From an uncultured delta proteobacterium (GTDB taxonomy: Bacteria > Desulfobacterota > Syntrophia > Syntrophales > Fen-1087), in assembly GCA_963708515.1 (NCBI GenBank), contig CAVPSX010000005.1, positions 2,958 through 66,957 on the forward strand: a DNA stretch of 64,000 nt. Direction: 5' to 3'. Made by a program: the position numbers and the translations under genes. Under the pieces are notes generated by a model. It had not been told where the DNA came from. It saw only the letters and a list, made by a program, of their open reading frames with translations, and did not search any database. Positions 1 to 64,000 of the stretch are shown here, one piece after another; position 1 is the stretch's first letter; the number at the start of each line of letters is the position of its first letter.

Positions 1-235
1 GGATGATGGCCAGAATCATCCCTCCGCCTAGGTGTCCGCTCGAACCTGTCCCGGGAATTGTGAAATTGATCATCTGTGCCGCGAAAATGAAGGCGCCCAG
101 AACGCCCATCAGGGGAATGATTCTGTCATCGATCCGTTCCCTCAGTTTCATCGATGCATATCCGCTGACCGCTGCCGTTCCGGCCCACAACGTCGTCCCT
201 ATGGCGGGGGAAAGTAAAGCATCTGCCATGTGCAT
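1..235 (-). CDS. CbiM/NikM-type ECF transporter metal-capture component, N-terminal fragment (gene runs off window)
   Basis: Minus-strand ATG at 235 with AAGGAG 8 nt upstream. It reads MHMADALLSPAIGTTLWAGTAAVSGYASMKLRERIDDRIIPLMGVLGAFIFAAQMINFTIPGTGSSGHLGGGMILAII and is still open at base 1. The N-terminal Met-His and the TIPGTGSSGHLxGG block are CbiM/NikM hallmarks. It is absent from the ORF track because it is truncated. Confidence 0.7.
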   Translation of the reverse strand, partial: MHMADALLSPAIGTTLWAGTAAVSGYASMKLRERIDDRIIPLMGVLGAFIFAAQMINFTIPGTGSSGHLGGGMILAII

Positions 236-270
236 GGCGGTACTCCTTCATGGAATGATAGCTTTGCAGA

Positions 271-415
271 ACCGGCGAAAAATGGTTCGCAAGCGGCGAA
301 TCAAAGATTTTTCGTTGATGGGGACACGACTCCGTCATGTCCCCATGACTAATTCATCGAGCTCAAACATATTTTCTGACGAAAAAGATTTTGAGCCGCG
401 GCGAAGCTATTTTTC
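271..415 (+). repeat. MITE-like repeat, copy 1 (imperfect terminal inverted repeats of about 36 bp flanking a core that carries a GC hairpin at 320-344)
   Basis: The left arm GAAAAATGGTTCGCAAGCGGCGAATCAAAGATTTTTCG is roughly the reverse complement of the right arm CGAAAAAGATTTTGAGCCGCGGCGAAGCTATTTTTC. The same arms recur at 36745-36888 and 52491-52665. The core hairpin is GGGGACACGAC-TCC-GTCATGTCCCC. Confidence 0.7.
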
Positions 416-454
416 ATAGGTCCCTGAAGATAAGAATGACTCATGTGTCGCCTG

Positions 455-1231
455 CTAAAATCTGAACGCCATTCCCGCCATCAGCGACCAATCGGCTTCG
501 GCGGCATTCAAGCCGCATTTCACGCCGAAGTCGACATCGAAACGCTCGGTCACGGAGTAGATGACACCGCCGAGGAGAAAGGCGGGGTCCTTATCGGCTG
601 TCTTGTCACGATTCCGCTCGATGCCGATGTTCCCCACGAGCTTCAGGTTCTTGACGACTTCGTACGTTGCGGCGAAGGATGCATGCCATATGTTTTTCTC
701 TTCATCCGCCTTGTTCTCGTTCCCTATGTAGCCGACATTCACATGGAATGACCAGGGTGCGGCTTCCTTTGAGCCAATGAAAAATGCATGATATCCGGTT
801 CTACCGGTGCCGAGGCCTTTTTCATCATTGCCCGTCGGAATCCTCACGCCGGGTTTCAGCGCCAGACTCAGCCCGTCTTTCTCGAAGAATCGCCACTTGA
901 CCTCAACGGTCATGTCCGAGACGCCGTTTTCATCATAGACAGTGACCCCATCTGCCTTGACCTTGCCCCACTGATAGGGAAGGCTCAGAACAAGATCTGC
1001 ATTCTCAATGAAACCATAGGAGAAAGTCGTTGCAATCTGACCGCCTGTTGCCTCTGCAGATACACCGCTGACAGTTTCCTTGTCGGAGTCGTACTGACCG
1101 CTGACCTCCACTTGAAACTTTCCTTTCCCCTGTGTGCCCGTGTCGTCCGTGATGAGCGGATGGGCGCCCCAGACAACCGCATGAAACAGCAGCAGCATGC
1201 TCACGAACAAACCCTTGATGATATGACGCAT
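455..1231 (-). CDS. Outer-membrane beta-barrel protein, MetA-pathway/phenol-degradation-like transporter family
   Basis: 258 aa from ATG 1231 with AGGAG 9 nt upstream; the ORF-track start at 1258 is an upstream in-frame ATG. It has a signal peptide, then HPLITDDTGTQGKGKFQVE, an alternating beta-strand pattern and a C-terminal ...GMAFRF. Confidence 0.65.
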   Translation of the reverse strand: MRHIIKGLFVSMLLLFHAVVWGAHPLITDDTGTQGKGKFQVEVSGQYDSDKETVSGVSAEATGGQIATTFSYGFIENADLVLSLPYQWGKVKADGVTVYDENGVSDMTVEVKWRFFEKDGLSLALKPGVRIPTGNDEKGLGTGRTGYHAFFIGSKEAAPWSFHVNVGYIGNENKADEEKNIWHASFAATYEVVKNLKLVGNIGIERNRDKTADKDPAFLLGGVIYSVTERFDVDFGVKCGLNAAEADWSLMAGMAFRF

Positions 1232-1261
1232 CTGTTCAGTTTCTCCTTTATGAATCATCCG

Positions 1262-1288
1262 GTATTATGAATTCAATATTCGTAACAC
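1262..1288. promoter_or_regulatory. Predicted NikR operator upstream of the outer-membrane barrel gene
   Basis: GTATTAT-N13-GTAACAC is an inverted repeat. It matches the GTGTTAC-N13-GTAACAC type of NikR box reported for non-enterobacterial lineages. A second copy with identical spacing lies at 1738-1764. Confidence 0.55.
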
Positions 1289-1308
1289 ATGCGAATAAAA
1301 AAATACGT

Positions 1309-1725
1309 CTACCCGATCTCCCGCCCCGTGCTGGACATGCTCAGGGTCACGTGACGGACCCCCTTGATGGAGGTCAAGGCGTCGGCCAGCTTCTGCACCT
1401 CTTCAGCCCTGCCCCTGGCGGCCACGATCTCAAGGCAATTGTGGTGATCGAGGTGGATGTGCTGGGTCGAGATGATCACCCCCTGGAACTCATGCTGGGT
1501 GTCGGTCACTCTGGAGAGGACGTCCCGTCTGTGGTGATCGTAGATCAGCGTGATGGCGCCTGCCACATCGCGGCCCTCCCGCCATTCCCTCTGGACCAGC
1601 TCCCGGCGGATCAGGTCCCGCAGGGCCTCTGAGCGGTTTGTGTACTGCCTTTCCCGGATCTGAGCATCGAAACTCATTAGGAGGGATTTTTCCAGGGAAA
1701 CCCCGAAACGAACCAGTTCGGACAT
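1309..1725 (-). CDS. nikR: Nickel-responsive transcriptional regulator NikR
   Basis: 138 aa. The N-terminal ribbon-helix-helix reads MSELVRFGVSLEKSLLMSFDAQIRERQYTNRSEALRDLIR. The C-terminal ACT-like metal domain has His-rich HHRRD...HIHLDHHNCLE. Confidence 0.85.
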   Translation of the reverse strand: MSELVRFGVSLEKSLLMSFDAQIRERQYTNRSEALRDLIRRELVQREWREGRDVAGAITLIYDHHRRDVLSRVTDTQHEFQGVIISTQHIHLDHHNCLEIVAARGRAEEVQKLADALTSIKGVRHVTLSMSSTGREIG

Positions 1726-1737
1726 CGTCAGTTCACC

Positions 1738-1764
1738 GTATTACGTTTTTCGTTTTCATAACAC
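1738..1764. promoter_or_regulatory. Predicted NikR operator immediately upstream of nikR (autoregulation)
   Basis: GTATTAC-N13-ATAACAC sits 13 nt upstream of the nikR start codon. Its architecture matches the site at 1262-1288. Confidence 0.5.
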
Positions 1765-1789
1765 AAATAAATATTCTGTCAAGATCTAT

Positions 1790-2359
1790 TCAGACCTTCT
1801 CTCTGAAGCGTGCGACGATATTTTGCCTGTGATTGCAATAAATGAACAGGGCCGTGGCGACGGCGCCGCATGTTGCCGCGGCGCGGTAATCGCAGGCGAT
1901 AATGGTTCCGCCTGCAAGAACGGCGATCATGAAAAAAGAGGCGATGAAAGGGATACGGACGATGCCATAGACCACCACCCAGACGAGGGCGGACAGGGCT
2001 GCGGCCAAGGGGGAAATGAGGATCGTAAACCCCAGGTAGCCCGCCACGCCTCTGCCGCCGCGAAACTGATGAAAGCAGGGGAAGCGGTTGCCGAAGACGA
2101 GGGCCAGGCCCGCCCACGTTACCCATTCCGCTTCCATGACCTGAAGCGCCGTCCAGGCTACGAGGAGGGCACGCCCCAGATCAAGAATGAGGACGAAAGC
2201 GGCCCAGAGCCATCCGGCCTGTCGATAGACATTGGTGACGCCGGCATTGCCGCTGAGTTGCTGTCTCGGATCGCCTTTGTCCAGCCAGTGAAACAGTAGG
2301 ATGGAAAAATTGACGGAACCCGCGAGATAGGCCGCGGCCAGCATGAAGGCTGTCCTCAT
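1790..2359 (-). CDS. plsY: Glycerol-3-phosphate acyltransferase PlsY
   Basis: 189 aa polytopic membrane protein. It carries AAYLAGSVNFSILL and SGNAGVTNVYR (the GSGNxGATNxxR-type motif). Its start overlaps the upstream stop (ATGA). Confidence 0.8.
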   Translation of the reverse strand: MRTAFMLAAAYLAGSVNFSILLFHWLDKGDPRQQLSGNAGVTNVYRQAGWLWAAFVLILDLGRALLVAWTALQVMEAEWVTWAGLALVFGNRFPCFHQFRGGRGVAGYLGFTILISPLAAALSALVWVVVYGIVRIPFIASFFMIAVLAGGTIIACDYRAAATCGAVATALFIYCNHRQNIVARFREKV

Positions 2360-3912
2360 TCTTCCGTTCCCTTCTTCACCATCGTAAAAAGATGGTCATC
2401 AACCGTGTCGTGAAAGGCCCGATACAGGACCCCGTCAACGATTAGCCGGCTTTCGAAGCAGCCTATTGCCTGAACCCGTACAGACGTCCAGGAGGCGGCA
2501 AGGGGCCAATTCATCATCTTGGCTATTCCCTCCTTGATGGACCAGACACGCATGGATGCTTCGATGTCGCCCAGTGACGATGCCGCCGTTAAAGCCTGTT
2601 CTTCCTTCCCCATATAGATGCGCTTGGCCTTCAGAACCCTTGCGGATATCTGTTCCACATCCACACCGATGGCCTCGTCATCCGCCACGGCAATCGCATA
2701 GCGCCGATCATGGGAGAGGGAACAGAAAGCGGGGGAGTCGCTGCCGGGGACGGGACAGCAGGGATGCGTTCCGTCGGGCATGATCGTATGGATGGCGGAG
2801 GCCGGCGTCACCCTGTCCCCATGTGCCAGTTTCCGCGCCAGGTGTTTCAGGGCGAGGCGGCCCGCCAGATAGCTTTTCTGTCTGGCCTTCCCCATACGTT
2901 CAAAGCGCTCCTGTTCATGTGGGGAAAGGGCCCGGGCTGCGAAAGGCGCCATGGCATTCAACTCAATGATGGTCGCAGCCCGGATGTGCTCCCGAATATT
3001 GGCGAGAGGGGTCGCCTCTTTGTTCAGTACCCAGCCGGGGGGCTTGAGACGGCCCTTGGAGACATCCTTCATGGTGACGCCGCAAAGCTGTTCGCACAGG
3101 TCTCCTTCGCCATTGAAAATCCAGATATCGAAGCGCAGGAAGTCCTCCGTGACGGACAAGGGAAGAATGGCGCCGTGGTAAAGTTCTCCCGGAACGGTGG
3201 GATGAACGACCCTTCTCTCCTCAAACCCCACCGGGAAGGCCACCCGGTTATGAAACCTCTGCCCCCAGGCGCACGCAGCGTGCAGGGCCCCGTCCAAAGG
3301 GAAGGGGGACCCCAGGGGTTCCGTAGATACCGGGTGTTTCGCTGCAAAGACGCGGCACAGCGCGCCGTTTTCATTAAGAAAGACGGTATCCGTAACGTTT
3401 TGGAAGGCCGGTCCAAACGGTACGAGGTCGCGGTATAAGGCTTGGGCGGGGATTCCGAAGACCATGCCGTCCAGGGCGGCGGCCAGATCCACGGGAAGCG
3501 CCGGGCCTGAATCTTCCGGTTCGGCAAAATCGACGACGGTATGGACCTTTGATCTTTTGATCCCAGCGCCCGGCATCACGCCGGTGGTCATCAATCGTGA
3601 GGTCATGCGGCCGTTTTCATAGACATCCAGTTCATGCCAGGCGTCGATGACATCTGTTTGCCTGTCGATCACCAAAAAATGGTCGAACGAGGCCCGGCGC
3701 ATGCAACGCACCGGCGTTCCCGGTCGATAAGCCTGCAATGAACCGGCCAGATGTTGCAGGATGACTGCTGCCGGCAATACGACTTTTCCGGAAAAATGAT
3801 GATCTCTGAGGTAGGGTCGAACGGGCATGGCCAGGGGGAGACGGATATGCGCCTCTGCCAGTGACCGTGTCGCGGGGGGAGGCAGCGGCGCGGGAAGGAC
3901 AGATTTTTTCAT
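2356..3912 (-). CDS. Fusion protein: PKS-type double-hotdog dehydratase domain plus 4'-phosphopantetheinyl transferase domain
   Basis: The N-terminal part has LRDHHFSGKVVLPAAV (HxxxGxxxxP), LYRDLVPFGPAFQ and PLDGALHA. The C-terminal part has SLSHDRRYAIAV, IGVDVE and WSIKEGIAK, which are PPTase motifs. Total length 518 aa. Confidence 0.7.
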   Translation of the reverse strand: MKKSVLPAPLPPPATRSLAEAHIRLPLAMPVRPYLRDHHFSGKVVLPAAVILQHLAGSLQAYRPGTPVRCMRRASFDHFLVIDRQTDVIDAWHELDVYENGRMTSRLMTTGVMPGAGIKRSKVHTVVDFAEPEDSGPALPVDLAAALDGMVFGIPAQALYRDLVPFGPAFQNVTDTVFLNENGALCRVFAAKHPVSTEPLGSPFPLDGALHAACAWGQRFHNRVAFPVGFEERRVVHPTVPGELYHGAILPLSVTEDFLRFDIWIFNGEGDLCEQLCGVTMKDVSKGRLKPPGWVLNKEATPLANIREHIRAATIIELNAMAPFAARALSPHEQERFERMGKARQKSYLAGRLALKHLARKLAHGDRVTPASAIHTIMPDGTHPCCPVPGSDSPAFCSLSHDRRYAIAVADDEAIGVDVEQISARVLKAKRIYMGKEEQALTAASSLGDIEASMRVWSIKEGIAKMMNWPLAASWTSVRVQAIGCFESRLIVDGVLYRAFHDTVDDHLFTMVKKGTEE

Positions 3913-4673
3913 GGCGTCATCTTCCGTTCCAGGAGCGCCCTGGCCTCTTCCATGAGCATGGCCGTGGACTGGTTATCCCGGTCATAGGCGGGCGTGAGTC
4001 GCCCGGCCAGTTCCACATCGATGGTACAGGCGTCGCGCGTATTGAATAACCAGCCGTCCGGGGGATAGAGTTTCTGAGTGTTCCGGATGGACACGACCAC
4101 GATAGGCGCCCGGCAGAGGCGGGCGATGCGGAAGGCCCCCTTGTCGAATGGCCCGATGCGGCCGTCACGGCTTCTTGTTCCCTCGGGGAAAATAAAGAGG
4201 TTGCCGCCGCTTGCCAGATAATCCGCCATGCTTTTAATCTGGGTCATCATGGCGTCCGAAAATCCGCCGTTCGTGATTGATGGCATGTACCCGGAGACCT
4301 TCAATATCCAACCGAATACAGGATAGCCGAAATAATCTTTTTTGACGATGGTCTTCTGTTTGTCGTAGAGCGACACGAACAGGATGGGATCGAGAAAGGA
4401 GCGGTGGTTGGCGATGATGATGGATGAGCGAAGAGAGGCGACCTCTTCCGCTATGTGCCATCGCACACCGGGAATCAGCATGCGCACCAGGGAAAAAAAA
4501 TACCGATGGAGGCGATGGTTCAACCGCTGGAACGCCCCTTCTTTGCTTTTTGAGAAATAATAGGCGTACAGGTAAAAGGGTGAAAAAAACACGAGGTAGC
4601 CCATGATGTACCAGATCCAGAGGGCGAGCGTGATAATGACATCAATGATGCGTGTTCTTGACAGAGGAAGCAT
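3909..4673 (-). CDS. 1-acyl-sn-glycerol-3-phosphate acyltransferase family (PlsC-like), membrane anchored
   Basis: It has N-terminal TM helices, NHRSFLDP (HX4D) and FPEGTRSRDG motifs. It overlaps the upstream gene by 4 nt. Confidence 0.8.
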   Translation of the reverse strand: MLPLSRTRIIDVIITLALWIWYIMGYLVFFSPFYLYAYYFSKSKEGAFQRLNHRLHRYFFSLVRMLIPGVRWHIAEEVASLRSSIIIANHRSFLDPILFVSLYDKQKTIVKKDYFGYPVFGWILKVSGYMPSITNGGFSDAMMTQIKSMADYLASGGNLFIFPEGTRSRDGRIGPFDKGAFRIARLCRAPIVVVSIRNTQKLYPPDGWLFNTRDACTIDVELAGRLTPAYDRDNQSTAMLMEEARALLERKMTP

Positions 4674-4683
4674 GAGAACGCCG

Positions 4684-5925
4684 TTAATGGTCCTTCCATT
4701 TTTTAATGATGACGCTTGTGTTCACGCCGCCGAAGGCAAAATTCTGGATGGCCGCAATCCCGATCGGATAGTCTCTCACGGCCTGGACATGGCGGATCAT
4801 GGCGCACCGCTCATCCACCTCTTCGAGATTCAGGGTCGGTACGATATAGCCTTCGGCCATGAGATAGGCTGCAATGATGGTTTCAATGGCCCCGCACGAT
4901 CCCATGGTATGCCCCATATAGCTCTTGAGGCCGACAACCGCAGGACGGTTTCCGTAAACGGCATGGATGGCCTGAGCCTCGATGACATCGCCCATCTTGG
5001 TTCCCGTCGCGTGGGCGCTGATGAAATCCACGTCGTCGGCAGGGATCCGGGCATCCTGCAGAGCGAGCCGCATGGTCTCGGCGATGCCGTTGATATTGGG
5101 CAGGATCAGATCTCCTCCGTTGTTGTTGCAGGAAAAGCCGATGACCTCCGCCAGAATGGTCGCGCCGCGTTTTCGGGCCCGTTCGTATTCCTCGAGGAGG
5201 ACCGCACCGGCCCCTTCGCCCACAACGAGACCGTCCCGCTTTTCGTCGAAGGGGCGCGGGGTCAGATGGGGCGTCTCGTTAAAAGCGGTGGAACAGGCGA
5301 GGAGATTGTCGAAGACGGCCACGGTGGTCGTGTCATATTCGTCGGCCCCGCCGCAGATCATGGCATCCTGCATGCCGTATTTGACCATTTCATAGCCGTA
5401 GCCGATGGATTGGCTGCTGGTCGTGCATGCTGTGGAAGAGGAGATGACGCGGCCGGTGATGCCGAACATCTTGGTGATGTTCACGGCGGTGGTGTGGACC
5501 ATGGATTTCAGATAATCCACCGCCCCGATGGATGAAAACCCGTTCCGGGAGCCGCTGAAGAAGGTCTTGTAAATCCCCCGCTGCACCGTGGGGCTCCCGT
5601 GCGTCGAACCGAAGGCGACACCCAGGCGCCCTGAAGTGATAAAGGCCTCATCCAGGCCGGCGGCCTCGAGAACCTCCTTCGCCACCTGACAGGCATAATA
5701 GGCTACCGGTCCCATGGTCTTCCGATGCTGACGCTTGAAATCGTAGGTAATGGGATAATCAACCGTCCCGAAGACTTTGGAGTGAATGTAGCGGGTCAAC
5801 ACATCGTCCTCCTTGAGGACCTTGACCCCGGAGACCCCATGGCTCAAGTTATGGAGGATCTCTTCTCTGGAGCGGCCGATGGGCGTGATGGCCGAACAAG
5901 CAGTAATGACGACTCTTCTTCCCAT
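4684..5925 (-). CDS. Beta-ketoacyl-ACP synthase (KAS I/II-like)
   Basis: 413 aa. The active-site Cys lies in SSSTACTTSS. The two His lie in SAHATGTKMGD and YMGHTMGSCG. The C-terminus is NFAFGGVNTS. Confidence 0.85.
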   Translation of the reverse strand: MGRRVVITACSAITPIGRSREEILHNLSHGVSGVKVLKEDDVLTRYIHSKVFGTVDYPITYDFKRQHRKTMGPVAYYACQVAKEVLEAAGLDEAFITSGRLGVAFGSTHGSPTVQRGIYKTFFSGSRNGFSSIGAVDYLKSMVHTTAVNITKMFGITGRVISSSTACTTSSQSIGYGYEMVKYGMQDAMICGGADEYDTTTVAVFDNLLACSTAFNETPHLTPRPFDEKRDGLVVGEGAGAVLLEEYERARKRGATILAEVIGFSCNNNGGDLILPNINGIAETMRLALQDARIPADDVDFISAHATGTKMGDVIEAQAIHAVYGNRPAVVGLKSYMGHTMGSCGAIETIIAAYLMAEGYIVPTLNLEEVDERCAMIRHVQAVRDYPIGIAAIQNFAFGGVNTSVIIKKWKDH

Positions 5926-5979
5926 AAAAAACTCCTGTTGCCTCCCAGGGGCCTTTTGACAACTGACGCCTGATTTGCC

Positions 5980-6240
5980 CTATGCTGTTTGCCTTGCTAT
6001 CGCCAGGGCCTGGATATAATCGATCACATGATTGAGGGTCCGGATGTCCATGGCACGCTTCTTTTCCTCCTGGCTGAGTTCAGAATCGAGAAGGTTTTCG
6101 ATTTCCAGCAGCAATTCGATGGCGTCGATACTGTCAAACTCATGAACTTTCCGGAGATCGTCATCCATCCCGGGATTTTCGATCTCAAACTCCTTCCGGA
6201 AAAACTCAAGGATTCTTGCTTCAATCTCAGCTCGCGTCAT
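5980..6240 (-). CDS. Acyl carrier protein
   Basis: 86 aa from ATG 6240 with AGGAG 8 nt upstream; the longer ORF-track start would overlap the thioesterase gene. The phosphopantetheine attachment motif is HEFDSIDAIELLLEIE. Confidence 0.75.
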   Translation of the reverse strand: MTRAEIEARILEFFRKEFEIENPGMDDDLRKVHEFDSIDAIELLLEIENLLDSELSQEEKKRAMDIRTLNHVIDYIQALAIARQTA

Positions 6241-6268
6241 CTCAGGTCTCCTGTACAAATCATCGTCT

Positions 6269-6748
6269 TCAGACGGGAAATGCCTTCCAAAGCCGGACCG
6301 TCTTGAGATCGACAGCCGTGGGTTTCCCTGACGCATTCAGGGCGCAGTGCTTTGTAAATCCCCTGCAGACGAGAGCTCCTGATTCAGCATGGGTGATTAC
6401 ATAATCGAAGCGGATCTTCACCCGTTCCAGTTCCGCGGGCCGGGTATGGATCCACATAGGATCATCATAATAGAGAGGCTCATAGAATTGAATTCCCAGG
6501 TCGATAATGGGATAGACAAACCCACTCGCCTCTATCTCCTTGTAAGGAAAGGCCGTGTCCCGCATGAGGGAGGCGCGGCCGTATTCAAAATATCGCAGAT
6601 AATTGGCATGATAGACGACGGCCGACCGATCCGTATCGGCATACAGGATCCTGTTTGCACAGCGGTGCCAGCAAAGGCCGTCCTCCATGTCCCGTATGTA
6701 GCGCACGTCGTTTCCCAGGGCTTCCGGTCGGAAAGGTCGCGGCTTCAT
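6269..6748 (-). CDS. Hotdog-fold acyl-CoA/acyl-ACP thioesterase (YbgC/4HBT family)
   Basis: 159 aa with ILYADTDRSAVVYHANYLRYFEYGR, the typical 4HBT catalytic Asp region. It overlaps the upstream ketosynthase gene by 4 nt. Confidence 0.75.
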   Translation of the reverse strand: MKPRPFRPEALGNDVRYIRDMEDGLCWHRCANRILYADTDRSAVVYHANYLRYFEYGRASLMRDTAFPYKEIEASGFVYPIIDLGIQFYEPLYYDDPMWIHTRPAELERVKIRFDYVITHAESGALVCRGFTKHCALNASGKPTAVDLKTVRLWKAFPV

Positions 6749-8013
6749 GCTACCCCCCTGAACAGGATGCAGCAGTTCGTGCCCCCGAATCCGAAGGCGT
6801 TCGCCAGGGTGATTTCATGATGAACCTTCCGGGCCTCATGGGGGACAAAGTCCAGGCCGTCAAATGCCGGGTCGTGAAGGTAGTTGATGGTGGGCAGCAT
6901 GATCCCCCGGCGCATCCCCTCGATGGCCAGGGCATTCTCGATGGCGGCGGCGGCGCCCAGTGTATGGCCGATCTGCGACTTATTCGACGAGATGGGGATA
7001 TGATGCAGCGTCTCGCCGAAGACGGCCCGAAGGCACTCCACTTCCGTCGCGTCTCCCTTGGGTGTTGAGGTGCCGTGGGCGTTGATGTACTGGACATCGC
7101 GGGGAGTCAGTCCCGCATCGTCAATGGTTTCCCGGATGGCCCGGATGATCGTTGCCGGATTGGGCCGGGTGAAATGATGGGCGTCGGAGGTCCAGCCCAC
7201 ACCCATGACCTCCGCCCGTGCCTGAAGGCCGTATCTTGCGATGGCTTCGTCGGCCGCCAGGACAATCACACCGCCTCCCTCGGAAAAGACAAAGCCCCGC
7301 CGATCCCTGCTGAACGGCCGGGAGGCCTGGGCCGGGTCCGAATAGGCCCGGTCGCGCGCGTTAACCTTGATGGTGGCGTTCATGTTTGCAAAACCGTGAA
7401 TAATTTCCGGCATAATGGGCATATCCACGCCTCCCGCCAAGACAAAGTCGCAGTCGCCGTCCCGGATCATCCGGGCGCCGATGCCGACGGCGTGATTTCC
7501 CGAAGCGCAGGCCCCCTGGGGCGAAAAGATGGGGCCGGTAAACCCCATGAGCATCCCCGCCTTGCCTGAGGGCAGGTTGGCGCAGAGATTGGGCAAGAGA
7601 TACGGACTGATCTTCAGGGGCTCCTCGTCGCGCATGTTCCCCGCAGCGGTCCGGAAGGCATCCGTTCCGTTGATGGCGGAACCGATCAGGCAGGCTGTCC
7701 GCGGGCCGGTATCCTGATCCATTTGAAGCCCCGCGTTCTCCAGGGCTTCCTTCACGACGGCCATGGTGAGAATCACGAAAGAGGCGTTCCAGTTGTAAAC
7801 CTCCTTTTCGTTGGAAAAATCGAAGGCCAGGGGATTCCAGTCTGGAATCTCGCCGACGATGTTGCAGAGGGATTCCACATGGCAGCGGGTTACCTTGCGG
7901 AATCCAGCCTCGCCCCGGATGGCCCGCTCCCAGGTTTGGGGAAAGGTTTTCCCCAGCGGCGTCGCCGCGCCGTACCCAATGACAAAAACCTTTCTATTCT
8001 TCGGAGCCTTCAT
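6745..8013 (-). CDS. Beta-ketoacyl synthase (FabF/PKS KS-like)
   Basis: 422 aa. It has Cys in QGACASGNHA, His in NAHGTSTPKGD and His in SQIGHTLGAAA, so the Cys-His-His triad is intact. Confidence 0.85.
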   Translation of the reverse strand: MKAPKNRKVFVIGYGAATPLGKTFPQTWERAIRGEAGFRKVTRCHVESLCNIVGEIPDWNPLAFDFSNEKEVYNWNASFVILTMAVVKEALENAGLQMDQDTGPRTACLIGSAINGTDAFRTAAGNMRDEEPLKISPYLLPNLCANLPSGKAGMLMGFTGPIFSPQGACASGNHAVGIGARMIRDGDCDFVLAGGVDMPIMPEIIHGFANMNATIKVNARDRAYSDPAQASRPFSRDRRGFVFSEGGGVIVLAADEAIARYGLQARAEVMGVGWTSDAHHFTRPNPATIIRAIRETIDDAGLTPRDVQYINAHGTSTPKGDATEVECLRAVFGETLHHIPISSNKSQIGHTLGAAAAIENALAIEGMRRGIMLPTINYLHDPAFDGLDFVPHEARKVHHEITLANAFGFGGTNCCILFRGVA

Positions 8014-8041
8014 TTTTTATGATCTCTTGCACACGATTGAA

Positions 8042-9292
8042 TCATTCGATCCGGCGCAGCACGATGCAGGCATTGCACCCGCCGAATCCGAAAGCATTTT
8101 TTAAAACAAACTCCTGGGCCTGCGATCTGGCCCCTTCGGCCACGCAATCCAGAACGATATCCGGATCGGGCGTATAATTGATGGTCGGCAGGAGCGTCTC
8201 ATGCATCATGCCCTCCATGGCGAGGATGATCTCGATGGCGCTTGCCGCCCCCATGGCATGACCCAGTTGGGACTTGTTGGCCGACACGGGGGGGATGCAA
8301 CGCCCGAAAACAGCCTCCAGGGCTTCGGCCTCGATCTTGTCTCCGATCCTGGTCGATGTTCCGTGGGCATTGACGGCGTCTATTTCTCGCGGCGTCAGGC
8401 CCGCATGGGCGATGCTCTGCGCCATGCACAGCGTGACGGTTTCCAGGCGCGGTGCGACAAAGTGATGGGCGTCAGAGGTCATGGCCCATCCGGCCATTTC
8501 AAGCCTGGGCGTCAGTCCGTGGACCCTGGCAAAGGCCTTGCTCGCTATGACGACGGCGCCTGCCCCTTCCGATACGACAAATCCCCGTCGGTTTACCGAG
8601 AAAGGGCGGCTTGCCGTCTGCGGCAGTTCCTGCGCCCGCCCGTCCTTAGGGCGGTAGGCGCCGTTCATGGTCGCAAAACCTCCAAGTATGGTTTCCACCA
8701 GGGAGAAATCCACGGCCCCGCAAATGACGACATCGGCCATGCCCAGTTCAATGAACATGGCGCCGACGATCATGGACGTTACCCCGGTGGCGCAGGCCGT
8801 AATGGTGGCGGTAATGGGGCCGGTCGCCCCGGTCATCATGGAGACTTTGCCCCCCACCATGTTGATGCAGGAATTCGGATTGGTGAACGGATGGGGCAGT
8901 TTCCCCTCCGCCACCCAGAGCCGGTCGGCCCGGATGACCGCGTCCTGGCCACCGACGGCTGAACTGAAGGTAATGGCCGTTCTCGGCGCGAGGTCCGGGG
9001 TAATGTCGATCCCGCTTTTATCCAGCGCCCGGTGGACCACCAGCAGGGCATGTTTGAAAATCGGCGACGTCCACAGGGCCATATCACGGGTGGCGAGAAA
9101 GGGATAGGCCCTGGCGTCTATCGGGGGCGTCTCTCCGGCAATCCGTACAGGGAAATGATCCCGCAGGGGGAAGCGGGTCAGGGGACCGATGCCGCTGTCG
9201 CCCCTGACCGCCCGCTTCCATTGTGTTTCCATATCCACACCCAGGGGCGAGACAGCGTCATAGCCCAATATGACCGGTCGTTGTCTGTCCAT
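8042..9292 (-). CDS. Beta-ketoacyl synthase (second of adjacent pair; catalytic Cys retained, so not a CLF)
   Basis: 416 aa with Cys in ATITACATGVTS, then NAHGTSTRIGD and SQLGHAMGAAS. Confidence 0.85.
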   Translation of the reverse strand: MDRQRPVILGYDAVSPLGVDMETQWKRAVRGDSGIGPLTRFPLRDHFPVRIAGETPPIDARAYPFLATRDMALWTSPIFKHALLVVHRALDKSGIDITPDLAPRTAITFSSAVGGQDAVIRADRLWVAEGKLPHPFTNPNSCINMVGGKVSMMTGATGPITATITACATGVTSMIVGAMFIELGMADVVICGAVDFSLVETILGGFATMNGAYRPKDGRAQELPQTASRPFSVNRRGFVVSEGAGAVVIASKAFARVHGLTPRLEMAGWAMTSDAHHFVAPRLETVTLCMAQSIAHAGLTPREIDAVNAHGTSTRIGDKIEAEALEAVFGRCIPPVSANKSQLGHAMGAASAIEIILAMEGMMHETLLPTINYTPDPDIVLDCVAEGARSQAQEFVLKNAFGFGGCNACIVLRRIE

Positions 9293-9297
9293 GAACG

Positions 9298-10299
9298 TTA
9301 CCAGGGGATGAACCGGTAGAGTTTGGCGAACATCTCATAGACCTCGATCCAGTTTTGAAGATCTCTGGCCGAGGCCAGGTGGTCCCTTTTGTTGACCATG
9401 ACCCAGCTCATATGGGCCGCGCCGTCCTTGCAGGTGGAGCAATCCCGCGTGGCGGAGGTGCAGCACCGGTGCCGGGTTTGCAGATCCGAGGCCCACCTGA
9501 CAAAGCGGATGAGCCTTTTGGGTTGCGGATTCCGGTCATCCATCTGCTCCGTTACGGACGGGCACTCGCTCCATCCGAAGGAACGCCCCAGCATCTTCCC
9601 CGTGGTAATGATCTCATGATAGTACTTGCAGGAAATGACCGTCCGGGGATAACGCTCCAGCAGGTCATCCATTTCGGCGCGCACGTCTTTGAGCTTGTCC
9701 TTTGTCCAGAAAAATCCATCGACCTGTTCATCATTCGTCAGGAGCTGGAGATGGACCTTGAGGCCTACATCTTCGATCTTCCTGATGATGCGTTCTGTCC
9801 TTCCCACCTGTTTCGGCGTAATGGTGTAAAGGTAATAGGCGTCTGGGTCTCCCGCATAATTCCGGCTGGAAACGGCAAAGGTGTCTTTTCCCCGGAGCAC
9901 TTTTTCATCTTCTTCGTCGCCCCACAGGGAGATGCCAACCATCATGTCGGGAAAGCGGTCCCGGGGGACCCGTATCTGCCCGTTGGTTGCACAATACGTC
10001 GGCATCGTGCGGTAGAACGCCTCGACACGGTCCAGATAAAGCGTCGGTTCTCCGCCGATAAGGATGGCCAGGTTCACGCCCCTGTCCTTTTCCTTTTGAA
10101 CGAAGGCCTGCCATTTCTCTATATCCGTTTCCTCGGCGGCGGCCTCATGTTCGCCGGAGGAAAAGAAAAAACAGCCCTTGCAACGTAAATTGCAGCGGTT
10201 GGTTATATCATAGATGGAGCTGCGGATATTGAGGGCCGCGATTTTCCGGTAACGCTCATGCCACGCCGCATCCAGTAAGGAACTGACTGTTTTCATCAC
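9298..10299 (-). CDS. Radical SAM protein with C-terminal Cys-rich (SPASM/twitch-like) region
   Basis: It has IYDITNRCNLRCKGCFFF (CX3CX2C) and a C-terminal RCCTSATRDCSTCKD. It is a paralogue of the next gene. Confidence 0.8.
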   Translation of the reverse strand: MMKTVSSLLDAAWHERYRKIAALNIRSSIYDITNRCNLRCKGCFFFSSGEHEAAAEETDIEKWQAFVQKEKDRGVNLAILIGGEPTLYLDRVEAFYRTMPTYCATNGQIRVPRDRFPDMMVGISLWGDEEDEKVLRGKDTFAVSSRNYAGDPDAYYLYTITPKQVGRTERIIRKIEDVGLKVHLQLLTNDEQVDGFFWTKDKLKDVRAEMDDLLERYPRTVISCKYYHEIITTGKMLGRSFGWSECPSVTEQMDDRNPQPKRLIRFVRWASDLQTRHRCCTSATRDCSTCKDGAAHMSWVMVNKRDHLASARDLQNWIEVYEMFAKLYRFIPW

Positions 10300-10368
10300 G
10301 CTTCTCTCTTTTCAATAAAACAGGCTCACTGCCGCAAAGACATCGAAAACCGATCTTCCCGTACCTTT

Positions 10369-11475
10369 TCAGGAGGATAGCCGGGGAGGGCTTACCAACT
10401 TGCGGCAGAGATTGTCACTTTTATTGTACCCTTTGACCCAGACAGTCAGATACGTATCAACATAGTCGAGCCATGATCGGAACGTGTCGGGATCCGTCGC
10501 ATGGCGATGGAGCCGGGCCGTCACGACAGCGCTTCCCGAGGCGTAATGGCGACAATCGTCACAATCCGTATCCGGGACGCAGCAGGCCGCTTCCCTATCC
10601 CAGGAGAGATCGGCCCGGTACTGCCGGAAAGACCGTCCAAGGCCGATATCCTCGGAGCGGTTCATACGGGGATAGGTGCAGCCATAGAGGGCATGGAGCC
10701 CCTGCCGATGGGTGTGGGCCACCGCGCTGTAGTGAGAAAAAATGACGTTCCCGGGATAACGCGCCATCAGGTCCATCATGACCTGGCGGGTCCGGTCCAG
10801 GGACGCCTCATCATGCCGGAGGGGGCCGGCATAACCCAGGGGCGCTGAAAACACGTTGAAGGTGATCCTCCCGTCGTCGCGAACGATGGATTCCACAACC
10901 CCATCCGCTTCGTCGAGATTGTCGCGGGTGAACGTATAAACGAAGACCGCCCGGGGATCAGCGTGGTAATTGCCGATCTGTTTGAGAAGCAGATTTTTTG
11001 CCTTTCTTATCCGCAGACTGGTTTCATCGTTCCCCCAGACGGAAATATGAATCTGATAACCGACAGATTCGGGTATGCGCTTCAAACCGTTCGTGGCGAT
11101 ACACCCTAAGGGTATTTCGCCATAGCAGACTTTCAGGATGTCCGGAACCAGAGACGGCTCGGCGCCGGCCAGCACCGCATAGGTGATGCCCCGTTTTCTC
11201 TCCTCATGCATGAGCCTTTGCCACGCCCCGGGGTCGTCGTTTTCCGGGGCAAACTGCTTGTGCCCCTCATAATAATAACAGCCGTCGCAGCGGATGTTGC
11301 AGCGGGTCGTCATATCGTATGTCGATTCCCGGAGAAAGAAAAACTTCCGCACCTTCTCCCAGCGCTCGCGCACCGCCGGGTCGGCCAATAGCTCGGAGAA
11401 TTTCCATTTTTTCTTTATGTTATCTTCTCGGGATAACGATAATGCGTTGGTATGATCCATGGAGCGCTCAATCAT
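10369..11475 (-). CDS. Radical SAM protein with C-terminal Cys-rich region (paralogue of 9298-10299)
   Basis: It has TYDMTTRCNIRCDGCYYY and a C-terminal ACCVPDTDCDDCRHY. Conserved blocks shared with the neighbour include GxEPxL, ATNG and ISxWG. Confidence 0.8.
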   Translation of the reverse strand: MIERSMDHTNALSLSREDNIKKKWKFSELLADPAVRERWEKVRKFFFLRESTYDMTTRCNIRCDGCYYYEGHKQFAPENDDPGAWQRLMHEERKRGITYAVLAGAEPSLVPDILKVCYGEIPLGCIATNGLKRIPESVGYQIHISVWGNDETSLRIRKAKNLLLKQIGNYHADPRAVFVYTFTRDNLDEADGVVESIVRDDGRITFNVFSAPLGYAGPLRHDEASLDRTRQVMMDLMARYPGNVIFSHYSAVAHTHRQGLHALYGCTYPRMNRSEDIGLGRSFRQYRADLSWDREAACCVPDTDCDDCRHYASGSAVVTARLHRHATDPDTFRSWLDYVDTYLTVWVKGYNKSDNLCRKLVSPPRLSS

Positions 11476-11484
11476 TCGGTCATT

Positions 11485-12168
11485 TCAGACCTGGGCCAGT
11501 TTCATCCGGATATAGTCGGCAATCTTGCGAATACTGCCGAGTTTTGGATAATCGTCTTCATCGATGGTGATGCCATATTCATCCTGCAGAACGAGAACCA
11601 CCGTCGCCAGATCCATGCTGTCAACGCCTAACTCATCGACCAGATCAAGATCGGGATTGAACGTCTCCTTCGTAATCTCCTCGAGCTTCAGCTCGAAGAT
11701 GATGATTTCGGTAATGCGAAGGAGCAGGGCTTCTTGATCAATGTTTTCCATACGTTCATCATTCTCCTTGCCTGTGAAATAAGTCTTCAGTTCCATTACG
11801 CCGGTGCATACCGTATGTCCTTTTACGGAAACCTCGAACCGATAGTCATGGCCATGATCAGCGATGGCGGAAGACACGGATATGCTTAACGTCTCACCCG
11901 GCCTGACGGGTCTTCTGAAACGAACCTTACGGATCCCTTTTATTGCAATCCGTCCGCCTTTTTCGGAGCCCTGTCGCCTGAAGGCTTCGGCCACCATGGA
12001 CAATATGGCAATACCCGGAAGGATCGGTTCCCCTGGAAAGTGGCCGGAGAACCACAACGAGGCGACATCCATGCGCGCCTCCGCCAAGGGGACAGGCTTA
12101 AACCTGTCCCCTGTTCCCGAAGACGCTCCCGGATAGGACAGGATATGCCATGGTTCCTGCATTGTCAC
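11485..12168 (-). CDS. FabZ/FabA-like hotdog dehydratase fused to an acyl carrier protein domain
   Basis: The N-terminal part has FSGHFPGEPILPGIAILSMVAEAF, a FabZ HFPxxPxxPG motif. The C-terminal part has DELGVDSMDLATVVLVLQDEYGI, an ACP Ser motif. Confidence 0.75.
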   Translation of the reverse strand: MTMQEPWHILSYPGASSGTGDRFKPVPLAEARMDVASLWFSGHFPGEPILPGIAILSMVAEAFRRQGSEKGGRIAIKGIRKVRFRRPVRPGETLSISVSSAIADHGHDYRFEVSVKGHTVCTGVMELKTYFTGKENDERMENIDQEALLLRITEIIIFELKLEEITKETFNPDLDLVDELGVDSMDLATVVLVLQDEYGITIDEDDYPKLGSIRKIADYIRMKLAQV

Positions 12169-12290
12169 CGCAGCTCATTTTTCGACTATTTTACGACTTC
12201 GCAACATTTGCCCATGACGAAATTTGCTTACCTATCATTTATCAAACCGCAGATCAACATTTTTTATGTACAGGCAAGTATTCATTATCC

Positions 12291-13112
12291 TTAGCAATCA
12301 ATGGAAACCCGGGTCATAATGGGTTTCCCGATGAGTTCGGCCAGGGGTCTGACCTGCAACCCTTTATGTTTCAGACCGGAAAGGATGTTGTCGACTTCGT
12401 GCAGCCAGCGGTCGGCATCTGTATCCGGCCGCGGCCGGACATCATGCAGAAGAATAATATCATCGGGTCTCACCTTCTTCAGGATCTTTCCTGCCAACCC
12501 ATGGATACGTCTATTGCCGAAATCATTGGCCCGGCATGAAAATGTCAGGCAGAAAAGCCCTTTAACTTTCAACATATCCGCCAGTTTCGGGCTGGTAATC
12601 CCCACGGGAGGACGAAAAGCGACGGGTGATATGCCAAAGCGATGCAATACGGCTTGTGTGGCGTCGATCTCCCGGGCCAGCGTTTGAGAGGGGCGAAGCA
12701 TCAGAAAGGGATCATGTCGGTAAGAATGATTTCCGATATCATGGCCCTGTGCGAGAATCTCCCCAATGAGGTCTCCATTTTTTTCAGCGTTGACGCCGGT
12801 GACAAAAAAAGCCGCCTGCACGGCATGCCGCTTCAACAAATGAAGCAGCGGACCGGTTGTAACCGGGTCCGGACCGTCATCGAAGGTGACGGCGACCGCC
12901 GGCCCGCCCGCATTTCCCCGGCTGACGATGGGGAGAAAGAAACCCCAGCGGGGAAAGAATGGCGCTGCCAGGCAAAGGAACAGAAAAACGGAAAACGGCG
13001 CCGCTGCCCATTCGATTTTAACGAAAGCCATGATCGGGGCGAGCATAAAGGCGGCCAGGCCGGTGATCATGGCCGGGGAAGCACGTCCTGTATCAGCGCC
13101 ATGACGGTTCAT
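12291..13112 (-). CDS. Polysaccharide deacetylase (NodB homology domain) with N-terminal TM segments
   Basis: It has VAVTFDDGPDP and IGNHSYRHDP NodB motifs. The preferred start is ATG 13112, which overlaps the stop of the upstream gene (ATGA). The ORF-track start is 13130. Confidence 0.75.
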   Translation of the reverse strand: MNRHGADTGRASPAMITGLAAFMLAPIMAFVKIEWAAAPFSVFLFLCLAAPFFPRWGFFLPIVSRGNAGGPAVAVTFDDGPDPVTTGPLLHLLKRHAVQAAFFVTGVNAEKNGDLIGEILAQGHDIGNHSYRHDPFLMLRPSQTLAREIDATQAVLHRFGISPVAFRPPVGITSPKLADMLKVKGLFCLTFSCRANDFGNRRIHGLAGKILKKVRPDDIILLHDVRPRPDTDADRWLHEVDNILSGLKHKGLQVRPLAELIGKPIMTRVSIDC

Positions 13113-14458
13113 CGGATCAGAAGCTCCCACAGGGGCCCGGTATGTCCCCGGGCATAGAGCCTGGACATCATCCGGTACATCCGGGGCGGGCCGGAACCAA
13201 CCACCCAGTTTTCGCGATCTGCGGCGTGGTCTTTTATGCGTTTCAGGACGGTCTCGCGATGGAGGGCCACAGACCAGTAAAATGTCGGTTCCATGAGATC
13301 GTTCCCGTCTTTGATCTGCCTTTCCTGCAAGGCCAGAATATAGAGAGGCGTGTGGGGATAAATCCTTATCCCGGCAAAAACGAAAAAAACCGTTTTGTCC
13401 AATCTCTCGGTCCGAAACAGGGTCTCCTCCAGTGTTTCCTGGTTTTCACCCGGACCGCCGATCATGAGATAATGGGCGACATGAAGGCCGGCGTCACCGG
13501 CCAGCCGGTGTGATGTAAAGACATCTTCTGCAAGGAACGGTTTGCCATAAGCCCTGAGCGTGGGGTCGGCAAGGGATTCCGTGCCGAACTCCACATGCGT
13601 CAACCCGGCGTCGGCGAGGATGCGATAGTAGTCCGGCGGTGGGGCCGTGGGTGTAAAAAAGCCGCCCCAGGGGATGGAAAGCCCCGCTTTCTTGAAAGCC
13701 AGAGCTACGTCCAGGCTATGTTCATAATGGCTGTTGAACGTTGAGTCGGTGATGTACAGATACTTTGCGCCGGCCTCCTGAAGCATTCTGGCCGTCCGCC
13801 CCACTTCCGCCGGTTCGGCAAAACGCAGGCGCCTCCCCTCAATATGGGGGTAGGTGCAGTAAATGCAATGGAAGGGGCATCCCCTTTTCGTTTGCAGGTT
13901 GAGCATGCCGCCCCTCTTCAGATAATAAGACCGGTAGGAATGATCGGGAATGCCGCCGCGCCCGAAGGATGCAGGCAGAGGCTCCGGGTAGACAGCCGGA
14001 CCTTTCCGGGCGATAACGCCGGGGAGTTCCGAAACGGATTCCTGCCGTTCCAGGGCCTGAAGAAGCAGGGGGAGCCTTTCCCCCTCGCCGATAATGCCGA
14101 AATCGGCCTCCAGCCTGGCCATGAACTCTCCGGGCAGGATCGTGAAGCCGCTTCCTCCCAACACGATCACGCCCTGTGAGTGCCGGCGGATAGTATCGAT
14201 CAAGGCGCTGATTTCACCGATAAAGGATTCCGTGCGGGTATCGTCGGTATTGTCGATGTTCCGGATGGAGATGCCGATCACATCGGGGCGCAAATCGGCA
14301 AGAACGGCAGCGATGCCCGCGCTTTCTTTCATCTCGTTCATATCGATGCAGCTCACCTGATGGGGCGGTGAGATGGCGTTCACGACATAATCCAGACCGA
14401 GAGGGTAGGTCGGATAGGGCTGCTGCACGGTATTGGTGGAGACGAGAAGGATCTTCAT
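13109..14458 (-). CDS. B12-binding-domain radical SAM protein (class B type)
   Basis: 449 aa. The N-terminal MKILLVSTNT...YPLGLDYV matches a cobalamin-binding Rossmann-like region. The radical-SAM cluster motif is TKRGCPFHCIYCTYP. Confidence 0.8.
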   Translation of the reverse strand: MKILLVSTNTVQQPYPTYPLGLDYVVNAISPPHQVSCIDMNEMKESAGIAAVLADLRPDVIGISIRNIDNTDDTRTESFIGEISALIDTIRRHSQGVIVLGGSGFTILPGEFMARLEADFGIIGEGERLPLLLQALERQESVSELPGVIARKGPAVYPEPLPASFGRGGIPDHSYRSYYLKRGGMLNLQTKRGCPFHCIYCTYPHIEGRRLRFAEPAEVGRTARMLQEAGAKYLYITDSTFNSHYEHSLDVALAFKKAGLSIPWGGFFTPTAPPPDYYRILADAGLTHVEFGTESLADPTLRAYGKPFLAEDVFTSHRLAGDAGLHVAHYLMIGGPGENQETLEETLFRTERLDKTVFFVFAGIRIYPHTPLYILALQERQIKDGNDLMEPTFYWSVALHRETVLKRIKDHAADRENWVVGSGPPRMYRMMSRLYARGHTGPLWELLIR

Positions 14459-15936
14459 TGGAATTCCCCGGCAACGTCACGGGCAAATTGCTCGTGACCG
14501 ATGATCTGCATGACCGCCTGAAACGATCCCAGGACCGTCCCCATGATGCCGGGGCACAGCCTGTTCTGTCCTGCCAGGTACAGACCGTTGATGGATGTCC
14601 GATTCAAAGACGCCGCCTTCATCAGTTGTCCTGCTGAGCGAAGAATGCCGTAAGGAGACCCGTCGGGGCTCGCCACCCAATCCCGGATCGTCAGGGGTGT
14701 AAAGCTGTCCAGTATCTTCCCGTCCGTAAGCGGACCGAAGATCTTGGATGCCTCAGAGATGAAATGACGGGCCTTTTTCTCCTTTTTCGCTCCATAGTCG
14801 CTGCCGCGCCGTCCGGAGCGCGTACCGGACCATGGCCGCCACCCTTCAACGCTGCTCGTGGTGATAATGGACAGGAGGTTGACCCCCGCCTGCCCGCTGG
14901 GTCGCAATTGATGAAAAACCCCCCGGGTCAGGGAGCCATCTGCTTCCGGATAGAGACGATAGATATTATAGGGCAAGGCAGTGTGCATATCGGCGTTCAC
15001 GGCCAGATGGATGCCGAAAAGACCTTTGGTGTCGATGAGCTGTGCAACCCGCTGAACGTAGGATGGCCGAAGCGCCCCGGCCGGCACCAAGGCGGCCGCG
15101 ACCCTGGGATGGATGGCCGCGATGATGGTCCACGCCTCCAGAATGCGGCCGGACTTCAACACAACGCCCTGCACCTGTCCGGATTCCACCCGGATACTCT
15201 CCACGCCGTCTCCCGCGATGACATCGCCTTCCAGGGATTTGAAGCTCGCTAAAAAGGCGTCCGCCATCCGGGTGCTGCTGCAGGCCAGTCGCCAGGATGA
15301 CATCAGGTAAGAGGCCAGGGTCATGTAATAATAAATGGCGGGGCATTCCTGGAGGGGCACCCCGATCAAAGTTGCCGGGACAGCCAGGACATTGCGGAGT
15401 CTTTGGGAACAACCGAATCGCAGGAGGCGCTGCCCCATGGACTCGAAGTTTAAGTAAGACAAGGCCGCCGTCGTCGGAGACAGGACCATGTCCAAGGAGG
15501 ACAGCGTTCGGGATATCTCCCGGAGATCGGCCATGATCCCCTTGATTTGGACTTGTTCTTCAGGAAAGGCTTGATGGAGGCTTATCTCAAAGGCATCCAT
15601 GCCGGACGGAAGATCGAAGACAAAGTCGTCGTATACATAGCGATCGATAATGCCTTCCATTCCCATGCGCTCAAGGGGGATCAGCGGGGTGACGCCAAGG
15701 TAATCCCATAAACGGCGCAGGGGCTGACCCTCATCGAGGGCTCCCATATAATGGACGCCGGTGGGACATTCGATGCCGGACCGCGCATAGCTGCGCATCA
15801 ACCCTCCGGGCAGGGGGTTTTTTTCCACCACCGTGACCCGGCAATGAAGTTTTGACAGAATAATGCCGGCGGCGAGACCTCCGATGCCGGAACCGATGAT
15901 CAGGACACGTCCGGGGGCGAGGTTTTGTTTCGTCAT
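14455..15936 (-). CDS. FAD-dependent oxidoreductase, phytoene desaturase (CrtI)-like
   Basis: 493 aa. The N-terminal dinucleotide fold is RVLIIGSGIGGLAAGIILSKLHCRVTVVEKNPLPGG. The C-terminal part has NGLYLAGQ. Confidence 0.75.
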   Translation of the reverse strand: MTKQNLAPGRVLIIGSGIGGLAAGIILSKLHCRVTVVEKNPLPGGLMRSYARSGIECPTGVHYMGALDEGQPLRRLWDYLGVTPLIPLERMGMEGIIDRYVYDDFVFDLPSGMDAFEISLHQAFPEEQVQIKGIMADLREISRTLSSLDMVLSPTTAALSYLNFESMGQRLLRFGCSQRLRNVLAVPATLIGVPLQECPAIYYYMTLASYLMSSWRLACSSTRMADAFLASFKSLEGDVIAGDGVESIRVESGQVQGVVLKSGRILEAWTIIAAIHPRVAAALVPAGALRPSYVQRVAQLIDTKGLFGIHLAVNADMHTALPYNIYRLYPEADGSLTRGVFHQLRPSGQAGVNLLSIITTSSVEGWRPWSGTRSGRRGSDYGAKKEKKARHFISEASKIFGPLTDGKILDSFTPLTIRDWVASPDGSPYGILRSAGQLMKAASLNRTSINGLYLAGQNRLCPGIMGTVLGSFQAVMQIIGHEQFARDVAGEFQ

Positions 15937-15959
15937 GGTATGGGGGCGCTGATTATCGC

Positions 15960-16235
15960 TCAGGCGGCTTTGTTCGTTGACTTGTGGTCATAGACATACG
16001 CCGCCAGGGCGCAGACGGAGGCAAAGACTTTGACGCCCAGTTCCTTGCTGTCAATCTCGACACCGTAATCTTTTTCGAGCATCATGACCAGCTCCAGGAC
16101 ATCAATGGAATCCAGCCCCAGATCGCCTCCGATAAGCTGTGCTTCGGCATCGATATCATCTGGCGCCACGTCAATGAGGTTTAAGGTTTCGATAATTTTC
16201 TTTTTCAGTTCAAATATGAGTGAATCCATGCCCAT
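15960..16235 (-). CDS. Acyl carrier protein (first gene of the operon)
   Basis: 91 aa with GDLGLDSIDVLELVMMLEKDYG. Confidence 0.8.
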   Translation of the reverse strand: MGMDSLIFELKKKIIETLNLIDVAPDDIDAEAQLIGGDLGLDSIDVLELVMMLEKDYGVEIDSKELGVKVFASVCALAAYVYDHKSTNKAA

Positions 16236-16257
16236 CCTTTTACCCGTATAATTTTTA

Positions 16258-16287
16258 TATATATGACAATCATTGAAAGAAAGTCAA
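16258..16287 (-). promoter_or_regulatory. Possible sigma70-type promoter of the lipid operon
   Basis: On the minus strand it reads TTGACT-17 nt-ATATAT(A), about 25-50 nt upstream of the ACP start at 16235. Confidence 0.3.
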
Positions 16288-16452
16288 CATCAATGATCTC
16301 CTTCGCTTGCTCGATATCAGACCGCTAAAAGCAGGACTGCCGGGAGAAATAATCATTATAATATCTTCCGGGGATTTGCACGCTTTCAGACGTTGAAGCG
16401 GCGTGCTTATCGCTCAGTATCCATGCGGGTATATGCCTCCGTGAAAAATCTT

Positions 16453-16803
16453 TCAGGAAAGTAATTTTCTCAGGAAAATTTGCATGGCGTATCTCACCAA
16501 AACCCCAAGGTAGTGGGGTGCGCGTGCCAGCCACGCCCCGACAATAAAGACAACATAGGAGAGAGCATAGGTCGTCGGGCAGCCGATGACGGCGATCATC
16601 GGTTCCTGGAGCCAGGCCGCCAGAACGCTCAGAACGGCCACCGCCGGCCAGCCGATAACATAACTCAACCCCATTAAAATCAATCCGGTGATCAACCGTG
16701 TCGTCAGAGGCTCTTTGAATTCACTAAGCTCCGTCGGATTCTCAAGTATCTCCATGACATATTTCCGTCCGGCAAGGTATTCGGCAATTTTTCTTCGAAT
16801 CAT
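16453..16803 (-). CDS. Small integral membrane protein, unknown function
   Basis: 116 aa with about 3 predicted TM helices (LITGLILMGLSYVIGWPAVAVLSVLAAWL...). I recognise no family motif. Confidence 0.45.
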   Translation of the reverse strand: MIRRKIAEYLAGRKYVMEILENPTELSEFKEPLTTRLITGLILMGLSYVIGWPAVAVLSVLAAWLQEPMIAVIGCPTTYALSYVVFIVGAWLARAPHYLGVLVRYAMQIFLRKLLS

Positions 16804-17118
16804 AAAACCTTATCCTTTAAAACGGGCCGGTTGTTCCAAATCCGGACGCCATGCACCTGCACGAGCGATGACATATACACGAGAGAACCTGGTATCGCCG
16901 GGCAAATGAATTCCAGGGAAGAAGTCGATGGGTTAAATACACGAGGCCTCCCTTTTCTGCAACGGCTTTTCTGCAACCAATAACGGAAAGGCATGTCGTT
17001 CGATCTTGTTTTTTCATGCCGGCGATTTTCCTGTCGATTATTTCATGCATTCTATTTCCAGCCGGTTCTTGACAGGGCACGATGCGCATATTATAGGGGA
17101 ACGGCAAAGAAAAGGCGC

Positions 17119-17853
17119 ATGATCGAGGATGCTGTGAAGAAAGAGATGAATGGCTGGGATTTTTTTGATCGCATCTACTGCATCTCCCTGGAAGAACGTG
17201 AAGACCGGCGGCAGGCGGCTGCGGCGTCGTTCTCCAAAGTAGGGCTGACCGGAAGAGTTGAATTCGTTATGGTCAAGCGTCATCCCTCCAACGTAGAACA
17301 AGGGATGTATGAATCTCACATGACCTGCCTGCGTAAAGGCTTAGACGCCGGCGCAGAGAGGATCATCGTTTTTGAAGACGACGTCGTTTTTGACCGCTTT
17401 GACGCCAGGCGCTTCAGGCAATGCGTGCAATTTCTGGTGGAACATCCGGACTGGAAAGTGCTGCTTTTAGGGGCCTTAATACGCTCAAGCCGGAGAACGA
17501 CTAATCCGTTCATACAAAAAGTCAGCTACCAGAGCCTCGCGCATGCATATGCCGTAAACAGGCCTTACGCGGAAACCATCGCTTCTCAACCCTGGCAGGG
17601 GGTTATCATCGACACCCTGTTTCGGCCCCTGACGGATCACCTCTATGCCGTTTATCCCATGTTTGCGTTTCAAAAAGATTTTGCCTCGGACAATGACAGC
17701 AAATACCGGGGCCTTGAGCGTTTCCGGCGATTGTGCGGCGGGCTCGAGCGTATTCAAAAGGCAAACGAATTCTACCAGCGCCATAAATGGGGTGTGATCG
17801 CCGCCCACGTCATGATTCTTTTGTCTCTTCTGCTCGTTCTCCTCTCCCGATGA
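17119..17853 (+). CDS. Glycosyltransferase family 25-like protein with C-terminal TM helix
   Basis: It has FFDRIYCISLEEREDRR...VFEDDVVFD, the GT25 pattern for LPS-type transferases. The start is chosen at ATG 17119, downstream of a TTGACA-17-TATAGG promoter-like element at 17069-17097. The N-terminal 42 codons of the ORF track look non-coding. Confidence 0.5.
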   Translation: MIEDAVKKEMNGWDFFDRIYCISLEEREDRRQAAAASFSKVGLTGRVEFVMVKRHPSNVEQGMYESHMTCLRKGLDAGAERIIVFEDDVVFDRFDARRFRQCVQFLVEHPDWKVLLLGALIRSSRRTTNPFIQKVSYQSLAHAYAVNRPYAETIASQPWQGVIIDTLFRPLTDHLYAVYPMFAFQKDFASDNDSKYRGLERFRRLCGGLERIQKANEFYQRHKWGVIAAHVMILLSLLLVLLSR

Positions 17854-18065
17854 GCCTGCCGCACCGATTGAATGGGCGAGAGGGGGCTCTTTCGGCATTC
17901 ACCCGGCAGGGCATCGTGCGTGCAAAAGTGAGTTGAATCGAATTGAAGTACATCCGGGACGAAATAGACAGTCTCAGGCAGGAGGGCGTAATCAACCCTG
18001 TAGAAAGCGGCTTGCAGGCAGGTGCAAGATAGGATAATAGGAAGACAAAAACACGGAGCTGACCT

Positions 18066-18605
18066 ATGAGATCATACGTCGTTTTTTCATCCATGGGGCC
18101 GGATCGTCCCGGTCTGGCCAGGGAAATTGCGGAATTTTTCGCGGCGCGCGGCATCAATATCGAACGCTCGCGCGGCTGTGTGCTGGGAAACGAATTCGGG
18201 ATGGTTATCCTGACATCGGGGAACACGGATGACATCGAGCAACTGATCAATGAGCTGGGCATCCTGCGCGAGAAAACCGGTCTTGACATCTACATCCGGA
18301 AAACCAGGGCGCCGCTGCACCGGGAAGCCCTGCCGTCGATTCTCTACAAGCTCATCGCCGTATGCATCGACCGTCCGGGAATTGTCCATCAAATCTGCAA
18401 GGTCCTGCATGACCGGAAGATCAACATAGAAGATATCTCAACCAATGTCGACCATGATCCCACAACGGGCGCCAATGTCTTTCAGATGAACTGCTATTTT
18501 TCCCTGCCGCCGTCCGTCAAGATTATCGACCTCAAGCATGCGCTGACACGCGTCAGTGAAGACTACAACGTCGATATCCGGTTCGATGCGGTGATCAGCA
18601 AATAG
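18066..18605 (+). CDS. Tandem ACT-domain protein, glycine cleavage system regulator GcvR-like
   Basis: 179 aa with two repeats of the type GPDRPGLAREIAEFFAARGINIE and CIDRPGIVHQICKVLHDRKINIE. Confidence 0.65.
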   Translation: MRSYVVFSSMGPDRPGLAREIAEFFAARGINIERSRGCVLGNEFGMVILTSGNTDDIEQLINELGILREKTGLDIYIRKTRAPLHREALPSILYKLIAVCIDRPGIVHQICKVLHDRKINIEDISTNVDHDPTTGANVFQMNCYFSLPPSVKIIDLKHALTRVSEDYNVDIRFDAVISK

Positions 18606-18607
18606 CC

Positions 18608-20281
18608 ATGGGAAAAGCAAAGGAACAACTTAAAGACAAAGGCATGCGGCCGATCCGGGAAATTGCGGCGTCGGTCGGCCTGTCCGAAGGCGATCTGGAA
18701 TATTACGGGCGTTACAAGGCCAAGGTCAGACTTGAGGTGATTCATCGCCTCGAACGCAGGGCGAACAGCTCCCTGATTCTTGTCTCCGCGATGACCCCGA
18801 CCCCTGCCGGTGAGGGAAAGTCCACCGTGTCCATCGGTCTTGCGCAGGCCCTTGCCAAACTCGGAAAGTCGTCGATGGTCGCGCTGCGCGAGCCGTCCCT
18901 GGGGCCTGTTTTCGGCATCAAGGGCGGCGCCACGGGCGGCGGTCTTTCCCGTGCGCTGCCCGCTGACGACATCAACCTCCATTTTACGAATGACTTCCCG
19001 GCTGTTGAAAGCGCCCACAATCTGCTCGCGGCCCTGATTGACAACAGCATCTTTCACGGCAATCCCCTGAACGTCGATCCGCGCAAGGTCGCCTGGCGTC
19101 GCGTGCTGGACATCAACGACCGGTCCCTGCGGGATATCGTGATCGGCCTCGGAGGCTCCACAAACGGTGTGCCCCGCGAGACGGGCTTCGACATCGTTCC
19201 TTCCAGCGAGATCATGGCGATCCTCTGCCTCTCACGCTCTTACGCGGAACTGAAGGACAAGATCCGAAAGACCCTGGTCGGCTTTACCTATGACGACAGG
19301 CCCGTCATGACCGGTGATCTGAAGGTCGAGGGCGCCGTTACGGCCCTGTTGAAACATGCCCTGCTTCCGAACCTTGTACAGACCACGGAAGGCGTGCCGG
19401 CCGTCATCCACGGCGGGCCCTTTGCCAATATCGCCCAGGGAACCAACAGCATCATCGGCACCGACCTGGCGCTGCGTCTGGCCGATTTTGTCGTGACCGA
19501 GGCGGGGTTCGGCTTTGAGCTGGGCGCGGAAAAGTATTTTGACATCGTGGCGCCTTATGGAAACCTGAACCCCCGCATCGTCGTTCTCGTGGCGACGGTT
19601 CGCGCGCTGAAGTATCACGCCGGCGTGGCCCGCGAGGATCTCAACACGCCCAATGCGCGCCTGGCGGTTCTCGGCATGGCCAACCTCAGGAAACATTACG
19701 AAAACATTGATAAATTCAACGTTCCCTGCGTCATCGCGCTCAACCGTTTCCCCTCCGATACGGACGAAGAGATCCGGGCCGTCATCGAGGCGGCGGAAGA
19801 TAAGGGTATGAATATCGCGCCTGTGGACATTTTCCGTCTCGGCGGCGAAGGCGGGCTGGAACTCGCGGAAAAGACGGTAAATCTTATCGCGCAAGCATCC
19901 GGCGTATTCCGGACGCTCTACCGGTGGGATCAGCCCGTGGAAGACAAGATTTTCACTGTTGCGAACGAAATCTACGGCGCGGTTTCCATCGACTACCAGC
20001 CGCTAGCCAGGCGAAATCTGGAGCTGATCAAGAAGTTCGGGTTCGACAAGCTCCCGATCTGCATTGCTAAAACCCAGCAGTCCCTCTCGGACAACCCGGC
20101 CCTGTTGGGCCTGCCGAGAGATTTCATCGTTACCGTCCGTGAAATCAAGATCGCATCGGGGGCCGGCTTCCTGATTCCCATTACGGGCGATATCCTGCGC
20201 ATGCCGGGCCTGTCAAAAACACCGGCAGCCGGTCAGATTGATATCGACGACGATGGAAAAATCACAGGCATGGGAGAGTAG
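18608..20281 (+). CDS. fhs: Formate--tetrahydrofolate ligase
   Basis: 557 aa with PTPAGEGKST and full-length FTHFS-family similarity. It starts 3 nt after the upstream stop. Confidence 0.95.
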   Translation: MGKAKEQLKDKGMRPIREIAASVGLSEGDLEYYGRYKAKVRLEVIHRLERRANSSLILVSAMTPTPAGEGKSTVSIGLAQALAKLGKSSMVALREPSLGPVFGIKGGATGGGLSRALPADDINLHFTNDFPAVESAHNLLAALIDNSIFHGNPLNVDPRKVAWRRVLDINDRSLRDIVIGLGGSTNGVPRETGFDIVPSSEIMAILCLSRSYAELKDKIRKTLVGFTYDDRPVMTGDLKVEGAVTALLKHALLPNLVQTTEGVPAVIHGGPFANIAQGTNSIIGTDLALRLADFVVTEAGFGFELGAEKYFDIVAPYGNLNPRIVVLVATVRALKYHAGVAREDLNTPNARLAVLGMANLRKHYENIDKFNVPCVIALNRFPSDTDEEIRAVIEAAEDKGMNIAPVDIFRLGGEGGLELAEKTVNLIAQASGVFRTLYRWDQPVEDKIFTVANEIYGAVSIDYQPLARRNLELIKKFGFDKLPICIAKTQQSLSDNPALLGLPRDFIVTVREIKIASGAGFLIPITGDILRMPGLSKTPAAGQIDIDDDGKITGMGE

Positions 20282-20301
20282 GGAGATGCTTCCCCAGCCC
20301 C

Positions 20302-21096
20302 TTATCCCCGTGATCCCAGGCGAAGCCCGCCATGGATGAAATAGACATCCCCCGCCAGTGCTTCGTTACGGTAGAGCTCGCCCACGAGAGACGCCACCTC
20401 GGCAGGCTCGATGAGCCGTCCGATCGGAACATCCGAAAGAATCTTGTCCAGGGCCTTCTGGTCCATGCCCTTAACCATGGCGGTTCCGACATAGCCCGGC
20501 GCGACCGCCACGCAGCGGATCCTGTTCCCGATGCCGCGGCGCAAGAACTCTGCCGTGATGACCTTGGGCATGACGGACATGGCCGCCTTCGAGGAGGAGT
20601 AGTTGATCTGGCCGGCGGTGCCCAGCGAACCCGTGGAGGATACCAGGCAGATCAGGCCCTGACAGCCGTGATTGATCATGCGTTCCGCACATTCCCGGAC
20701 GGTCAGAAACACACCCGTCAGGTTGATGTCGATGACCGCCTTGAACTGCTCCAGCGTCATCTTGCGGTTGACCTTTCCCGTCGCCTTGTCGGTCGACACC
20801 AGCATCGCGTCCTTGATGATTCCGGCGAAGGGCGCTACCAGATTGATTTTGCCGAACTTGTCGATGGCCGCGTCGGCCAGTTTGCCGCAGTCCTCCTCGC
20901 TGGTCACATTACAGACCACGGACAAAACGTCTCCGCCCATGGCTTTCAACTGCGCTTCGGCATTTTCCAGGAACTGGGGCGCCACATCCGCGATGACCGC
21001 CTTGCCGCCGTTTTGCACCCAGTACCGGGCGATCTCCAGACCGATCCCCCCGCCTCCCCCGGTAATCACCGCAACAGAATCCCTGATTTCCAGCAT
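20302..21096 (-). CDS. Short-chain dehydrogenase/reductase (3-hydroxyacyl-CoA dehydrogenase/FabG-like)
   Basis: It has VAVITGGGGGIGLEIA (TGxxxGxG) and YSSSKAA (YxxxK). Confidence 0.8.
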   Translation of the reverse strand: MLEIRDSVAVITGGGGGIGLEIARYWVQNGGKAVIADVAPQFLENAEAQLKAMGGDVLSVVCNVTSEEDCGKLADAAIDKFGKINLVAPFAGIIKDAMLVSTDKATGKVNRKMTLEQFKAVIDINLTGVFLTVRECAERMINHGCQGLICLVSSTGSLGTAGQINYSSSKAAMSVMPKVITAEFLRRGIGNRIRCVAVAPGYVGTAMVKGMDQKALDKILSDVPIGRLIEPAEVASLVGELYRNEALAGDVYFIHGGLRLGSRG

Positions 21097-21117
21097 GTCG
21101 ATTTCCTCCTTGATGCA

Positions 21118-21465
21118 TTATTCTTTGTTCGATTGAGGTTCGAACGAACAGATGTATTGCACCATGCCTTCGTCCACGGCTATGTCAAAAGACGACCGGC
21201 CCGGAACGATGAAGAAGGCGCCGGCCGGATACATTTCCCATTGCCCTTCATCGGCCTGACGCACGCGGCAGCTTCCGGCTGTAATCTCCATTTTTTCCGG
21301 ATCATCGGTTTTGAAGTTGTAACTTCCGGGTTGAATCACGCCGATGGTCTTTTTACGGCCATCCTTGAACAGCACCGTATGACTGACCACGCACCCTTCG
21401 AAATAGACATTGGCTTTGCAGATCACGCTGACATCTTCAAATTGTTCCGGGATGTTTCCTGTCAT
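21118..21465 (-). CDS. ppnP: Pyrimidine/purine nucleoside phosphorylase PpnP (DUF1255 cupin)
   Basis: 115 aa with ANVYFEGCVVSHTV...GVIQPGSYNFKTDDPEKMEITAG. Confidence 0.7.
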   Translation of the reverse strand: MTGNIPEQFEDVSVICKANVYFEGCVVSHTVLFKDGRKKTIGVIQPGSYNFKTDDPEKMEITAGSCRVRQADEGQWEMYPAGAFFIVPGRSSFDIAVDEGMVQYICSFEPQSNKE

Positions 21466-21556
21466 GGGTCGCCTCCTTTATGTGTCGTTTGGCAGCGATA
21501 ATGTGGACTTGGTGGCTCCTGTTAATCCCCCTTCGGAAGCCTTTCCGGTCGGTTCG

Positions 21557-22315
21557 CTATATTTTCCCGACCGATGCAAGATAAATGGTAAATTCATCCT
21601 TGCCGTCAATTCTCAGTAATTGATCCATGGCCTCCTGATCATAGGCGGCGATGGCACAGGTTCCGGCCTGGATGGCTTCGCAGGCAAGGTAAAGATTCTG
21701 GCAAACATGTCCGGCGTCAATGGCGATGACTTTGTGCGCGGCCAGGCTATAGCGCCACTCCATACGGTATGGAATGGCCGTCCAGATAAACGTCACGGCT
21801 GATTGAGCGGGATAGGGCTGCCCGAAGACAGCCTTTACAAGTTTCTGCGCAAGGTGATCTTCGCTGAATTCAAAGAGGAGCTGGTGTTCAAGCGGCAGAT
21901 AACGGTAAACGCCCGGATCCACGCACTTAACATTGAAAACGCACAGGTACGTTTCCAGGGCATGCCTGCATCCTGCGGATGGAACAGTCCTCAATGCATG
22001 GCCTTCATCCAGCTTTCCTTTCACCCCCTGTGTCGCCCAAAGCAGAAACGACAGCTCTTCCAGCGTCAGATGATCCTGACGGTAGGTTCTGCGGCTCTGC
22101 CTGTTTTGAATGGCTGAGATCAAATCCAACGCGGCGATATTCTCAAAACGATGGGGCGTGATCAGATCGATGCGCCGGGCTTGCTTGTCGAATGGTTTTT
22201 CAATGGGCGGGGGCGCAATGCCCCGGTTCTGGTCCGCTTGAGAGAAGTCAACCCGCTTCCGGATGGAATCCTTGAGAAAGTAACGAAACGGTTCTGTCAA
22301 TTCTTCCCTGTCCAT
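21557..22315 (-). CDS. SagB/ThcOx-type nitroreductase-family dehydrogenase
   Basis: 252 aa with SRRTYRQDHLTLEELSFLLWATQGV and VPSAGCRHALETY. Confidence 0.7.
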   Translation of the reverse strand: MDREELTEPFRYFLKDSIRKRVDFSQADQNRGIAPPPIEKPFDKQARRIDLITPHRFENIAALDLISAIQNRQSRRTYRQDHLTLEELSFLLWATQGVKGKLDEGHALRTVPSAGCRHALETYLCVFNVKCVDPGVYRYLPLEHQLLFEFSEDHLAQKLVKAVFGQPYPAQSAVTFIWTAIPYRMEWRYSLAAHKVIAIDAGHVCQNLYLACEAIQAGTCAIAAYDQEAMDQLLRIDGKDEFTIYLASVGKI

Positions 22316-22473
22316 TCAGTTTCCTGTTGTTGTCTTTGATGATTATTTTTGAAGATGCACTATAGGGAGGCCGCGCTTGAATGTCAATGACGTTTCGGTA
22401 AACCATCATTCCTCATAACGCTTTGACATTTTGGATTGAAGCGATTTTACATCCTCGATTCATGCCGACAGTA

Positions 22474-22935
22474 TTATTCGGCCCGGGATTTGTCGATAAT
22501 TTCACCAATGAGCGTTGCCGTCTTCCCTGTGAGCATCAGGCAATACTCGAATTTATCGCTTCCCCGGTAACGCTTGGCCTGGTTGGTATCCGTCCAGTCG
22601 ATGCCGACTATATCGCGGCATAAAATTATTCCATCTGTGACTTCGTTTTTGAACCTTTTCATGAACGTCCGGCAATACTTCCACATCCTGATGTCCGTCT
22701 GACGTCCCGGTTCAGAACGACCATGGAGCAAGCCGATCACTGCCAAACCACCGATCACGGCGCCGCAGACCTCGCCATGGGCCCCCAGACCGCCGCCGAA
22801 TGAGTCCATTGCCTTGATCAAATCATCACTCTTCATCCCAAGCTTTTCCTGCCCGACCGCAAGAATGGCCTGGCTTCAGTGCAAACCTTCACGGAATATC
22901 CGCTGCGCCTTTTCCTGCATCTCTATGGGGGTCAT
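22474..22935 (-). CDS. C_GCAxxG_C_C family redox protein with in-frame UGA (candidate selenocysteine) replacing the first conserved Cys
   Basis: ATG 22935 overlaps the MBL stop (TGATG). It reads MTPIEMQEKAQRIFREGLH-UGA(22878-22876)-SQAILAVGQEKLG... and continues into the ORF-track fragment 22474-22836, which carries GEVCGAVIGG. The UGA sits where the family has G-x-x-C-[AS]-Q-[AS]-[IV]-L. Confidence 0.55.
22846..22865 (-). promoter_or_regulatory. Candidate bacterial SECIS hairpin
   Basis: The RNA is UUCUUGC-GGUCGG-GCAGGAA, a 7-bp stem including one G-U pair. It starts 10 nt after the UGA, and the GGUC in the loop begins 17 nt after it. Confidence 0.45.
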
Positions 22936-23843
22936 CACAAATCTCCTTTCTTGTTTAATGCGAGCCGGATTCCCCTGAAGCTGTTGTTCAGGAAAAAAGT
23001 TTCCCTTTTTTTGACATCGGCGGGCAATTGATGAAAACAGGACAGTCCGGGGTCTTGAGCCAGCAACGCTTCAAACACTTTTTCTTCAAACATAGGGCTT
23101 TCCAATCTGCTGAATTGGCCTATGACGGTTGCCCAGAGATCCGTTTGGGCGGATGCCAGATCGAGTAATTTCGGGATTTCAAACGACAGCCCGAAATGAC
23201 CGTAACAGAGCACGGCGGCGTCGATATTTTTGAGAATGCCGAGAGACCTCCTGTAATGATCCAGATCGAATCCGGGCGGCGCCGCGATGCGCAGATAAAG
23301 ATCCTTTTCCATCGGGTAAAAGATCCCGGCTGCCTCGCCTGCAAAAAGCACGTCGCCGATCCGGTAGCAGAGATGATGGGGCGCATGTCCGGGTGTTTCA
23401 TAAACTTTAACGGCCATCCCGCCGGCCGGGAAATCAAGCCTGCCGTCGAGATTCTTTTCGGAAACAGGGGCAGGCTCGCCATAAATAACTGCCGTTTCGT
23501 AGAGGACCTCCAGAGAGACGTCCCACAACTTTTCCGGTTTCAGCAGGTGCGGAACACCCCGGGGGTGGCAGATCGCCTTGGTGTCGGGATAGCGGTCCAG
23601 CAGCAACCCCAATCCACCGGCATGGTCCAGATGAATATGCGTGAGCAGGATATGGTCAATACGCCGGATCTTCATTTCCTCCAACGCCTGCAAGAGTGCA
23701 GGCAGGGTTGAACGGGGTCCGGGATCGACGAGAATGACGGTATGATCGTCCCTGTAAAGCCAGGCGCACAGAAAGTGATGGAAGCCTTCTTTCGGCAGAT
23801 CCAGTGGGATGAGATAGAGGTTGTCGAATAAAGGCTTGGTCAC
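22935..23843 (-). CDS. MBL-fold metallo-hydrolase
   Basis: 302 aa with LLTHIHLDHAGG (HxHxDH). Confidence 0.8.
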   Translation of the reverse strand: MTKPLFDNLYLIPLDLPKEGFHHFLCAWLYRDDHTVILVDPGPRSTLPALLQALEEMKIRRIDHILLTHIHLDHAGGLGLLLDRYPDTKAICHPRGVPHLLKPEKLWDVSLEVLYETAVIYGEPAPVSEKNLDGRLDFPAGGMAVKVYETPGHAPHHLCYRIGDVLFAGEAAGIFYPMEKDLYLRIAAPPGFDLDHYRRSLGILKNIDAAVLCYGHFGLSFEIPKLLDLASAQTDLWATVIGQFSRLESPMFEEKVFEALLAQDPGLSCFHQLPADVKKRETFFLNNSFRGIRLALNKKGDL

Positions 23844-23896
23844 TATTAAGGCCCTTTGAAAAGCTGAAAAAAAGGTGAAAGTCCAACCGTCAGGCG

Positions 23897-25975
23897 TCAG
23901 TCGTCGGTCAGCAGGCCGATCATCTCCTCAATGTCGGTTGTCTGTTTTTTGCAGCTTCTGCCGGTACAGACATAGATGAGAGCTTCACCTTTCTCACCCT
24001 TGAATGATGCTGTAAACGGGGCAATCTTTCTTATGGCTGCGGCTTGTTTGCCGTCCGGAACAAGCATGACTATCTTATTGGGCAGAAAGCGCGCCGAGAG
24101 GGTCCGGTTGATCGTCTGGACGGCCGGGCTGTCCTGTTCACCCGCGATGACGATTTCATGAGAGGGGCCCATCAGATAGTCGAGCGCGGTCAGATGGAAG
24201 GCAACGGCGGAAGGGCTTTGCTGGATGATCCCGGCAAACGCTCCACAGATTTGCTCCGCTTTCTGCTCAAGCTGCATGTCGCCGGTTATGCGCGCCAGGC
24301 GCAGCAGGTTCATTGCGCTGACTGAGTTTCCGGACGGAATGGCGCCGTCATGAATGCTTTTTTTCCTGAAAAGGAGCTCTTCATGGTCGTTTGCGGTCAA
24401 GAAAAATCCGCCCTCCCGGTCGTCCCAGAAGCGTTTCAGCAGATGATCATTAAGTTCGATCGCCGCTTCGAGGTATCGCACGTCAAAGCCCGTTTGGTAA
24501 AGCTCGATGAGGCCCCAGACCATAAAGGCATAGTCATCCAGAAACGCGGGAATGGCGGCGGCATGGTTGCGCCGGCAGTGCAGAAGGCTGCCGCGGTCAT
24601 CGCGCATGGCCGACAGGATGAAGTCAGCCGCATCGCGGGCGGCGAGTTCATACTGGCTATTGCTAAGGACGCGGGCGCCGAATGCGAGGCTCGCGATCAT
24701 CATGCCGTTCCAGTCTGTAAGGATTTTATCGTCGCGGAACGGATGAATTCTTTTTTCACGCACTCCGTACAATTTGTTCCGGCATGTTTCCAGCAGGGTG
24801 GCCAGTCTCTGGGGGGCCATGGTCAATTGTATCGCCCATTCATCGAGCGGCATCTTCAGATGGAGGATATTGGCCCCGGTCTTCTGCCTTTTGGCTTCAT
24901 CGAAATAGTTTCCGCCGCTGTCGACAGAATAGATCCTGTTCCAGATCGCGGCTTCCGGACGCGTCAGGGCCTTCTCAATGTCTTCTTTAGTCCATACATA
25001 GAATCGGCCCTCCTCACCTTCGGAATCCGCGTCCTGAGCCGAATAGAAACCTCCCTGCGGCGATTTGAGGTCTCGCAGGACATAAGCGAAGATCTCGCTC
25101 GCGGTCTTTGCGTACTCATGCCCTCCCGTTGCTTGATAGGTTTCCAGACAGGCCACGGCGATCATGGCCTGATCGTAGAGCATTTTCTCGAAGTGCGGCA
25201 ACAGCCAGGCCGCATCCGTCGCGTATCGGTGGAAGCCGAAACCGACATGATCGAAAATCCCGCCGCGACGCATGGCCTGCAGCGTATTTTCCACCATGCG
25301 AAGCGCCTGCTCATCGTTAAAACGTTTCCAGCACCGCAGCAGATAGATGAGCTTTTGCGGAGTCGGAAATTTGGGGGCGCCGCCGAAGCCACCGGATTCA
25401 GGATCGTATGCACCCGTCAGCTCATCGAGCGCGCTGCTCAACAGCGATATCTCTGAAAGCGGTCCCGCTGCGGGAGGGCGGTAATTTCTCAACAGTTCCG
25501 TGACTTGACCGGCTGACTTCAGCAAATCCGGTCTCCTGTTTTTCCAGAGATCGGCTATCCGGTCGGCCAGCTCCCGCATCCCGATGAGTCCGTGCCTGCT
25601 TTCAGGCGGGAAGTAGGTTCCGGCAAAGAAAGGCTGTTTATCCGGCGTCATGATGATCGTCAGAGGCCAGCCGCCGTTTCCGGTCATGGCCTGGCAGACC
25701 GTCATATAAACGGCGTCGATATCCGGCCGTTCTTCACGATCCACCTTCACATTGACGAATGTGTTGTTCATCAATGCGGCAATGGCAGGATTCTCGAAGC
25801 ACTCATGGGCCATAACGTGGCACCAGTGGCATGTGGAATAGCCGATGGACAGAAAGACAGGCTTGTTTCCCGCCCTGGCCGCGGCAAATGCTTCATCCCC
25901 CCAAGCGTACCAATCCACCGCGTTGGTCGCGTGCTGGAGAAGATAGGGGCTTGTTTCCGTGCTGAGTCTATTCAT
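23897..25975 (-). CDS. Thioredoxin-domain protein, DUF255/YyaL family (N-acylglucosamine-epimerase-like C-terminal barrel)
   Basis: 692 aa with [22 protein letters not shown]...[18 protein letters not shown]. Confidence 0.85.
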
Positions 25976-25982
25976 AACCGGA

Positions 25983-26471
25983 TCAGAGCTTGGTCAGCAC
26001 GCTCAGCGCCCAGGCTTTCGCGTCCTCGAGGTCCGCCTGATCGGGATGGGCTTCGGCGCTCTGGGCTTCTTCAGCCCAGGCCCTGTTTTCCTGCTGCTGC
26101 ATCAGCATTTCGATGATCCGGGGGTTCACCTTGCCGCGGCAGCCGAAATGCCCGAGAACGTTGGCCTTGGCTGCCAGTCCGAGGGCATTTTCAAAAGCCT
26201 GCCGGGGCAGTTGACCGCCCCGGAGCGAGCCGTGCGTCGAGAAAAAAGCGACCCTCTGGCCCTTCCCGAGCGCCTTGATAAACGGCTGCGCCTTTTCCGG
26301 AACACTGTGCGCATAAACGGGGAAGCCGCAGAAAACGACATCGTAGCCTGCCGCTCCCTCCAGATCCTGGATCGGCTTGATCTCTTTGTCCACAGGCAGC
26401 GCTTCGTATATCGCCTGTGCGACTTTTTTCGTATTGCCGGTTTTCGAAAAGTAAGTAACCAGTGCTTTCAT
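25983..26471 (-). CDS. Flavodoxin
   Basis: 162 aa with [25 protein letters not shown]. Confidence 0.8.
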
Positions 26472-26533
26472 TCTTTCCTCCTTGGTTAATAATATGTTTT
26501 TATATGGGGGCGCTTCCCATATTAATGCAAGTC

Positions 26534-27964
26534 TTAAAGTGCGAAAAACCCGTGCTCCTGACGGGCGACACCCGTCTGAACGGCTGCCTCATGGACGGCT
26601 TTGGCCACTTTTTCCCGAACCTGCCGGTCAAAGATGCTCGGGATGATGTAATCTTCGCGCAGCTCATCGGGATTGACGCAGGAAGCGATGGCGTGCGCCG
26701 CGGCCAGCAGCATGTCATGGTTGATTTCCCGGGCGCGGCAGTCCAGCACGCCCCGGAAAAGCCCGGGAAAGCAGAGCACGTTGTTGATCTGGTTATGATA
26801 ATCGGACCGGCCCGTGGCCACCACCCGGGCGTATTTCTGCGCCTCTTCGGGCATGATCTCCGGGATGGGATTGGCCATCGCAAAGACGACGGCGTCCTTT
26901 GCCATTTTACGGATGTCCCTGGCCATGCAGCGCGTCGGGCTGGGAGACACCCAGAAAGACGTCCGCGTCTTTTATGACTTTCGTGAGCAGGCCTTTGATT
27001 TTGTGCGGATTGGTCAGCGCCGCGATTTCTTCCTTTACGGGATTCATATTCTCCTTGCGCCCCTGATAAAGCGCTCCGCTGCGGTCGCAGCCGATGATGT
27101 TCCGGACGCCCGATGATAGAAGCAGGCGGATGGATGCGACGCCTGCCGCCCCCAGGCCGTTGACGACCAGGACGATCTCCTCGATCGGCTTGTTCACGAT
27201 TTTCAAAGCATTGATAAGCCCGGCAAGGATAACCACGGCCGTTCCGTGCTGATCATCGTGGAAAACAGGGATGTCCAGCTCCTGTTTCAGACGGGCCTCG
27301 ATTTCAAAACAGCGCGGCGCGGAAATGTCCTCCAGATTGATGCCGCCGAATCCCGGGGATATCCATTTGACGGTTTTGATGATTTCTTCGGGGTCTTTGG
27401 TGTTCAGGCAGATGGGGAAGGCATCGACGCCGCCGAATGCCTTGAAAAGCATGGCCTTTCCCTCCATGACGGGCATCGCGGCCATGGGGCCGATATCGCC
27501 GAGGCCCAGAACCGCGGTGCCGTCGGTCACGATGGCGATGGTGTTCTTTTTGATCGTCAGCTCATAAACGCGCTCCGGGTTTTCGTGGATGGCGGTGGAA
27601 ACCCGGGCTACGCCGGGGGTGTAGGCCATGGACAGATCGGCGCGGGTCTTCAGCGGGAGTTTGCTGCGGATTTCGATTTTTCCGCCCTGATGGGCCATGA
27701 ACGTGCGGTCGGCCACATTGATAATGCGGATACGCCGTTGATTTTTCCGATATTCGCGGTGATGCGTTGTTCCATGTCTTGGTTGCCTGCCGTGACGGTC
27801 AGGTCCCGGATAATGCAGCCGTCTCTGAAGCCAACGATGTCAATAGCGCCGATGTCGCCGCCCGCCTTGCCGATGGCGGAGGTGACCCGGCCCAGCATGC
27901 CGGGTTTGTTGGTGATTTCCAGACGGATCAGAATGCCGTAGCGGAGCCTGGATGTCTTCATCAT
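26534..27964 (-). pseudogene. NAD(P)-dependent malic enzyme with N-terminal ACT domain, interrupted by two frameshifts
   Basis: Three overlapping ORF fragments (27650-27964, 26907-27716, 26534-26950) join into one malic-enzyme sequence (...INGVS|IINVADRTFMAHQGGKIEI...YTPGVA...DDQHGTA...GAAG...ANPIPEI...). The shifts lie near 27722 and 26930. Confidence 0.8.
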
Positions 27965-28151
27965 AAGCGGGGCCTCCTTGTGATCTTGTCATTCCCTTTC
28001 AAAAAGGGGATGAAGTGGGATGTTCGTTGCGAAGATATGTGATTTTCAGGTAATTATCAATCGCTTTTCGCGGCGCTTTTCGTGGCCGGGCTCATGAAAT
28101 GATTGCGGATAGAGGCGAGCCCTGATATAAGAGAGGAAAAAAGAGGTGTGT

Positions 28152-28352
28152 ATGGATACCATCTGGGTTCTGGTTATTGCTGTTGCTGTATGGATTTTTC
28201 TGCAGGCCTGGCTGCTGCCGAAGTTCGGTATCTCCACCTGAATGAGGCCGGGCTGCCGGTCGGCAGATAAGGATTTCACCGTGATGAAACAGGAACAAAC
28301 CGGAGAAGGGCAGGGCGCATCGGGCGACAGCGGCAACACGCCGAAGACCTGA
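28152..28352 (+). CDS. Candidate small membrane-anchored selenoprotein (29 aa TM peptide, in-frame UGA, 36-aa tail)
   Basis: AAGAGG lies 7 nt upstream of the ATG. It reads MDTIWVLVIAVAVWIFLQAWLLPKFGIST-UGA(28239-28241)-MRPGCRSADKDFTVMKQEQTGEGQGASGDSGNTPKT-stop. The UGA is followed after 11 nt by a hairpin with a GGUC loop. The ORF is too short for the ORF track. Confidence 0.4.
28253..28266 (+). promoter_or_regulatory. Candidate minimal SECIS hairpin
   Basis: CUGCC-GGUC-GGCAG is a perfect 5-bp stem with a GGUC tetraloop. It begins exactly 11 nt after the UGA at 28239-28241. Confidence 0.4.
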
Positions 28353-28425
28353 TGCGATGCGGCAGATCATGCTTTGCCGGTCTGCGCTGCCTGATTGAAC
28401 AGATCTTTTTTTTAGGAGGCATAAA

Positions 28426-29217
28426 ATGGATTGGGGAATGAATAACCGGATGTCACAGCTCATCCAGCCGGACGGACATTGCTTTTTTCTGCCGATTGAT
28501 CACGGCTATTTTCAGGGGCCGACGTCCCGTCTGGAAAAACCGGCGGAGACGATCAAGCCGCTTTTGCCCTACTGCGACGCCCTCTTTGTCACGCGTGGCG
28601 TCCTGCGCGCAGCCGTGGACCCGGCCGGGAGCAAACCGATCATTCTCAGGGTGTCCGGCGGGTCAAGCGTTATCGGCAAAGACCTCGCCAACGAGAGCCT
28701 GACCACGTCCATCGAGGAGATCATCCGCCTCAACGCGACGGCGGTCGGCATGTCCGTATTCGTGGGGAGCGATTACGAGAAGGAATCCCTGACCAACCTG
28801 TCCGAGCTGGTCAATCGGTGCGAGGACTTCGGCATTCCCGTCATGGCGGTGACGGCCGTCGGCAAGGAACTGGAAAAACGCGATGCGCGCTACCTGGCCC
28901 TGTGCTGCCGGATCGCGGCGGAACTGGGCGCCCGTGTGGTCAAAACCTACTGGTGTAAGGATTTCGACAAGGTCGTTTACGGTTGTCCGGTTCCCGTCGT
29001 CATGGCCGGGGGGCCCCGGTGCGATACGGAGCTGGAAGTCATTGAATTTGTTCATGACGGCATGCAAAGCGGCGCTATCGGCCTCAATCTGGGCCGGAAT
29101 GTCTGGCAGAGCCCTCATCCTGTGGCGATCATGCGGGCCCTGCGCGCCGTCATCCACGAGAATTATTCGGTCAAGGAAGCCTGGGACCTGTTCAGCAGCG
29201 TCAAACAGGAAAAATAA
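28426..29217 (+). CDS. Class I aldolase of the DeoC/FbaB/LsrF family (ADH-synthase/LsrF-like)
   Basis: 263 aa with a strong RBS (AGGAGG). It has FLPIDHGYFQGP and a Schiff-base Lys region ARVVKTYW. Confidence 0.65.
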   Translation: MDWGMNNRMSQLIQPDGHCFFLPIDHGYFQGPTSRLEKPAETIKPLLPYCDALFVTRGVLRAAVDPAGSKPIILRVSGGSSVIGKDLANESLTTSIEEIIRLNATAVGMSVFVGSDYEKESLTNLSELVNRCEDFGIPVMAVTAVGKELEKRDARYLALCCRIAAELGARVVKTYWCKDFDKVVYGCPVPVVMAGGPRCDTELEVIEFVHDGMQSGAIGLNLGRNVWQSPHPVAIMRALRAVIHENYSVKEAWDLFSSVKQEK

Positions 29218-29353
29218 AAAATATGGGGAAACCCGCCTGATTTCTTGATAGAAAACATGATGCTGGATGCAAACATTCCTGCACAACAAGCGCTGCGTCT
29301 GCCAAAGCTTGTCGAGTCCGATCCGCGGGCGCCGCAGCTCCTTTGCAGTCTGA

Positions 29354-29806
29354 TGGCTCACACCCGGCCATTGTGGCGGGATAGCGAGACTCAGTATCCC
29401 GGCGGTCACGCTGACCGTCGAACTGGCCGGGGCGCTGCGCAAAGCACACGCATCCGGTCAGATCATACGCGGCCTGGAGAGTGCGGAACGCAAGCTCGCT
29501 TCAGAGGAACGAGGTCTGCAGATGGCGGATCGGCAAGCAGGCGCGCCGCGCGGCGTCCGTGTCTCCCGGCTGCTCCTCCTGACCCATGACGGCGCCGAAC
29601 GCTTTTACCGGAACGTCGAAACCATGCTCCATCGGTTCGGTCCGCGCGTTCTGGCGGTGCGGCTTGAAACAGATGCCGGCGGGTTAGGCGAACTGTTGTT
29701 CGGTCCCGGCCGCATTGCCCGCCTGGTGATGCTGGAGCACAAGCAGGCCGTCGGTGATGTGCTTCTGGCAATGACCGGAAGCATCTGTCAAGGGCGACAC
29801 ACTTAA
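29354..29806 (+). CDS. Hypothetical protein (possibly L7Ae/Gadd45-like fold); no canonical start, possibly frameshifted from 29245 frame
   Basis: The frame is open from 29354. It reads ...ELAGALRKAHASGQIIRGLESAERKL...RVSRLLLLTHDGAERF...LVMLEHKQAV. The first ATG is only at 29522. An upstream ORF at 29245-29589 in another frame may supply the N-terminus. Confidence 0.3.
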   Translation, partial: WLTPGHCGGIARLSIPAVTLTVELAGALRKAHASGQIIRGLESAERKLASEERGLQMADRQAGAPRGVRVSRLLLLTHDGAERFYRNVETMLHRFGPRVLAVRLETDAGGLGELLFGPGRIARLVMLEHKQAVGDVLLAMTGSICQGRHT

Positions 29807-29824
29807 TGGGGCGGCAAATAAGCC

Positions 29825-31408
29825 ATGCATGTGTATGAATTCCAGGGGATGACCAGAAGAGATATGCTGCAACTGGCCGCGGCGTCCGCCATATTATTTT
29901 CACTTCCTGCCATGACAGGCTGCACATCATTTCCCAAAGATAAACCCTCCGCCACGGGCGACGGTAAAGCCCTGACGCTGATTCACGGCAATGTCATCAA
30001 TGTGCTTCAGGGCGACGTGCATAGCGACCAGACGATTACGATCCGCTACGGGATGATCGAATCCATCTCGGACCGACTGCCTGAGCCCCGGGAAGAATCC
30101 CTCGTCGTGGATATGAAAAATCAATATCTCATTCCGGGTTTGATTGATGCACATTGCCATTCTACCCTCTCAAGCGAGGCAGAATTCAATCCATTCGGCG
30201 TTTCCACGATGCTGCGGCAGATCAGGAGAAATTACGTCCAGCAACTTGCCCATGGCGTGACGACCATCCGTGACATGGGCGCGCTGCCAAAACTGCTGCA
30301 TAAGCATTTGGAAATGATTGAAAAAGGGGAATTGACGGGTCCGAGAGTGGTCTATTGCAATGCCTTCACGAACGTCCACGGGGGGCATCCGGATATCGAT
30401 CCTGCCGACATCAGCATGTTTTCCGGAATCGCCACGGCCTTTGCGGGGAATCCCAGTTTCTGGTTTAAAGACATCCCGGAGCTGGAAGGAAAGATGAAAG
30501 AGAGCCTCGAAAACGGCGCGTCTTTCATCAAGCTCACCATGGATAACCGGTCGCTGCTGTGTGGAAAAGGCGAGATTCCTGTTTACAGTGAGGAGCAACT
30601 GGAGTTTATTTTTACATTTGCCCGGAAAAACAACCTCCCTGTTGCCGGCCACATCCATACGAAATACGGGTTTGACCGGGCGCTTCAGTACGGCATCAAC
30701 TCCATGGAACATTCCCTTGCCGACGCCCTGTTGACAGACCGGGAAATTGCGGAGATGGCCGGCAAGAACATCGCCATCGTGCCCACCATGGTCATTGCGC
30801 AGATGCATGCCGCGGAAGAGGCCTTTGACAGGGTTCCTGAATTATACCGGAATGGCTTCGTTTATAACGAATTGTCCATCAGGCGGCAGATGCTCAATTC
30901 CTCACCGGACGATTATGTTGAACCGGCAATCCATGAGAAGAATGTAGAGGCCCTTCAATATTATCAAAAATATGGATGCGCTAACCTCTATAAAAACGGC
31001 AAATTTCTGGCCAGGCCCGATCTCTATTTCAATATCCTTTTGCATGGCCCGCAGAATCTGCTCAGGATGAAAGAGGCCGGGATTGTCATCGGCTGTGGCA
31101 CCGACGCCGGCATTCCCCTTGTTTATCATGGGATGCTGTGGCGGGAGATGGAAATGCTTACAAGAATCGGCTTTTCGAATCAGGAAGCGCTGCGGTGCGC
31201 GACAATCAACAATGCGAAAATCCTCCGGATGGAAGACAAAATCGGTACGATAGACAAAGGCAAACTCGCGGATATGGTCGTCTTGAAAGAGAATCCTCTA
31301 ACCGTAATCGAGACCTGCCGCGCTCCGCAAATGGTCATCAAGGGCGGGCGGATTTATGCTGATTTTTTTGCTGACACTTGGATGTCAGACTATTATTCTT
31401 ATCCATAA
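29825..31408 (+). CDS. Amidohydrolase-family metallo-hydrolase, exported (Tat-like signal plus lipobox)
   Basis: It has MTRRDMLQLAAASAILFSLPAMTGC and YLIPGLIDAHCH. Total length 527 aa. Confidence 0.75.
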   Translation: MHVYEFQGMTRRDMLQLAAASAILFSLPAMTGCTSFPKDKPSATGDGKALTLIHGNVINVLQGDVHSDQTITIRYGMIESISDRLPEPREESLVVDMKNQYLIPGLIDAHCHSTLSSEAEFNPFGVSTMLRQIRRNYVQQLAHGVTTIRDMGALPKLLHKHLEMIEKGELTGPRVVYCNAFTNVHGGHPDIDPADISMFSGIATAFAGNPSFWFKDIPELEGKMKESLENGASFIKLTMDNRSLLCGKGEIPVYSEEQLEFIFTFARKNNLPVAGHIHTKYGFDRALQYGINSMEHSLADALLTDREIAEMAGKNIAIVPTMVIAQMHAAEEAFDRVPELYRNGFVYNELSIRRQMLNSSPDDYVEPAIHEKNVEALQYYQKYGCANLYKNGKFLARPDLYFNILLHGPQNLLRMKEAGIVIGCGTDAGIPLVYHGMLWREMEMLTRIGFSNQEALRCATINNAKILRMEDKIGTIDKGKLADMVVLKENPLTVIETCRAPQMVIKGGRIYADFFADTWMSDYYSYP

Positions 31409-31500
31409 TAATATAAATTACAGAAATCTCACTAAAACTGTAGTATATATTGATGAGAGGAGTCAGGTCGGTGTGACTTTTCTGACTCAGTCTGGAGGGC

Positions 31501-33954
31501 TTGAAAAATAATATGACTGTTAAAATGATGCCGGATCCTCAGACAAGCGACCATAAGGTTGCCTGGATTGCAAGTTTCAAAGATACCTATGACGCGTGGG
31601 TAGATAACCTCAGAGCAACTATCGCCTCGATGGAAAAACAGGCGATCCCTCCTCTTGATACATCGGTTTCGAAACTCTTCGATACATCCATTCCCGGCGC
31701 CGTTCTGATGCGAGAGGTCATAGATTACTACATAGACAGCTGGCAGAGAAGTTTCCTCTATCTGAACACAATGAGAAAACGTGGCAGCATTTACCTGAGG
31801 CATCTGCAGGACGGCCAGCCAACCGTATTATTTTTCGAGTATGAAAAAGTTCTGAGCGGCCTCACCCTGAATCGTCCCGTGAATTACGACCTTGTGAGAA
31901 TCATCCCTGACAAGGAATATGTCATAGATCCCGATAAAAGACCGATTGTAGTCGTAGATCCCCGGGCGGGTCACGGACCGGGCATCGGTGGCTCCAAGAG
32001 AGAATCCGAAATCGGGATGGCGATGAAAAATGGACATCCCGCCTACTTCATTCTCTTTTACCCCTACCCCGTACCGGGACAGACCATTGCCGATGTAAAG
32101 AACGCCGAGCTCAGTTTCATCGAGGAAGTTGCCCGGCGGCACCCTAACTCAAGAAAGCCTTCTGTTATCGGGAATTGCCAAGCAGGCTGGGCCGTAGCGA
32201 TGATGAGCGCCCACATGCCGGGCGGGACGGGTCCGCTTGTCTTTAACGGCGCGCCCCTTTCATACTGGTCGGGTGTCGAAGGTAAAGACACCATGCGCTA
32301 TCTGGGAGGACTTGCGGGAGGCGCGTGGGTCGCATCATTTTTCTCCGATCTGGGCGCCGGCTGCTTTGATGGCGCTAATCTTGTCCTAAACTTCGAAATG
32401 CTGAATCCCGCCAATACCTTCTGGACCAAGCAATATAACGTGTACTCAAAGATCGACACAGAAGAAAGGCGTTACCTTGATTTTGAACGATGGTGGAACG
32501 GCTACTGCCTGATGACCACGGAAGAAATACAGTATATTGTTGAAAATCTATTCATCGGCAACAAACTGGAACAGGGGTCCCTTGAAATCGAGGGAAAAGT
32601 CTTAAATTTAAAAGACCTGGTGGATCCTGTGGTTGTATTTGCCTCGAGCGGGGACAACATTACTCCGCCACGCCAGGCTCTCAACTGGATTATAAAAGTC
32701 TGGGGTTCCATCGAAGAAATAAAAAGGCGAAGGCAGGCAATTATTTACATTCTCCATAAAGATATAGGCCATCTCGGAATATTTGTGTCAAGCAAGATCG
32801 CGACGAAAGAACACAACGAAATAATCTCAAGCTTCGATATGATCGAATACCTGCCTTCGGGACTCTATGAAATGATAATCGAGGATGGCGATGAAGAACA
32901 CGTCGGCTTCGATGTCCATTTTGAGGAACGGACATTCGATGACATCATGGCGCTGGATGCCGGTCCTGATGAAGGGAAACCTTCTCAACAGGACGAAAGG
33001 GCATTTGAAATTGTCCGCCAGCTCTCAGAAAAGAACAATATGTTCTATAAAACCTATATTAGTCCGTGGATGCGTCTCTTCATGACAGATCAATCTGCTG
33101 AAGCTATTCGACAGATTCATCCTCTTAGGATCAGCCGGTACGCATGCTCTGATCTCAGTCCTTTCTTCTTCCCGATCAAGCTCTTTGCTCCCACGGTTGC
33201 ACGAAACCGCCGAAAATGCCCTGAGGATAATCCATATATGATCATGGAAAAATGTTTTTCCGAAAACGTGGTCACCATGCTTGACTATGCGAGGGATATG
33301 CGTGATCTCAAATATGAATATATATTCAAGTCTGTATATGAATCGGATCTTCTCAATATGCTGTTCCCGAAAGAAGAATCTGTAATAACGACTGAGGAGG
33401 GACAACGAAAGAAGGAGGACGAAGAAATCATTGCTCTGCGTGACCGCCTTGACGACGCCTACTGGATAAATGCCATGGAAGAGGGCGGGTTTGTAGAGGG
33501 ATTGATACGGATGCTCCTGGCAATTGTGTCTGCAAACCATACCTTTGACCGAAAATCCTTCCTTCTGATGCAGCAGCTTGTACGCGTCCATCCCAGACTG
33601 AAGGGGGTAACGATTCCCGAATTCAGAGTGATCACGAAAAGGCAATCGAGAATTTTGCAGACAGATACGGAAAAGGCAATAAGATCTCTTCCCATCCTGC
33701 TGCAAACGCCAAAAGATCGTAAAGATGCGGTAGAGATTGCCCAGACTATTTTCGGGCACTGTGAACTGACAGAAGAAGCAAAGGCGATGCTGAGAAAACT
33801 AAGGGCAATTGAAAGGCTTGCACAAAGTGAAGCGATACATACCAAAGACGGCGATACTCATAAGATTAATACGGTAACACAAACAGAACTTTTGGCTTCC
33901 TCCGATCTGAAAAAAACAGCAGGAGCAAAACAAAAAACTCGAAAAAGGAAGTGA
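31501..33954 (+). CDS. DUF3141-family protein (PHA-synthase-like alpha/beta hydrolase N-terminal part)
   Basis: 817 aa with VVVDPRAGHGPGIGG, VIGNCQAGWA, NFEMLNPANTFW, FERWWNG and FASSGDNITPPRQAL. The true start may be ATG 31513. Confidence 0.7.
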   Translation: MKNNMTVKMMPDPQTSDHKVAWIASFKDTYDAWVDNLRATIASMEKQAIPPLDTSVSKLFDTSIPGAVLMREVIDYYIDSWQRSFLYLNTMRKRGSIYLRHLQDGQPTVLFFEYEKVLSGLTLNRPVNYDLVRIIPDKEYVIDPDKRPIVVVDPRAGHGPGIGGSKRESEIGMAMKNGHPAYFILFYPYPVPGQTIADVKNAELSFIEEVARRHPNSRKPSVIGNCQAGWAVAMMSAHMPGGTGPLVFNGAPLSYWSGVEGKDTMRYLGGLAGGAWVASFFSDLGAGCFDGANLVLNFEMLNPANTFWTKQYNVYSKIDTEERRYLDFERWWNGYCLMTTEEIQYIVENLFIGNKLEQGSLEIEGKVLNLKDLVDPVVVFASSGDNITPPRQALNWIIKVWGSIEEIKRRRQAIIYILHKDIGHLGIFVSSKIATKEHNEIISSFDMIEYLPSGLYEMIIEDGDEEHVGFDVHFEERTFDDIMALDAGPDEGKPSQQDERAFEIVRQLSEKNNMFYKTYISPWMRLFMTDQSAEAIRQIHPLRISRYACSDLSPFFFPIKLFAPTVARNRRKCPEDNPYMIMEKCFSENVVTMLDYARDMRDLKYEYIFKSVYESDLLNMLFPKEESVITTEEGQRKKEDEEIIALRDRLDDAYWINAMEEGGFVEGLIRMLLAIVSANHTFDRKSFLLMQQLVRVHPRLKGVTIPEFRVITKRQSRILQTDTEKAIRSLPILLQTPKDRKDAVEIAQTIFGHCELTEEAKAMLRKLRAIERLAQSEAIHTKDGDTHKINTVTQTELLASSDLKKTAGAKQKTRKRK

Positions 33955-34199
33955 CCTGCCCGCCGTATTCCAGACGGCCCCGCAGTGCTGGTAATTTCCG
34001 GGGGAAAACTAAATCCGAGTATCCCGGTGTCTCTCCTGTCTTAATTAGAAGTGTAACGTCCTCCTACTCGGTGATTGACGGATTTCGATAACAATGCGAG
34101 AGTATAAGCGGTAATATTTAGAAGTACTTTGGCGTCGCTCGCGCTCCGCCTATCAAGGGCGTTCGAGCCGACCCCGCCGCTGGCGGCTGCGCATCGCTT

Positions 34200-34252
34200 G
34201 GTTTTTGGCACGTCAACATGCAATAAATTGCAGTTGCCGCGCCCAAAAACGG
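34200..34252. repeat. Long imperfect palindrome in a 520-bp intergenic region
   Basis: GGTTTTTGGCACGTCAACATGCAAT-AA-ATTGCAGTTGCCGCGCCCAAAAACGG forms about 25-bp arms with a few mismatches and one bulge. Confidence 0.6.
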
Positions 34253-34474
34253 CGGCTCAACAGCCGGCGTGAGATCAACCATTACAAACGCAAATCCTTA
34301 AACATTTCATTCATCATAATTGCTGCTTTGCAGAGACAGCGACTCCGGCGGTCGGAGGATCTTGAAAAACCAGTAATTGGATTATTTGTTACGTATATTT
34401 TCCTGTTATTAATATTGTGGTATGGAAAATGACCCGGATCGTCGTTCCGGGGAGATTAATTCCAGGAATTCATC

Positions 34475-35521
34475 ATGACACAGGAATTGAAAGCGATGCG
34501 CGCCGCCGTTTATTACAACAACAGCGATGTCAGGGTGGAAGAGCGGCCGGTGCCGCCTATCGGCGCCGGCGAGATGCTCGTGAAGGTCTTGGCCAGCGGG
34601 ATCTGCGGCAGCGACGTCATGGAGTGGTACCGGATCAAAAAGGCGCCGCTTGTGCTGGGCCACGAGATCGCAGGTGTTATCGCCGCCGTCGGCGAAGGTG
34701 TCGTGCGGTACAAGCACGGCGACCGTGTTTTTGTTTCCCACCATATCCCCTGCAACACCTGCCATTACTGCCTCAGGGGCTATCATACCGCCTGTGAGAC
34801 GCTGCACACGACCAATTACGATCCGGGCGGTTTCGCCGAATATATTCGGGTCCCGCGCCTCAATGTCGATCGCGGCGTCTTTGTGCTGCCAGACGAGGTC
34901 TCTTACGATGCAGGGGTGTTCGTCGAACCCCTGGCCTGTGTCGTGCGCGGACAGCGCGTTGCCAACGTGCAACCCGGGCAGACGGTCCTCATCCTCGGTA
35001 GCGGCATTTCCGGAATGCTGCACCTTCTTCTGGCGCGCAGCCTCGGAGCCGGGCGCATCGCGGCGACGGACATCAGTCCGTTCCGTCTCGATATGGCCCG
35101 GCAGTTCGGCGCGGACTGGGCTTTTAATGCCCGCGAAGACATCCCGATGCATTTGCGCGAAATCAATAACGGGCGGTTGGCCGATCTCGTAATTGTCTGC
35201 ACGGGCGCGCTGTCCGCCTTCATGCAGGCCCTGCAATCGGTGGATCGTGGCGGCGCTATCCTGTGTTTCGCGACAACGGAGCCTGGTGTGGACCTGCCCG
35301 TGCCCCTCAATGAATTCTGGCGCAACGAGATCAAGCTGCTGCCTTCCTACGGGAACAGTCCGCTCGACGCGACAGTGGCCATCGAACTGATCCGTTCGGG
35401 ACGCGTTCCCGTAGAGCGAATGATCACCCACCGGCTGCCGCTGGAGCAGGCGGGTCTGGGATTCCGCCTCGTGGCCGAAGGGGGCGATTCCATGAAGGTC
35501 ATCATCGAACCACACAAATAA
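34475..35521 (+). CDS. Zinc-dependent medium-chain alcohol/polyol dehydrogenase
   Basis: 348 aa with GICGSDVMEWY...LVLGHEIAGVI, structural-zinc cysteines CNTCHYC, and GSGISGML. Confidence 0.85.
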   Translation: MTQELKAMRAAVYYNNSDVRVEERPVPPIGAGEMLVKVLASGICGSDVMEWYRIKKAPLVLGHEIAGVIAAVGEGVVRYKHGDRVFVSHHIPCNTCHYCLRGYHTACETLHTTNYDPGGFAEYIRVPRLNVDRGVFVLPDEVSYDAGVFVEPLACVVRGQRVANVQPGQTVLILGSGISGMLHLLLARSLGAGRIAATDISPFRLDMARQFGADWAFNAREDIPMHLREINNGRLADLVIVCTGALSAFMQALQSVDRGGAILCFATTEPGVDLPVPLNEFWRNEIKLLPSYGNSPLDATVAIELIRSGRVPVERMITHRLPLEQAGLGFRLVAEGGDSMKVIIEPHK

Positions 35522-36699
35522 TGCAAAACATTCTGCAGAAATATGTCACGAAAATAGCCCGGGCCGGTCTGACGGAACCGGGAGGCGCCCTGATCGGCTT
35601 GCGCGGAGCGGAAATCTCCTGGAGCCGGAAGGACGAGGCCTGCACGGGGCTGGAAGCCGTCATGGCCGCTATTGATAAACAGGCCATTCTATTTGCCGAG
35701 CCGGCGGAGCCGTACCGGACGATCATTGAATATCTCGCGGAGACTTCCGGCGGTGTCATCGAGCCCCGTGATTTTGAAACCCGGATATTCCTGCATGACC
35801 TGCCTGTTTTGCGGGAATTCGAACCTCATGCTGTCGCGGCGGTACTGAGGCGACGGCGCAGCGTTGTCATCGCCGGCCGCGGCGTTGTCACCTTCGGCAA
35901 GGCCAGCCCGGAGTCGGCCTTCGTCATCTACAGCTCCGTCTGTTTTGCCTGCTTTGTTAAATTCTTCTCCGATACACTCTATCATGTACGCTGCAACGTG
36001 ATGGATCGACGACGCCGGACGGTCCTTGAAAAAGTCATGACATATCTCGATCCCCCGCCGGACATAGCCGGAACTCTCATGAAGGGGCCATTTCCCGTCG
36101 AAGACCAGATTCTTCCGGCGATGGAGCAGGCGGGCCTGCTGCTGGTTGATTGCCGTCTCGTGGATTCCAATTTCGGCAACATCTCTTATTTTGCCGATCC
36201 CGTGCTGTATATCAGCCCGAAAGGCGGCGCCCTCGATGAACTGCATAACCGCATCGTTTCCATTTCCCTCGCCGATCCTTCCGCCCCGACGCAGGCTGCC
36301 TCGACGGAATTTCCCGCCCACCGGGACATCGTTCTGACAACGGGGCAACGCGCCGTGCTGCACGGACATCCGAAGTTTGCCGTAATACTGTCCCTCGACT
36401 GCGAAAAGGACGAATGTGAAGGCCGTGATGCCTGTCATATTCGCTGTCCGCACCAAAGATTCATCGGCGATATCCCCGTTGTGGCCGGCGAGGCGGGCGC
36501 CGGACCTTTCGGATTGAGCCATACAGTCCCCCCGGCGATGCGGGATCATCGTGGCGTAATCGTTTACGGGCACGGCCTGTTCACAGCCGGAAAGCACGAT
36601 TTCAACGAGGCCTTTGAGCGGCTGGCGGCGATCGAAAACGCCTGCCGGCAGGAATATTTCAGGCGGATCGGGTATATGGGAGACGGAACGACATCATGA
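35521..36699 (+). CDS. Class II aldolase/adducin-family protein (degenerate N-terminal plus intact C-terminal domain)
   Basis: 392 aa with SNFGNISY, VLHGHPKF and IVYGHGLFTAG. Confidence 0.6.
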   Translation: MQNILQKYVTKIARAGLTEPGGALIGLRGAEISWSRKDEACTGLEAVMAAIDKQAILFAEPAEPYRTIIEYLAETSGGVIEPRDFETRIFLHDLPVLREFEPHAVAAVLRRRRSVVIAGRGVVTFGKASPESAFVIYSSVCFACFVKFFSDTLYHVRCNVMDRRRRTVLEKVMTYLDPPPDIAGTLMKGPFPVEDQILPAMEQAGLLLVDCRLVDSNFGNISYFADPVLYISPKGGALDELHNRIVSISLADPSAPTQAASTEFPAHRDIVLTTGQRAVLHGHPKFAVILSLDCEKDECEGRDACHIRCPHQRFIGDIPVVAGEAGAGPFGLSHTVPPAMRDHRGVIVYGHGLFTAGKHDFNEAFERLAAIENACRQEYFRRIGYMGDGTTS

Positions 36700-36744
36700 A
36701 AATGACCCGGTTTTGTTTCAATCACCTGATGAAAGCCTCGCATA

Positions 36745-36888
36745 ACCGGTGAAAAATGGTTCGCAAGCGGCGAATGAAAGATTTTTCGCATTTCCAGAAA
36801 GTAGACTATTTAATTGATATCATAAATAATTTAAACATTATCATCTTTGTCGCGAAAAAGATTTTGAGCCGTGGCGAAGCCATTTTTC
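36745..36888 (+). repeat. MITE-like repeat, copy 2 (same arms, different AT-rich core)
   Basis: The arms GAAAAATGGTTCGCAAGCGGCGAATGAAAGATTTTTCG and CGAAAAAGATTTTGAGCCGTGGCGAAGCCATTTTTC are conserved. The core lacks the GC hairpin. Confidence 0.7.
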
Positions 36889-36925
36889 AAAGGTCTCATA
36901 ATATCATGAAAGGAATAACGAATTT

Positions 36926-37343
36926 ATGCCAACGAAGAAAAAGAAATCCGATTTTTCAGGATTGACGCTGCTCGGGCGGGACGGTCCGGACGCAAAACCG
37001 TCCAGGAAAATAGAAACCTTTGCGAACCGGCATCCTGCAGCGGGATTATGTCGTGACGCTTGAGACGGAGGAATTCACCTGCGTCTGCCCGATGACGGGC
37101 CAGCCCGATTTTGCCTGGCTGAAAATTCAGTATATCCCCGATAAGCGCATCGTCGAGTCCAAGTCGCTGAAACTCTACCTGTGGTCCTACCGTGATGTAG
37201 GGTCCTTTCACGAGCACGTCACAAACCGGATTCTCGATGATCTGACGGCGGCGCTGGCGCCGCGGTGGTGCAAGATTACCGCGGAATTCGCCGTGCGAGG
37301 CGGCATTGCCATAACGGTTGAGGCGGAGTACCGGAAACCCTGA
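36926..37343 (+). pseudogene. queF: NADPH-dependent 7-cyano-7-deazaguanine reductase QueF, one frameshift near 37040
   Basis: The N-terminus MPTKKKKSDFSGLTLLGRDGPDAKPSRKIETFANRHPA (frame of 36926) joins RDYVVTLETEEFTCVCPMTGQPDFAWLKIQYIP...SLKLYLWSYR (ORF 37020-37343). Confidence 0.8.
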
Positions 37344-37362
37344 ATCGGGCAGGTATTTCAAA

Positions 37363-37386
37363 GGAGACATGACACAGTCGTGTCCC
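37363..37386. repeat. REP-like GC hairpin (inverted orientation of the 320-344 hairpin), just downstream of queF
   Basis: GGAGACATGAC-ACA-GTCGTGTCCC. Confidence 0.55.
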
Positions 37387-37433
37387 ACTCCCGGAGGATC
37401 AGATAGGGGTTGCCGTACGCGTGAAAAGATTGT

Positions 37434-38112
37434 ATGAGAGCGGGCGAAGAAGGAAAGGAGCCTGATTCGTTGAAAAATCGGCTCGTCACATCAGACATAA
37501 CTCTGGCGTTGCTTTACTATTTTATCCGGGCCTATTCTTGGACATTTCAACTGCACATTGAAAATGAGAAGGAGTGGATGGACTATCATGCCGGGGGTGG
37601 AACGGTGCTGCTGTGTGCCTGGCACCAGCAGTTTTTTGCCGCGATCCGCCATTTCAAGACCTATCAGGCGCTTGGTCCCAGCCTCATGATCAGCAAGAGC
37701 AAAGACGGTGAAATCATCGCGGGGATTGCCGAACGCAGCGGCTGGAAGGTGGTGCGGGGCTCATCCTCGACGGATGGACGGCAAGCCCTCGAGCGCCATG
37801 ATCGATAATTTAAAGCGGTTCCGCCTGGCCGCCCATATCCTGGACGGGCCGAGGGGGCCCGCCGGTCGGGTCAAAGCCGGGGTGATCCAACTGGCGCACA
37901 CGGCGGACGCCATGATCGTTCCCGTATATGCCGCTGCCGACAAAGCCTGGTTTTTTAATAGCTGGGACCGGTTCATGCTGCCCAAACCGTTTGCAAAAGT
38001 GACGCTTCGTTTTGGAGAAATGATCGATTTCAATACCCAAAATCGAAAAAACGATTTTGAGGCTCAGAGGCTTGAACTGGAGAATCAGATGCTTCCGGGA
38101 TTGATCGGCTGA
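37434..38112 (+). pseudogene. DUF374-type lysophospholipid acyltransferase-family protein, one frameshift near 37785
   Basis: ORFs 37434-37808 and 37708-38112 join as ...MISKSKDGEIIAGIAERSGWKVVRGSSSTDGRQAL|SAMIDNLKRFRLAAHILDGPRGP.... Confidence 0.65.
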
Positions 38113-38126
38113 AGGAGATCTTCCCA

Positions 38127-39845
38127 ATGTATGAGACAAAACCCTGGGCGAAGTTTTACGGACGAGTGCCGGAATCCATCGAATATCCGCGCGTGACGAT
38201 GTACGAGGCGCTCATGAAAACCGTTGCAAGTCGCCCCGATGCCGTGGCCTGGGATTTTTTCGGAACCACCTGCACCTACCGGCAATTCGGCGAACAGATC
38301 CGGCAATGCGCTGATGCCCTGGCCGCTTTGGGCCTGAAGGCCGGGGACCGCATCACGATTTCCATGCCCACCTGCCCGCAGGGAATCATTTGTTTTTACG
38401 CATCCAACAAGCTCGGCGCCGTCTCGAGCATGATCCATCCGCTGTCGCCGGCCAAAGAGATCGAGTTTTATCTCAACAAAAGCAAAAGCCGCTTTGCCCT
38501 CACGCTTGACGCCTTTTACGGCAAGTTCAAAGAGGTTCAGTCGTGCACCGATCTGCAAACCCTGATTCTGGCAAGAATCCCCGACTACCTGGGCCTGGGC
38601 ATGAGAATCGGCTTCTATCTGACAAAGGGCCGTAAAATTCCGCCCGTGCCGCAGGATCCCCTTGTGCGCTGGTGGCATGACATCATGCAGGGCACCTATC
38701 CGGAAGCCCAGCAGGCGGGCATGGATACCGACGAGATGGCCGTCATTCTCTACAGCGGTGGCACCACGGGCTCGCCCAAGGGGATCATGCTGTCCAACAT
38801 GAATTTCATCAGCGAGGGCATGCAGGTCGCTGCCTGGGGCGATCTGGGGGCCGATGGATCCATCCTTGCCATTTTGCCCATCTTTCATGGATTCGGCCTG
38901 GGCGTGTGCGTCAATGCGGTCTTCATGGGCGGCGGCAAGAGCATCCTGGTGCCGCAGTTCACGCCGGAGATCGTAGCCAAACTCATTAAAACCAAAAAAC
39001 CGACCTTTGTTGTGGGCGTACCGACTCTCTTTGAAGCTCTGAACCGCAATCCGCTGTTCCAGAAGGCCGATCTGAGCTGTCTGAGGGGGGCATTCAGCGG
39101 TGCTGATCAGCTTCCGCGCCCGGTCAAGGAGAAGTTCGAGCAGATCGTCCGCCGCCAGGGCGGCTCCGTGCAACTGCGTGAGGGATACGGCCTGACGGAG
39201 GCCGTCACGGCGATCATGGCCATGCCCATGACGGAGTACCGCGAGGGGAGCGTGGGCATTGTTTTTCCCGACATGCTGGCCAAGATCGTCAGGCAGGGGA
39301 CCACGGAAGAGGTACCGGCCGGCGAAATCGGCGAGATCTGCCTGCACGGACCGGCAGTCATGCTGGGCTATCTGGAGATGCCCGAAGAGACCGCAGAGAC
39401 CCTGAAGACCCATCCGGACGGCAGGCTGTGGCTGCACACGGGCGACCTGGCGACGATGGATGAGGACGGTTTCGTTTATTTCAAGCTCCGGCTCAAGCGC
39501 ATGATCAAATCGTCGGGCATGAACGTCTATCCCGCCCAGGTCGAGGATGTTTTCTATAAGCACGAGGCGGTGCTGGAATGCTGCGTGATCGGCGTTCCCG
39601 ATGAAATCCAGGTGGAGCGCGTCAAGGCCTTCGTGGTTCTCAAAGATCCGGCCAAAGAAGGGCCGGAGATGGAGCAGGCGCTGATCCGGCACAGCCGGGA
39701 GCATCTCATCAAGTGGTCCTGCCCGCGCGAGATTGAATTCAGGCGATCCCTGCCGAAGACGCTGGTCGGCAAGGTAGCCTACAACGCCCTCGAAGTGGAG
39801 GAAAAGGCTCGCCTGAAGGCGGCCGGCAAATATTCGGGAGAATGA
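38127..39845 (+). CDS. AMP-dependent acyl-CoA synthetase/ligase
   Basis: 572 aa with ILYSGGTTGSPKGIML, GYGLTE, TGDLA and a C-terminal Lys region. Confidence 0.85.
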   Translation: MYETKPWAKFYGRVPESIEYPRVTMYEALMKTVASRPDAVAWDFFGTTCTYRQFGEQIRQCADALAALGLKAGDRITISMPTCPQGIICFYASNKLGAVSSMIHPLSPAKEIEFYLNKSKSRFALTLDAFYGKFKEVQSCTDLQTLILARIPDYLGLGMRIGFYLTKGRKIPPVPQDPLVRWWHDIMQGTYPEAQQAGMDTDEMAVILYSGGTTGSPKGIMLSNMNFISEGMQVAAWGDLGADGSILAILPIFHGFGLGVCVNAVFMGGGKSILVPQFTPEIVAKLIKTKKPTFVVGVPTLFEALNRNPLFQKADLSCLRGAFSGADQLPRPVKEKFEQIVRRQGGSVQLREGYGLTEAVTAIMAMPMTEYREGSVGIVFPDMLAKIVRQGTTEEVPAGEIGEICLHGPAVMLGYLEMPEETAETLKTHPDGRLWLHTGDLATMDEDGFVYFKLRLKRMIKSSGMNVYPAQVEDVFYKHEAVLECCVIGVPDEIQVERVKAFVVLKDPAKEGPEMEQALIRHSREHLIKWSCPREIEFRRSLPKTLVGKVAYNALEVEEKARLKAAGKYSGE

Positions 39846-40984
39846 TGAGCATGAAAAACATGAACAAAATCAGGGAAGCGGCGCGCGACCCGCACGGGTA
39901 TGCGGAATCTTACAAAACACGAACCCACAAGAAGATTGTCGGCTATTTCTGTTCCTATGCGCCCGAAGAGATCATCTGGGCCGCCGGCGCCCTGCCGCTA
40001 AGGATCTTCAGCCGCAAGTCCGGCATTCATCTGGCCGACAGGCACCTGCAATCCTACTGCTGTTCGCTCGTGCGCGGTGCTTTGGAGGATGCCCTTTCGG
40101 GGGCGTTGAAATTTCTGGACGGCGTCGTCTTCCCCCACACCTGCGATTCCATCCAGCGTCTCTCCGATATCTGGCGGCTCAATGTCCCCTACGGCTTTCA
40201 CACCGACGTCGTTCTGCCCGTCAAGCTCAATACGGACAGCGCAAGAGAGTACATGGTGAAAGTGCTCAAGGCGTTCAGGGTTGAGCTGGAGCAGAAACTG
40301 GACGTCAAAATCACCGACGACGCGTTAAGGGCGTCGATGGATCTCTACGGCAAACTGCGCGGCCTGTTGGGGCGGATCTATGAAATCCGGTCGCAAAATC
40401 CCGATGCCATAAGCGGCTCCGATGTGTACAGCATCATGAAGGCCGCCATGATCATGGATCGGCAGGAGCTGCTGACGTTGCTCGACGAAGGGGTCAAGGA
40501 GCTGGTGGAGCAGAAGAAAAGCGCCGGAGCGGCTGTCTGCCGCAAGCGTGTGGTCCTCTCCGGCGGAATCTGTGATTTTCCCGATGTTTATCCGATGATC
40601 GAGGAGGCGGGCGGCGCCGTCGTCTGGGACGATCTCTGCATGGGGACACGGACCTTCGCCGGCGATTATGCTGCAAAGGAAGATCCCATCGAGGCCATTG
40701 CCGGGCGCTACCTGGAACGGATCGTCTGTCCGGCCAAGCACAGCGGCCTGACGAGCCGCGCCGATCATCTTGTCAAAATGGTCAGGGAAAGGGACGCGCA
40801 GGGCGTGATCATCCTGCTTTTGAAGTTCTGCGATCCCCATGCCTTCGACTATCCCTATCTGAAGAACGCCCTGGACAAGGAGGGGGTCCCGAACATGCTG
40901 CTCGAAGTCGAAGATCAACTGCCGCCGGACGGGCAGTTGAGAACGCGCTTCGAGGCTTTTTTAGAGATGCTGCAAAGGAGATGA
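39842..40984 (+). CDS. 2-hydroxyacyl-CoA dehydratase / benzoyl-CoA-reductase-type subunit (HgdB-like)
   Basis: 380 aa with KIVGYFCSYAPEEIIWAAGALPLRIF and conserved Cys residues. The start overlaps the ligase stop. Confidence 0.7.
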   Translation: MMSMKNMNKIREAARDPHGYAESYKTRTHKKIVGYFCSYAPEEIIWAAGALPLRIFSRKSGIHLADRHLQSYCCSLVRGALEDALSGALKFLDGVVFPHTCDSIQRLSDIWRLNVPYGFHTDVVLPVKLNTDSAREYMVKVLKAFRVELEQKLDVKITDDALRASMDLYGKLRGLLGRIYEIRSQNPDAISGSDVYSIMKAAMIMDRQELLTLLDEGVKELVEQKKSAGAAVCRKRVVLSGGICDFPDVYPMIEEAGGAVVWDDLCMGTRTFAGDYAAKEDPIEAIAGRYLERIVCPAKHSGLTSRADHLVKMVRERDAQGVIILLLKFCDPHAFDYPYLKNALDKEGVPNMLLEVEDQLPPDGQLRTRFEAFLEMLQRR

Positions 40985-42235
40985 AAATGGCGGAAGAAAT
41001 GAAAATAGCGGATCCCGAAAAAGAGAAGCGAAAGATCAAGTCCGTCAAGCAGATGAAGGATATCATGACGACCTATTACATCGACGCCAAAACGGCCGGA
41101 CAGACGGGCAAGAAGGTCGCCTGGATCACAAGCGGCGGGCCGGTGGAGCCCCTGATCGTGATGGATGTCATTCCCGTTTATCCCGAAAATCACGGGGCCA
41201 TGATCGGCGCCAGCCGCATGGGCGTCGGGCTGTACGAGAAGGCCGAATCCATGGGCTATGCAAGCGATCTGTGCTCCTACGCCTGCGCGGACATCGCCTG
41301 CGCCACGGTCAACGGCGGGCCGATCGGCGGTCTTCCGAAACCCGACATGCTCGTGTGCTGCAACAACATCTGCGGGACCGTCCTGAAATGGTATGAAATC
41401 CAGGCCCGCTATTTCAACGCGCCGTTGTTCATTCTGGACACGCCCTTCTGCCATACCGAATACAATGCGGACATTCAGAAGTACGTGCGCCGGCAGATCG
41501 GGGAATATATCCACTTTCTGGAGCAACACTGCGGCAAGCCGTTCGATTATGACCGCATGCAGGAGGTCGGGAAGCTCTCCGTCACCGGCCAGAGGCTCTG
41601 GCAGGACGGTGCTGGACACGACCATGCACAGGCCCGCCCCCATGAGCGCCTTCGACGCCTTTTTCCACCTGGCCCTGATCGTGACGCTGCGCGGGACACA
41701 GCAGGCCGTGGACTACTATCAATTGCTGCTGGCGGAGATGAAACAGCGCATCGCCGACGGCATCGGGGCCGTTCCCAATGAAAAATACCGCCTGCTCTGG
41801 GACAACCTGCCCGTCTGGTACCGGACAAAGTGGCTCTCCGAAAAATTCGCCGCCCACGACGCCTGTCTGGTGGCCGACACCTACACATCGGCCTGGTGCG
41901 GTTCGCTCAAGTATGTCGATGAAAATAATTTTCTCGAAACCATGGCCGAGTGCTACACGCGGATCTATCTGAATATCGGCGTGGATGAGATGGCGCGAAC
42001 CGTCATGGAGATGGTGGACAAGTACGATGTGGACGGCATCGTCATGCACTCCAACCGGAGCTGCAAGCCCTATTCGCTGGGACAGTACGATATTCAGCGC
42101 ATCGTCGAGCAGCAGAAGGGCATCCCGTCGCTCATGATCGAAGCCGATATGACGGACGAACGCAAGTTTTCTGAAAGCCAGATCGAGACGCGCATTGACG
42201 CTTTCATCGAGGTTTTGCAGGAAAAGAAGAAGTAG
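40981..42235 (+). pseudogene. 2-hydroxyacyl-CoA dehydratase subunit (HgdA-like), one frameshift near 41607
   Basis: ORFs 40981-41781 and 41393-42235 join as ...KLSVTGQRLWQD|VLDTTMHRPAPMSAFDAFFHLA...IVMHSNRSCKPYSLGQ. Confidence 0.7.
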
Positions 42236-42269
42236 GAGTAGAAGATGTCAGTTTGTTACGCATAGTAAA

Positions 42270-42299
42270 GCCTGCACGGCCTGTTGAAGCAGTGCAGGC
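42270..42299. terminator. Hairpin between convergent genes (possible bidirectional terminator)
   Basis: GCCTGCAC-14 nt-GTGCAGGC. There is no strong T-tract, hence the low confidence. Confidence 0.3.
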
Positions 42300-42316
42300 C
42301 ATATTATCATGTCATT

Positions 42317-43602
42317 TCATCTCGGCGGCGCTTTCTTTTTCTTTGCCTCTTCCTTCCAGTCAAGGATAGCGTCGCTATTCTTCTTGACGCTCCATCCAAG
42401 CTTGTAGAGCTCCTCGAGGCTCCTGTCTGTAACAGTGCCGTCGACCCAGAGCTCCTTCTTCTTTATGCCGACGAGTGTCGCGGCCCTGTCGCTGATCGCC
42501 TTTGCGATGGCATGCGCGTCCTCTGTCCAGAGAAGGTGGTCCACGGGCGAGATGAAGACCAGGGTGTTCTCCGTCGTCCCGCAGGGAATGTGCCGAGCGA
42601 GATAAAGCTTTTTATCGGAGCCACGCTTCGGTTGTAAACGGCGTACATGATGGCCATGCGCGTACGGAACGCCGCCAGGTCTTCTGATTCCGTGCGAAGG
42701 GCGAATTTCAGGAGTTCGTTCCTGTTCTTCGTGTGCTTCATGTCCTCCCGGGCGGCAAAAAAAAGGGTCTGGTCGCGGGGCGTAAAAACATTTTTCTCAA
42801 TAGAGAGATCTGTGAGTGTCGGGTCCATTTCCATGTTATCGAGTTTTTCCCTGTTCAGGCGCCGGAGTTCCGTGGGCGGGGTTTTCGCGATCATGTCGTT
42901 GAGAAGCTGTAGGCTGCCTGTGACCGACAGCGCAAAACCCACGCCGCCGGGGATCATCGCCTTGAGGGCTGTCGCGCTCAGGCTCCCGGCTAAGCCCGCT
43001 TCCGTGATCTTGTCGATCTCCTGCTACAGTAGCGGATTGGGAGAGTAAACGTCAACGCCGAACTCGTAGGCATATTCCCTTTTCCGGTTCGAATATCCTG
43101 TGAGGCCTGCCAGCCTTGAATCTTAGCCGGCCCCGGGTTTTGACCGGACAGCCTCTCCTGCCATCCGGAACGTCTTCCCTATGCCGGTGGCTGTGCCTGC
43201 AATAGCTTTTTTAGGGTCGCTCGCCATGGCCTTCACGCCTGCTAAGGTCTCTGATCCGGCCTTCTTCAGACTGCCTTGGAACGCGTCTGACTGCTGCAGC
43301 TTCCTCATCGCGTCATTGGCCTTCATCTCCTCGATGCGCTTCTTAAGCGATGCTGTGGAAATGACCATGAACCTGCCGAATTTGGATACAATCGCATAGG
43401 TGTTCATGTAGCCGTCGTTTTGTACGGTCTCGTCAATGCTGTGAAACTGGCCTTTGAGAAGGCTTTTATCCAGTATCTTAGAAGCATTGAGCGGACGCGG
43501 AGTTTCATAAGCTTCTTCCGCTGCAATCGTGACTTTTGCAGAAGGCGGCAGGACCAACAAGGCTGCCAGTACAAAAGATATCGCGCTGAAATACGTCTTC
43601 AC
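42317..43602 (-). pseudogene. Secreted protein of unknown function, disrupted by in-frame TAA, in-frame TAG and a frameshift
   Basis: The signal peptide is MKTYFSAISFVLAALLVLPPSA. The same frame continues through TAA (43123-43125) and TAG (about 43029) into ORF 42463-42957, then shifts near 42550 into ORF 42317-42544. Confidence 0.6.
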
Positions 43603-43731
43603 AAGGACGACCCCCTTTCTCTGCCGGTCACAAGTTAAAAAGTTTCATGGCCGAATGCCCCGCGCCAGCCAGCACATCCAATTAAACAAGAAAATTGAAT
43701 GGTGATTTATTTGAAAATATTACCAGACATG

Positions 43732-44742
43732 TTAATAATGATCATCGGCCCGGGTCTTTCCTTTGAACAGCCGGTAAACAAATATCGTATAGCAGATGAC
43801 AATCGGCATGCCGATCATGGCGATGACGGCCATAACCTGCAGCGTGTAAAGCCCGGTTGAGCTGTTATAAATCGTCAGACTCAAGTTCGGGTCATTGGAG
43901 GCAGTGATCAGGTTGGGAAATTGAGCTGCGCCTGCTGCCAGGAACAGGCCAATAAATGAAAAGGACGACTCCCAAAACGGGGCGGCGTCATTTTTTTTAC
44001 GCAGTGAAAAGAATAATCCTATAAGTCCCGCAAACGTAAACACAACGGCCACGTACATTAAAGCATTCCCCGACAGACGCGGAAATATACCAAGCAGCAC
44101 AACAAAATAAATTCCCGCCGTGATGAAATTAATCCACATTAAAACCCGCACGGCCTTGAATGAACGCTCTTGCAATTTCCCTTCCGTTTTCATGACGGCC
44201 CAGGACGCGCCCTGCAGCAGCACGGCGGCCAGTCCGGTAATACCGAACAACAACGGCACGGGACGCAGCAGCGTGAAAAAGCTTCCAGCATACTCCATTT
44301 TACCATCAAGCGGCACGCCGTAGATCACATTGCCCAAAGCCACACCAAATAATAGAGCCGCCAAAGCGCTTCCGCCGACCAGAGCTTTTTCCCAGATTCC
44401 GGCGCGCGCCGGGTCGTTAGCGCGAAACTCCATCGATACCGCGCGGAAAATAAGCGCGAGCAAAACCAGCATCATCGCCAGATAAAAGCCGGAAAACGCG
44501 GTGGCATATGCATGAGGAAACGCCGCAAACAATGCGCCTCCTCCGGTAATCAACCAGACTTCGTTACCGTCCCAGACCGGGCCGATGGACGCGATGAGCG
44601 TATCCTTCTCTTCCTTTGTCACAGCCAGACAAGGCAGCAAAGTTGCAACACCCAGGTCGAATCCATCCAAAAGTGCGTAACCAAGCAATAGGATGAAAAT
44701 AAGCAAAAACCATAGGATTTGAAAATTCTGGATATTTTCCAT
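43732..44742 (-). CDS. cydB: Cytochrome bd ubiquinol oxidase subunit II
   Basis: 336 aa polytopic protein with ILLGYALLDGFDLGV and WDGNEVWL. Confidence 0.9.
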   Translation of the reverse strand: MENIQNFQILWFLLIFILLLGYALLDGFDLGVATLLPCLAVTKEEKDTLIASIGPVWDGNEVWLITGGGALFAAFPHAYATAFSGFYLAMMLVLLALIFRAVSMEFRANDPARAGIWEKALVGGSALAALLFGVALGNVIYGVPLDGKMEYAGSFFTLLRPVPLLFGITGLAAVLLQGASWAVMKTEGKLQERSFKAVRVLMWINFITAGIYFVVLLGIFPRLSGNALMYVAVVFTFAGLIGLFFSLRKKNDAAPFWESSFSFIGLFLAAGAAQFPNLITASNDPNLSLTIYNSSTGLYTLQVMAVIAMIGMPIVICYTIFVYRLFKGKTRADDHY

Positions 44743-44774
44743 CTCCGCTATCCCTTATAACGATTGGTCTTCCT

Positions 44775-46085
44775 TCACGATGCCGCGGGTCCTTGTCTGA
44801 CAAGTTTGACAAAGAGCTGAACAAACATGACAAACAGCAGCAGGTAAACCAGAGAAAACATGGCTAAGCTAAAGGCAATTTCACCTGCTGACACCACCAC
44901 CGACGCGGCGCTGGCGGTTTTCATCAATCCTTGAATAATCCAGGGCTGCCTGCCAACCTCTGCGGTAATCCAGCCTGTTTCATGAGCCAGATGCGGTAGC
45001 GGAATCAGGAAGGGCAGCAAAAACAGGTACCATTTAGCTGTGTAAAGTTTTCCCGTCCACAAAAGCCACGCGCCCAGAAGCCCCAGCGCAATGAAGATCA
45101 TGCCCAGACCCACCATGATATGATAGGACTGAAACACCAGATTTACCGGCGGCCAATTTTCCTTCGGAGCATCATTCAACCCCTTGATTTCAGAATTAAA
45201 ATCGAAATTATACAGAAAGCTTAAAAGTTTGGGCACATAAATGCCGTAGGTTTTTTCATTGTCCTCATCTACGTATCCGATGACATACAATGGAACGCCT
45301 CGGCTTGTTTTAAAATGCCCTTCCATCGCCGCCGCCTTCACCGGCTGCGTGTTGATGACCTGGATTGCATGAGCATGGGCGGCTCCCAACTGCACAAGCG
45401 GCGTGATTGCAAAAAGTATAATGCCGATTTTCAGCATCGTCCGGGCGGTCTGGCCATGAAGACCTTTGCGGACATAGTGACCGGCAATGCCCGAAACCAA
45501 GATCGCGCAGGTGATCCAGGAGGCCAAAACGGTATGAATAAACCGGACGATCGTGGACGGATTAAAAACAGCAGCTTGAAAACTGGTCAGAAAAACTTTC
45601 CCGGCGGCATTGATTTCGTATCCGGCAGGGGTCTGCATCCACGAGTTGGCCACAATAATCCAGAAGGCGGAAAGGTGCCCGCCGACAAATACCAGAAACG
45701 CGGCAAGCCAGTACACTTTTGGCGACACTTTTTTTCTGCCAAAAACCAGAACGCCGATAAAAACGGACTCAAGAAAAAAAGCAATGACGCCTTCGGCAGC
45801 CAGGATCGGTCCGAAAATATCCCCCACCGTGCGCGAATATTGAGACCAGTTGGTTCCGAAGGAAAACTCCATCACAATGCCGGTTGCCGCACCGAGAACA
45901 AAAATCAGTCCCAGCAGTCGGGCGAAAAAATCCGTGATTTTAAGATAGATATCATCTTTTTTGACCAGATGCAGCGTCTCCGAAATCAGAATGACCCCTG
46001 CAGTGCCCAAGGTCATCATCGGGAAGAGAAAATGGAAGCCGATAGTAATAGCAAACTGAATTCGGGCAAGGAACAACGCGTCCAT
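44775..46085 (-). CDS. cydA: Cytochrome bd ubiquinol oxidase subunit I
   Basis: 436 aa with LARIQFAITIGFHFLFP, WMQTPAGY and EVGRQPW. Confidence 0.9.
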   Translation of the reverse strand: MDALFLARIQFAITIGFHFLFPMMTLGTAGVILISETLHLVKKDDIYLKITDFFARLLGLIFVLGAATGIVMEFSFGTNWSQYSRTVGDIFGPILAAEGVIAFFLESVFIGVLVFGRKKVSPKVYWLAAFLVFVGGHLSAFWIIVANSWMQTPAGYEINAAGKVFLTSFQAAVFNPSTIVRFIHTVLASWITCAILVSGIAGHYVRKGLHGQTARTMLKIGIILFAITPLVQLGAAHAHAIQVINTQPVKAAAMEGHFKTSRGVPLYVIGYVDEDNEKTYGIYVPKLLSFLYNFDFNSEIKGLNDAPKENWPPVNLVFQSYHIMVGLGMIFIALGLLGAWLLWTGKLYTAKWYLFLLPFLIPLPHLAHETGWITAEVGRQPWIIQGLMKTASAASVVVSAGEIAFSLAMFSLVYLLLFVMFVQLFVKLVRQGPAAS

Positions 46086-46153
46086 AGTTACCCCTAAGTT
46101 CTGTGTGGCGTCACAATATAGAATTGTCCATTGAATTGATAGGACATTGCTTT

Positions 46154-46645
46154 TTACGGGGGGAGTATATGAAGAAGGATTTTGTGTGTCAATTGAATTT
46201 TAACCGCAAGATCCCGAAGATCTGAAATCAAAGACGGAGTCGCCCGTTGAATCAGGGTATCCCCATTGGCAAGAAGAAACTGGACAATAACAACAGCATC
46301 CTTCTTGTCCGTCTTGGTCTTCCTGAGCGGCATCTTCACGTAATTGGAAGTCAGCAGAGGGTTGATGAGAAGGACCTTGTAACCCTCAGAAACCAGTTAA
46401 GAAAAGAGATTGACATGATAGGATGCAGTAGATTCCATTCCGATTAAAACAGATGAGATGGAAACCGCCGCAAGATGTCCCTTCAGTTTTTCAAAACCCT
46501 TCCGATCCATGGTCGCTGAAAACTGAAAGAGCTTGGTCTCATCCCCTGTTGTCCCACAGGCATCAAACTTATCCTTGGAAACATCGATTCCGACAAAACC
46601 ATTAAAGCTGCCTTTTAATCCTGACATCGCATCACCTCCCATCAA
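46154..46645 (-). mobile_element. IS110-family transposase remnant (N-terminal DEDD domain only, with in-frame TAA)
   Basis: FVGIDVSKDKFD...LIGMESTASYHVNLFS-TAA-LVSEGYKVLLINPLLTSNYVKMPLRKTKTDKKDAVVI. The C-terminal transposase domain is absent. Confidence 0.7.
46164..46192 (-). promoter_or_regulatory. Consensus-like sigma70 promoter for cydAB
   Basis: On the minus strand it reads TTGACA-17 nt (CACAAAATCCTTCTTCA)-TATACT, about 70 nt upstream of the cydA ATG. Confidence 0.6.
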
Positions 46646-46867
46646 AAGACGGGAATAGCAGGCGCCGTCGCCTCCGGATCAATCCTCCAGCGTGACAAGG
46701 ATTCAATGATCCAACCAACCTATTATGGTTCACAGAGGCTTGAAACATACTGAAATGAGGGCTCTATCACCCAGGAAGAAAGGAGTCCTCCTGCCTTCCC
46801 ATGAACAATACCTAAAAACAGTTATACATCATTGTATACTAATTCATGGTAGAGGGAAGGAAGGTGA

Positions 46868-47359
46868 CTACTTCATGGTATACCCGCGACCGTCAAGGCA
46901 GGCGCCTTGTGCCCGTTGATAGTCTGCACGCATTTGATTGAGTCGGGTTTCCGTCATATCACCAGTTGAGAGTTGAGTCGGGTCGTAGCCTGTCTGACTC
47001 ACAGCCCAACTATGGCATTCGTAACGATCCTTTGCCTGTAGCTCTTCGCTCTGGCCGTGCCGGGGATAGACAAAGATTCTTTCAGTCGATGATGGCGTTA
47101 CAGACGGCGCTGGTTGAATATACACCGGAAGCTGTTCTCGGATGATCACCGGTGGAGGTGTGTAATAGGGCGCATAATAATAAGGCGCCAGAACTGCTGC
47201 CCCTCCTAATACCGCCCAGGGTACCCACCAACCACTATATCCTCCATGGCCTCTATATCCTCCATAACCTCCATGGCCGCCTCCTGCTTCACCGGACAAT
47301 GGGCTTATGAGAAAGATGGCCATTGTGAGCATAAGAATCGCACAGGCAACTTTTTTCAT
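46868..47359 (-). CDS. Secreted Gly/Tyr/Pro-rich protein, unknown function
   Basis: 163 aa. After the signal peptide come GGGHGGYGGYRGHGGYSGWW and PYYYAPYYTPPP low-complexity stretches, then a Cys-containing C-terminal domain. Confidence 0.5.
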   Translation of the reverse strand: MKKVACAILMLTMAIFLISPLSGEAGGGHGGYGGYRGHGGYSGWWVPWAVLGGAAVLAPYYYAPYYTPPPVIIREQLPVYIQPAPSVTPSSTERIFVYPRHGQSEELQAKDRYECHSWAVSQTGYDPTQLSTGDMTETRLNQMRADYQRAQGACLDGRGYTMK

Positions 47360-47460
47360 ATTTCACCTCCTTATAGCTTCGGCAAATGTGTTTATAATCT
47401 TTATACTCCCCTTTTCAAGTTGTTTCCATGAATAATAGGAAACATGCTGCCAAAATCCTC

Positions 47461-47489
47461 TTGACACACAAAATCCCCCCTCATATACT
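47461..47489 (+). promoter_or_regulatory. Consensus-like sigma70 promoter for the TMEM175-like gene
   Basis: TTGACA-17 nt (CACAAAATCCCCCCTCA)-TATACT. It is bracketed by a perfect 10-bp inverted repeat, AATCCTCTTG (47452-47461) and CAAGAGGATT (47500-47509). Confidence 0.6.
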
Positions 47490-47623
47490 TTCTCTGCGCA
47501 AGAGGATTGTCTTATCGATCTGGCAAAGCCCTGGGTGTTCTTCAGCCCGGTGCGGTATTAGTTGATCCCCTCACCCATGGGTTCTACTGAGGCCTCAGGT
47601 GCAAGGAGGGAGGTTTATAACCT

Positions 47624-48280
47624 GTGGCATCCCACACCATCATGGATAATCCCATTCGCAAGTCAATCGAGGAACGGGGGATAAAACTGGACAAGAACAG
47701 GCTGGAAGCACTCACGGACGGGATATTTGCCTTTTCCATGACCCTCCTTGTGACAAGTCTCATACTCCCGCGCTCGGCAACCATCACCCAAACTTCAACA
47801 GAAGCCCTCTTAAGCCTTGTTCCGGACTTCTTTCATTATATCATCGCTTTTTTTGTGCTCTCGGCATTCTGGATGTCCCACCATGTTCAGTTCACCCACA
47901 TCCGTTCCCTTGACAGGCCCTTCCTTTTTTTAAATATCATCGGACTTTTTTTTGTCACGGTCGTCCCGTTCTCCACGAGTTTCATCGGCGATTATTCTGA
48001 CGATCTTGTGGCAACGGCCGTTTTCGAGATCAACCTCCTTGTTCTGGGCCTTGTCTTCCTCCTCCAGTGGGTGTATGCAACCCGCGGGTACCTGCTCGTC
48101 TCACCCGACTATCCTGAAATACGGATCCGGTTCGGAATCTGGCGGAACCTGGTCATACCCTCCCTCTCTCTTTTCGGGATCATCCTTGCGGTTGCCGGAT
48201 TTAAAAGCAGCACCATGGTATACCTCCTTTCACCGCTGGCATCATGGACAGTGGGGCGGGTGATACTAAAAAAGGGGTGA
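47624..48280 (+). CDS. DUF1211/TMEM175-family membrane protein (putative K+ channel)
   Basis: It has RLEALTDGIFAFSMTLLV and six TM segments. A GTG start at 47624 has GGAGG about 10 nt upstream; the alternative start is ATG 47642. Confidence 0.7.
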   Translation: MASHTIMDNPIRKSIEERGIKLDKNRLEALTDGIFAFSMTLLVTSLILPRSATITQTSTEALLSLVPDFFHYIIAFFVLSAFWMSHHVQFTHIRSLDRPFLFLNIIGLFFVTVVPFSTSFIGDYSDDLVATAVFEINLLVLGLVFLLQWVYATRGYLLVSPDYPEIRIRFGIWRNLVIPSLSLFGIILAVAGFKSSTMVYLLSPLASWTVGRVILKKG

Positions 48281-48383
48281 TTGCAGGGTAAATCGTCAGG
48301 GGCGGCAATCCGACCCGCCATCATGGCTGTTCCCATGAGTGACCACCTGAAGGGAAATGCCGGCCGCAGTTTGAGTTATTTTT

Positions 48384-48941
48384 ATGGTTTTTTATGGAGT
48401 TATCGTGCCGATTTATGAATTTGCAGGAAAGAGGCCAAGCATATCACCCGGGGCGTTTGTCCACCCGCAAGCCGTTGTCATCGGTGACGCGACGATAGGC
48501 GATGAATGCCTCATTGCCCCCTGCGCCGTTATCAGGGCTGATTTCGGGCCCATCATCATCGGCGAGGGGTCAAGCATACAGGATAACGCGACGATCCATG
48601 TGACCCCGGGCGATAAGGTGGTTATCGGCAGGCATGTCATCGTTGCGCATCATGCCGTTCTCCATGACGTCACCCTGCATGAGCGCTGTGTGATCGGCAT
48701 GGGGGCCGTCCTCCTGCAGAAAGTGGTCTGCGAGGAGGGCGTCATTGTTGCGGCGGGCGCGGTCGTGCCCCAGGGAATGCATATCCCGGCGAGAAAACTC
48801 GTTGCTGGGAATCCGGCCAGGGTCGTCAAGGATGTGTCGCCGGAGATGGAGGCCTATGTGGCTATGGGCATTGATGCGTATAAGGAGCTCAACCGTCGCT
48901 ACCGGCAGACAATGAAAGAAATTGCGCGAGAAGAAACTTGA
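48384..48941 (+). CDS. Gamma-carbonic-anhydrase-like hexapeptide-repeat protein (PaaY/YrdA/CaiE family)
   Basis: Left-handed beta-helix repeats (VHPQAVVIGDATIGDECLIAPCAVIRAD...IGEGSSIQDNATIH). The start may be GTG 48405. Confidence 0.8.
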   Translation: MVFYGVIVPIYEFAGKRPSISPGAFVHPQAVVIGDATIGDECLIAPCAVIRADFGPIIIGEGSSIQDNATIHVTPGDKVVIGRHVIVAHHAVLHDVTLHERCVIGMGAVLLQKVVCEEGVIVAAGAVVPQGMHIPARKLVAGNPARVVKDVSPEMEAYVAMGIDAYKELNRRYRQTMKEIAREET

Positions 48942-49004
48942 TGCAAGCTCCGGGCATCGCGCGGCTCATACAGATGACGACAATGACTACAGAGAAATGA
49001 CGGC

Positions 49005-49274
49005 ATGGACGATGTCACGACATTGAATCAGCTTGAAGAATTGGCCCTCAGGCTGGGATTGACGATCCGCTATGAGTCGTTGAAGATAGACGGATCCCTT
49101 TATGTCGGAGGATTTTGCCGTGTTAGGGGACAGGATTTTGTGATTGTCAGTAAAAGAGCAACAACACAGGAGCGGATTCATGTTCTGACGAATGCGCTGA
49201 AGCGGTGCGAGCTCAGTGAGATTTATATTTTGCCATCACTCAGAAAATTGCTGGAACAGGAGACTGCCCCATAA
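49005..49274 (+). CDS. Hypothetical small protein
   Basis: 89-aa ORF with coding-like composition. I recognise no motif. Confidence 0.4.
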   Translation: MDDVTTLNQLEELALRLGLTIRYESLKIDGSLYVGGFCRVRGQDFVIVSKRATTQERIHVLTNALKRCELSEIYILPSLRKLLEQETAP

Positions 49275-49392
49275 TATTGGATAAAAAATATCAAGCACGA
49301 TTGCAGAAGGCAAAGCCCTTGCCGGTTTTGAAGAACCTACAGCGCTTCATGATCGGTATGCTTCGCAACACCCGCCCATGCGGGAAAAGGCG

Positions 49393-49770
49393 TCACTGAT
49401 AATGGATCTCGAAGGGTTTGTTGGTGATGAACAGGACGGTCACATCGCACTCGGCGGTGGCGCCATGCTCCATCACCATCCCCTCCGGAAACCAGACGAA
49501 ACTACCGGGGCCGTAATGTCCCGCGTGCGTCACGAGCGTTCCCTCCAGCACATACATGCCGTGCGCGCACGGATGGGTATGCCGCACGTTGATCACACCG
49601 GCGGGATAGCGGACGAGACGGACCATCATGCCGCTGTCGGGATCGCTCACCAGATGCTTCCGATAAAGCATCCGTCCCAGTTTCTCGTTATAACCCTCCT
49701 CCCAGGGGATTGCCCGGGTATCGATTGCGATCATTTTCTCACCCATTTCCGGCTCCTTCCCGGCAGTCAA
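49393..49770 (-). CDS. Cupin-domain protein
   Basis: 125 aa with VRYPAGVINVRHTHPCAHGMYVLEGTL. Confidence 0.7.
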   Translation of the reverse strand: MTAGKEPEMGEKMIAIDTRAIPWEEGYNEKLGRMLYRKHLVSDPDSGMMVRLVRYPAGVINVRHTHPCAHGMYVLEGTLVTHAGHYGPGSFVWFPEGMVMEHGATAECDVTVLFITNKPFEIHYQ

Positions 49771-49813
49771 AGCGCGCCCGGATTAATCTAATTATTGCTT
49801 TTTATGACACGGG

Positions 49814-49842
49814 AATATACGAAGAATGTCCTTGTGTGTCAA
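49814..49842 (-). promoter_or_regulatory. Sigma70-type promoter for the cupin gene
   Basis: On the minus strand it reads TTGACA-17 nt (CACAAGGACATTCTTCG)-TATATT. It shares the TTGACACACAA start with the promoters at 46164-46192 and 47461-47489. Confidence 0.55.
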
Positions 49843-49950
49843 TAAAATCCTGGATGTAAACTCAACACCTTTTCGTACTATAGCCGAATCCATCGGCGAC
49901 TTCTCATGAGTTCGCCAATATTGATGAACCCGTAAAAAGTCAAGTAACTA

Positions 49951-49980
49951 TTGACAAAGTTGTTTTTTCTTCTGTATGGT
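49951..49980 (+). promoter_or_regulatory. Possible sigma70 promoter for the DUF853 gene
   Basis: TTGACA-18 nt-TATGGT, 30 nt upstream of ATG 50010. Confidence 0.4.
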
Positions 49981-50009
49981 TCTCCAGTCAAAACCGCCCA
50001 GGAGGGGAA

Positions 50010-51480
50010 TATGAACAAAGAAGCCGTACCCATGGTCATTGCCAAAGCGAAGGCTGAAATTGCCATCCTCCCCAAAATGGCCAATCGACACGGCCTCATC
50101 GCCGGCGCCACAGGCACCGGCAAGACAGTGACGCTGAGAACCATGGCCGAGCAGTTCAGCTCGATTGGCGTTCCGGTTTTCATGGCCGACGTCAAGGGGG
50201 ACCTCTCCGGTCTTCCTTTTCCGGGGGGAGAAAATGCCCGGGTCAGTGAGCGAATTCGCGAGCTGGGCCTTGAGGACTTTCAATTTCAGGGGTTCCCGGT
50301 CATGTTCTGGGACGTCTTCGGCGAGCAGGGGCACCCCGTTCGCGCCACGATTTCCGAACTGGGTCCGTTGCTTTTGAGCCGCATCCTGTCGCTTAACGAT
50401 ATTCAAACCGGCGTCCTGACGCTTGTCTTCAAGGTTGCCGATGATAATGGCCTTCTGCTGTTGGATTTGAAAGATTTGCGGTCGATGATCCAGTTCGTAG
50501 GCGAGCAGGCGCCGCAACTCCAGAAACAATACGGCAATATCTCCGCCGCCAGCATCGGGGCCATTCAGCGTGGCCTGCTGAATCTTGAACAGCAGGGGGC
50601 AAGTTCATTTTTCGGCGAGCCGGCCCTCAATCTCAACGATCTCATTCAGACCGACGTCAATGGAAAAGGCTTCATAAACATTCTCGCAGCCGATCGGTTG
50701 ATGCAATCGCCGAAACTCTACGCGACGTTTCTGCTCTGGATGCTGGCCGAACTCTTTGAGCAACTTCCCGAAACGGGCGACCCGGAAAAACCCAAGCTCG
50801 TTTTCTTTTTCGACGAAGCCCACCTGCTCTTTGACGATGCACCCAGGGCACTTGCGGACAAGATCGAGCAGGTCGTCCGCCTGATTCGTTCCAAGGGTGT
50901 GGGTGTGTATTTCATCACCCAGAATCCGCTTGATCTGCCGGAAACCGTTCTGGGTCAGTTGGGCAATCGCGTACAGCATGCACTGAGGGCATTCACGCCC
51001 AGGGACCAGAAGACCGTCAAGGCCGCCGCAGAAACGTTCCGCGCCCAAAAGGGCCTGGATGTAGCTGCCGTCATCATGGAACTGGAGGTGGGAGAGGCCT
51101 TGATTTCGGTACTGGACAAAAAGGGGGCGCCGACGGTGGTGGAACGGGCGTATATCTGCCCGCCGCATAGTCGCCTGACGCCCCTGACATCCGATGAAAG
51201 AGGCCGCATCATCAAAGCGTCCGTCCTCTTCGGACACTATGAAAAGACCGTTGACCGGGAATCGGCCTATGAAATCCTGAAAGAAAAGACGGCAAAGCAG
51301 GAACAAGAAACCGCGGCCGTTGCCGCTGAAAAACAGCGTCCGGCCGCCGGGCGCGGGCAGGCCGGAGATTTCCTTGCGGCTGCCGCAAAAAGCGCGGCCC
51401 ATGCGATCGGCAGCCAGGTCGGACGGCAGATTATCCGGGGCGTACTGGGCTCTCTCTTCGGTGGGGGGAAAAAGAGGTGA
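50010..51480 (+). CDS. DUF853/YjgR-family HerA-like P-loop ATPase
   Basis: It has [16 protein letters not shown] (Walker A), [10 protein letters not shown] (Walker B) and a C-terminal Gly-rich tail. The start is taken at ATG 50010 (MNKEAVPM...). Confidence 0.8.
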
Positions 51481-51560
51481 AAAGCTGAATCAGCCATTTA
51501 CTTTTTTCCGTGTTTCCACTATAGTCGACCCTAAACAAAAAATTCATTTAGGAGGATGAC

Positions 51561-51857
51561 ATGAAGAAAATGATTTTAGTTATCGGTGTGTTGCTGCTTG
51601 CTGTGTCTTTTGCATTTGCCGCCGGGCCGAAAAGCTACCAGGTCACAGGCCCTGTGCTCGAAGTGAAGGATGATGTCATTGTCGTGCAAAAAGGCCAGGA
51701 CAAATGGGAAATCGCAAAGGACAAGACCACGAAAGTCACAGGCGATCTCAAGGTCGGCCAGAAGGTGACCATCCAGTACCAGATGAAGGCCACAGAGATT
51801 GACGCCAAGGGTGCTCCGGCGAAACCGGCTGCCAAGGAGGCGCCGAAGAAAAAATAG
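51561..51857 (+). CDS. Small secreted protein with Lys/Ala/Pro-rich tail
   Basis: 98 aa. AGGAGG lies upstream, and the signal peptide is MKKMILVIGVLLLAVSFAFA. Confidence 0.6.
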   Translation: MKKMILVIGVLLLAVSFAFAAGPKSYQVTGPVLEVKDDVIVVQKGQDKWEIAKDKTTKVTGDLKVGQKVTIQYQMKATEIDAKGAPAKPAAKEAPKKK

Positions 51858-51993
51858 TCAGGCCTCGAAATTTTGATCAACATGGATTGAAGTACTCTCG
51901 CAGTCGCGGCGCCTACCGGTATCCCGTGCACAATCTGGCCGTGCTTGCGGAACCGCAAATTCCCGAAAAATACCATCAAATCGCGCCCCGGAA

Positions 51994-52479
51994 ATGATTA
52001 TCAGTGTTTCGGAATATATGCCGGGTCTCCTTGGCCGGATAACGGAGCTGCACGCCGGGTATTACCATCAGCACTGGGGCTTTGACCTTTTTTTCGAGAC
52101 CAAGGTGGCCGTTGAGCTGGCCGATTTCCTGCAGCACTTCGATGTGATGCGGGATGGGTTGTGGGCGGCCGTGGCGGATGACCTTATTATTGGTGCAATT
52201 GCCGTCAGCGGGCGCGATGCCGCGACGATCGGGGCGAGGTTGCGCTGGCTGATCGTTGCGCCGCAATATCAAAGCCGGGGATACGGAAAGCGGTTGATGC
52301 GCGCGGCGATGGACTTTTGCAGACAAACGCGTTTCAAGCGGATTTATCTGACGACATTCGCAGGGCTTGATGCAGCACGGCATTTATACGAGCAGGAGGG
52401 GTTCCGCGTCAAGATCGAGCAGGAGGATGCCCATTGGGGAAAGACCGTACGGGAACAGACCTTCGAGTTGATGCTGTGA
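51994..52479 (+). CDS. GNAT-family N-acetyltransferase
   Basis: It has RWLIVAPQYQSRGYGKRLMRAAMDF, an acetyl-CoA-binding motif of the Q/RxxGxG/A type. Confidence 0.8.
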   Translation: MIISVSEYMPGLLGRITELHAGYYHQHWGFDLFFETKVAVELADFLQHFDVMRDGLWAAVADDLIIGAIAVSGRDAATIGARLRWLIVAPQYQSRGYGKRLMRAAMDFCRQTRFKRIYLTTFAGLDAARHLYEQEGFRVKIEQEDAHWGKTVREQTFELML

Positions 52480-52490
52480 GAGTTTTGCAT

Positions 52491-52665
52491 AACCGGCGGA
52501 AAATGGTTCGCAAGCGGCGAATGAAAGATTTTTCGTTGATGGGGACACGACTTTGTCAAGCCCCCTCCCCATGACTAATTTATTGATTTCAAGCATATTC
52601 GTGCCTTATAATATTTTATGCGAAAAAGATTTTGAGCCGCGGCGAAGCCATTTTTCAAAGGTCTC
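52491..52665 (+). repeat. MITE-like repeat, copy 3
   Basis: Same arms as copies 1 and 2. The core holds a degenerate GGGGACACGAC...GCCCC hairpin. Confidence 0.7.
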
Positions 52666-52702
52666 GCTGTGGTGATGGGATCACGCCGCGGAATCGGTCT
52701 TC

Positions 52703-53647
52703 TTATGAAAAGTTATTGAGGGCCCACCTTACCCGCGTTTCAGCAGTAGTAAAAACGTCCGATGGCGCTCGATCAACCTGGTCAAGGCGTTTTCGCAGGC
52801 CCTTACCATTGGCCAACTGAATGGCCAGTCCCGGACGGGCGTTTAGTTCCAGAAGCAGAGGCCCTCGGTCTTTATCAATCACCAGATCCACGCCAAGATA
52901 CCCTAAGCCGGTAATCTCGAAAGTTTCAGCCGCCATCCACAGCATCTTTTCCCAGTAAGGGACCTGAATTCCGCTGACAGGGTTCACTGTGTCCGGATGG
53001 TGGGTGATGACCTGGGAGAGATGGACAGCAGACGTCGTAATACCATCGGCCATTTCGATGCCCGCACCGATTGCCCCTCGATGAAGGTTGGCCTTGCCGT
53101 CGGATGCTTTGGTAGGAAGTCGTACCATGGACATCACCGGAACGCCACGATAGACAACAATCCTCACGTCCGGAACACCGAGAAAGGTTACGGCGGCAAA
53201 GATAGGATCCGGATGAACCAGCGCTTCCACAATAGCAAAGTCCTCAAGCCCTGATAAGGAAAAAATCCCCGAGAGGATTTCAGAGACATGATAGGAGAAA
53301 TCCTCAAAGGAGATAACCTCTCCGCTTTGCGTAGCATATCCTCCCTCCGTGCGATTCCTGATAAGAAGAATCCCACTTCCTCCAGAACCACGTGCCGGTT
53401 TGACCACAAATTCATTATGCCCCCCGAGAGCCTCCTGAATCCCGGTAATATCCCCATGCGTTTCTACCAGGTAGTATAGAGGGGGCGTGGGAATATGATG
53501 GGTCTCTGCCAATTTCTTGGTCAGCATCTTATTATCGACGCGAGGGAAAAATGAACGGGGGTTGCACCGCATGATGTAGTCGGCATTCCGGCTGTTTATG
53601 CCCAGGATTCCAGCTTTCTTCAATCCACGGAACGCTTGCCAAATCAC
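52703..53647 (-). CDS. Alpha-L-glutamate-ligase-related ATP-grasp protein (RimK-like)
   Basis: 314 aa from GTG 53647, which overlaps the upstream TGA (GTGA). It reads IWQAFRGLKKAGILGINSRNADYI...VVKPARGSGGSGI...LELNARPGL. Confidence 0.75.
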   Translation of the reverse strand: MIWQAFRGLKKAGILGINSRNADYIMRCNPRSFFPRVDNKMLTKKLAETHHIPTPPLYYLVETHGDITGIQEALGGHNEFVVKPARGSGGSGILLIRNRTEGGYATQSGEVISFEDFSYHVSEILSGIFSLSGLEDFAIVEALVHPDPIFAAVTFLGVPDVRIVVYRGVPVMSMVRLPTKASDGKANLHRGAIGAGIEMADGITTSAVHLSQVITHHPDTVNPVSGIQVPYWEKMLWMAAETFEITGLGYLGVDLVIDKDRGPLLLELNARPGLAIQLANGKGLRKRLDQVDRAPSDVFTTAETRVRWALNNFS

Positions 53648-55174
53648 GGTAAGCCTCTCAGCGCGCGAAAACGGAAGATTTCCGATAGACGATATCCGGT
53701 ATAACGTCCCAGAAGAATCTGCGCTGCGGCTACGGCTGCCAGCAATTCGGGAAATACAAAAAAGGTGATCTGAATGGGCTCCCAGCTTATAATTCCATAG
53801 GCAAGGATAGACACTGAAAGCGCTTCCGGCAGCAGTCCGGAAACCTTCCGCCACTCCTGCTTCCTCGACGAGGACGAAGAATCGTTCGATGACCATGGTT
53901 AATATGACAAAGGGAAGTAACCCGACAGCCATTAATTGCCGCAGTCCAATTTTGTTCCCCACCAGGGCAAGGATCGTGAAACAGGCAATCACGAAGGTCA
54001 GGATCACAGACATGCGGGGGACCAGCAGGAGACGGAATTTGTCGAGAAACAGGCGTACGGCGTATCCAATAAATAATATTCCAGCAAAGATTCCCAAACC
54101 GTAAATCAATCCCGTGCCACGAAAGGCCAAAGCCATCAGTACGGGCATGAAAATTCCGAAGGTGGGAAAACCAACCATATTTCTCAGGAATCCGACGATG
54201 AGGGCTCCTACAGGGATCAACAGAAGAATACGAAAAGTCTGCTGGAATTCAGGGGGCAGGCGAAAGAGCGACCAATTGTCGAGAAAGCCGGTAGAATGTT
54301 GGGTTCGCTCAAAATGCAAACGCCAATGACTGACAATCTCTCTATTGGTGATCCATCGTATTTCCAGAAGCTCACCACCGGACACATGTGCAACAGGCAA
54401 ACCATCCGTTGCCAATGGGAGAAGCGTGGCCGTATTTTTTTCAATCTCCCCTGTCTCTGGCCAGAGGCTCTCCCATATTTTGCCGGTCCATACTTCGATC
54501 CAGATGAGAGGCCGGGCCTCAATCCCTTCAATAAGCCGTAATCCCTGTACAGGGCGGGACGGAAGGCCTGAAGCTTCTAACAATGTTTGAATTGCGGCCA
54601 CCCGGCCATATTTTTCCTGAACAATGCGCCACGCTTGAACATCTTGATCTTTTGGAGAAGGTTGTATCCACTTCCCCTTGACAGCCGCGATAACTGCCTT
54701 GACTCGGGCCGCTGGAGCAAGTTGCATCCAGTTCCCTGCTAAACGCTCGGCCAAGGTCTGTTCTTCCCTTTCTATCCCCGGTGAGACCTTTTCACCGGTT
54801 GGAGGGTCAGTTCTGAAGGAGCGCCCCGGGCGAACAAGGATAATCGCCCGGTAATTAATCTCTTCTTCTCCCGGTCCTATTGATCCTGACCAAGCGCCAA
54901 TCCGATTTGGCCCTTTCTGGACCAGGTTGAAATTCAGGGTTCCCGATGTGACTTTTTCTTCGAGGAGCATTCGCCCGGCCTGCTCAATCGGGAGCGCAAG
55001 CGTTAGAGAGGTTTCTCCTTTTCCGCCCTTAATGTGGGCATCTACCAGGAGCTGCCATGTTTTGCCCGGGGCGGTCGGGAAGATTGGATATCCCATCCAA
55101 ACAATACGATAGGCAAGGAGACAGGCTGTCAGGAGAAGCAGGGCTAACGCCAGCAGGACAGCAGGACGTTTCAC
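53644..55174 (-). pseudogene. 7TM-transglutaminase-like membrane protein (inactive TGase domain plus 7 TM), one frameshift near 53820
   Basis: Downstream of ...EGFRTAAGSA, the shifted frame reads LSVSILAYGIISWEPIQITFFVFPELLAAVAAAQILLGRYTGYRLSEIFRFRALRGLP-TGA. This is the typical C-terminus of the family. The 823-aa ORF in the track is an artefactual fusion. Confidence 0.7.
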
Positions 55175-55788
55175 TTATTTTGAACCTCAGGACAAATCGG
55201 TGGGGCACACTTCTCTTTCATACAGTCAACGATAAAATTTTTCTTGAGGGCATTACGACCCACCAGGAGTGGATACTTGACTTTGGATCGATCATTGAGA
55301 TTGACACGAGTACGGATATGCTTGCTTCCGATGCAGAACTCCATCATCACCACGGGTCTCTGTTCACGCGCTTCGGCAGACCGGACGGTTTTCCGAGCAA
55401 CGATCGGTAAGCTTAATTGCAGACCCCCGTACTTTTCCGGCAACTTAAAATCGACAATATCTCCCTTAATGACCATATCCCTGGCATCAAGAGACGTTTG
55501 AGCTGCTCCTGTGTCAATGCGGGCCGGCAACTTCACCCGCCATGGCAGAATGATGACGTCTTCTACAATGCCAACGGCAATTCTCTCTTCAGCTTCAACC
55601 ATTCCTGCCAAACTAAAGGCGACTATGAAGAAAGCTATACAGAATAAACCACCCTTTATTTTATTCCTGTTCCAATAAATGTTGAGTATCTTCCCAAAAT
55701 CCAAGGTATATTCCCTACGTTTTTTATTTGGTGAGAGTCCATTATCATATAAGAGAAAAATAATAAAGTTCGCATTGTACGTCAACAA
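55171..55788 (-). CDS. Retropepsin-like ATP-dependent zinc protease family protein (DUF785/RimB-like), exported
   Basis: It has PARIDTGAAQTSLDA...YPLLVGRNALKKNFIVD. The start codon is uncertain; the true start is probably 100-150 nt downstream of 55788. Confidence 0.65.
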   Translation of the reverse strand: MLTYNANFIIFLLYDNGLSPNKKRREYTLDFGKILNIYWNRNKIKGGLFCIAFFIVAFSLAGMVEAEERIAVGIVEDVIILPWRVKLPARIDTGAAQTSLDARDMVIKGDIVDFKLPEKYGGLQLSLPIVARKTVRSAEAREQRPVVMMEFCIGSKHIRTRVNLNDRSKVKYPLLVGRNALKKNFIVDCMKEKCAPPICPEVQNK

Positions 55789-55936
55789 GAAATGGCTGTG
55801 ACATTACCCCGGGGTATGTAACAAGCTAAAATTGGTTTTCTGCAATTTATAATTATTGCGGTTTGAAAGGCTGCATAAGAGGTGAAAAAGTAACATTTCA
55901 GTAAGTGGGTTGGCAAGGCTTCAGGGATGAAAACTC

Positions 55937-55976
55937 AAAAGCCCCCTGTCCGACACGATCGGATCAGGGGGCTTTT
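55937..55976. terminator. Bidirectional rho-independent terminator
   Basis: AAAA-GCCCCCTG-16 nt-CAGGGGGC-TTTT. Confidence 0.6.
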
Positions 55977-56005
55977 GGCAGATCATGAAAAGATCCTATG
56001 CTAAA

Positions 56006-56031
56006 GGGGGACACGACTTCGTCATCTCCCC
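56006..56031. repeat. REP-like GC hairpin (related to 320-344), directly downstream of the atpZ-like gene
   Basis: GGGGGACACGAC-TTC-GTCATCTCCCCC followed by T6. Confidence 0.55.
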
Positions 56032-56041
56032 CCTTTTTTGT

Positions 56042-56287
56042 TTATACCTTTTTCCTTTTGAGCCAGGCCTCCTGATACAACCTTCCGATGGAGGTAGCCA
56101 GCGCCAGGAAGAACAACCCGAACATGAAGTTGGGCGCCGTCCCGAGCCACTCGTCCAGCAGATGCCCGAGGTACAGGAACAGAAGCGACGCAAAGACGAT
56201 GGCGAATCCCCAGGCGGAGAGCATCAGGATGTGCCCGTACTGCTGCATCTCTCGAAGCGTGTTTCTCTGGGTCGTCTGCGTGTTCAT
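56042..56287 (-). CDS. AtpZ/AtpI-family small membrane protein (orphan, no atp genes nearby)
   Basis: 81 aa with LYLGHLLDEWLGTAPNFMFGLFFLALATSIG. Confidence 0.5.
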   Translation of the reverse strand: MNTQTTQRNTLREMQQYGHILMLSAWGFAIVFASLLFLYLGHLLDEWLGTAPNFMFGLFFLALATSIGRLYQEAWLKRKKV

Positions 56288-56335
56288 GTTCCGTCCCTCC
56301 GTTCCTGAAAATGGGCCTGTCTGATATCCGTAAGC

Positions 56336-56611
56336 TTAACCCACCATGTTCTTGATCGCATCGATCACGGGATTCGTGAACAGGGCGATCAACACCGTGT
56401 AGAGCGCGAAGGCGCCGACGGTCTCGCTGGTGTATATCCGCTCATATTTGTTCTTGAGCGAAATGATGATCAGCCCGCCGACGATCAGGCAACCGAGCTG
56501 GAAATAGGGGAAGTTGCCGGCGCCTGCCAGGGCGTATTCCGCGAAGCTGAAAGTTGCCGTCAGAAGAACCACCGCCGCCGCTACCATCATTGTTCCGATT
56601 GTCTTTTTCAT
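56336..56611 (-). CDS. Small membrane protein, unknown function
   Basis: 91 aa with a signal/TM segment plus two further TM segments. Confidence 0.45.
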   Translation of the reverse strand: MKKTIGTMMVAAAVVLLTATFSFAEYALAGAGNFPYFQLGCLIVGGLIIISLKNKYERIYTSETVGAFALYTVLIALFTNPVIDAIKNMVG

Positions 56612-56979
56612 GATCTGTACCCTCCTTGGGATTTTGTTTGTTTTGTTTGACTTCTACTAATGCGGGAAGCGTGCCAGAACAGAAGACCACGACAAGAAAT
56701 ACCGTAAGTGCTTGAGTTGTCATTGAATATAACATCGGCTGGGGAGATTGAATATGGCACTTCACGGCTTTTACGGTTTGATATTTTAAAGAATCTTTCA
56801 ATGCGCTTGAAAGAAATGGTTCAGATGAAAGGGTTCCGGCGTTCTCACGTTTCGTTATGTCCGCATCATGGAGGTGGGGGCGACTGAAAAAAGAAAACCC
56901 CAGTCCACTTTCCGGAAAGAGGTTTAATGTATCTCTCATAATCAAGAATTTATCGACTCCGCCGCTTTTTTCGCTTCCA

Positions 56980-57606
56980 TCAGGGGCGCAACAAACGGCC
57001 GGCTCCGGCCATGGTTTCGGCGATGTCGTACATATTGGAAATATGACCCACTGCAACCGAATCGCCAAGTTCGAAATAGTTTACGCAGGTCCCACAGATC
57101 AGGATGTCCACGCCGGTCTGCGCCAATTGCTGCAAATCGTCGAGGACCGCTGAATCCTTCGCGGCAAGCTTGACTCCGGCGTTGTAACAGATGATGATAT
57201 CGGGCAAAGGGTTCAATTGCAGCAGGGTATGGATGAAGCCCCGTATGAGAATGTCCCCGAGGACGTCATCCCCCCGTCCCATGTGGTTATCCGACAGGAC
57301 GACCACAAAAGGCCTACGATCCTTCACGGGCGCAGCGGCGCACGACAGCTCACCGGCCAGCGCCTCGTCATCCGCCGGGGCCTGAGGTGTTGCCCCGGTC
57401 CTTGTGAGGGTAATTTTCCTGATCTCGCCGCCTTTGTCCGTTACGGAGAAGCAACAGGCTGTCTTTGCCGCCATTCGCCGGATGTTTTCTACGGCAAAGG
57501 GATTATCCACGAGGACGATCACTTCTTCATTTGCTTCTATTGCCTTTTTCGCTAAAATAACCGGTTGCGGGCAGGCAAGCCCTCTGGCGTCAATAGTTGT
57601 CGGCAT
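56980..57606 (-). CDS. yedF: Selenium-metabolism protein YedF type (TusA/SirA-like domain fused to DsrE-like domain)
   Basis: 209 aa from ATG 57606 with AGGAG 5 nt upstream. It has IDARGLACPQPVILAKKAI, then VVVLSDNHMGRGDD...ILICGTCVNYF. The longer ORF-track start at 57795 overlaps the upstream gene. Confidence 0.7.
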   Translation of the reverse strand: MPTTIDARGLACPQPVILAKKAIEANEEVIVLVDNPFAVENIRRMAAKTACCFSVTDKGGEIRKITLTRTGATPQAPADDEALAGELSCAAAPVKDRRPFVVVLSDNHMGRGDDVLGDILIRGFIHTLLQLNPLPDIIICYNAGVKLAAKDSAVLDDLQQLAQTGVDILICGTCVNYFELGDSVAVGHISNMYDIAETMAGAGRLLRP

Positions 57607-57613
57607 AGAACTC

Positions 57614-57958
57614 CTATTTTCTGTCACTCTCTTTTTCCAGCAGCAGCGGACCGATGACGGTTGTCCGGATCTCCATGACATAGTCGTCGGCCGACGATGT
57701 ACAAGCATCGGCATCTGTCCGAAGATAAATGCCCAGGTTGCATGGGTTGAAGCGAATGACCACAATGTCCGTCGGGCCATAATGCTGTGCCGCATAATGA
57801 TCGACGACGTCCTGACGATTGGTCGTAAGGGCGCGGATGATTCCGTCCTTGTCGGGTTTCAGGCCTTCTCTTCTGATTTGTTCCCACATTTCCGGCGTCG
57901 TGACGTGATAGAAGTAAGTGTCGAAAAGATCATCGATATGATCGTCAAGGGCAGGCAT
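57614..57958 (-). CDS. Hypothetical protein
   Basis: 114-aa ORF ending 5 nt before the yedF RBS. I recognise no motif. Confidence 0.45.
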   Translation of the reverse strand: MPALDDHIDDLFDTYFYHVTTPEMWEQIRREGLKPDKDGIIRALTTNRQDVVDHYAAQHYGPTDIVVIRFNPCNLGIYLRTDADACTSSADDYVMEIRTTVIGPLLLEKESDRK

Positions 57959-58051
57959 CTCCTTTATGCTCCTTCATCCGTGATAATGAACAGAATGTTT
58001 TTTCTTAATCACAGCGGCTCTTCGTGTCAATACAATAATGGCCGTAATTTG

Positions 58052-58075
58052 ATATGGAATTATGATATTCCATAT
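58052..58075. promoter_or_regulatory. Perfect 9-bp inverted repeat in the divergent yedF/yedE control region (candidate operator)
   Basis: ATATGGAAT-TATGAT-ATTCCATAT lies within an AT-rich 215-bp intergenic region. Confidence 0.4.
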
Positions 58076-58173
58076 ATTAATAACTACTATGCAATTATGA
58101 ATAATATGAATTGGATTTCCCGGTCCTTTTTGTGATAGTAGCACGAAAAATATTTCAAGGGAGGTCTTCATTT

Positions 58174-59248
58174 ATGAGAAATGTTTTTTCTTCGCGCACA
58201 GGCATTATCATTGTCGGCGCCCTGATCGGCATCGGGGCGGCTGTGCTGCAGTACCTGGGAAATCCCGCCAATATGGGCATCTGCGTGGCCTGTATGGAGC
58301 GCGATATCGCCGGCGCCCTCGGTCTTCACCGGGCGGATGTGGTGCAGTATATACGGCCGGAAATCATCGGTTTTGTCCTGGGCGCCTTCATCGCCGCCCT
58401 CATCGCCCGCGAACACAAGCCCCGTGGCGGTTCGGCGCCGCTTATCCGCTTCTTTCTGGGCGTCTTTGCCATGATCGGCGCCCTGGTATTTCTGGGATGC
58501 CCCTGGCGGGCCCTCCTGCGGCTGGCCGGCGGTGACGGGAACGCGATTCTCGGACTCCTGGGACTCGCGACAGGCATTTTTATCGGCATCCAGTTTCTGA
58601 AGCACGGTTTCAGCCTTGGCCGTTCCTATCCGCAAAAGCCTCTAAGCGGCTGGGTTTTGCCGGCTCTTATGGCAGGGCTCTTTGTGCTTCTGGTCTTTCA
58701 GGTCTCCTTCAGCCCGGGCGGTCCCATCTTTTTCAGCCAGAAGGGTCCGGGTTCCCAGCACGCTCCCATATGGATCAGCCTGGCGGCTGGGTCTGATCAT
58801 CGGCGCCCTGGCCCAGCGCAGTCGCTTCTGCACGATGGGCGCTTTCCGGGACGTCATGCTGATCCGGGATTTTCATCTTGTCAGCGGTGTGGCTGCCCTG
58901 CTGATTTTCGCCTTTGGAATCAACCTCATTCTCGGCCAGTTTAAAGCGGGATTTGCGGGTCAGCCCATCGCCCATACGGATCACCTCTGGAATTTTCTCG
59001 GCATGGCCCTGTCGGGTCTGGCTTTTGTCCTCGCCGGGGGATGCCCGGGGAGGCAGCTTTTCCTCTCCGGAGAAGGCGACATGGATGCGGGGATCTTTGT
59101 TCTCGGCATGATCATCGGCGCCGCGGTGGCCCATAATTTCGCCCTGGCCAGTTCACCGAAAGGCATCACCGCTTTTGCACCGGCGGCCGTTATCCTGGGA
59201 TTCGTCTTCTGTATGGTTGTCGGCTTGACACAGCGGGACCGCGGATAA
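58174..59248 (+). pseudogene. yedE: YedE-family selenium/sulfur-compound membrane transporter, one frameshift near 58780
   Basis: AAGGGAGG RBS. The first half has GNPANMGICVACMERD. The second half, in another frame, has GLIIGALAQRSRFCTMGAFRD. ORFs 58111-58944 and 58682-59248 join at ...PIWISLAAG|LGLIIG. Confidence 0.75.
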
Positions 59249-59283
59249 GCCTATCTTATCAAATTTGAAATCTTGGAAGGAGA

Positions 59284-59507
59284 ATGATAATGACGACAAA
59301 ACGTATCGACGCCAGGGGGCTTTCATGCCCCCAGCCTGTTGTTCTCGTGGATCGGGCCGTTCAGGAGGGGAACACCGATCTGGAAATCCTTGTGGATAAT
59401 GAAGTCTCCCGGGAAAATGTCCTGCGCATGGCCGCCCGGCGGGGCTTGAAGACCGATTCCGCCAGGAAGGTTCGGATACGATTATCCGGGCGACCAGGGC
59501 ACAATAG
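59284..59507 (+). pseudogene. TusA/SirA-like sulfur/selenium carrier protein, probable frameshift near 59460
   Basis: It has RIDARGLSCPQPVVLV (CPxP). As written, the frame runs 150 nt into the next gene. A shifted frame ends ...EGSDTIIRATRAQ-TAG at 59507, giving the family-typical length of about 74 aa. Confidence 0.6.
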
Positions 59508-59524
59508 AGAAAGAGGATTCATTT

Positions 59525-60682
59525 ATGGAAGTGGTCTATCTGGACAATGCCGCGACGTCCTTTCCCAAACCGGAGGCGGCGCTGGAGGCCATGATGCGCT
59601 ACCAGCGCGAGATCGGCGGATCGCCCGGCCGTTCAGGCCACAGGCTTTCCATCGAGGCTGGCCGCATTGTTCATGAAACCAGGGAAGTCCTGGCGCGTCT
59701 TTTCAATATTGACGATCCCCTCCAGATCGTCTTCACCAAAAATGCCACGGAGGCCCTTAATATCGCACTGGTCGGTCTGCTTAAGCCCGGGGACCATGTC
59801 ATCACAACGGGCATGGAACATAACGCCGTGATGCGGCCCCTGCGTTTTCTCGCATCCCGTGGGGTTGACCTGTCGATCGTTCCCTGTTCTGACCGCGGCG
59901 AACTGGACCCTGATGATATTCGTGCAGCCTTCCGGACGAATACGCGTGCCGTCGTGATGACCCACGCCTCGAATGTGACGGGAACGATCATGCCGGTTCA
60001 GGAAATCGGCCTTCTGACTCGCGAGCGCGTAGACACTGTCCTGTGCGTTGATGCGGCCCAGACAGCGGGGGCGCTGCCCATCGACGTGGCGGCGATGGCC
60101 GTCGATCTGCTGGCCTTTACGGGGCACAAATCCCTTTACGGTCCCCAGGGCACAGGCGGCCTCTACATCCGGAAAGGTCTCGATAAGAAAATAGCGCCTC
60201 TCATGCGGGGTGGAACGGGGAGCCGTTCGGAATTCGAGGAACAGCCCGACTTCATGCCCGACAAGTATGAATGCGGCACGCCCAATACAGTCGGCCTGGC
60301 CGGATTGAGTGCAGGTGCGGCGTACATTCTTGAGAAGGGCGTCGAAGCGGTTCGGGATAAGGAAGATGCCCTGACCCGACTCTTTCTGGACCGACTGCAT
60401 GCGCTTGGTGAAGACGTCACCATTTACGGCCCCCGGTCGGCACAGGACCGGATTTCCGTGATTTCGTTCAAACTCCGGGATATAACTGCGTCCGATGCAG
60501 CCTTATATCTGGATGAGCATTGGGGCATCATGTGCCGCCCCGGTCTTCACTGCGCCCCGGCCGCCCATCGGACCATCGGGACTTTCCCCCACGGAACGGT
60601 GCGCTTCAGTTTCGGTTTTTTTAATACGGAAGCGCATGCCGATCTGGCCGCCGAAGCTCTGCGGCAGCTCGTGAAAAGATGA
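59525..60682 (+). CDS. Class V aminotransferase-fold cysteine desulfurase / selenocysteine-lyase-like enzyme
   Basis: 385 aa with FTGHKSLYGPQGTGGLY (PLP Lys) and CRPGLHCAP (active-site Cys loop). Confidence 0.8.
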   Translation: MEVVYLDNAATSFPKPEAALEAMMRYQREIGGSPGRSGHRLSIEAGRIVHETREVLARLFNIDDPLQIVFTKNATEALNIALVGLLKPGDHVITTGMEHNAVMRPLRFLASRGVDLSIVPCSDRGELDPDDIRAAFRTNTRAVVMTHASNVTGTIMPVQEIGLLTRERVDTVLCVDAAQTAGALPIDVAAMAVDLLAFTGHKSLYGPQGTGGLYIRKGLDKKIAPLMRGGTGSRSEFEEQPDFMPDKYECGTPNTVGLAGLSAGAAYILEKGVEAVRDKEDALTRLFLDRLHALGEDVTIYGPRSAQDRISVISFKLRDITASDAALYLDEHWGIMCRPGLHCAPAAHRTIGTFPHGTVRFSFGFFNTEAHADLAAEALRQLVKR

Positions 60683-60708
60683 CTTTCTGAAAGGACCAGG
60701 CAGCGCCT

Positions 60709-60936
60709 ATGACCCCGGAAGACCCATTTGGCGTCGTCCTCTTTGAATCCGTCAGCCATGCCCTGCGAGCGGAGAAAATCATCAAAGCCGAAAATATCCC
60801 CTGCAAACTGATCCCCGTGCCGCGCCAGCTCAGTTCCGATTGTGGCGTCTGCCTGCGTTTCAGCGTGGTCCACCGGGAACGCGTAGAAAACGCCCTGGCG
60901 GGGAAACTGGACTTTTTTGACGTCGTTCTTTTATAA
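60709..60936 (+). CDS. DUF3343 (putative Se/S carrier-like) small protein
   Basis: 75 aa with VVLFESVSHALRAEKIIKAENIPCKLIPVPRQLSSDCGVCLRF. Confidence 0.7.
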   Translation: MTPEDPFGVVLFESVSHALRAEKIIKAENIPCKLIPVPRQLSSDCGVCLRFSVVHRERVENALAGKLDFFDVVLL

Positions 60937-61163
60937 TAGATTGAATTGACAAGAATTTATTTATTGACGGGCGGCGTATCAGGAGAGGGAAGTTTGTATG
61001 TCAAAGGATATTTTGCGGTGAAATTGGAGATAACGAAACTATTTATTGGCAACCGTTAAACTTCCGTTTTTAAAAAAAACATTTAATGGTATAAAAAGCA
61101 AAGGAAGGGCTATTTTATCCAATTGGTGCATGATGGGGTCAACGCATTGACAGGAGACGGAAG

Positions 61164-63912
61164 ATGGAGCAGAAAAGACTCGATGAAGCGCGAAAGCAAA
61201 AGATCCCCTGGAAAAAGTGGGGGCCTTACCTGAGTGAGCGCCAGTGGGGCACTGTTCGGGAAGACTACAGCGAAAACGGTGATGCCTGGAACTTCTTTAC
61301 CCATGACCATGCCCGGTCCCGGGCGTATCGTTGGGGTGAAGACGGGTTGGGAGGAATTTCCGACGACAAGCAACGGCTCTGCTTTGCCCTTGCGTTGTGG
61401 AACAGCAAGGACCCGATCCTCAAGGAGCGCCTCTTCGGTCTGACCAACAGCGAGGGAAACCACGGCGAGGACGTAAAGGAGTACTACTTCTACCTCGACA
61501 GCACGCCGACGCACTCGTATATGCATTACCTCTACAAGTATCCCCAGTCGGCCTTTCCTTACGGCGACCTCATCGAGACGAACCGGCGACGCACCCGCGA
61601 TGAGATGGAGTACGAACTTCTCGACACGGGTGTCTTTGCGGAGGACCGTTACTTCGACGTCTATGTGGAATACGCCAAGGGAGGACCGGAGGACATCTTG
61701 GTGCAGATCACCGCCGCCAACCGGGGGCCGGAGGCAGCCGAACTGCATATACTGCCGACGCTCTGGTTCCGGAACGACTGGGCGTCGTGGGTGGCCAGGC
61801 CCGCCGAGAAGCCGATGCTCAAGCAAATCAAGGGGCCGGCGGGTACAACGGTGATTGAGGCAACGCATCCGGTATTGGGTATATACTACCTTTACTGCGA
61901 AGGCGACGCACCGCTGCTCTTTACCGAAAACGAAACCAACCATGCACAACTCGGCCTCGACTACCCGGACGCAGGCCCGTACCTTAAGGACGGCATCCAT
62001 AACTACGTGGTGCATGGCAAACAGAGTGCGGTGAATCCAGAAAAGACGGGAACGAAGGTGTCGGCGCACTACCGGCTGAAGATCGGTCCCGGCCAGTCAG
62101 CGACGGTAAGGCTGCGCCTCACGGACCAGGCCCCTGCCGGGCAGGGCAGGAAAACCACCGGCAATGCCCACCTCTTCGGGCAGGGCTTTCAAGAGACTCT
62201 GGCTGCCCGGCTGCGGGAGGCGGACGGGTTCTATCGGTCCGTGACTCCTCCCTCGGCCTCCGCGGATGCAGCCAATGTAATGCGCCAGGCCATCGCCGGC
62301 ATGCTCTGGAGCAAGCAGTATTATTACCTCGATGCCGATCAGTGGCTGGAGGAACACCGCGCTCACCCGCTGCATCAGGGGAGCCGCGAGTTCCGGAACC
62401 GGGAGTGGTTCCACATGGTCAACGAGGACATCATCTCCATGCCCGACAAGTGGGAGTACCCCTGGTACGCGGCCTGGGACCTTGCCTTCCACACACTGCC
62501 GATCTCGATCGTGGATCCGGACTTTGCCAAGGAGCAAATGGAACTGATGCTCCGCGGGGCGTACATTCATCCCAGCGGCCAGATTCCCGCCTACGAGTGG
62601 AACTTCAGCGACGTGAATCCGCCGGTGCACGCCTGGGCGACCCTGTTTTTGCACCGCACCGAGCAGGCGCTGCGAGGCGAGACGGACCTCGACTTCCTCA
62701 AGGTGGCGTTCAACAAGCTTATTTTGAACTTCACCTGGTGGGTCAACCGCAAGGACCGGTTCGGCAAAAACGTCTTCGAGGGCGGGTTCCTCGGCCTCGA
62801 CAACATCGGCGTCTTCGATCGATCGGCTCCGCTTGCCGACCGGGGGCTACCTGGAGCAGGCCGACGGCACGGCGTGGATGGCCCTCTTCACCCAGAACAT
62901 GGCCGAGATCGCTCTGGAACTTGCCAGCTACGACCGCACTTACGAGGACATGGCCTTCAAGTTCGTGGAGCATTTTCTCTATATCGCTGCCGCCATGAAT
63001 CGGCCCGGGCAGGATGGCATGTGGGACGAGGAGGACGGCTTCTACTACGACCTCCTGCGGCTCCCCGACGGCAGCGCCACGCGGCTCAAGGTGCGCTCCA
63101 TGGTGGGGCTCCTGCCGTTGTGTGCCACGACGGTGATAGAAAAGTGGCAGCGAGATCGTGATCCACGGGTAACGGCAGCGCTTCAGACACGCTTGCGCCA
63201 GATGCCGGAGCTCCTGGATTCAGTCCACCCCACGGGCCCGGGTCACTTAGGCGTGGCCGAACGGGGGGTCATTGCCCTGGTCAACCCGGAGCGGCTCCGC
63301 CGGATCCTCTCGAAGATGCTCGATGAGAACGAGTTCCTGAGTCCCTTTGGCATCCGCTCACTTTCCAAGTTTCACGAGCGGCACCCTTACGTCTTCCACA
63401 CGGGCGGTCAGGAATACCGTGTGGACTATCTGCCCGCAGAGTCGAACACCGGCATGTTCGGCGGCAACTCCAACTGGCGGGGCCCGATCTGGATGCCCGT
63501 GAACGCCATTATCATCAGGGCACTTTTGCAATATTACCTCTACTACGGTGACAACTTCAAGATTGAGTGCCCGACCGGTTCAGGCAGGATGATGAACCTC
63601 TTTGAGGTGGCCAAGGAGATTGCGGACCGGCTTACCCGGATCTTCCTGCGTGATGAGCGCGGCCAGCGGCCGGTGTACGGCGGCGCGGAGAAGTTCCATC
63701 ATGATCCCAACTGGCGGGACCACATCCTGTTTTACGAGTACTTCCATGGGGACAACGGTGCAGGCCTCGGTGCGAGCCACCAGACGGGCTGGACAGGAGT
63801 GGTCGCCAAGCTGATCCAGCTCTTCGGAATCCTTGATCCGAAAAAGTCGCTTGAGGTCGGCAAGGGTGCGGCATTCATTCGCGGAAAGTCGGAAAGTGGG
63901 GTGGAGGAATGA
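61164..63912 (+). pseudogene. GH63-like (MGH1-type) glycoside hydrolase/glucosidase, one frameshift near 62834
   Basis: It has WKKWGPYLSERQWGTVREDYS...YRWGEDGL...LTNSEGNHGEDVKEYYFY. ORFs 61164-63161 and 62833-63912 join as ...GVFDRSAPL|PTGGYLEQADGTAWMA.... Confidence 0.75.
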
Positions 63913-64000
63913 AGCCATGGCCGCAACATCCCGTTATCTATGAAATCAATACATGGGTTTGGCTGCAGGAATTGAGCCAGGAATACAAAAGCCCGGTAAC
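63909..64000 (+). CDS. Alpha-amylase-family (GH13-like) protein, N-terminal fragment running off the window
   Basis: The ATG overlaps the upstream TGA (ATGA). It reads MKPWPQHPVIYEINTWVWLQELSQEYKSPV and is open to the window end. Confidence 0.4.
   Translation, partial: MKPWPQHPVIYEINTWVWLQELSQEYKSPV

Follow-up and report, generated by a model that had tools for sequence, protein, structure and literature searches.

We propose that positions 28152 to 28352 of the 64-kb window (i.e., the whole stretch of DNA that was analysed) constitute one gene encoding a 66-residue membrane-anchored selenoprotein, a reading to which we assign a probability of roughly 0.88 based on comparison with related sequences. 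The original prediction had suggested a selenoprotein with a U-x4-C pair beside a single transmembrane helix, and this suggestion is supported by related loci, by homologues that carry Cys instead of the UGA, and by a hairpin that covaries among relatives. With respect to the checks named in that prediction, the open reading frame and its continuation past the UGA are conserved in relatives (72 loci, TGA in 54/54 distinct sequences, Cys at +5 invariant), Cys homologues were found and their Cys codon was verified in contig DNA, and the hairpin keeps its position with a sequence that covaries.

Layout of the locus

The complete gene, 66 codons including Sec30 plus a terminal TGA, would start with the ATG at 28152 (all features of the gene lie on the + strand), 5 nt downstream of the putative ribosome-binding site AAGAGG (28141..28146), which is visible in the sequence itself; related loci retain a purine-rich element (GAGG/GGAGG) in the same place. 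The first 29 codons (28152..28238; MDTIWVLVIAVAVWIFLQAWLLPKFGIST) specify a 3-residue tail and a single transmembrane helix and end in ...LLPKFGIST. They are followed by an in-frame UGA (28239..28241), the candidate Sec30 codon, which aligns with Cys in full-length homologues, and by 36 further open codons (28242..28349; MRPGCRSADKDF...TPKT) that specify MRPGC and then the tail, up to the TGA that ends the 66-codon frame (28350..28352). The codon for Cys35, the partner of the U-x4-C pair, occupies 28254..28256 and lies inside the 5' arm of a SECIS-type hairpin, CUGCC-GGUC-GGCAG (28253..28266). This hairpin has a 5-bp stem (CTGCC, 28253-28257, and GGCAG, 28262-28266) and a 4-nt loop starting with GG (GGTC, 28258-28261); it sets in exactly 11 nt past the first TGA, and the UGA-to-loop distance is 16 nt. 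The ribosome-binding site, the 29-codon frame, the in-frame UGA, the 36 further codons and the hairpin 11 nt downstream are all present in the sequence as the original prediction had described them, and the gap that it had put at 460 bp, from the start of the malic-enzyme gene (27964, minus strand) to the ATG of the aldolase gene (28426), measures 461 nt.

Upstream of the gene, the motif CTGATATAA (28122..28130, + strand) occupies columns that are invariant in 9/9 Syntrophales loci of our alignment (A1). It is possibly an extended -10 promoter element (TGnTATAAg) of the small gene, and a consensus promoter scan made no call at 28122..28130. Scanning the window against Rfam at gathering thresholds returned no match. 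An identical 66-residue product is encoded on an independent metagenome contig (L081), and the 29-aa half (P0099) is present on seven public contigs. As a side observation, the adjacent malic-enzyme gene carries frameshifts in the window; independent contigs carry the small gene in identical form.

Conservation of the in-frame UGA and of the frame beyond it

Our sample of related loci comprised 72 loci with 54 distinct sequences, from Syntrophales, Ca. Fervidibacter and others. It was gathered with patterns from the transmembrane half only and is therefore unbiased as to the stop codon. Within this sample, the internal codon is TGA in 72/72 loci and 54/54 distinct sequences, never TAA, TAG or a sense codon, and the frame stays open for 15-37 codons past it in every locus, with all indels being in frame. 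The N-terminal part shows 31-98% identity across 64 metagenome loci, with A12, W14, F16, Q18, L21, P23, G26 and T29 invariant. Past the UGA, the Cys at +5 (T-U-x4-C) is invariant as well. Of the distinct sequences, 37 encode it by TGC and 14 by TGT; the first two codon positions do not vary and the variation is synonymous only. Conservation of the frame spans at least two phyla, and residues before as well as after the UGA are invariant.

Full-length homologues (P0007, P0010, P0013, P0014 and P0071) carry Cys at the UGA position, and contig DNA confirms a TGT or TGC codon there for P0007, P0013 and P0071. The large Cys branch has the motif T-C-M-S-G-x-C. An exhaustive HMM search returned 1243 representatives and added dozens of further homologues with Cys at the UGA position; many of the representatives are Cys forms of 45-95 aa, and these Cys forms share the invariant columns L-P-x2-G-x2-T-C-x4-C; related database clusters number more than 1000. 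Two 477-aa proteins of a single 90% cluster (P0132 and P0133) were rejected as members, being unrelated membrane proteins drawn in by a clustering artefact. When 32 members of the Sec branch (U -> C) and 10 of the Cys branch were searched against Pfam-A 2025 and NCBIfam r20, nothing credible matched at E <= 10 or E <= 1. A 2026 inventory of prokaryotic selenoproteins lists 119 families and subfamilies, and its Table 1 holds no entry with a UxxxxC motif or described as a short single-pass membrane protein (PMC13188914). That is, this widespread family is absent from the curated libraries (Pfam, NCBIfam) and from the selenoprotein inventory compared here. Public databases take the Sec codon for a stop and so end the Sec branch after 29 residues.

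Alternatively, the locus might hold two translationally coupled genes, the first encoding a 29-residue membrane peptide that ends at a true UGA and the second a 36-residue hydrophilic peptide that starts at the adjacent ATG (TGAATG). An ATG does directly follow the TGA in 57/72 loci, and in public gene calls the halves appear as separate entries (P0001-P0003 with 36 aa; P0004-P0006 and P0099 with 29-43 aa). However, the remaining 15 loci have CTG (11), GTG (2), CTT (1) or GTA (1) at this codon, so a start codon is not required there, and the second half is without a Shine-Dalgarno sequence. The supposed stop is also TGA in every distinct sequence, whereas the true terminal stops vary (TGA 38, TAA 10, TAG 4), and the Cys homologues are single continuous ORFs with T-C-x4-C. 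Taken together, these observations make a coupled gene pair very improbable.

It is also conceivable that the 29 codons form a regulatory uORF for a leader peptide and that the hairpin attenuates the downstream aldolase gene, with the post-UGA frame left untranslated. The aldolase gene follows the small frame after 73 nt in the same orientation, no terminator intervenes, and a DeoC-type aldolase is found nearby in 29 loci. Nevertheless, the hairpin is not followed by a terminator-like T-run, there is no terminator-like site in 27900-28500, and the downstream genes differ among loci (e.g., a zinc-ribbon protein, a YgaP-like_TM (DUF2892) protein or a DsbD-thioredoxin fusion); in a second clade, the aldolase gene is convergent and two genes away. 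Further, the post-UGA Cys codon substitutes in a coding pattern and the Cys forms run through as continuous ORFs, and we consider regulation of this kind very improbable.

That an alternative genetic code assigns UGA to Trp or Gly in this organism appears scarcely credible. Three public calls (P0008, P0009 and P0011) do carry W at the UGA position, but they read the terminal TGA as W too (P0008 ends ...ARLW) and are thus artefacts of code 4 gene calling. The window uses the standard code, with TGA ending 24 of its 38 long ORFs at normal length (TAA 10, TAG 4), and the homologues have Cys, not Trp or Gly, at the UGA position.

The hairpin downstream of the UGA

The bSECIS model describes a loop of 3-9 nt on a stem of 4-16 bp, with a G in the first two loop positions, a UGA-to-loop distance of 16-37 nt and an MFE <= -7.5 kcal/mol (PMC13188914). 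With its 4-nt loop, 5-bp stem, GG start and 16-nt spacing, the hairpin of the window fits this model in all but energy, which at -6.8 kcal/mol is weaker than -7.5. RNAfold of 28236-28300 prefers a rival hairpin, GGCCGG-GCUG-CCGGUC, in the window sequence, and this rival is not conserved in relatives. The original prediction had argued that two UGAs with like hairpins were unlikely to arise by chance, an argument that did not hold: the region, taken from this one sequence, folds no better than its shuffles (z = -0.89), and among the window's 2329 UGA triplets 4.7% precede an equal or better hairpin under the bSECIS model, or 1.2% when similar spacing is considered too. The significance of the candidate SECIS arises solely through comparison with related sequences, the window sequence alone being not above chance.

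For this comparison, we enumerated anchored hairpins in each sequence, used synonymous recodings as the null and tallied the base pairs. A hairpin over the Cys codon is found in 47/49 distinct sequences, and the remaining two have a shifted hairpin. The hairpins of the family leave a gap of 8-12 nt from the UGA and have stems of 5-11 bp, in 16 stem variants, with loops (GGUC, AGGC, GGGC, GGUCAA, CGGGU, GGG, GGA and similar) that begin with G, GG or NG. Their mean energy is -9.0 kcal/mol vs. -1.7 for the synonymous recodings, with 43/49 sequences reaching the 0.05 level and most individual energies being in the range of -9 to -15 kcal/mol. Compensatory changes occur at three stem pairs (C-G 18 / U-A 26; C-G 34 / U-A 13; C-G 29 / G-C 18), and the wobble base of the Cys35 codon covaries with its pairing partner (C-G 34, U-A 13). 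Taken over the family as a whole, the predicted hairpins fit the bSECIS model. MAFFT followed by RNAalifold on 24 ungapped post-UGA segments returned no consensus structure because stem and loop lengths differ among the sequences. Among the Cys-form genes, two (L148 and L146) retain partial hairpins and one (L145) shows an unrelated GC-rich fold. Finally, a chance open frame with a chance hairpin in a non-coding spacer, which would agree with the single-sequence fold and the frequency of model-conforming hairpins given above, can be regarded as already refuted by the conservation of the family over at least two phyla (31-98% identity, invariant residues flanking the UGA), by its more than 1000 related database clusters and by the covarying hairpin.

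Probable selenocysteine decoding in this genome

The window holds a second selenoprotein gene, of the C-GCAxxG-C-C family (TIGR01909, 57.4 bits vs. a cut-off of 47.4), which has its own bSECIS and is the candidate that had been placed earlier at 22846-22878. It is from this second gene that we infer that the genome probably decodes Sec. ARAGORN found no tRNA gene, hence no tRNA-Sec, within the 64-kb window. Syntrophales are rich in selenoproteins, with S. aciditrophicus having 19 (PMC1794560).

Proposed mechanism, topology and role

If the gene follows the established bacterial Sec pathway, translation would begin at the ATG at 28152 and the ribosome would arrive at the UGA at 28239, where SelB-GTP-Sec-tRNA(Sec) would be recruited by the hairpin at 28253-28266, whose apical loop begins with G and lies 16 nt past the UGA; selenocysteine would then be inserted and translation would run on to the stop at 28350. 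The product would cross the membrane once, through a helix spanning roughly residues 4-22; for one Cys homologue, AlphaFold2 predicts a helix at residues 2-24. The net charge is -0.6 for the N-terminal tail and +2.4 for the 20 residues after the helix, and the predicted topology places the C-terminus in the cytoplasm and the 3-residue N-terminus outside. The pair of Sec30 and Cys35 (T-U-M-R-P-G-C) would lie on the cytoplasmic face of the membrane, ahead of a charged disordered tail. The composition of the post-UGA tail is K/R/D/E-rich, and the part after MRPGC is charged and variable and probably disordered.

Gene neighbourhoods suggest a possible role for such a protein. In three independent Cys-form loci the gene immediately upstream encodes a canonical WCGPC thioredoxin, and genes recurring near family members encode a DsbD-thioredoxin, rhodanese, peroxiredoxin, a persulfide-dioxygenase-like protein, CMD, C-GCAxxG-C-C, CoA-disulfide reductase, ArsR-type regulators and zf-HC2 anti-sigma factors. 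Based on these neighbours, the Sec/Cys pair may act as a membrane-surface selenol/thiol pair that cycles between the selenol/thiol and selenenylsulfide states and is reduced by cytoplasmic thioredoxin, and the protein may be a membrane-tethered redox element in the handling of thiol, persulfide or metalloid stress. It is important to note, however, that the neighbourhoods are heterogeneous and that the clade of the window is adjoined by aldolase and malic-enzyme genes, not redox genes, which leaves the proposed function weakly supported.

Implications

Extending these results beyond the window, we tentatively suggest, as a speculative reading that may well prove too broad, a widespread and undescribed family whose members are 45-95 residues long, span the membrane once and carry a juxtamembrane [Sec/Cys]-x4-Cys motif; its Sec branch, systematically cut to 29 residues in public records, would rank with the smallest bacterial selenoproteins and be the first to have a single-helix anchor. 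Under the same tentative reading, these proteins would serve as a selenol/thiol redox switch or relay that is tethered to the membrane, is served by thioredoxin of the cytoplasm and has its role in the response to persulfide, thiol or metalloid stress.

Recognition of the family would correct more than 1000 clusters that are entered either as 'hypothetical proteins' of 29 residues or as a pair of unrelated fragments, some entries having even been called under the wrong genetic code, and would add one family to a prokaryotic selenoproteome that stood at 119 families and subfamilies in 2026. A tiny gene with a 14-30-nt SECIS that overlaps the codon of the partner Cys could also offer a compact natural system for studying the minimal requirements of bacterial Sec insertion. 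Since the Sec and Cys forms of the same small protein both occur naturally, they can be compared directly. Finally, a selenol at the cytoplasmic membrane surface, encoded near thioredoxin, rhodanese and persulfide-handling genes, may point to an unexplored membrane-proximal redox function in anaerobes.

Comparison with known systems

The small gene resembles bacterial genes with a bSECIS (e.g., fdhF; model of Zhang and Gladyshev as given in PMC13188914) in its conserved in-frame UGA, its Cys homologues, the coding-sequence hairpin just downstream with an early-loop G and at least 16 nt between UGA and loop, and the redox-type Cys nearby. It differs from them in that their usual motif is UxxC or CxxU, whereas this family has U-x4-C, and in that the clade of the window has a hairpin at the low end of the model (5 bp, 16 nt, -6.8 kcal/mol).

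Membrane-associated selenoproteins are known in bacteria, namely a MerT-like putative mercuric transport protein, the SaoP permease, YeeE/YedE, and TsoB, a rhodanese/DsbD-like protein with UxxxxU (PMC13188914, Table 1). In these proteins Sec is in or beside a membrane segment, as would be the case here, and TsoB shares the four-residue spacing (UxxxxU vs. UxxxxC). Unlike the small gene's product, however, they are multi-pass or multi-domain proteins with NCBIfam/Pfam models of their own, and these models gave no match to the small family at E <= 10. The TsoA and TsoB families were reportedly described by Haft and Tolstoy in 2025; we set them apart from the small family through their NCBIfam models only.

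The ...GIST-U ending resembles the C-terminus of DUF2892 (YgaP-like_TM, PF11127), a group of small membrane proteins that end in ...G-I-S-T-C. This likeness is limited to the five-residue motif, and DUF2892 has two helices vs. the single helix here. Membership of the family in DUF2892 was rejected, given an hhalign probability of 0.5% (E = 0.11 over 11 columns) and no Pfam match. DUF2892 genes are located directly downstream of family members in three loci (L107, L148 and L155) and also occur in the operon of a fourth (L151).

The predicted protein has the same kind of overall architecture as the eukaryotic SELENOK and SELENOS. Both of these are small, contain one Sec and are held in the membrane by a single anchor at the N-terminus, with a charged and disordered tail in the cytosol. 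We know of no sequence relationship between these proteins and the product of the small gene. In SELENOK and SELENOS, Sec is at the extreme C-terminus and is decoded via a SECIS in the 3'-UTR, whereas here Sec would lie 8 residues past the helix, with a Cys five residues further on, and would be decoded via an in-frame hairpin of the bacterial type.

Conservation of the in-frame UGA and its reading frame

Direct reading of the sequence bore out the gene structure of the original prediction in full, i.e., a ribosome-binding site (AAGAGG, 28141-28146), an ATG at 28152, 29 codons (MDTIWVLVIAVAVWIFLQAWLLPKFGIST), an in-frame TGA (28239-28241), and 36 open codons (MRPGCRSADKDF...TPKT) up to a terminal TGA (28350-28352), all on the plus strand, with the hairpin CTGCC-GGTC-GGCAG at 28253-28266, 11 nt past the first TGA. 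The small gene is flanked by a minus-strand gene for malic enzyme with an N-terminal ACT domain and by a DeoC-type aldolase gene (LsrF / ADH-synthase-like class I aldolase, 28426-29217), and no terminator was found between the small gene and the aldolase in the window's own clade. The malic-enzyme gene (ACT, malic and Malic_M domains; 26534-27964) is split over three reading frames (ORFs 27650-27964, 26907-27716 and 26534-26950) and is a single ORF at the related loci L001, L004, L005 and L018; the split would imply two frameshifts in the window, whether through indel errors in the assembly or because the gene is a pseudogene. In front of the small gene, CTGATATAA (28122-28130) is invariant in 9/9 Syntrophales loci and resembles an extended -10 promoter element (TGnTATAAg), a site at which a simple promoter scan made no call.

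Related loci were gathered in two collections. An aldolase scan with one genome per species gave 80 loci, mostly Syntrophales MAGs, eight of which have the small frame 5' of the aldolase, and a metagenome scan, using patterns from the transmembrane half only and thus blind to the downstream part, gave 64 further loci at about 37-98% identity. In the resulting family sample (72 members, 54 distinct sequence contexts), codon 30 is TGA in all 72, while the terminal stops vary (TGA 38, TAA 10, TAG 4). The frame stays open for 15-37 codons past the UGA in every member, with indels in multiples of three, and the Cys five residues past the UGA is invariant and encoded only by TGC (37) or TGT (14). 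That is, the conservation of the ORF and of the post-UGA frame that the original prediction had set as a check was found at 72 loci. The codon next to the UGA is mostly ATG, as a restart of translation would have it; however, an obligatory restart codon is ruled out since CTG, GTG, CTT or GTA occupies this position in 15 loci. Reading of UGA as a general sense codon was rejected, the window using the standard code with TGA closing 24 of its 38 long ORFs.

Cysteine homologues and database annotation

Searched with a profile, 5.8 billion protein clusters yielded 1115 matches, nearly all of them "hypothetical proteins" of 29 residues that stop right at ...T, i.e., truncated at the UGA. The Cys homologues that had been proposed as a check do exist: a few full-length matches (database proteins P0007, P0010, P0013, P0014 and P0071) carry Cys at the UGA position, and TGT or TGC was borne out in the contig DNA for P0007, P0013 and P0071. 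Public gene calls with Trp at this position (P0008, P0009, P0011, P0137, P0138, P0141, P0143, P0147, P0149, P0156 and P0171) appear to come from contigs called with genetic code 4, and we regard them as gene-calling artefacts because in P0008 the terminal TGA is likewise translated as Trp. Two further proteins, P0140 and P0142, have Arg at the Sec position.

With the Cys forms as query, an exhaustive HMM search of 1.84 billion representatives (E <= 0.001) gave 1243 matches, many of them proteins of 45-95 residues with the signature W-x2-L-x2-W-[IV]-L-P-x2-G-[IV]-x-T-C-[ML]-S-G-x-C. L22, P23, G26, T29, C30 and C35 are invariant in this Cys branch, and P, G, T, C/U and C are invariant at the same positions in the Sec branch; this is the classical Sec/Cys-pair criterion for a selenoprotein.

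The downstream hairpin

On the window sequence alone, the hairpin proves nothing. RNAfold favours a rival hairpin (GGCCGG-GCUG-CCGGUC) in this segment, the fold is no more stable than shuffled sequences (z = -0.89), and, among all 2329 UGA triplets of the window, 4.7% precede a hairpin in equal or better agreement with the bacterial SECIS model. Therefore, the argument in the original prediction that two UGAs with the same downstream structure are unlikely to arise by chance is invalid as stated.

The rival hairpin is not conserved in close relatives. Conservation of the predicted one, also proposed as a check, was found across the family. When hairpins with the 5' arm over the Cys codon were enumerated in 49 distinct sequences, 47 had one, starting 8-12 nt past the UGA (11 nt in 30 of the 47) with stems of 5-11 bp; the other two, which belong to one clade, have a hairpin of 7 bp that starts 16 nt past the UGA. 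Sixteen stem sequences occur (e.g., CUGCC/GGCAG, CUGUCC/GGACAG, CUUGUC/GACAAG, UUGCGCGA/UCGCGCAA and UGCGCGGU/GCCGCGCA), with two-sided compensatory changes at three pairs (C-G 18, U-A 26; C-G 34, U-A 13, where the Cys codon's synonymous wobble base takes part; C-G 29, G-C 18), and with loops such as GGUC, AGGC, GGGC, GGUCAA, GGUCGA, CGGGU, GGG and GGA. Against random synonymous re-encoding of the same peptide, the mean hairpin energy is -9.0 vs. -1.7 kcal/mol, and 43/49 sequences fall in the top 5%. In the family as a whole, these properties fit the published bacterial SECIS model (3-9 nt loop, 4-16 bp stem, G in the first two loop positions, 16-37 nt from UGA to loop; PMC13188914); the window's clade is at its weak end (5 bp, -6.8 kcal/mol, 16 nt spacing), with an energy short of the model's threshold of -7.5 kcal/mol.

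Probable selenocysteine decoding by the organism

The other candidate named in the original prediction (22846-22878) proved to belong to a real selenoprotein gene on the minus strand (22474-22935), which matches TIGR01909, "C-GCAxxG-C-C family (seleno)protein", at 57.4 bits vs. a curated cut-off of 47.4. Its in-frame TGA (plus-strand 22876-22878) takes the place of the family motif's first Cys, and a good SECIS (UUCUUGC-GGUCGG-GCAGGAA) comes 10 nt after it; ORF lists give only the 120-aa post-UGA part of this gene. ARAGORN found no tRNA genes within the 64-kb window. A relative, Syntrophus aciditrophicus, has 19 selenoproteins (PMC1794560). The observation is confirmed and its interpretation as a selenoprotein supported, and we put the probability that this is a genuine Sec-encoding gene at about 0.88.

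Protein architecture, gene neighbourhoods and possible function

Sec-branch members have 45-66 residues and exactly one Cys apart from the Sec. AlphaFold2 modelled one Cys form as a single helix (residues 2-24), the rest being unstructured. The N-terminal tail (~3 residues) has a net charge of -0.6 and the 20 residues past the helix +2.4, so the positive-inside rule predicts the N-terminus out and the C-terminus in; with this topology, the T-U-x4-C pair would sit on the cytoplasmic side at the membrane surface, and a variable tail rich in K/R/D/E would come after it.

The neighbourhoods of family members are heterogeneous, with redox and sulfur genes recurrent; thioredoxin, YgaP-like_TM and ArsR recur at several independent loci, and the other partners at single loci or clades. 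At three independent Cys-form loci (L145, L148, L154), the gene immediately upstream, on the same strand, encodes a canonical cytoplasmic thioredoxin (WCGPC, without a signal peptide). YgaP-like_TM (DUF2892) genes lie directly downstream at L107, L148 and L155, and ArsR-type HTH_5 regulators occur at L146/147, L151/152 and L156. A DsbD_TM-thioredoxin fusion starts 5 nt downstream of the family gene at L149, C-GCAxxG-C-C genes lie upstream at L102, L103 and L144, a CoA-disulfide reductase-rhodanese is found near L099-101, and zf-HC2 anti-sigma and ECF sigma factors occur at L145, L156 and L093. One operon runs ArsR, rhodanese/YgaP_TM, peroxiredoxin, Lactamase_B-rhodanese (persulfide-dioxygenase-like), family protein, unknown protein, CMD. 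The window's own clade has the aldolase and malic enzyme as neighbours. Based on these sequence contexts, it is possible, if rather doubtful, that the protein is a membrane-tethered selenol/thiol pair that would close to a selenenylsulfide, be recycled by thioredoxin, and serve in the handling of thiol, persulfide or metalloid stress.

Several other neighbours were observed. At L151, a 243-residue protein (4192-4923) with no Pfam match, a signal-peptide-like N-terminus and a His/Gly-rich stretch shares an operon with rhodanese, peroxiredoxin and persulfide-dioxygenase-like genes; its 4-nt overlap with the stop of the Cys-form small gene suggests translational coupling. Immediately after the small gene comes an FmdB-type zinc-ribbon gene (MPIYEFRCDRCGHEFE...) in one Sec-branch clade (L111, L121, L122, L130, L132, L139, L140, L142) and, as a Zn_ribbon_8 (Pfam) gene at 1097-1315, at the unrelated Cys-form locus L154; in some organisms, FmdB itself counts among the listed selenoprotein families. 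DeoC/LacD-type aldolases, present at 29 loci in all, are near the small gene in two very divergent clades in differing arrangements (downstream on the same strand at L081-L087 and in the window; two genes downstream on the opposite strand at L132 and about 12 other loci). This co-occurrence stems partly from how the first loci were sampled, but the metagenome loci were gathered with no regard to the aldolase. At 24 metagenome loci (L123, L138 and about 22 others), a divergent SAM hydroxide adenosyltransferase gene (SAM_HAT_N and SAM_HAT_C) lies about 26 nt upstream on the opposite strand, probably as clade-specific synteny.

Comparison with known selenoprotein families

Neither branch matches any Pfam-A or NCBIfam (June 2026) model, and a suspected likeness to the C-terminus of DUF2892 was rejected on testing. 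Among the 119 prokaryotic selenoprotein families and subfamilies inventoried in 2026 (PMC13188914), there is neither a short single-pass membrane protein nor a UxxxxC motif, and such a selenoprotein is not mentioned in the deep-Sep, BSepDB, Olavius-symbiont or SAO-system papers. The family is probably undescribed. Decoding follows the ordinary bacterial mechanism; the novelty lies in the protein family and in an architecture that resembles, by analogy only, that of the eukaryotic SELENOK and SELENOS. The gene represents a new selenoprotein family in a system of known kind, a solid and widespread but incremental enlargement of the selenoproteome that is unusual in its minimal architecture.
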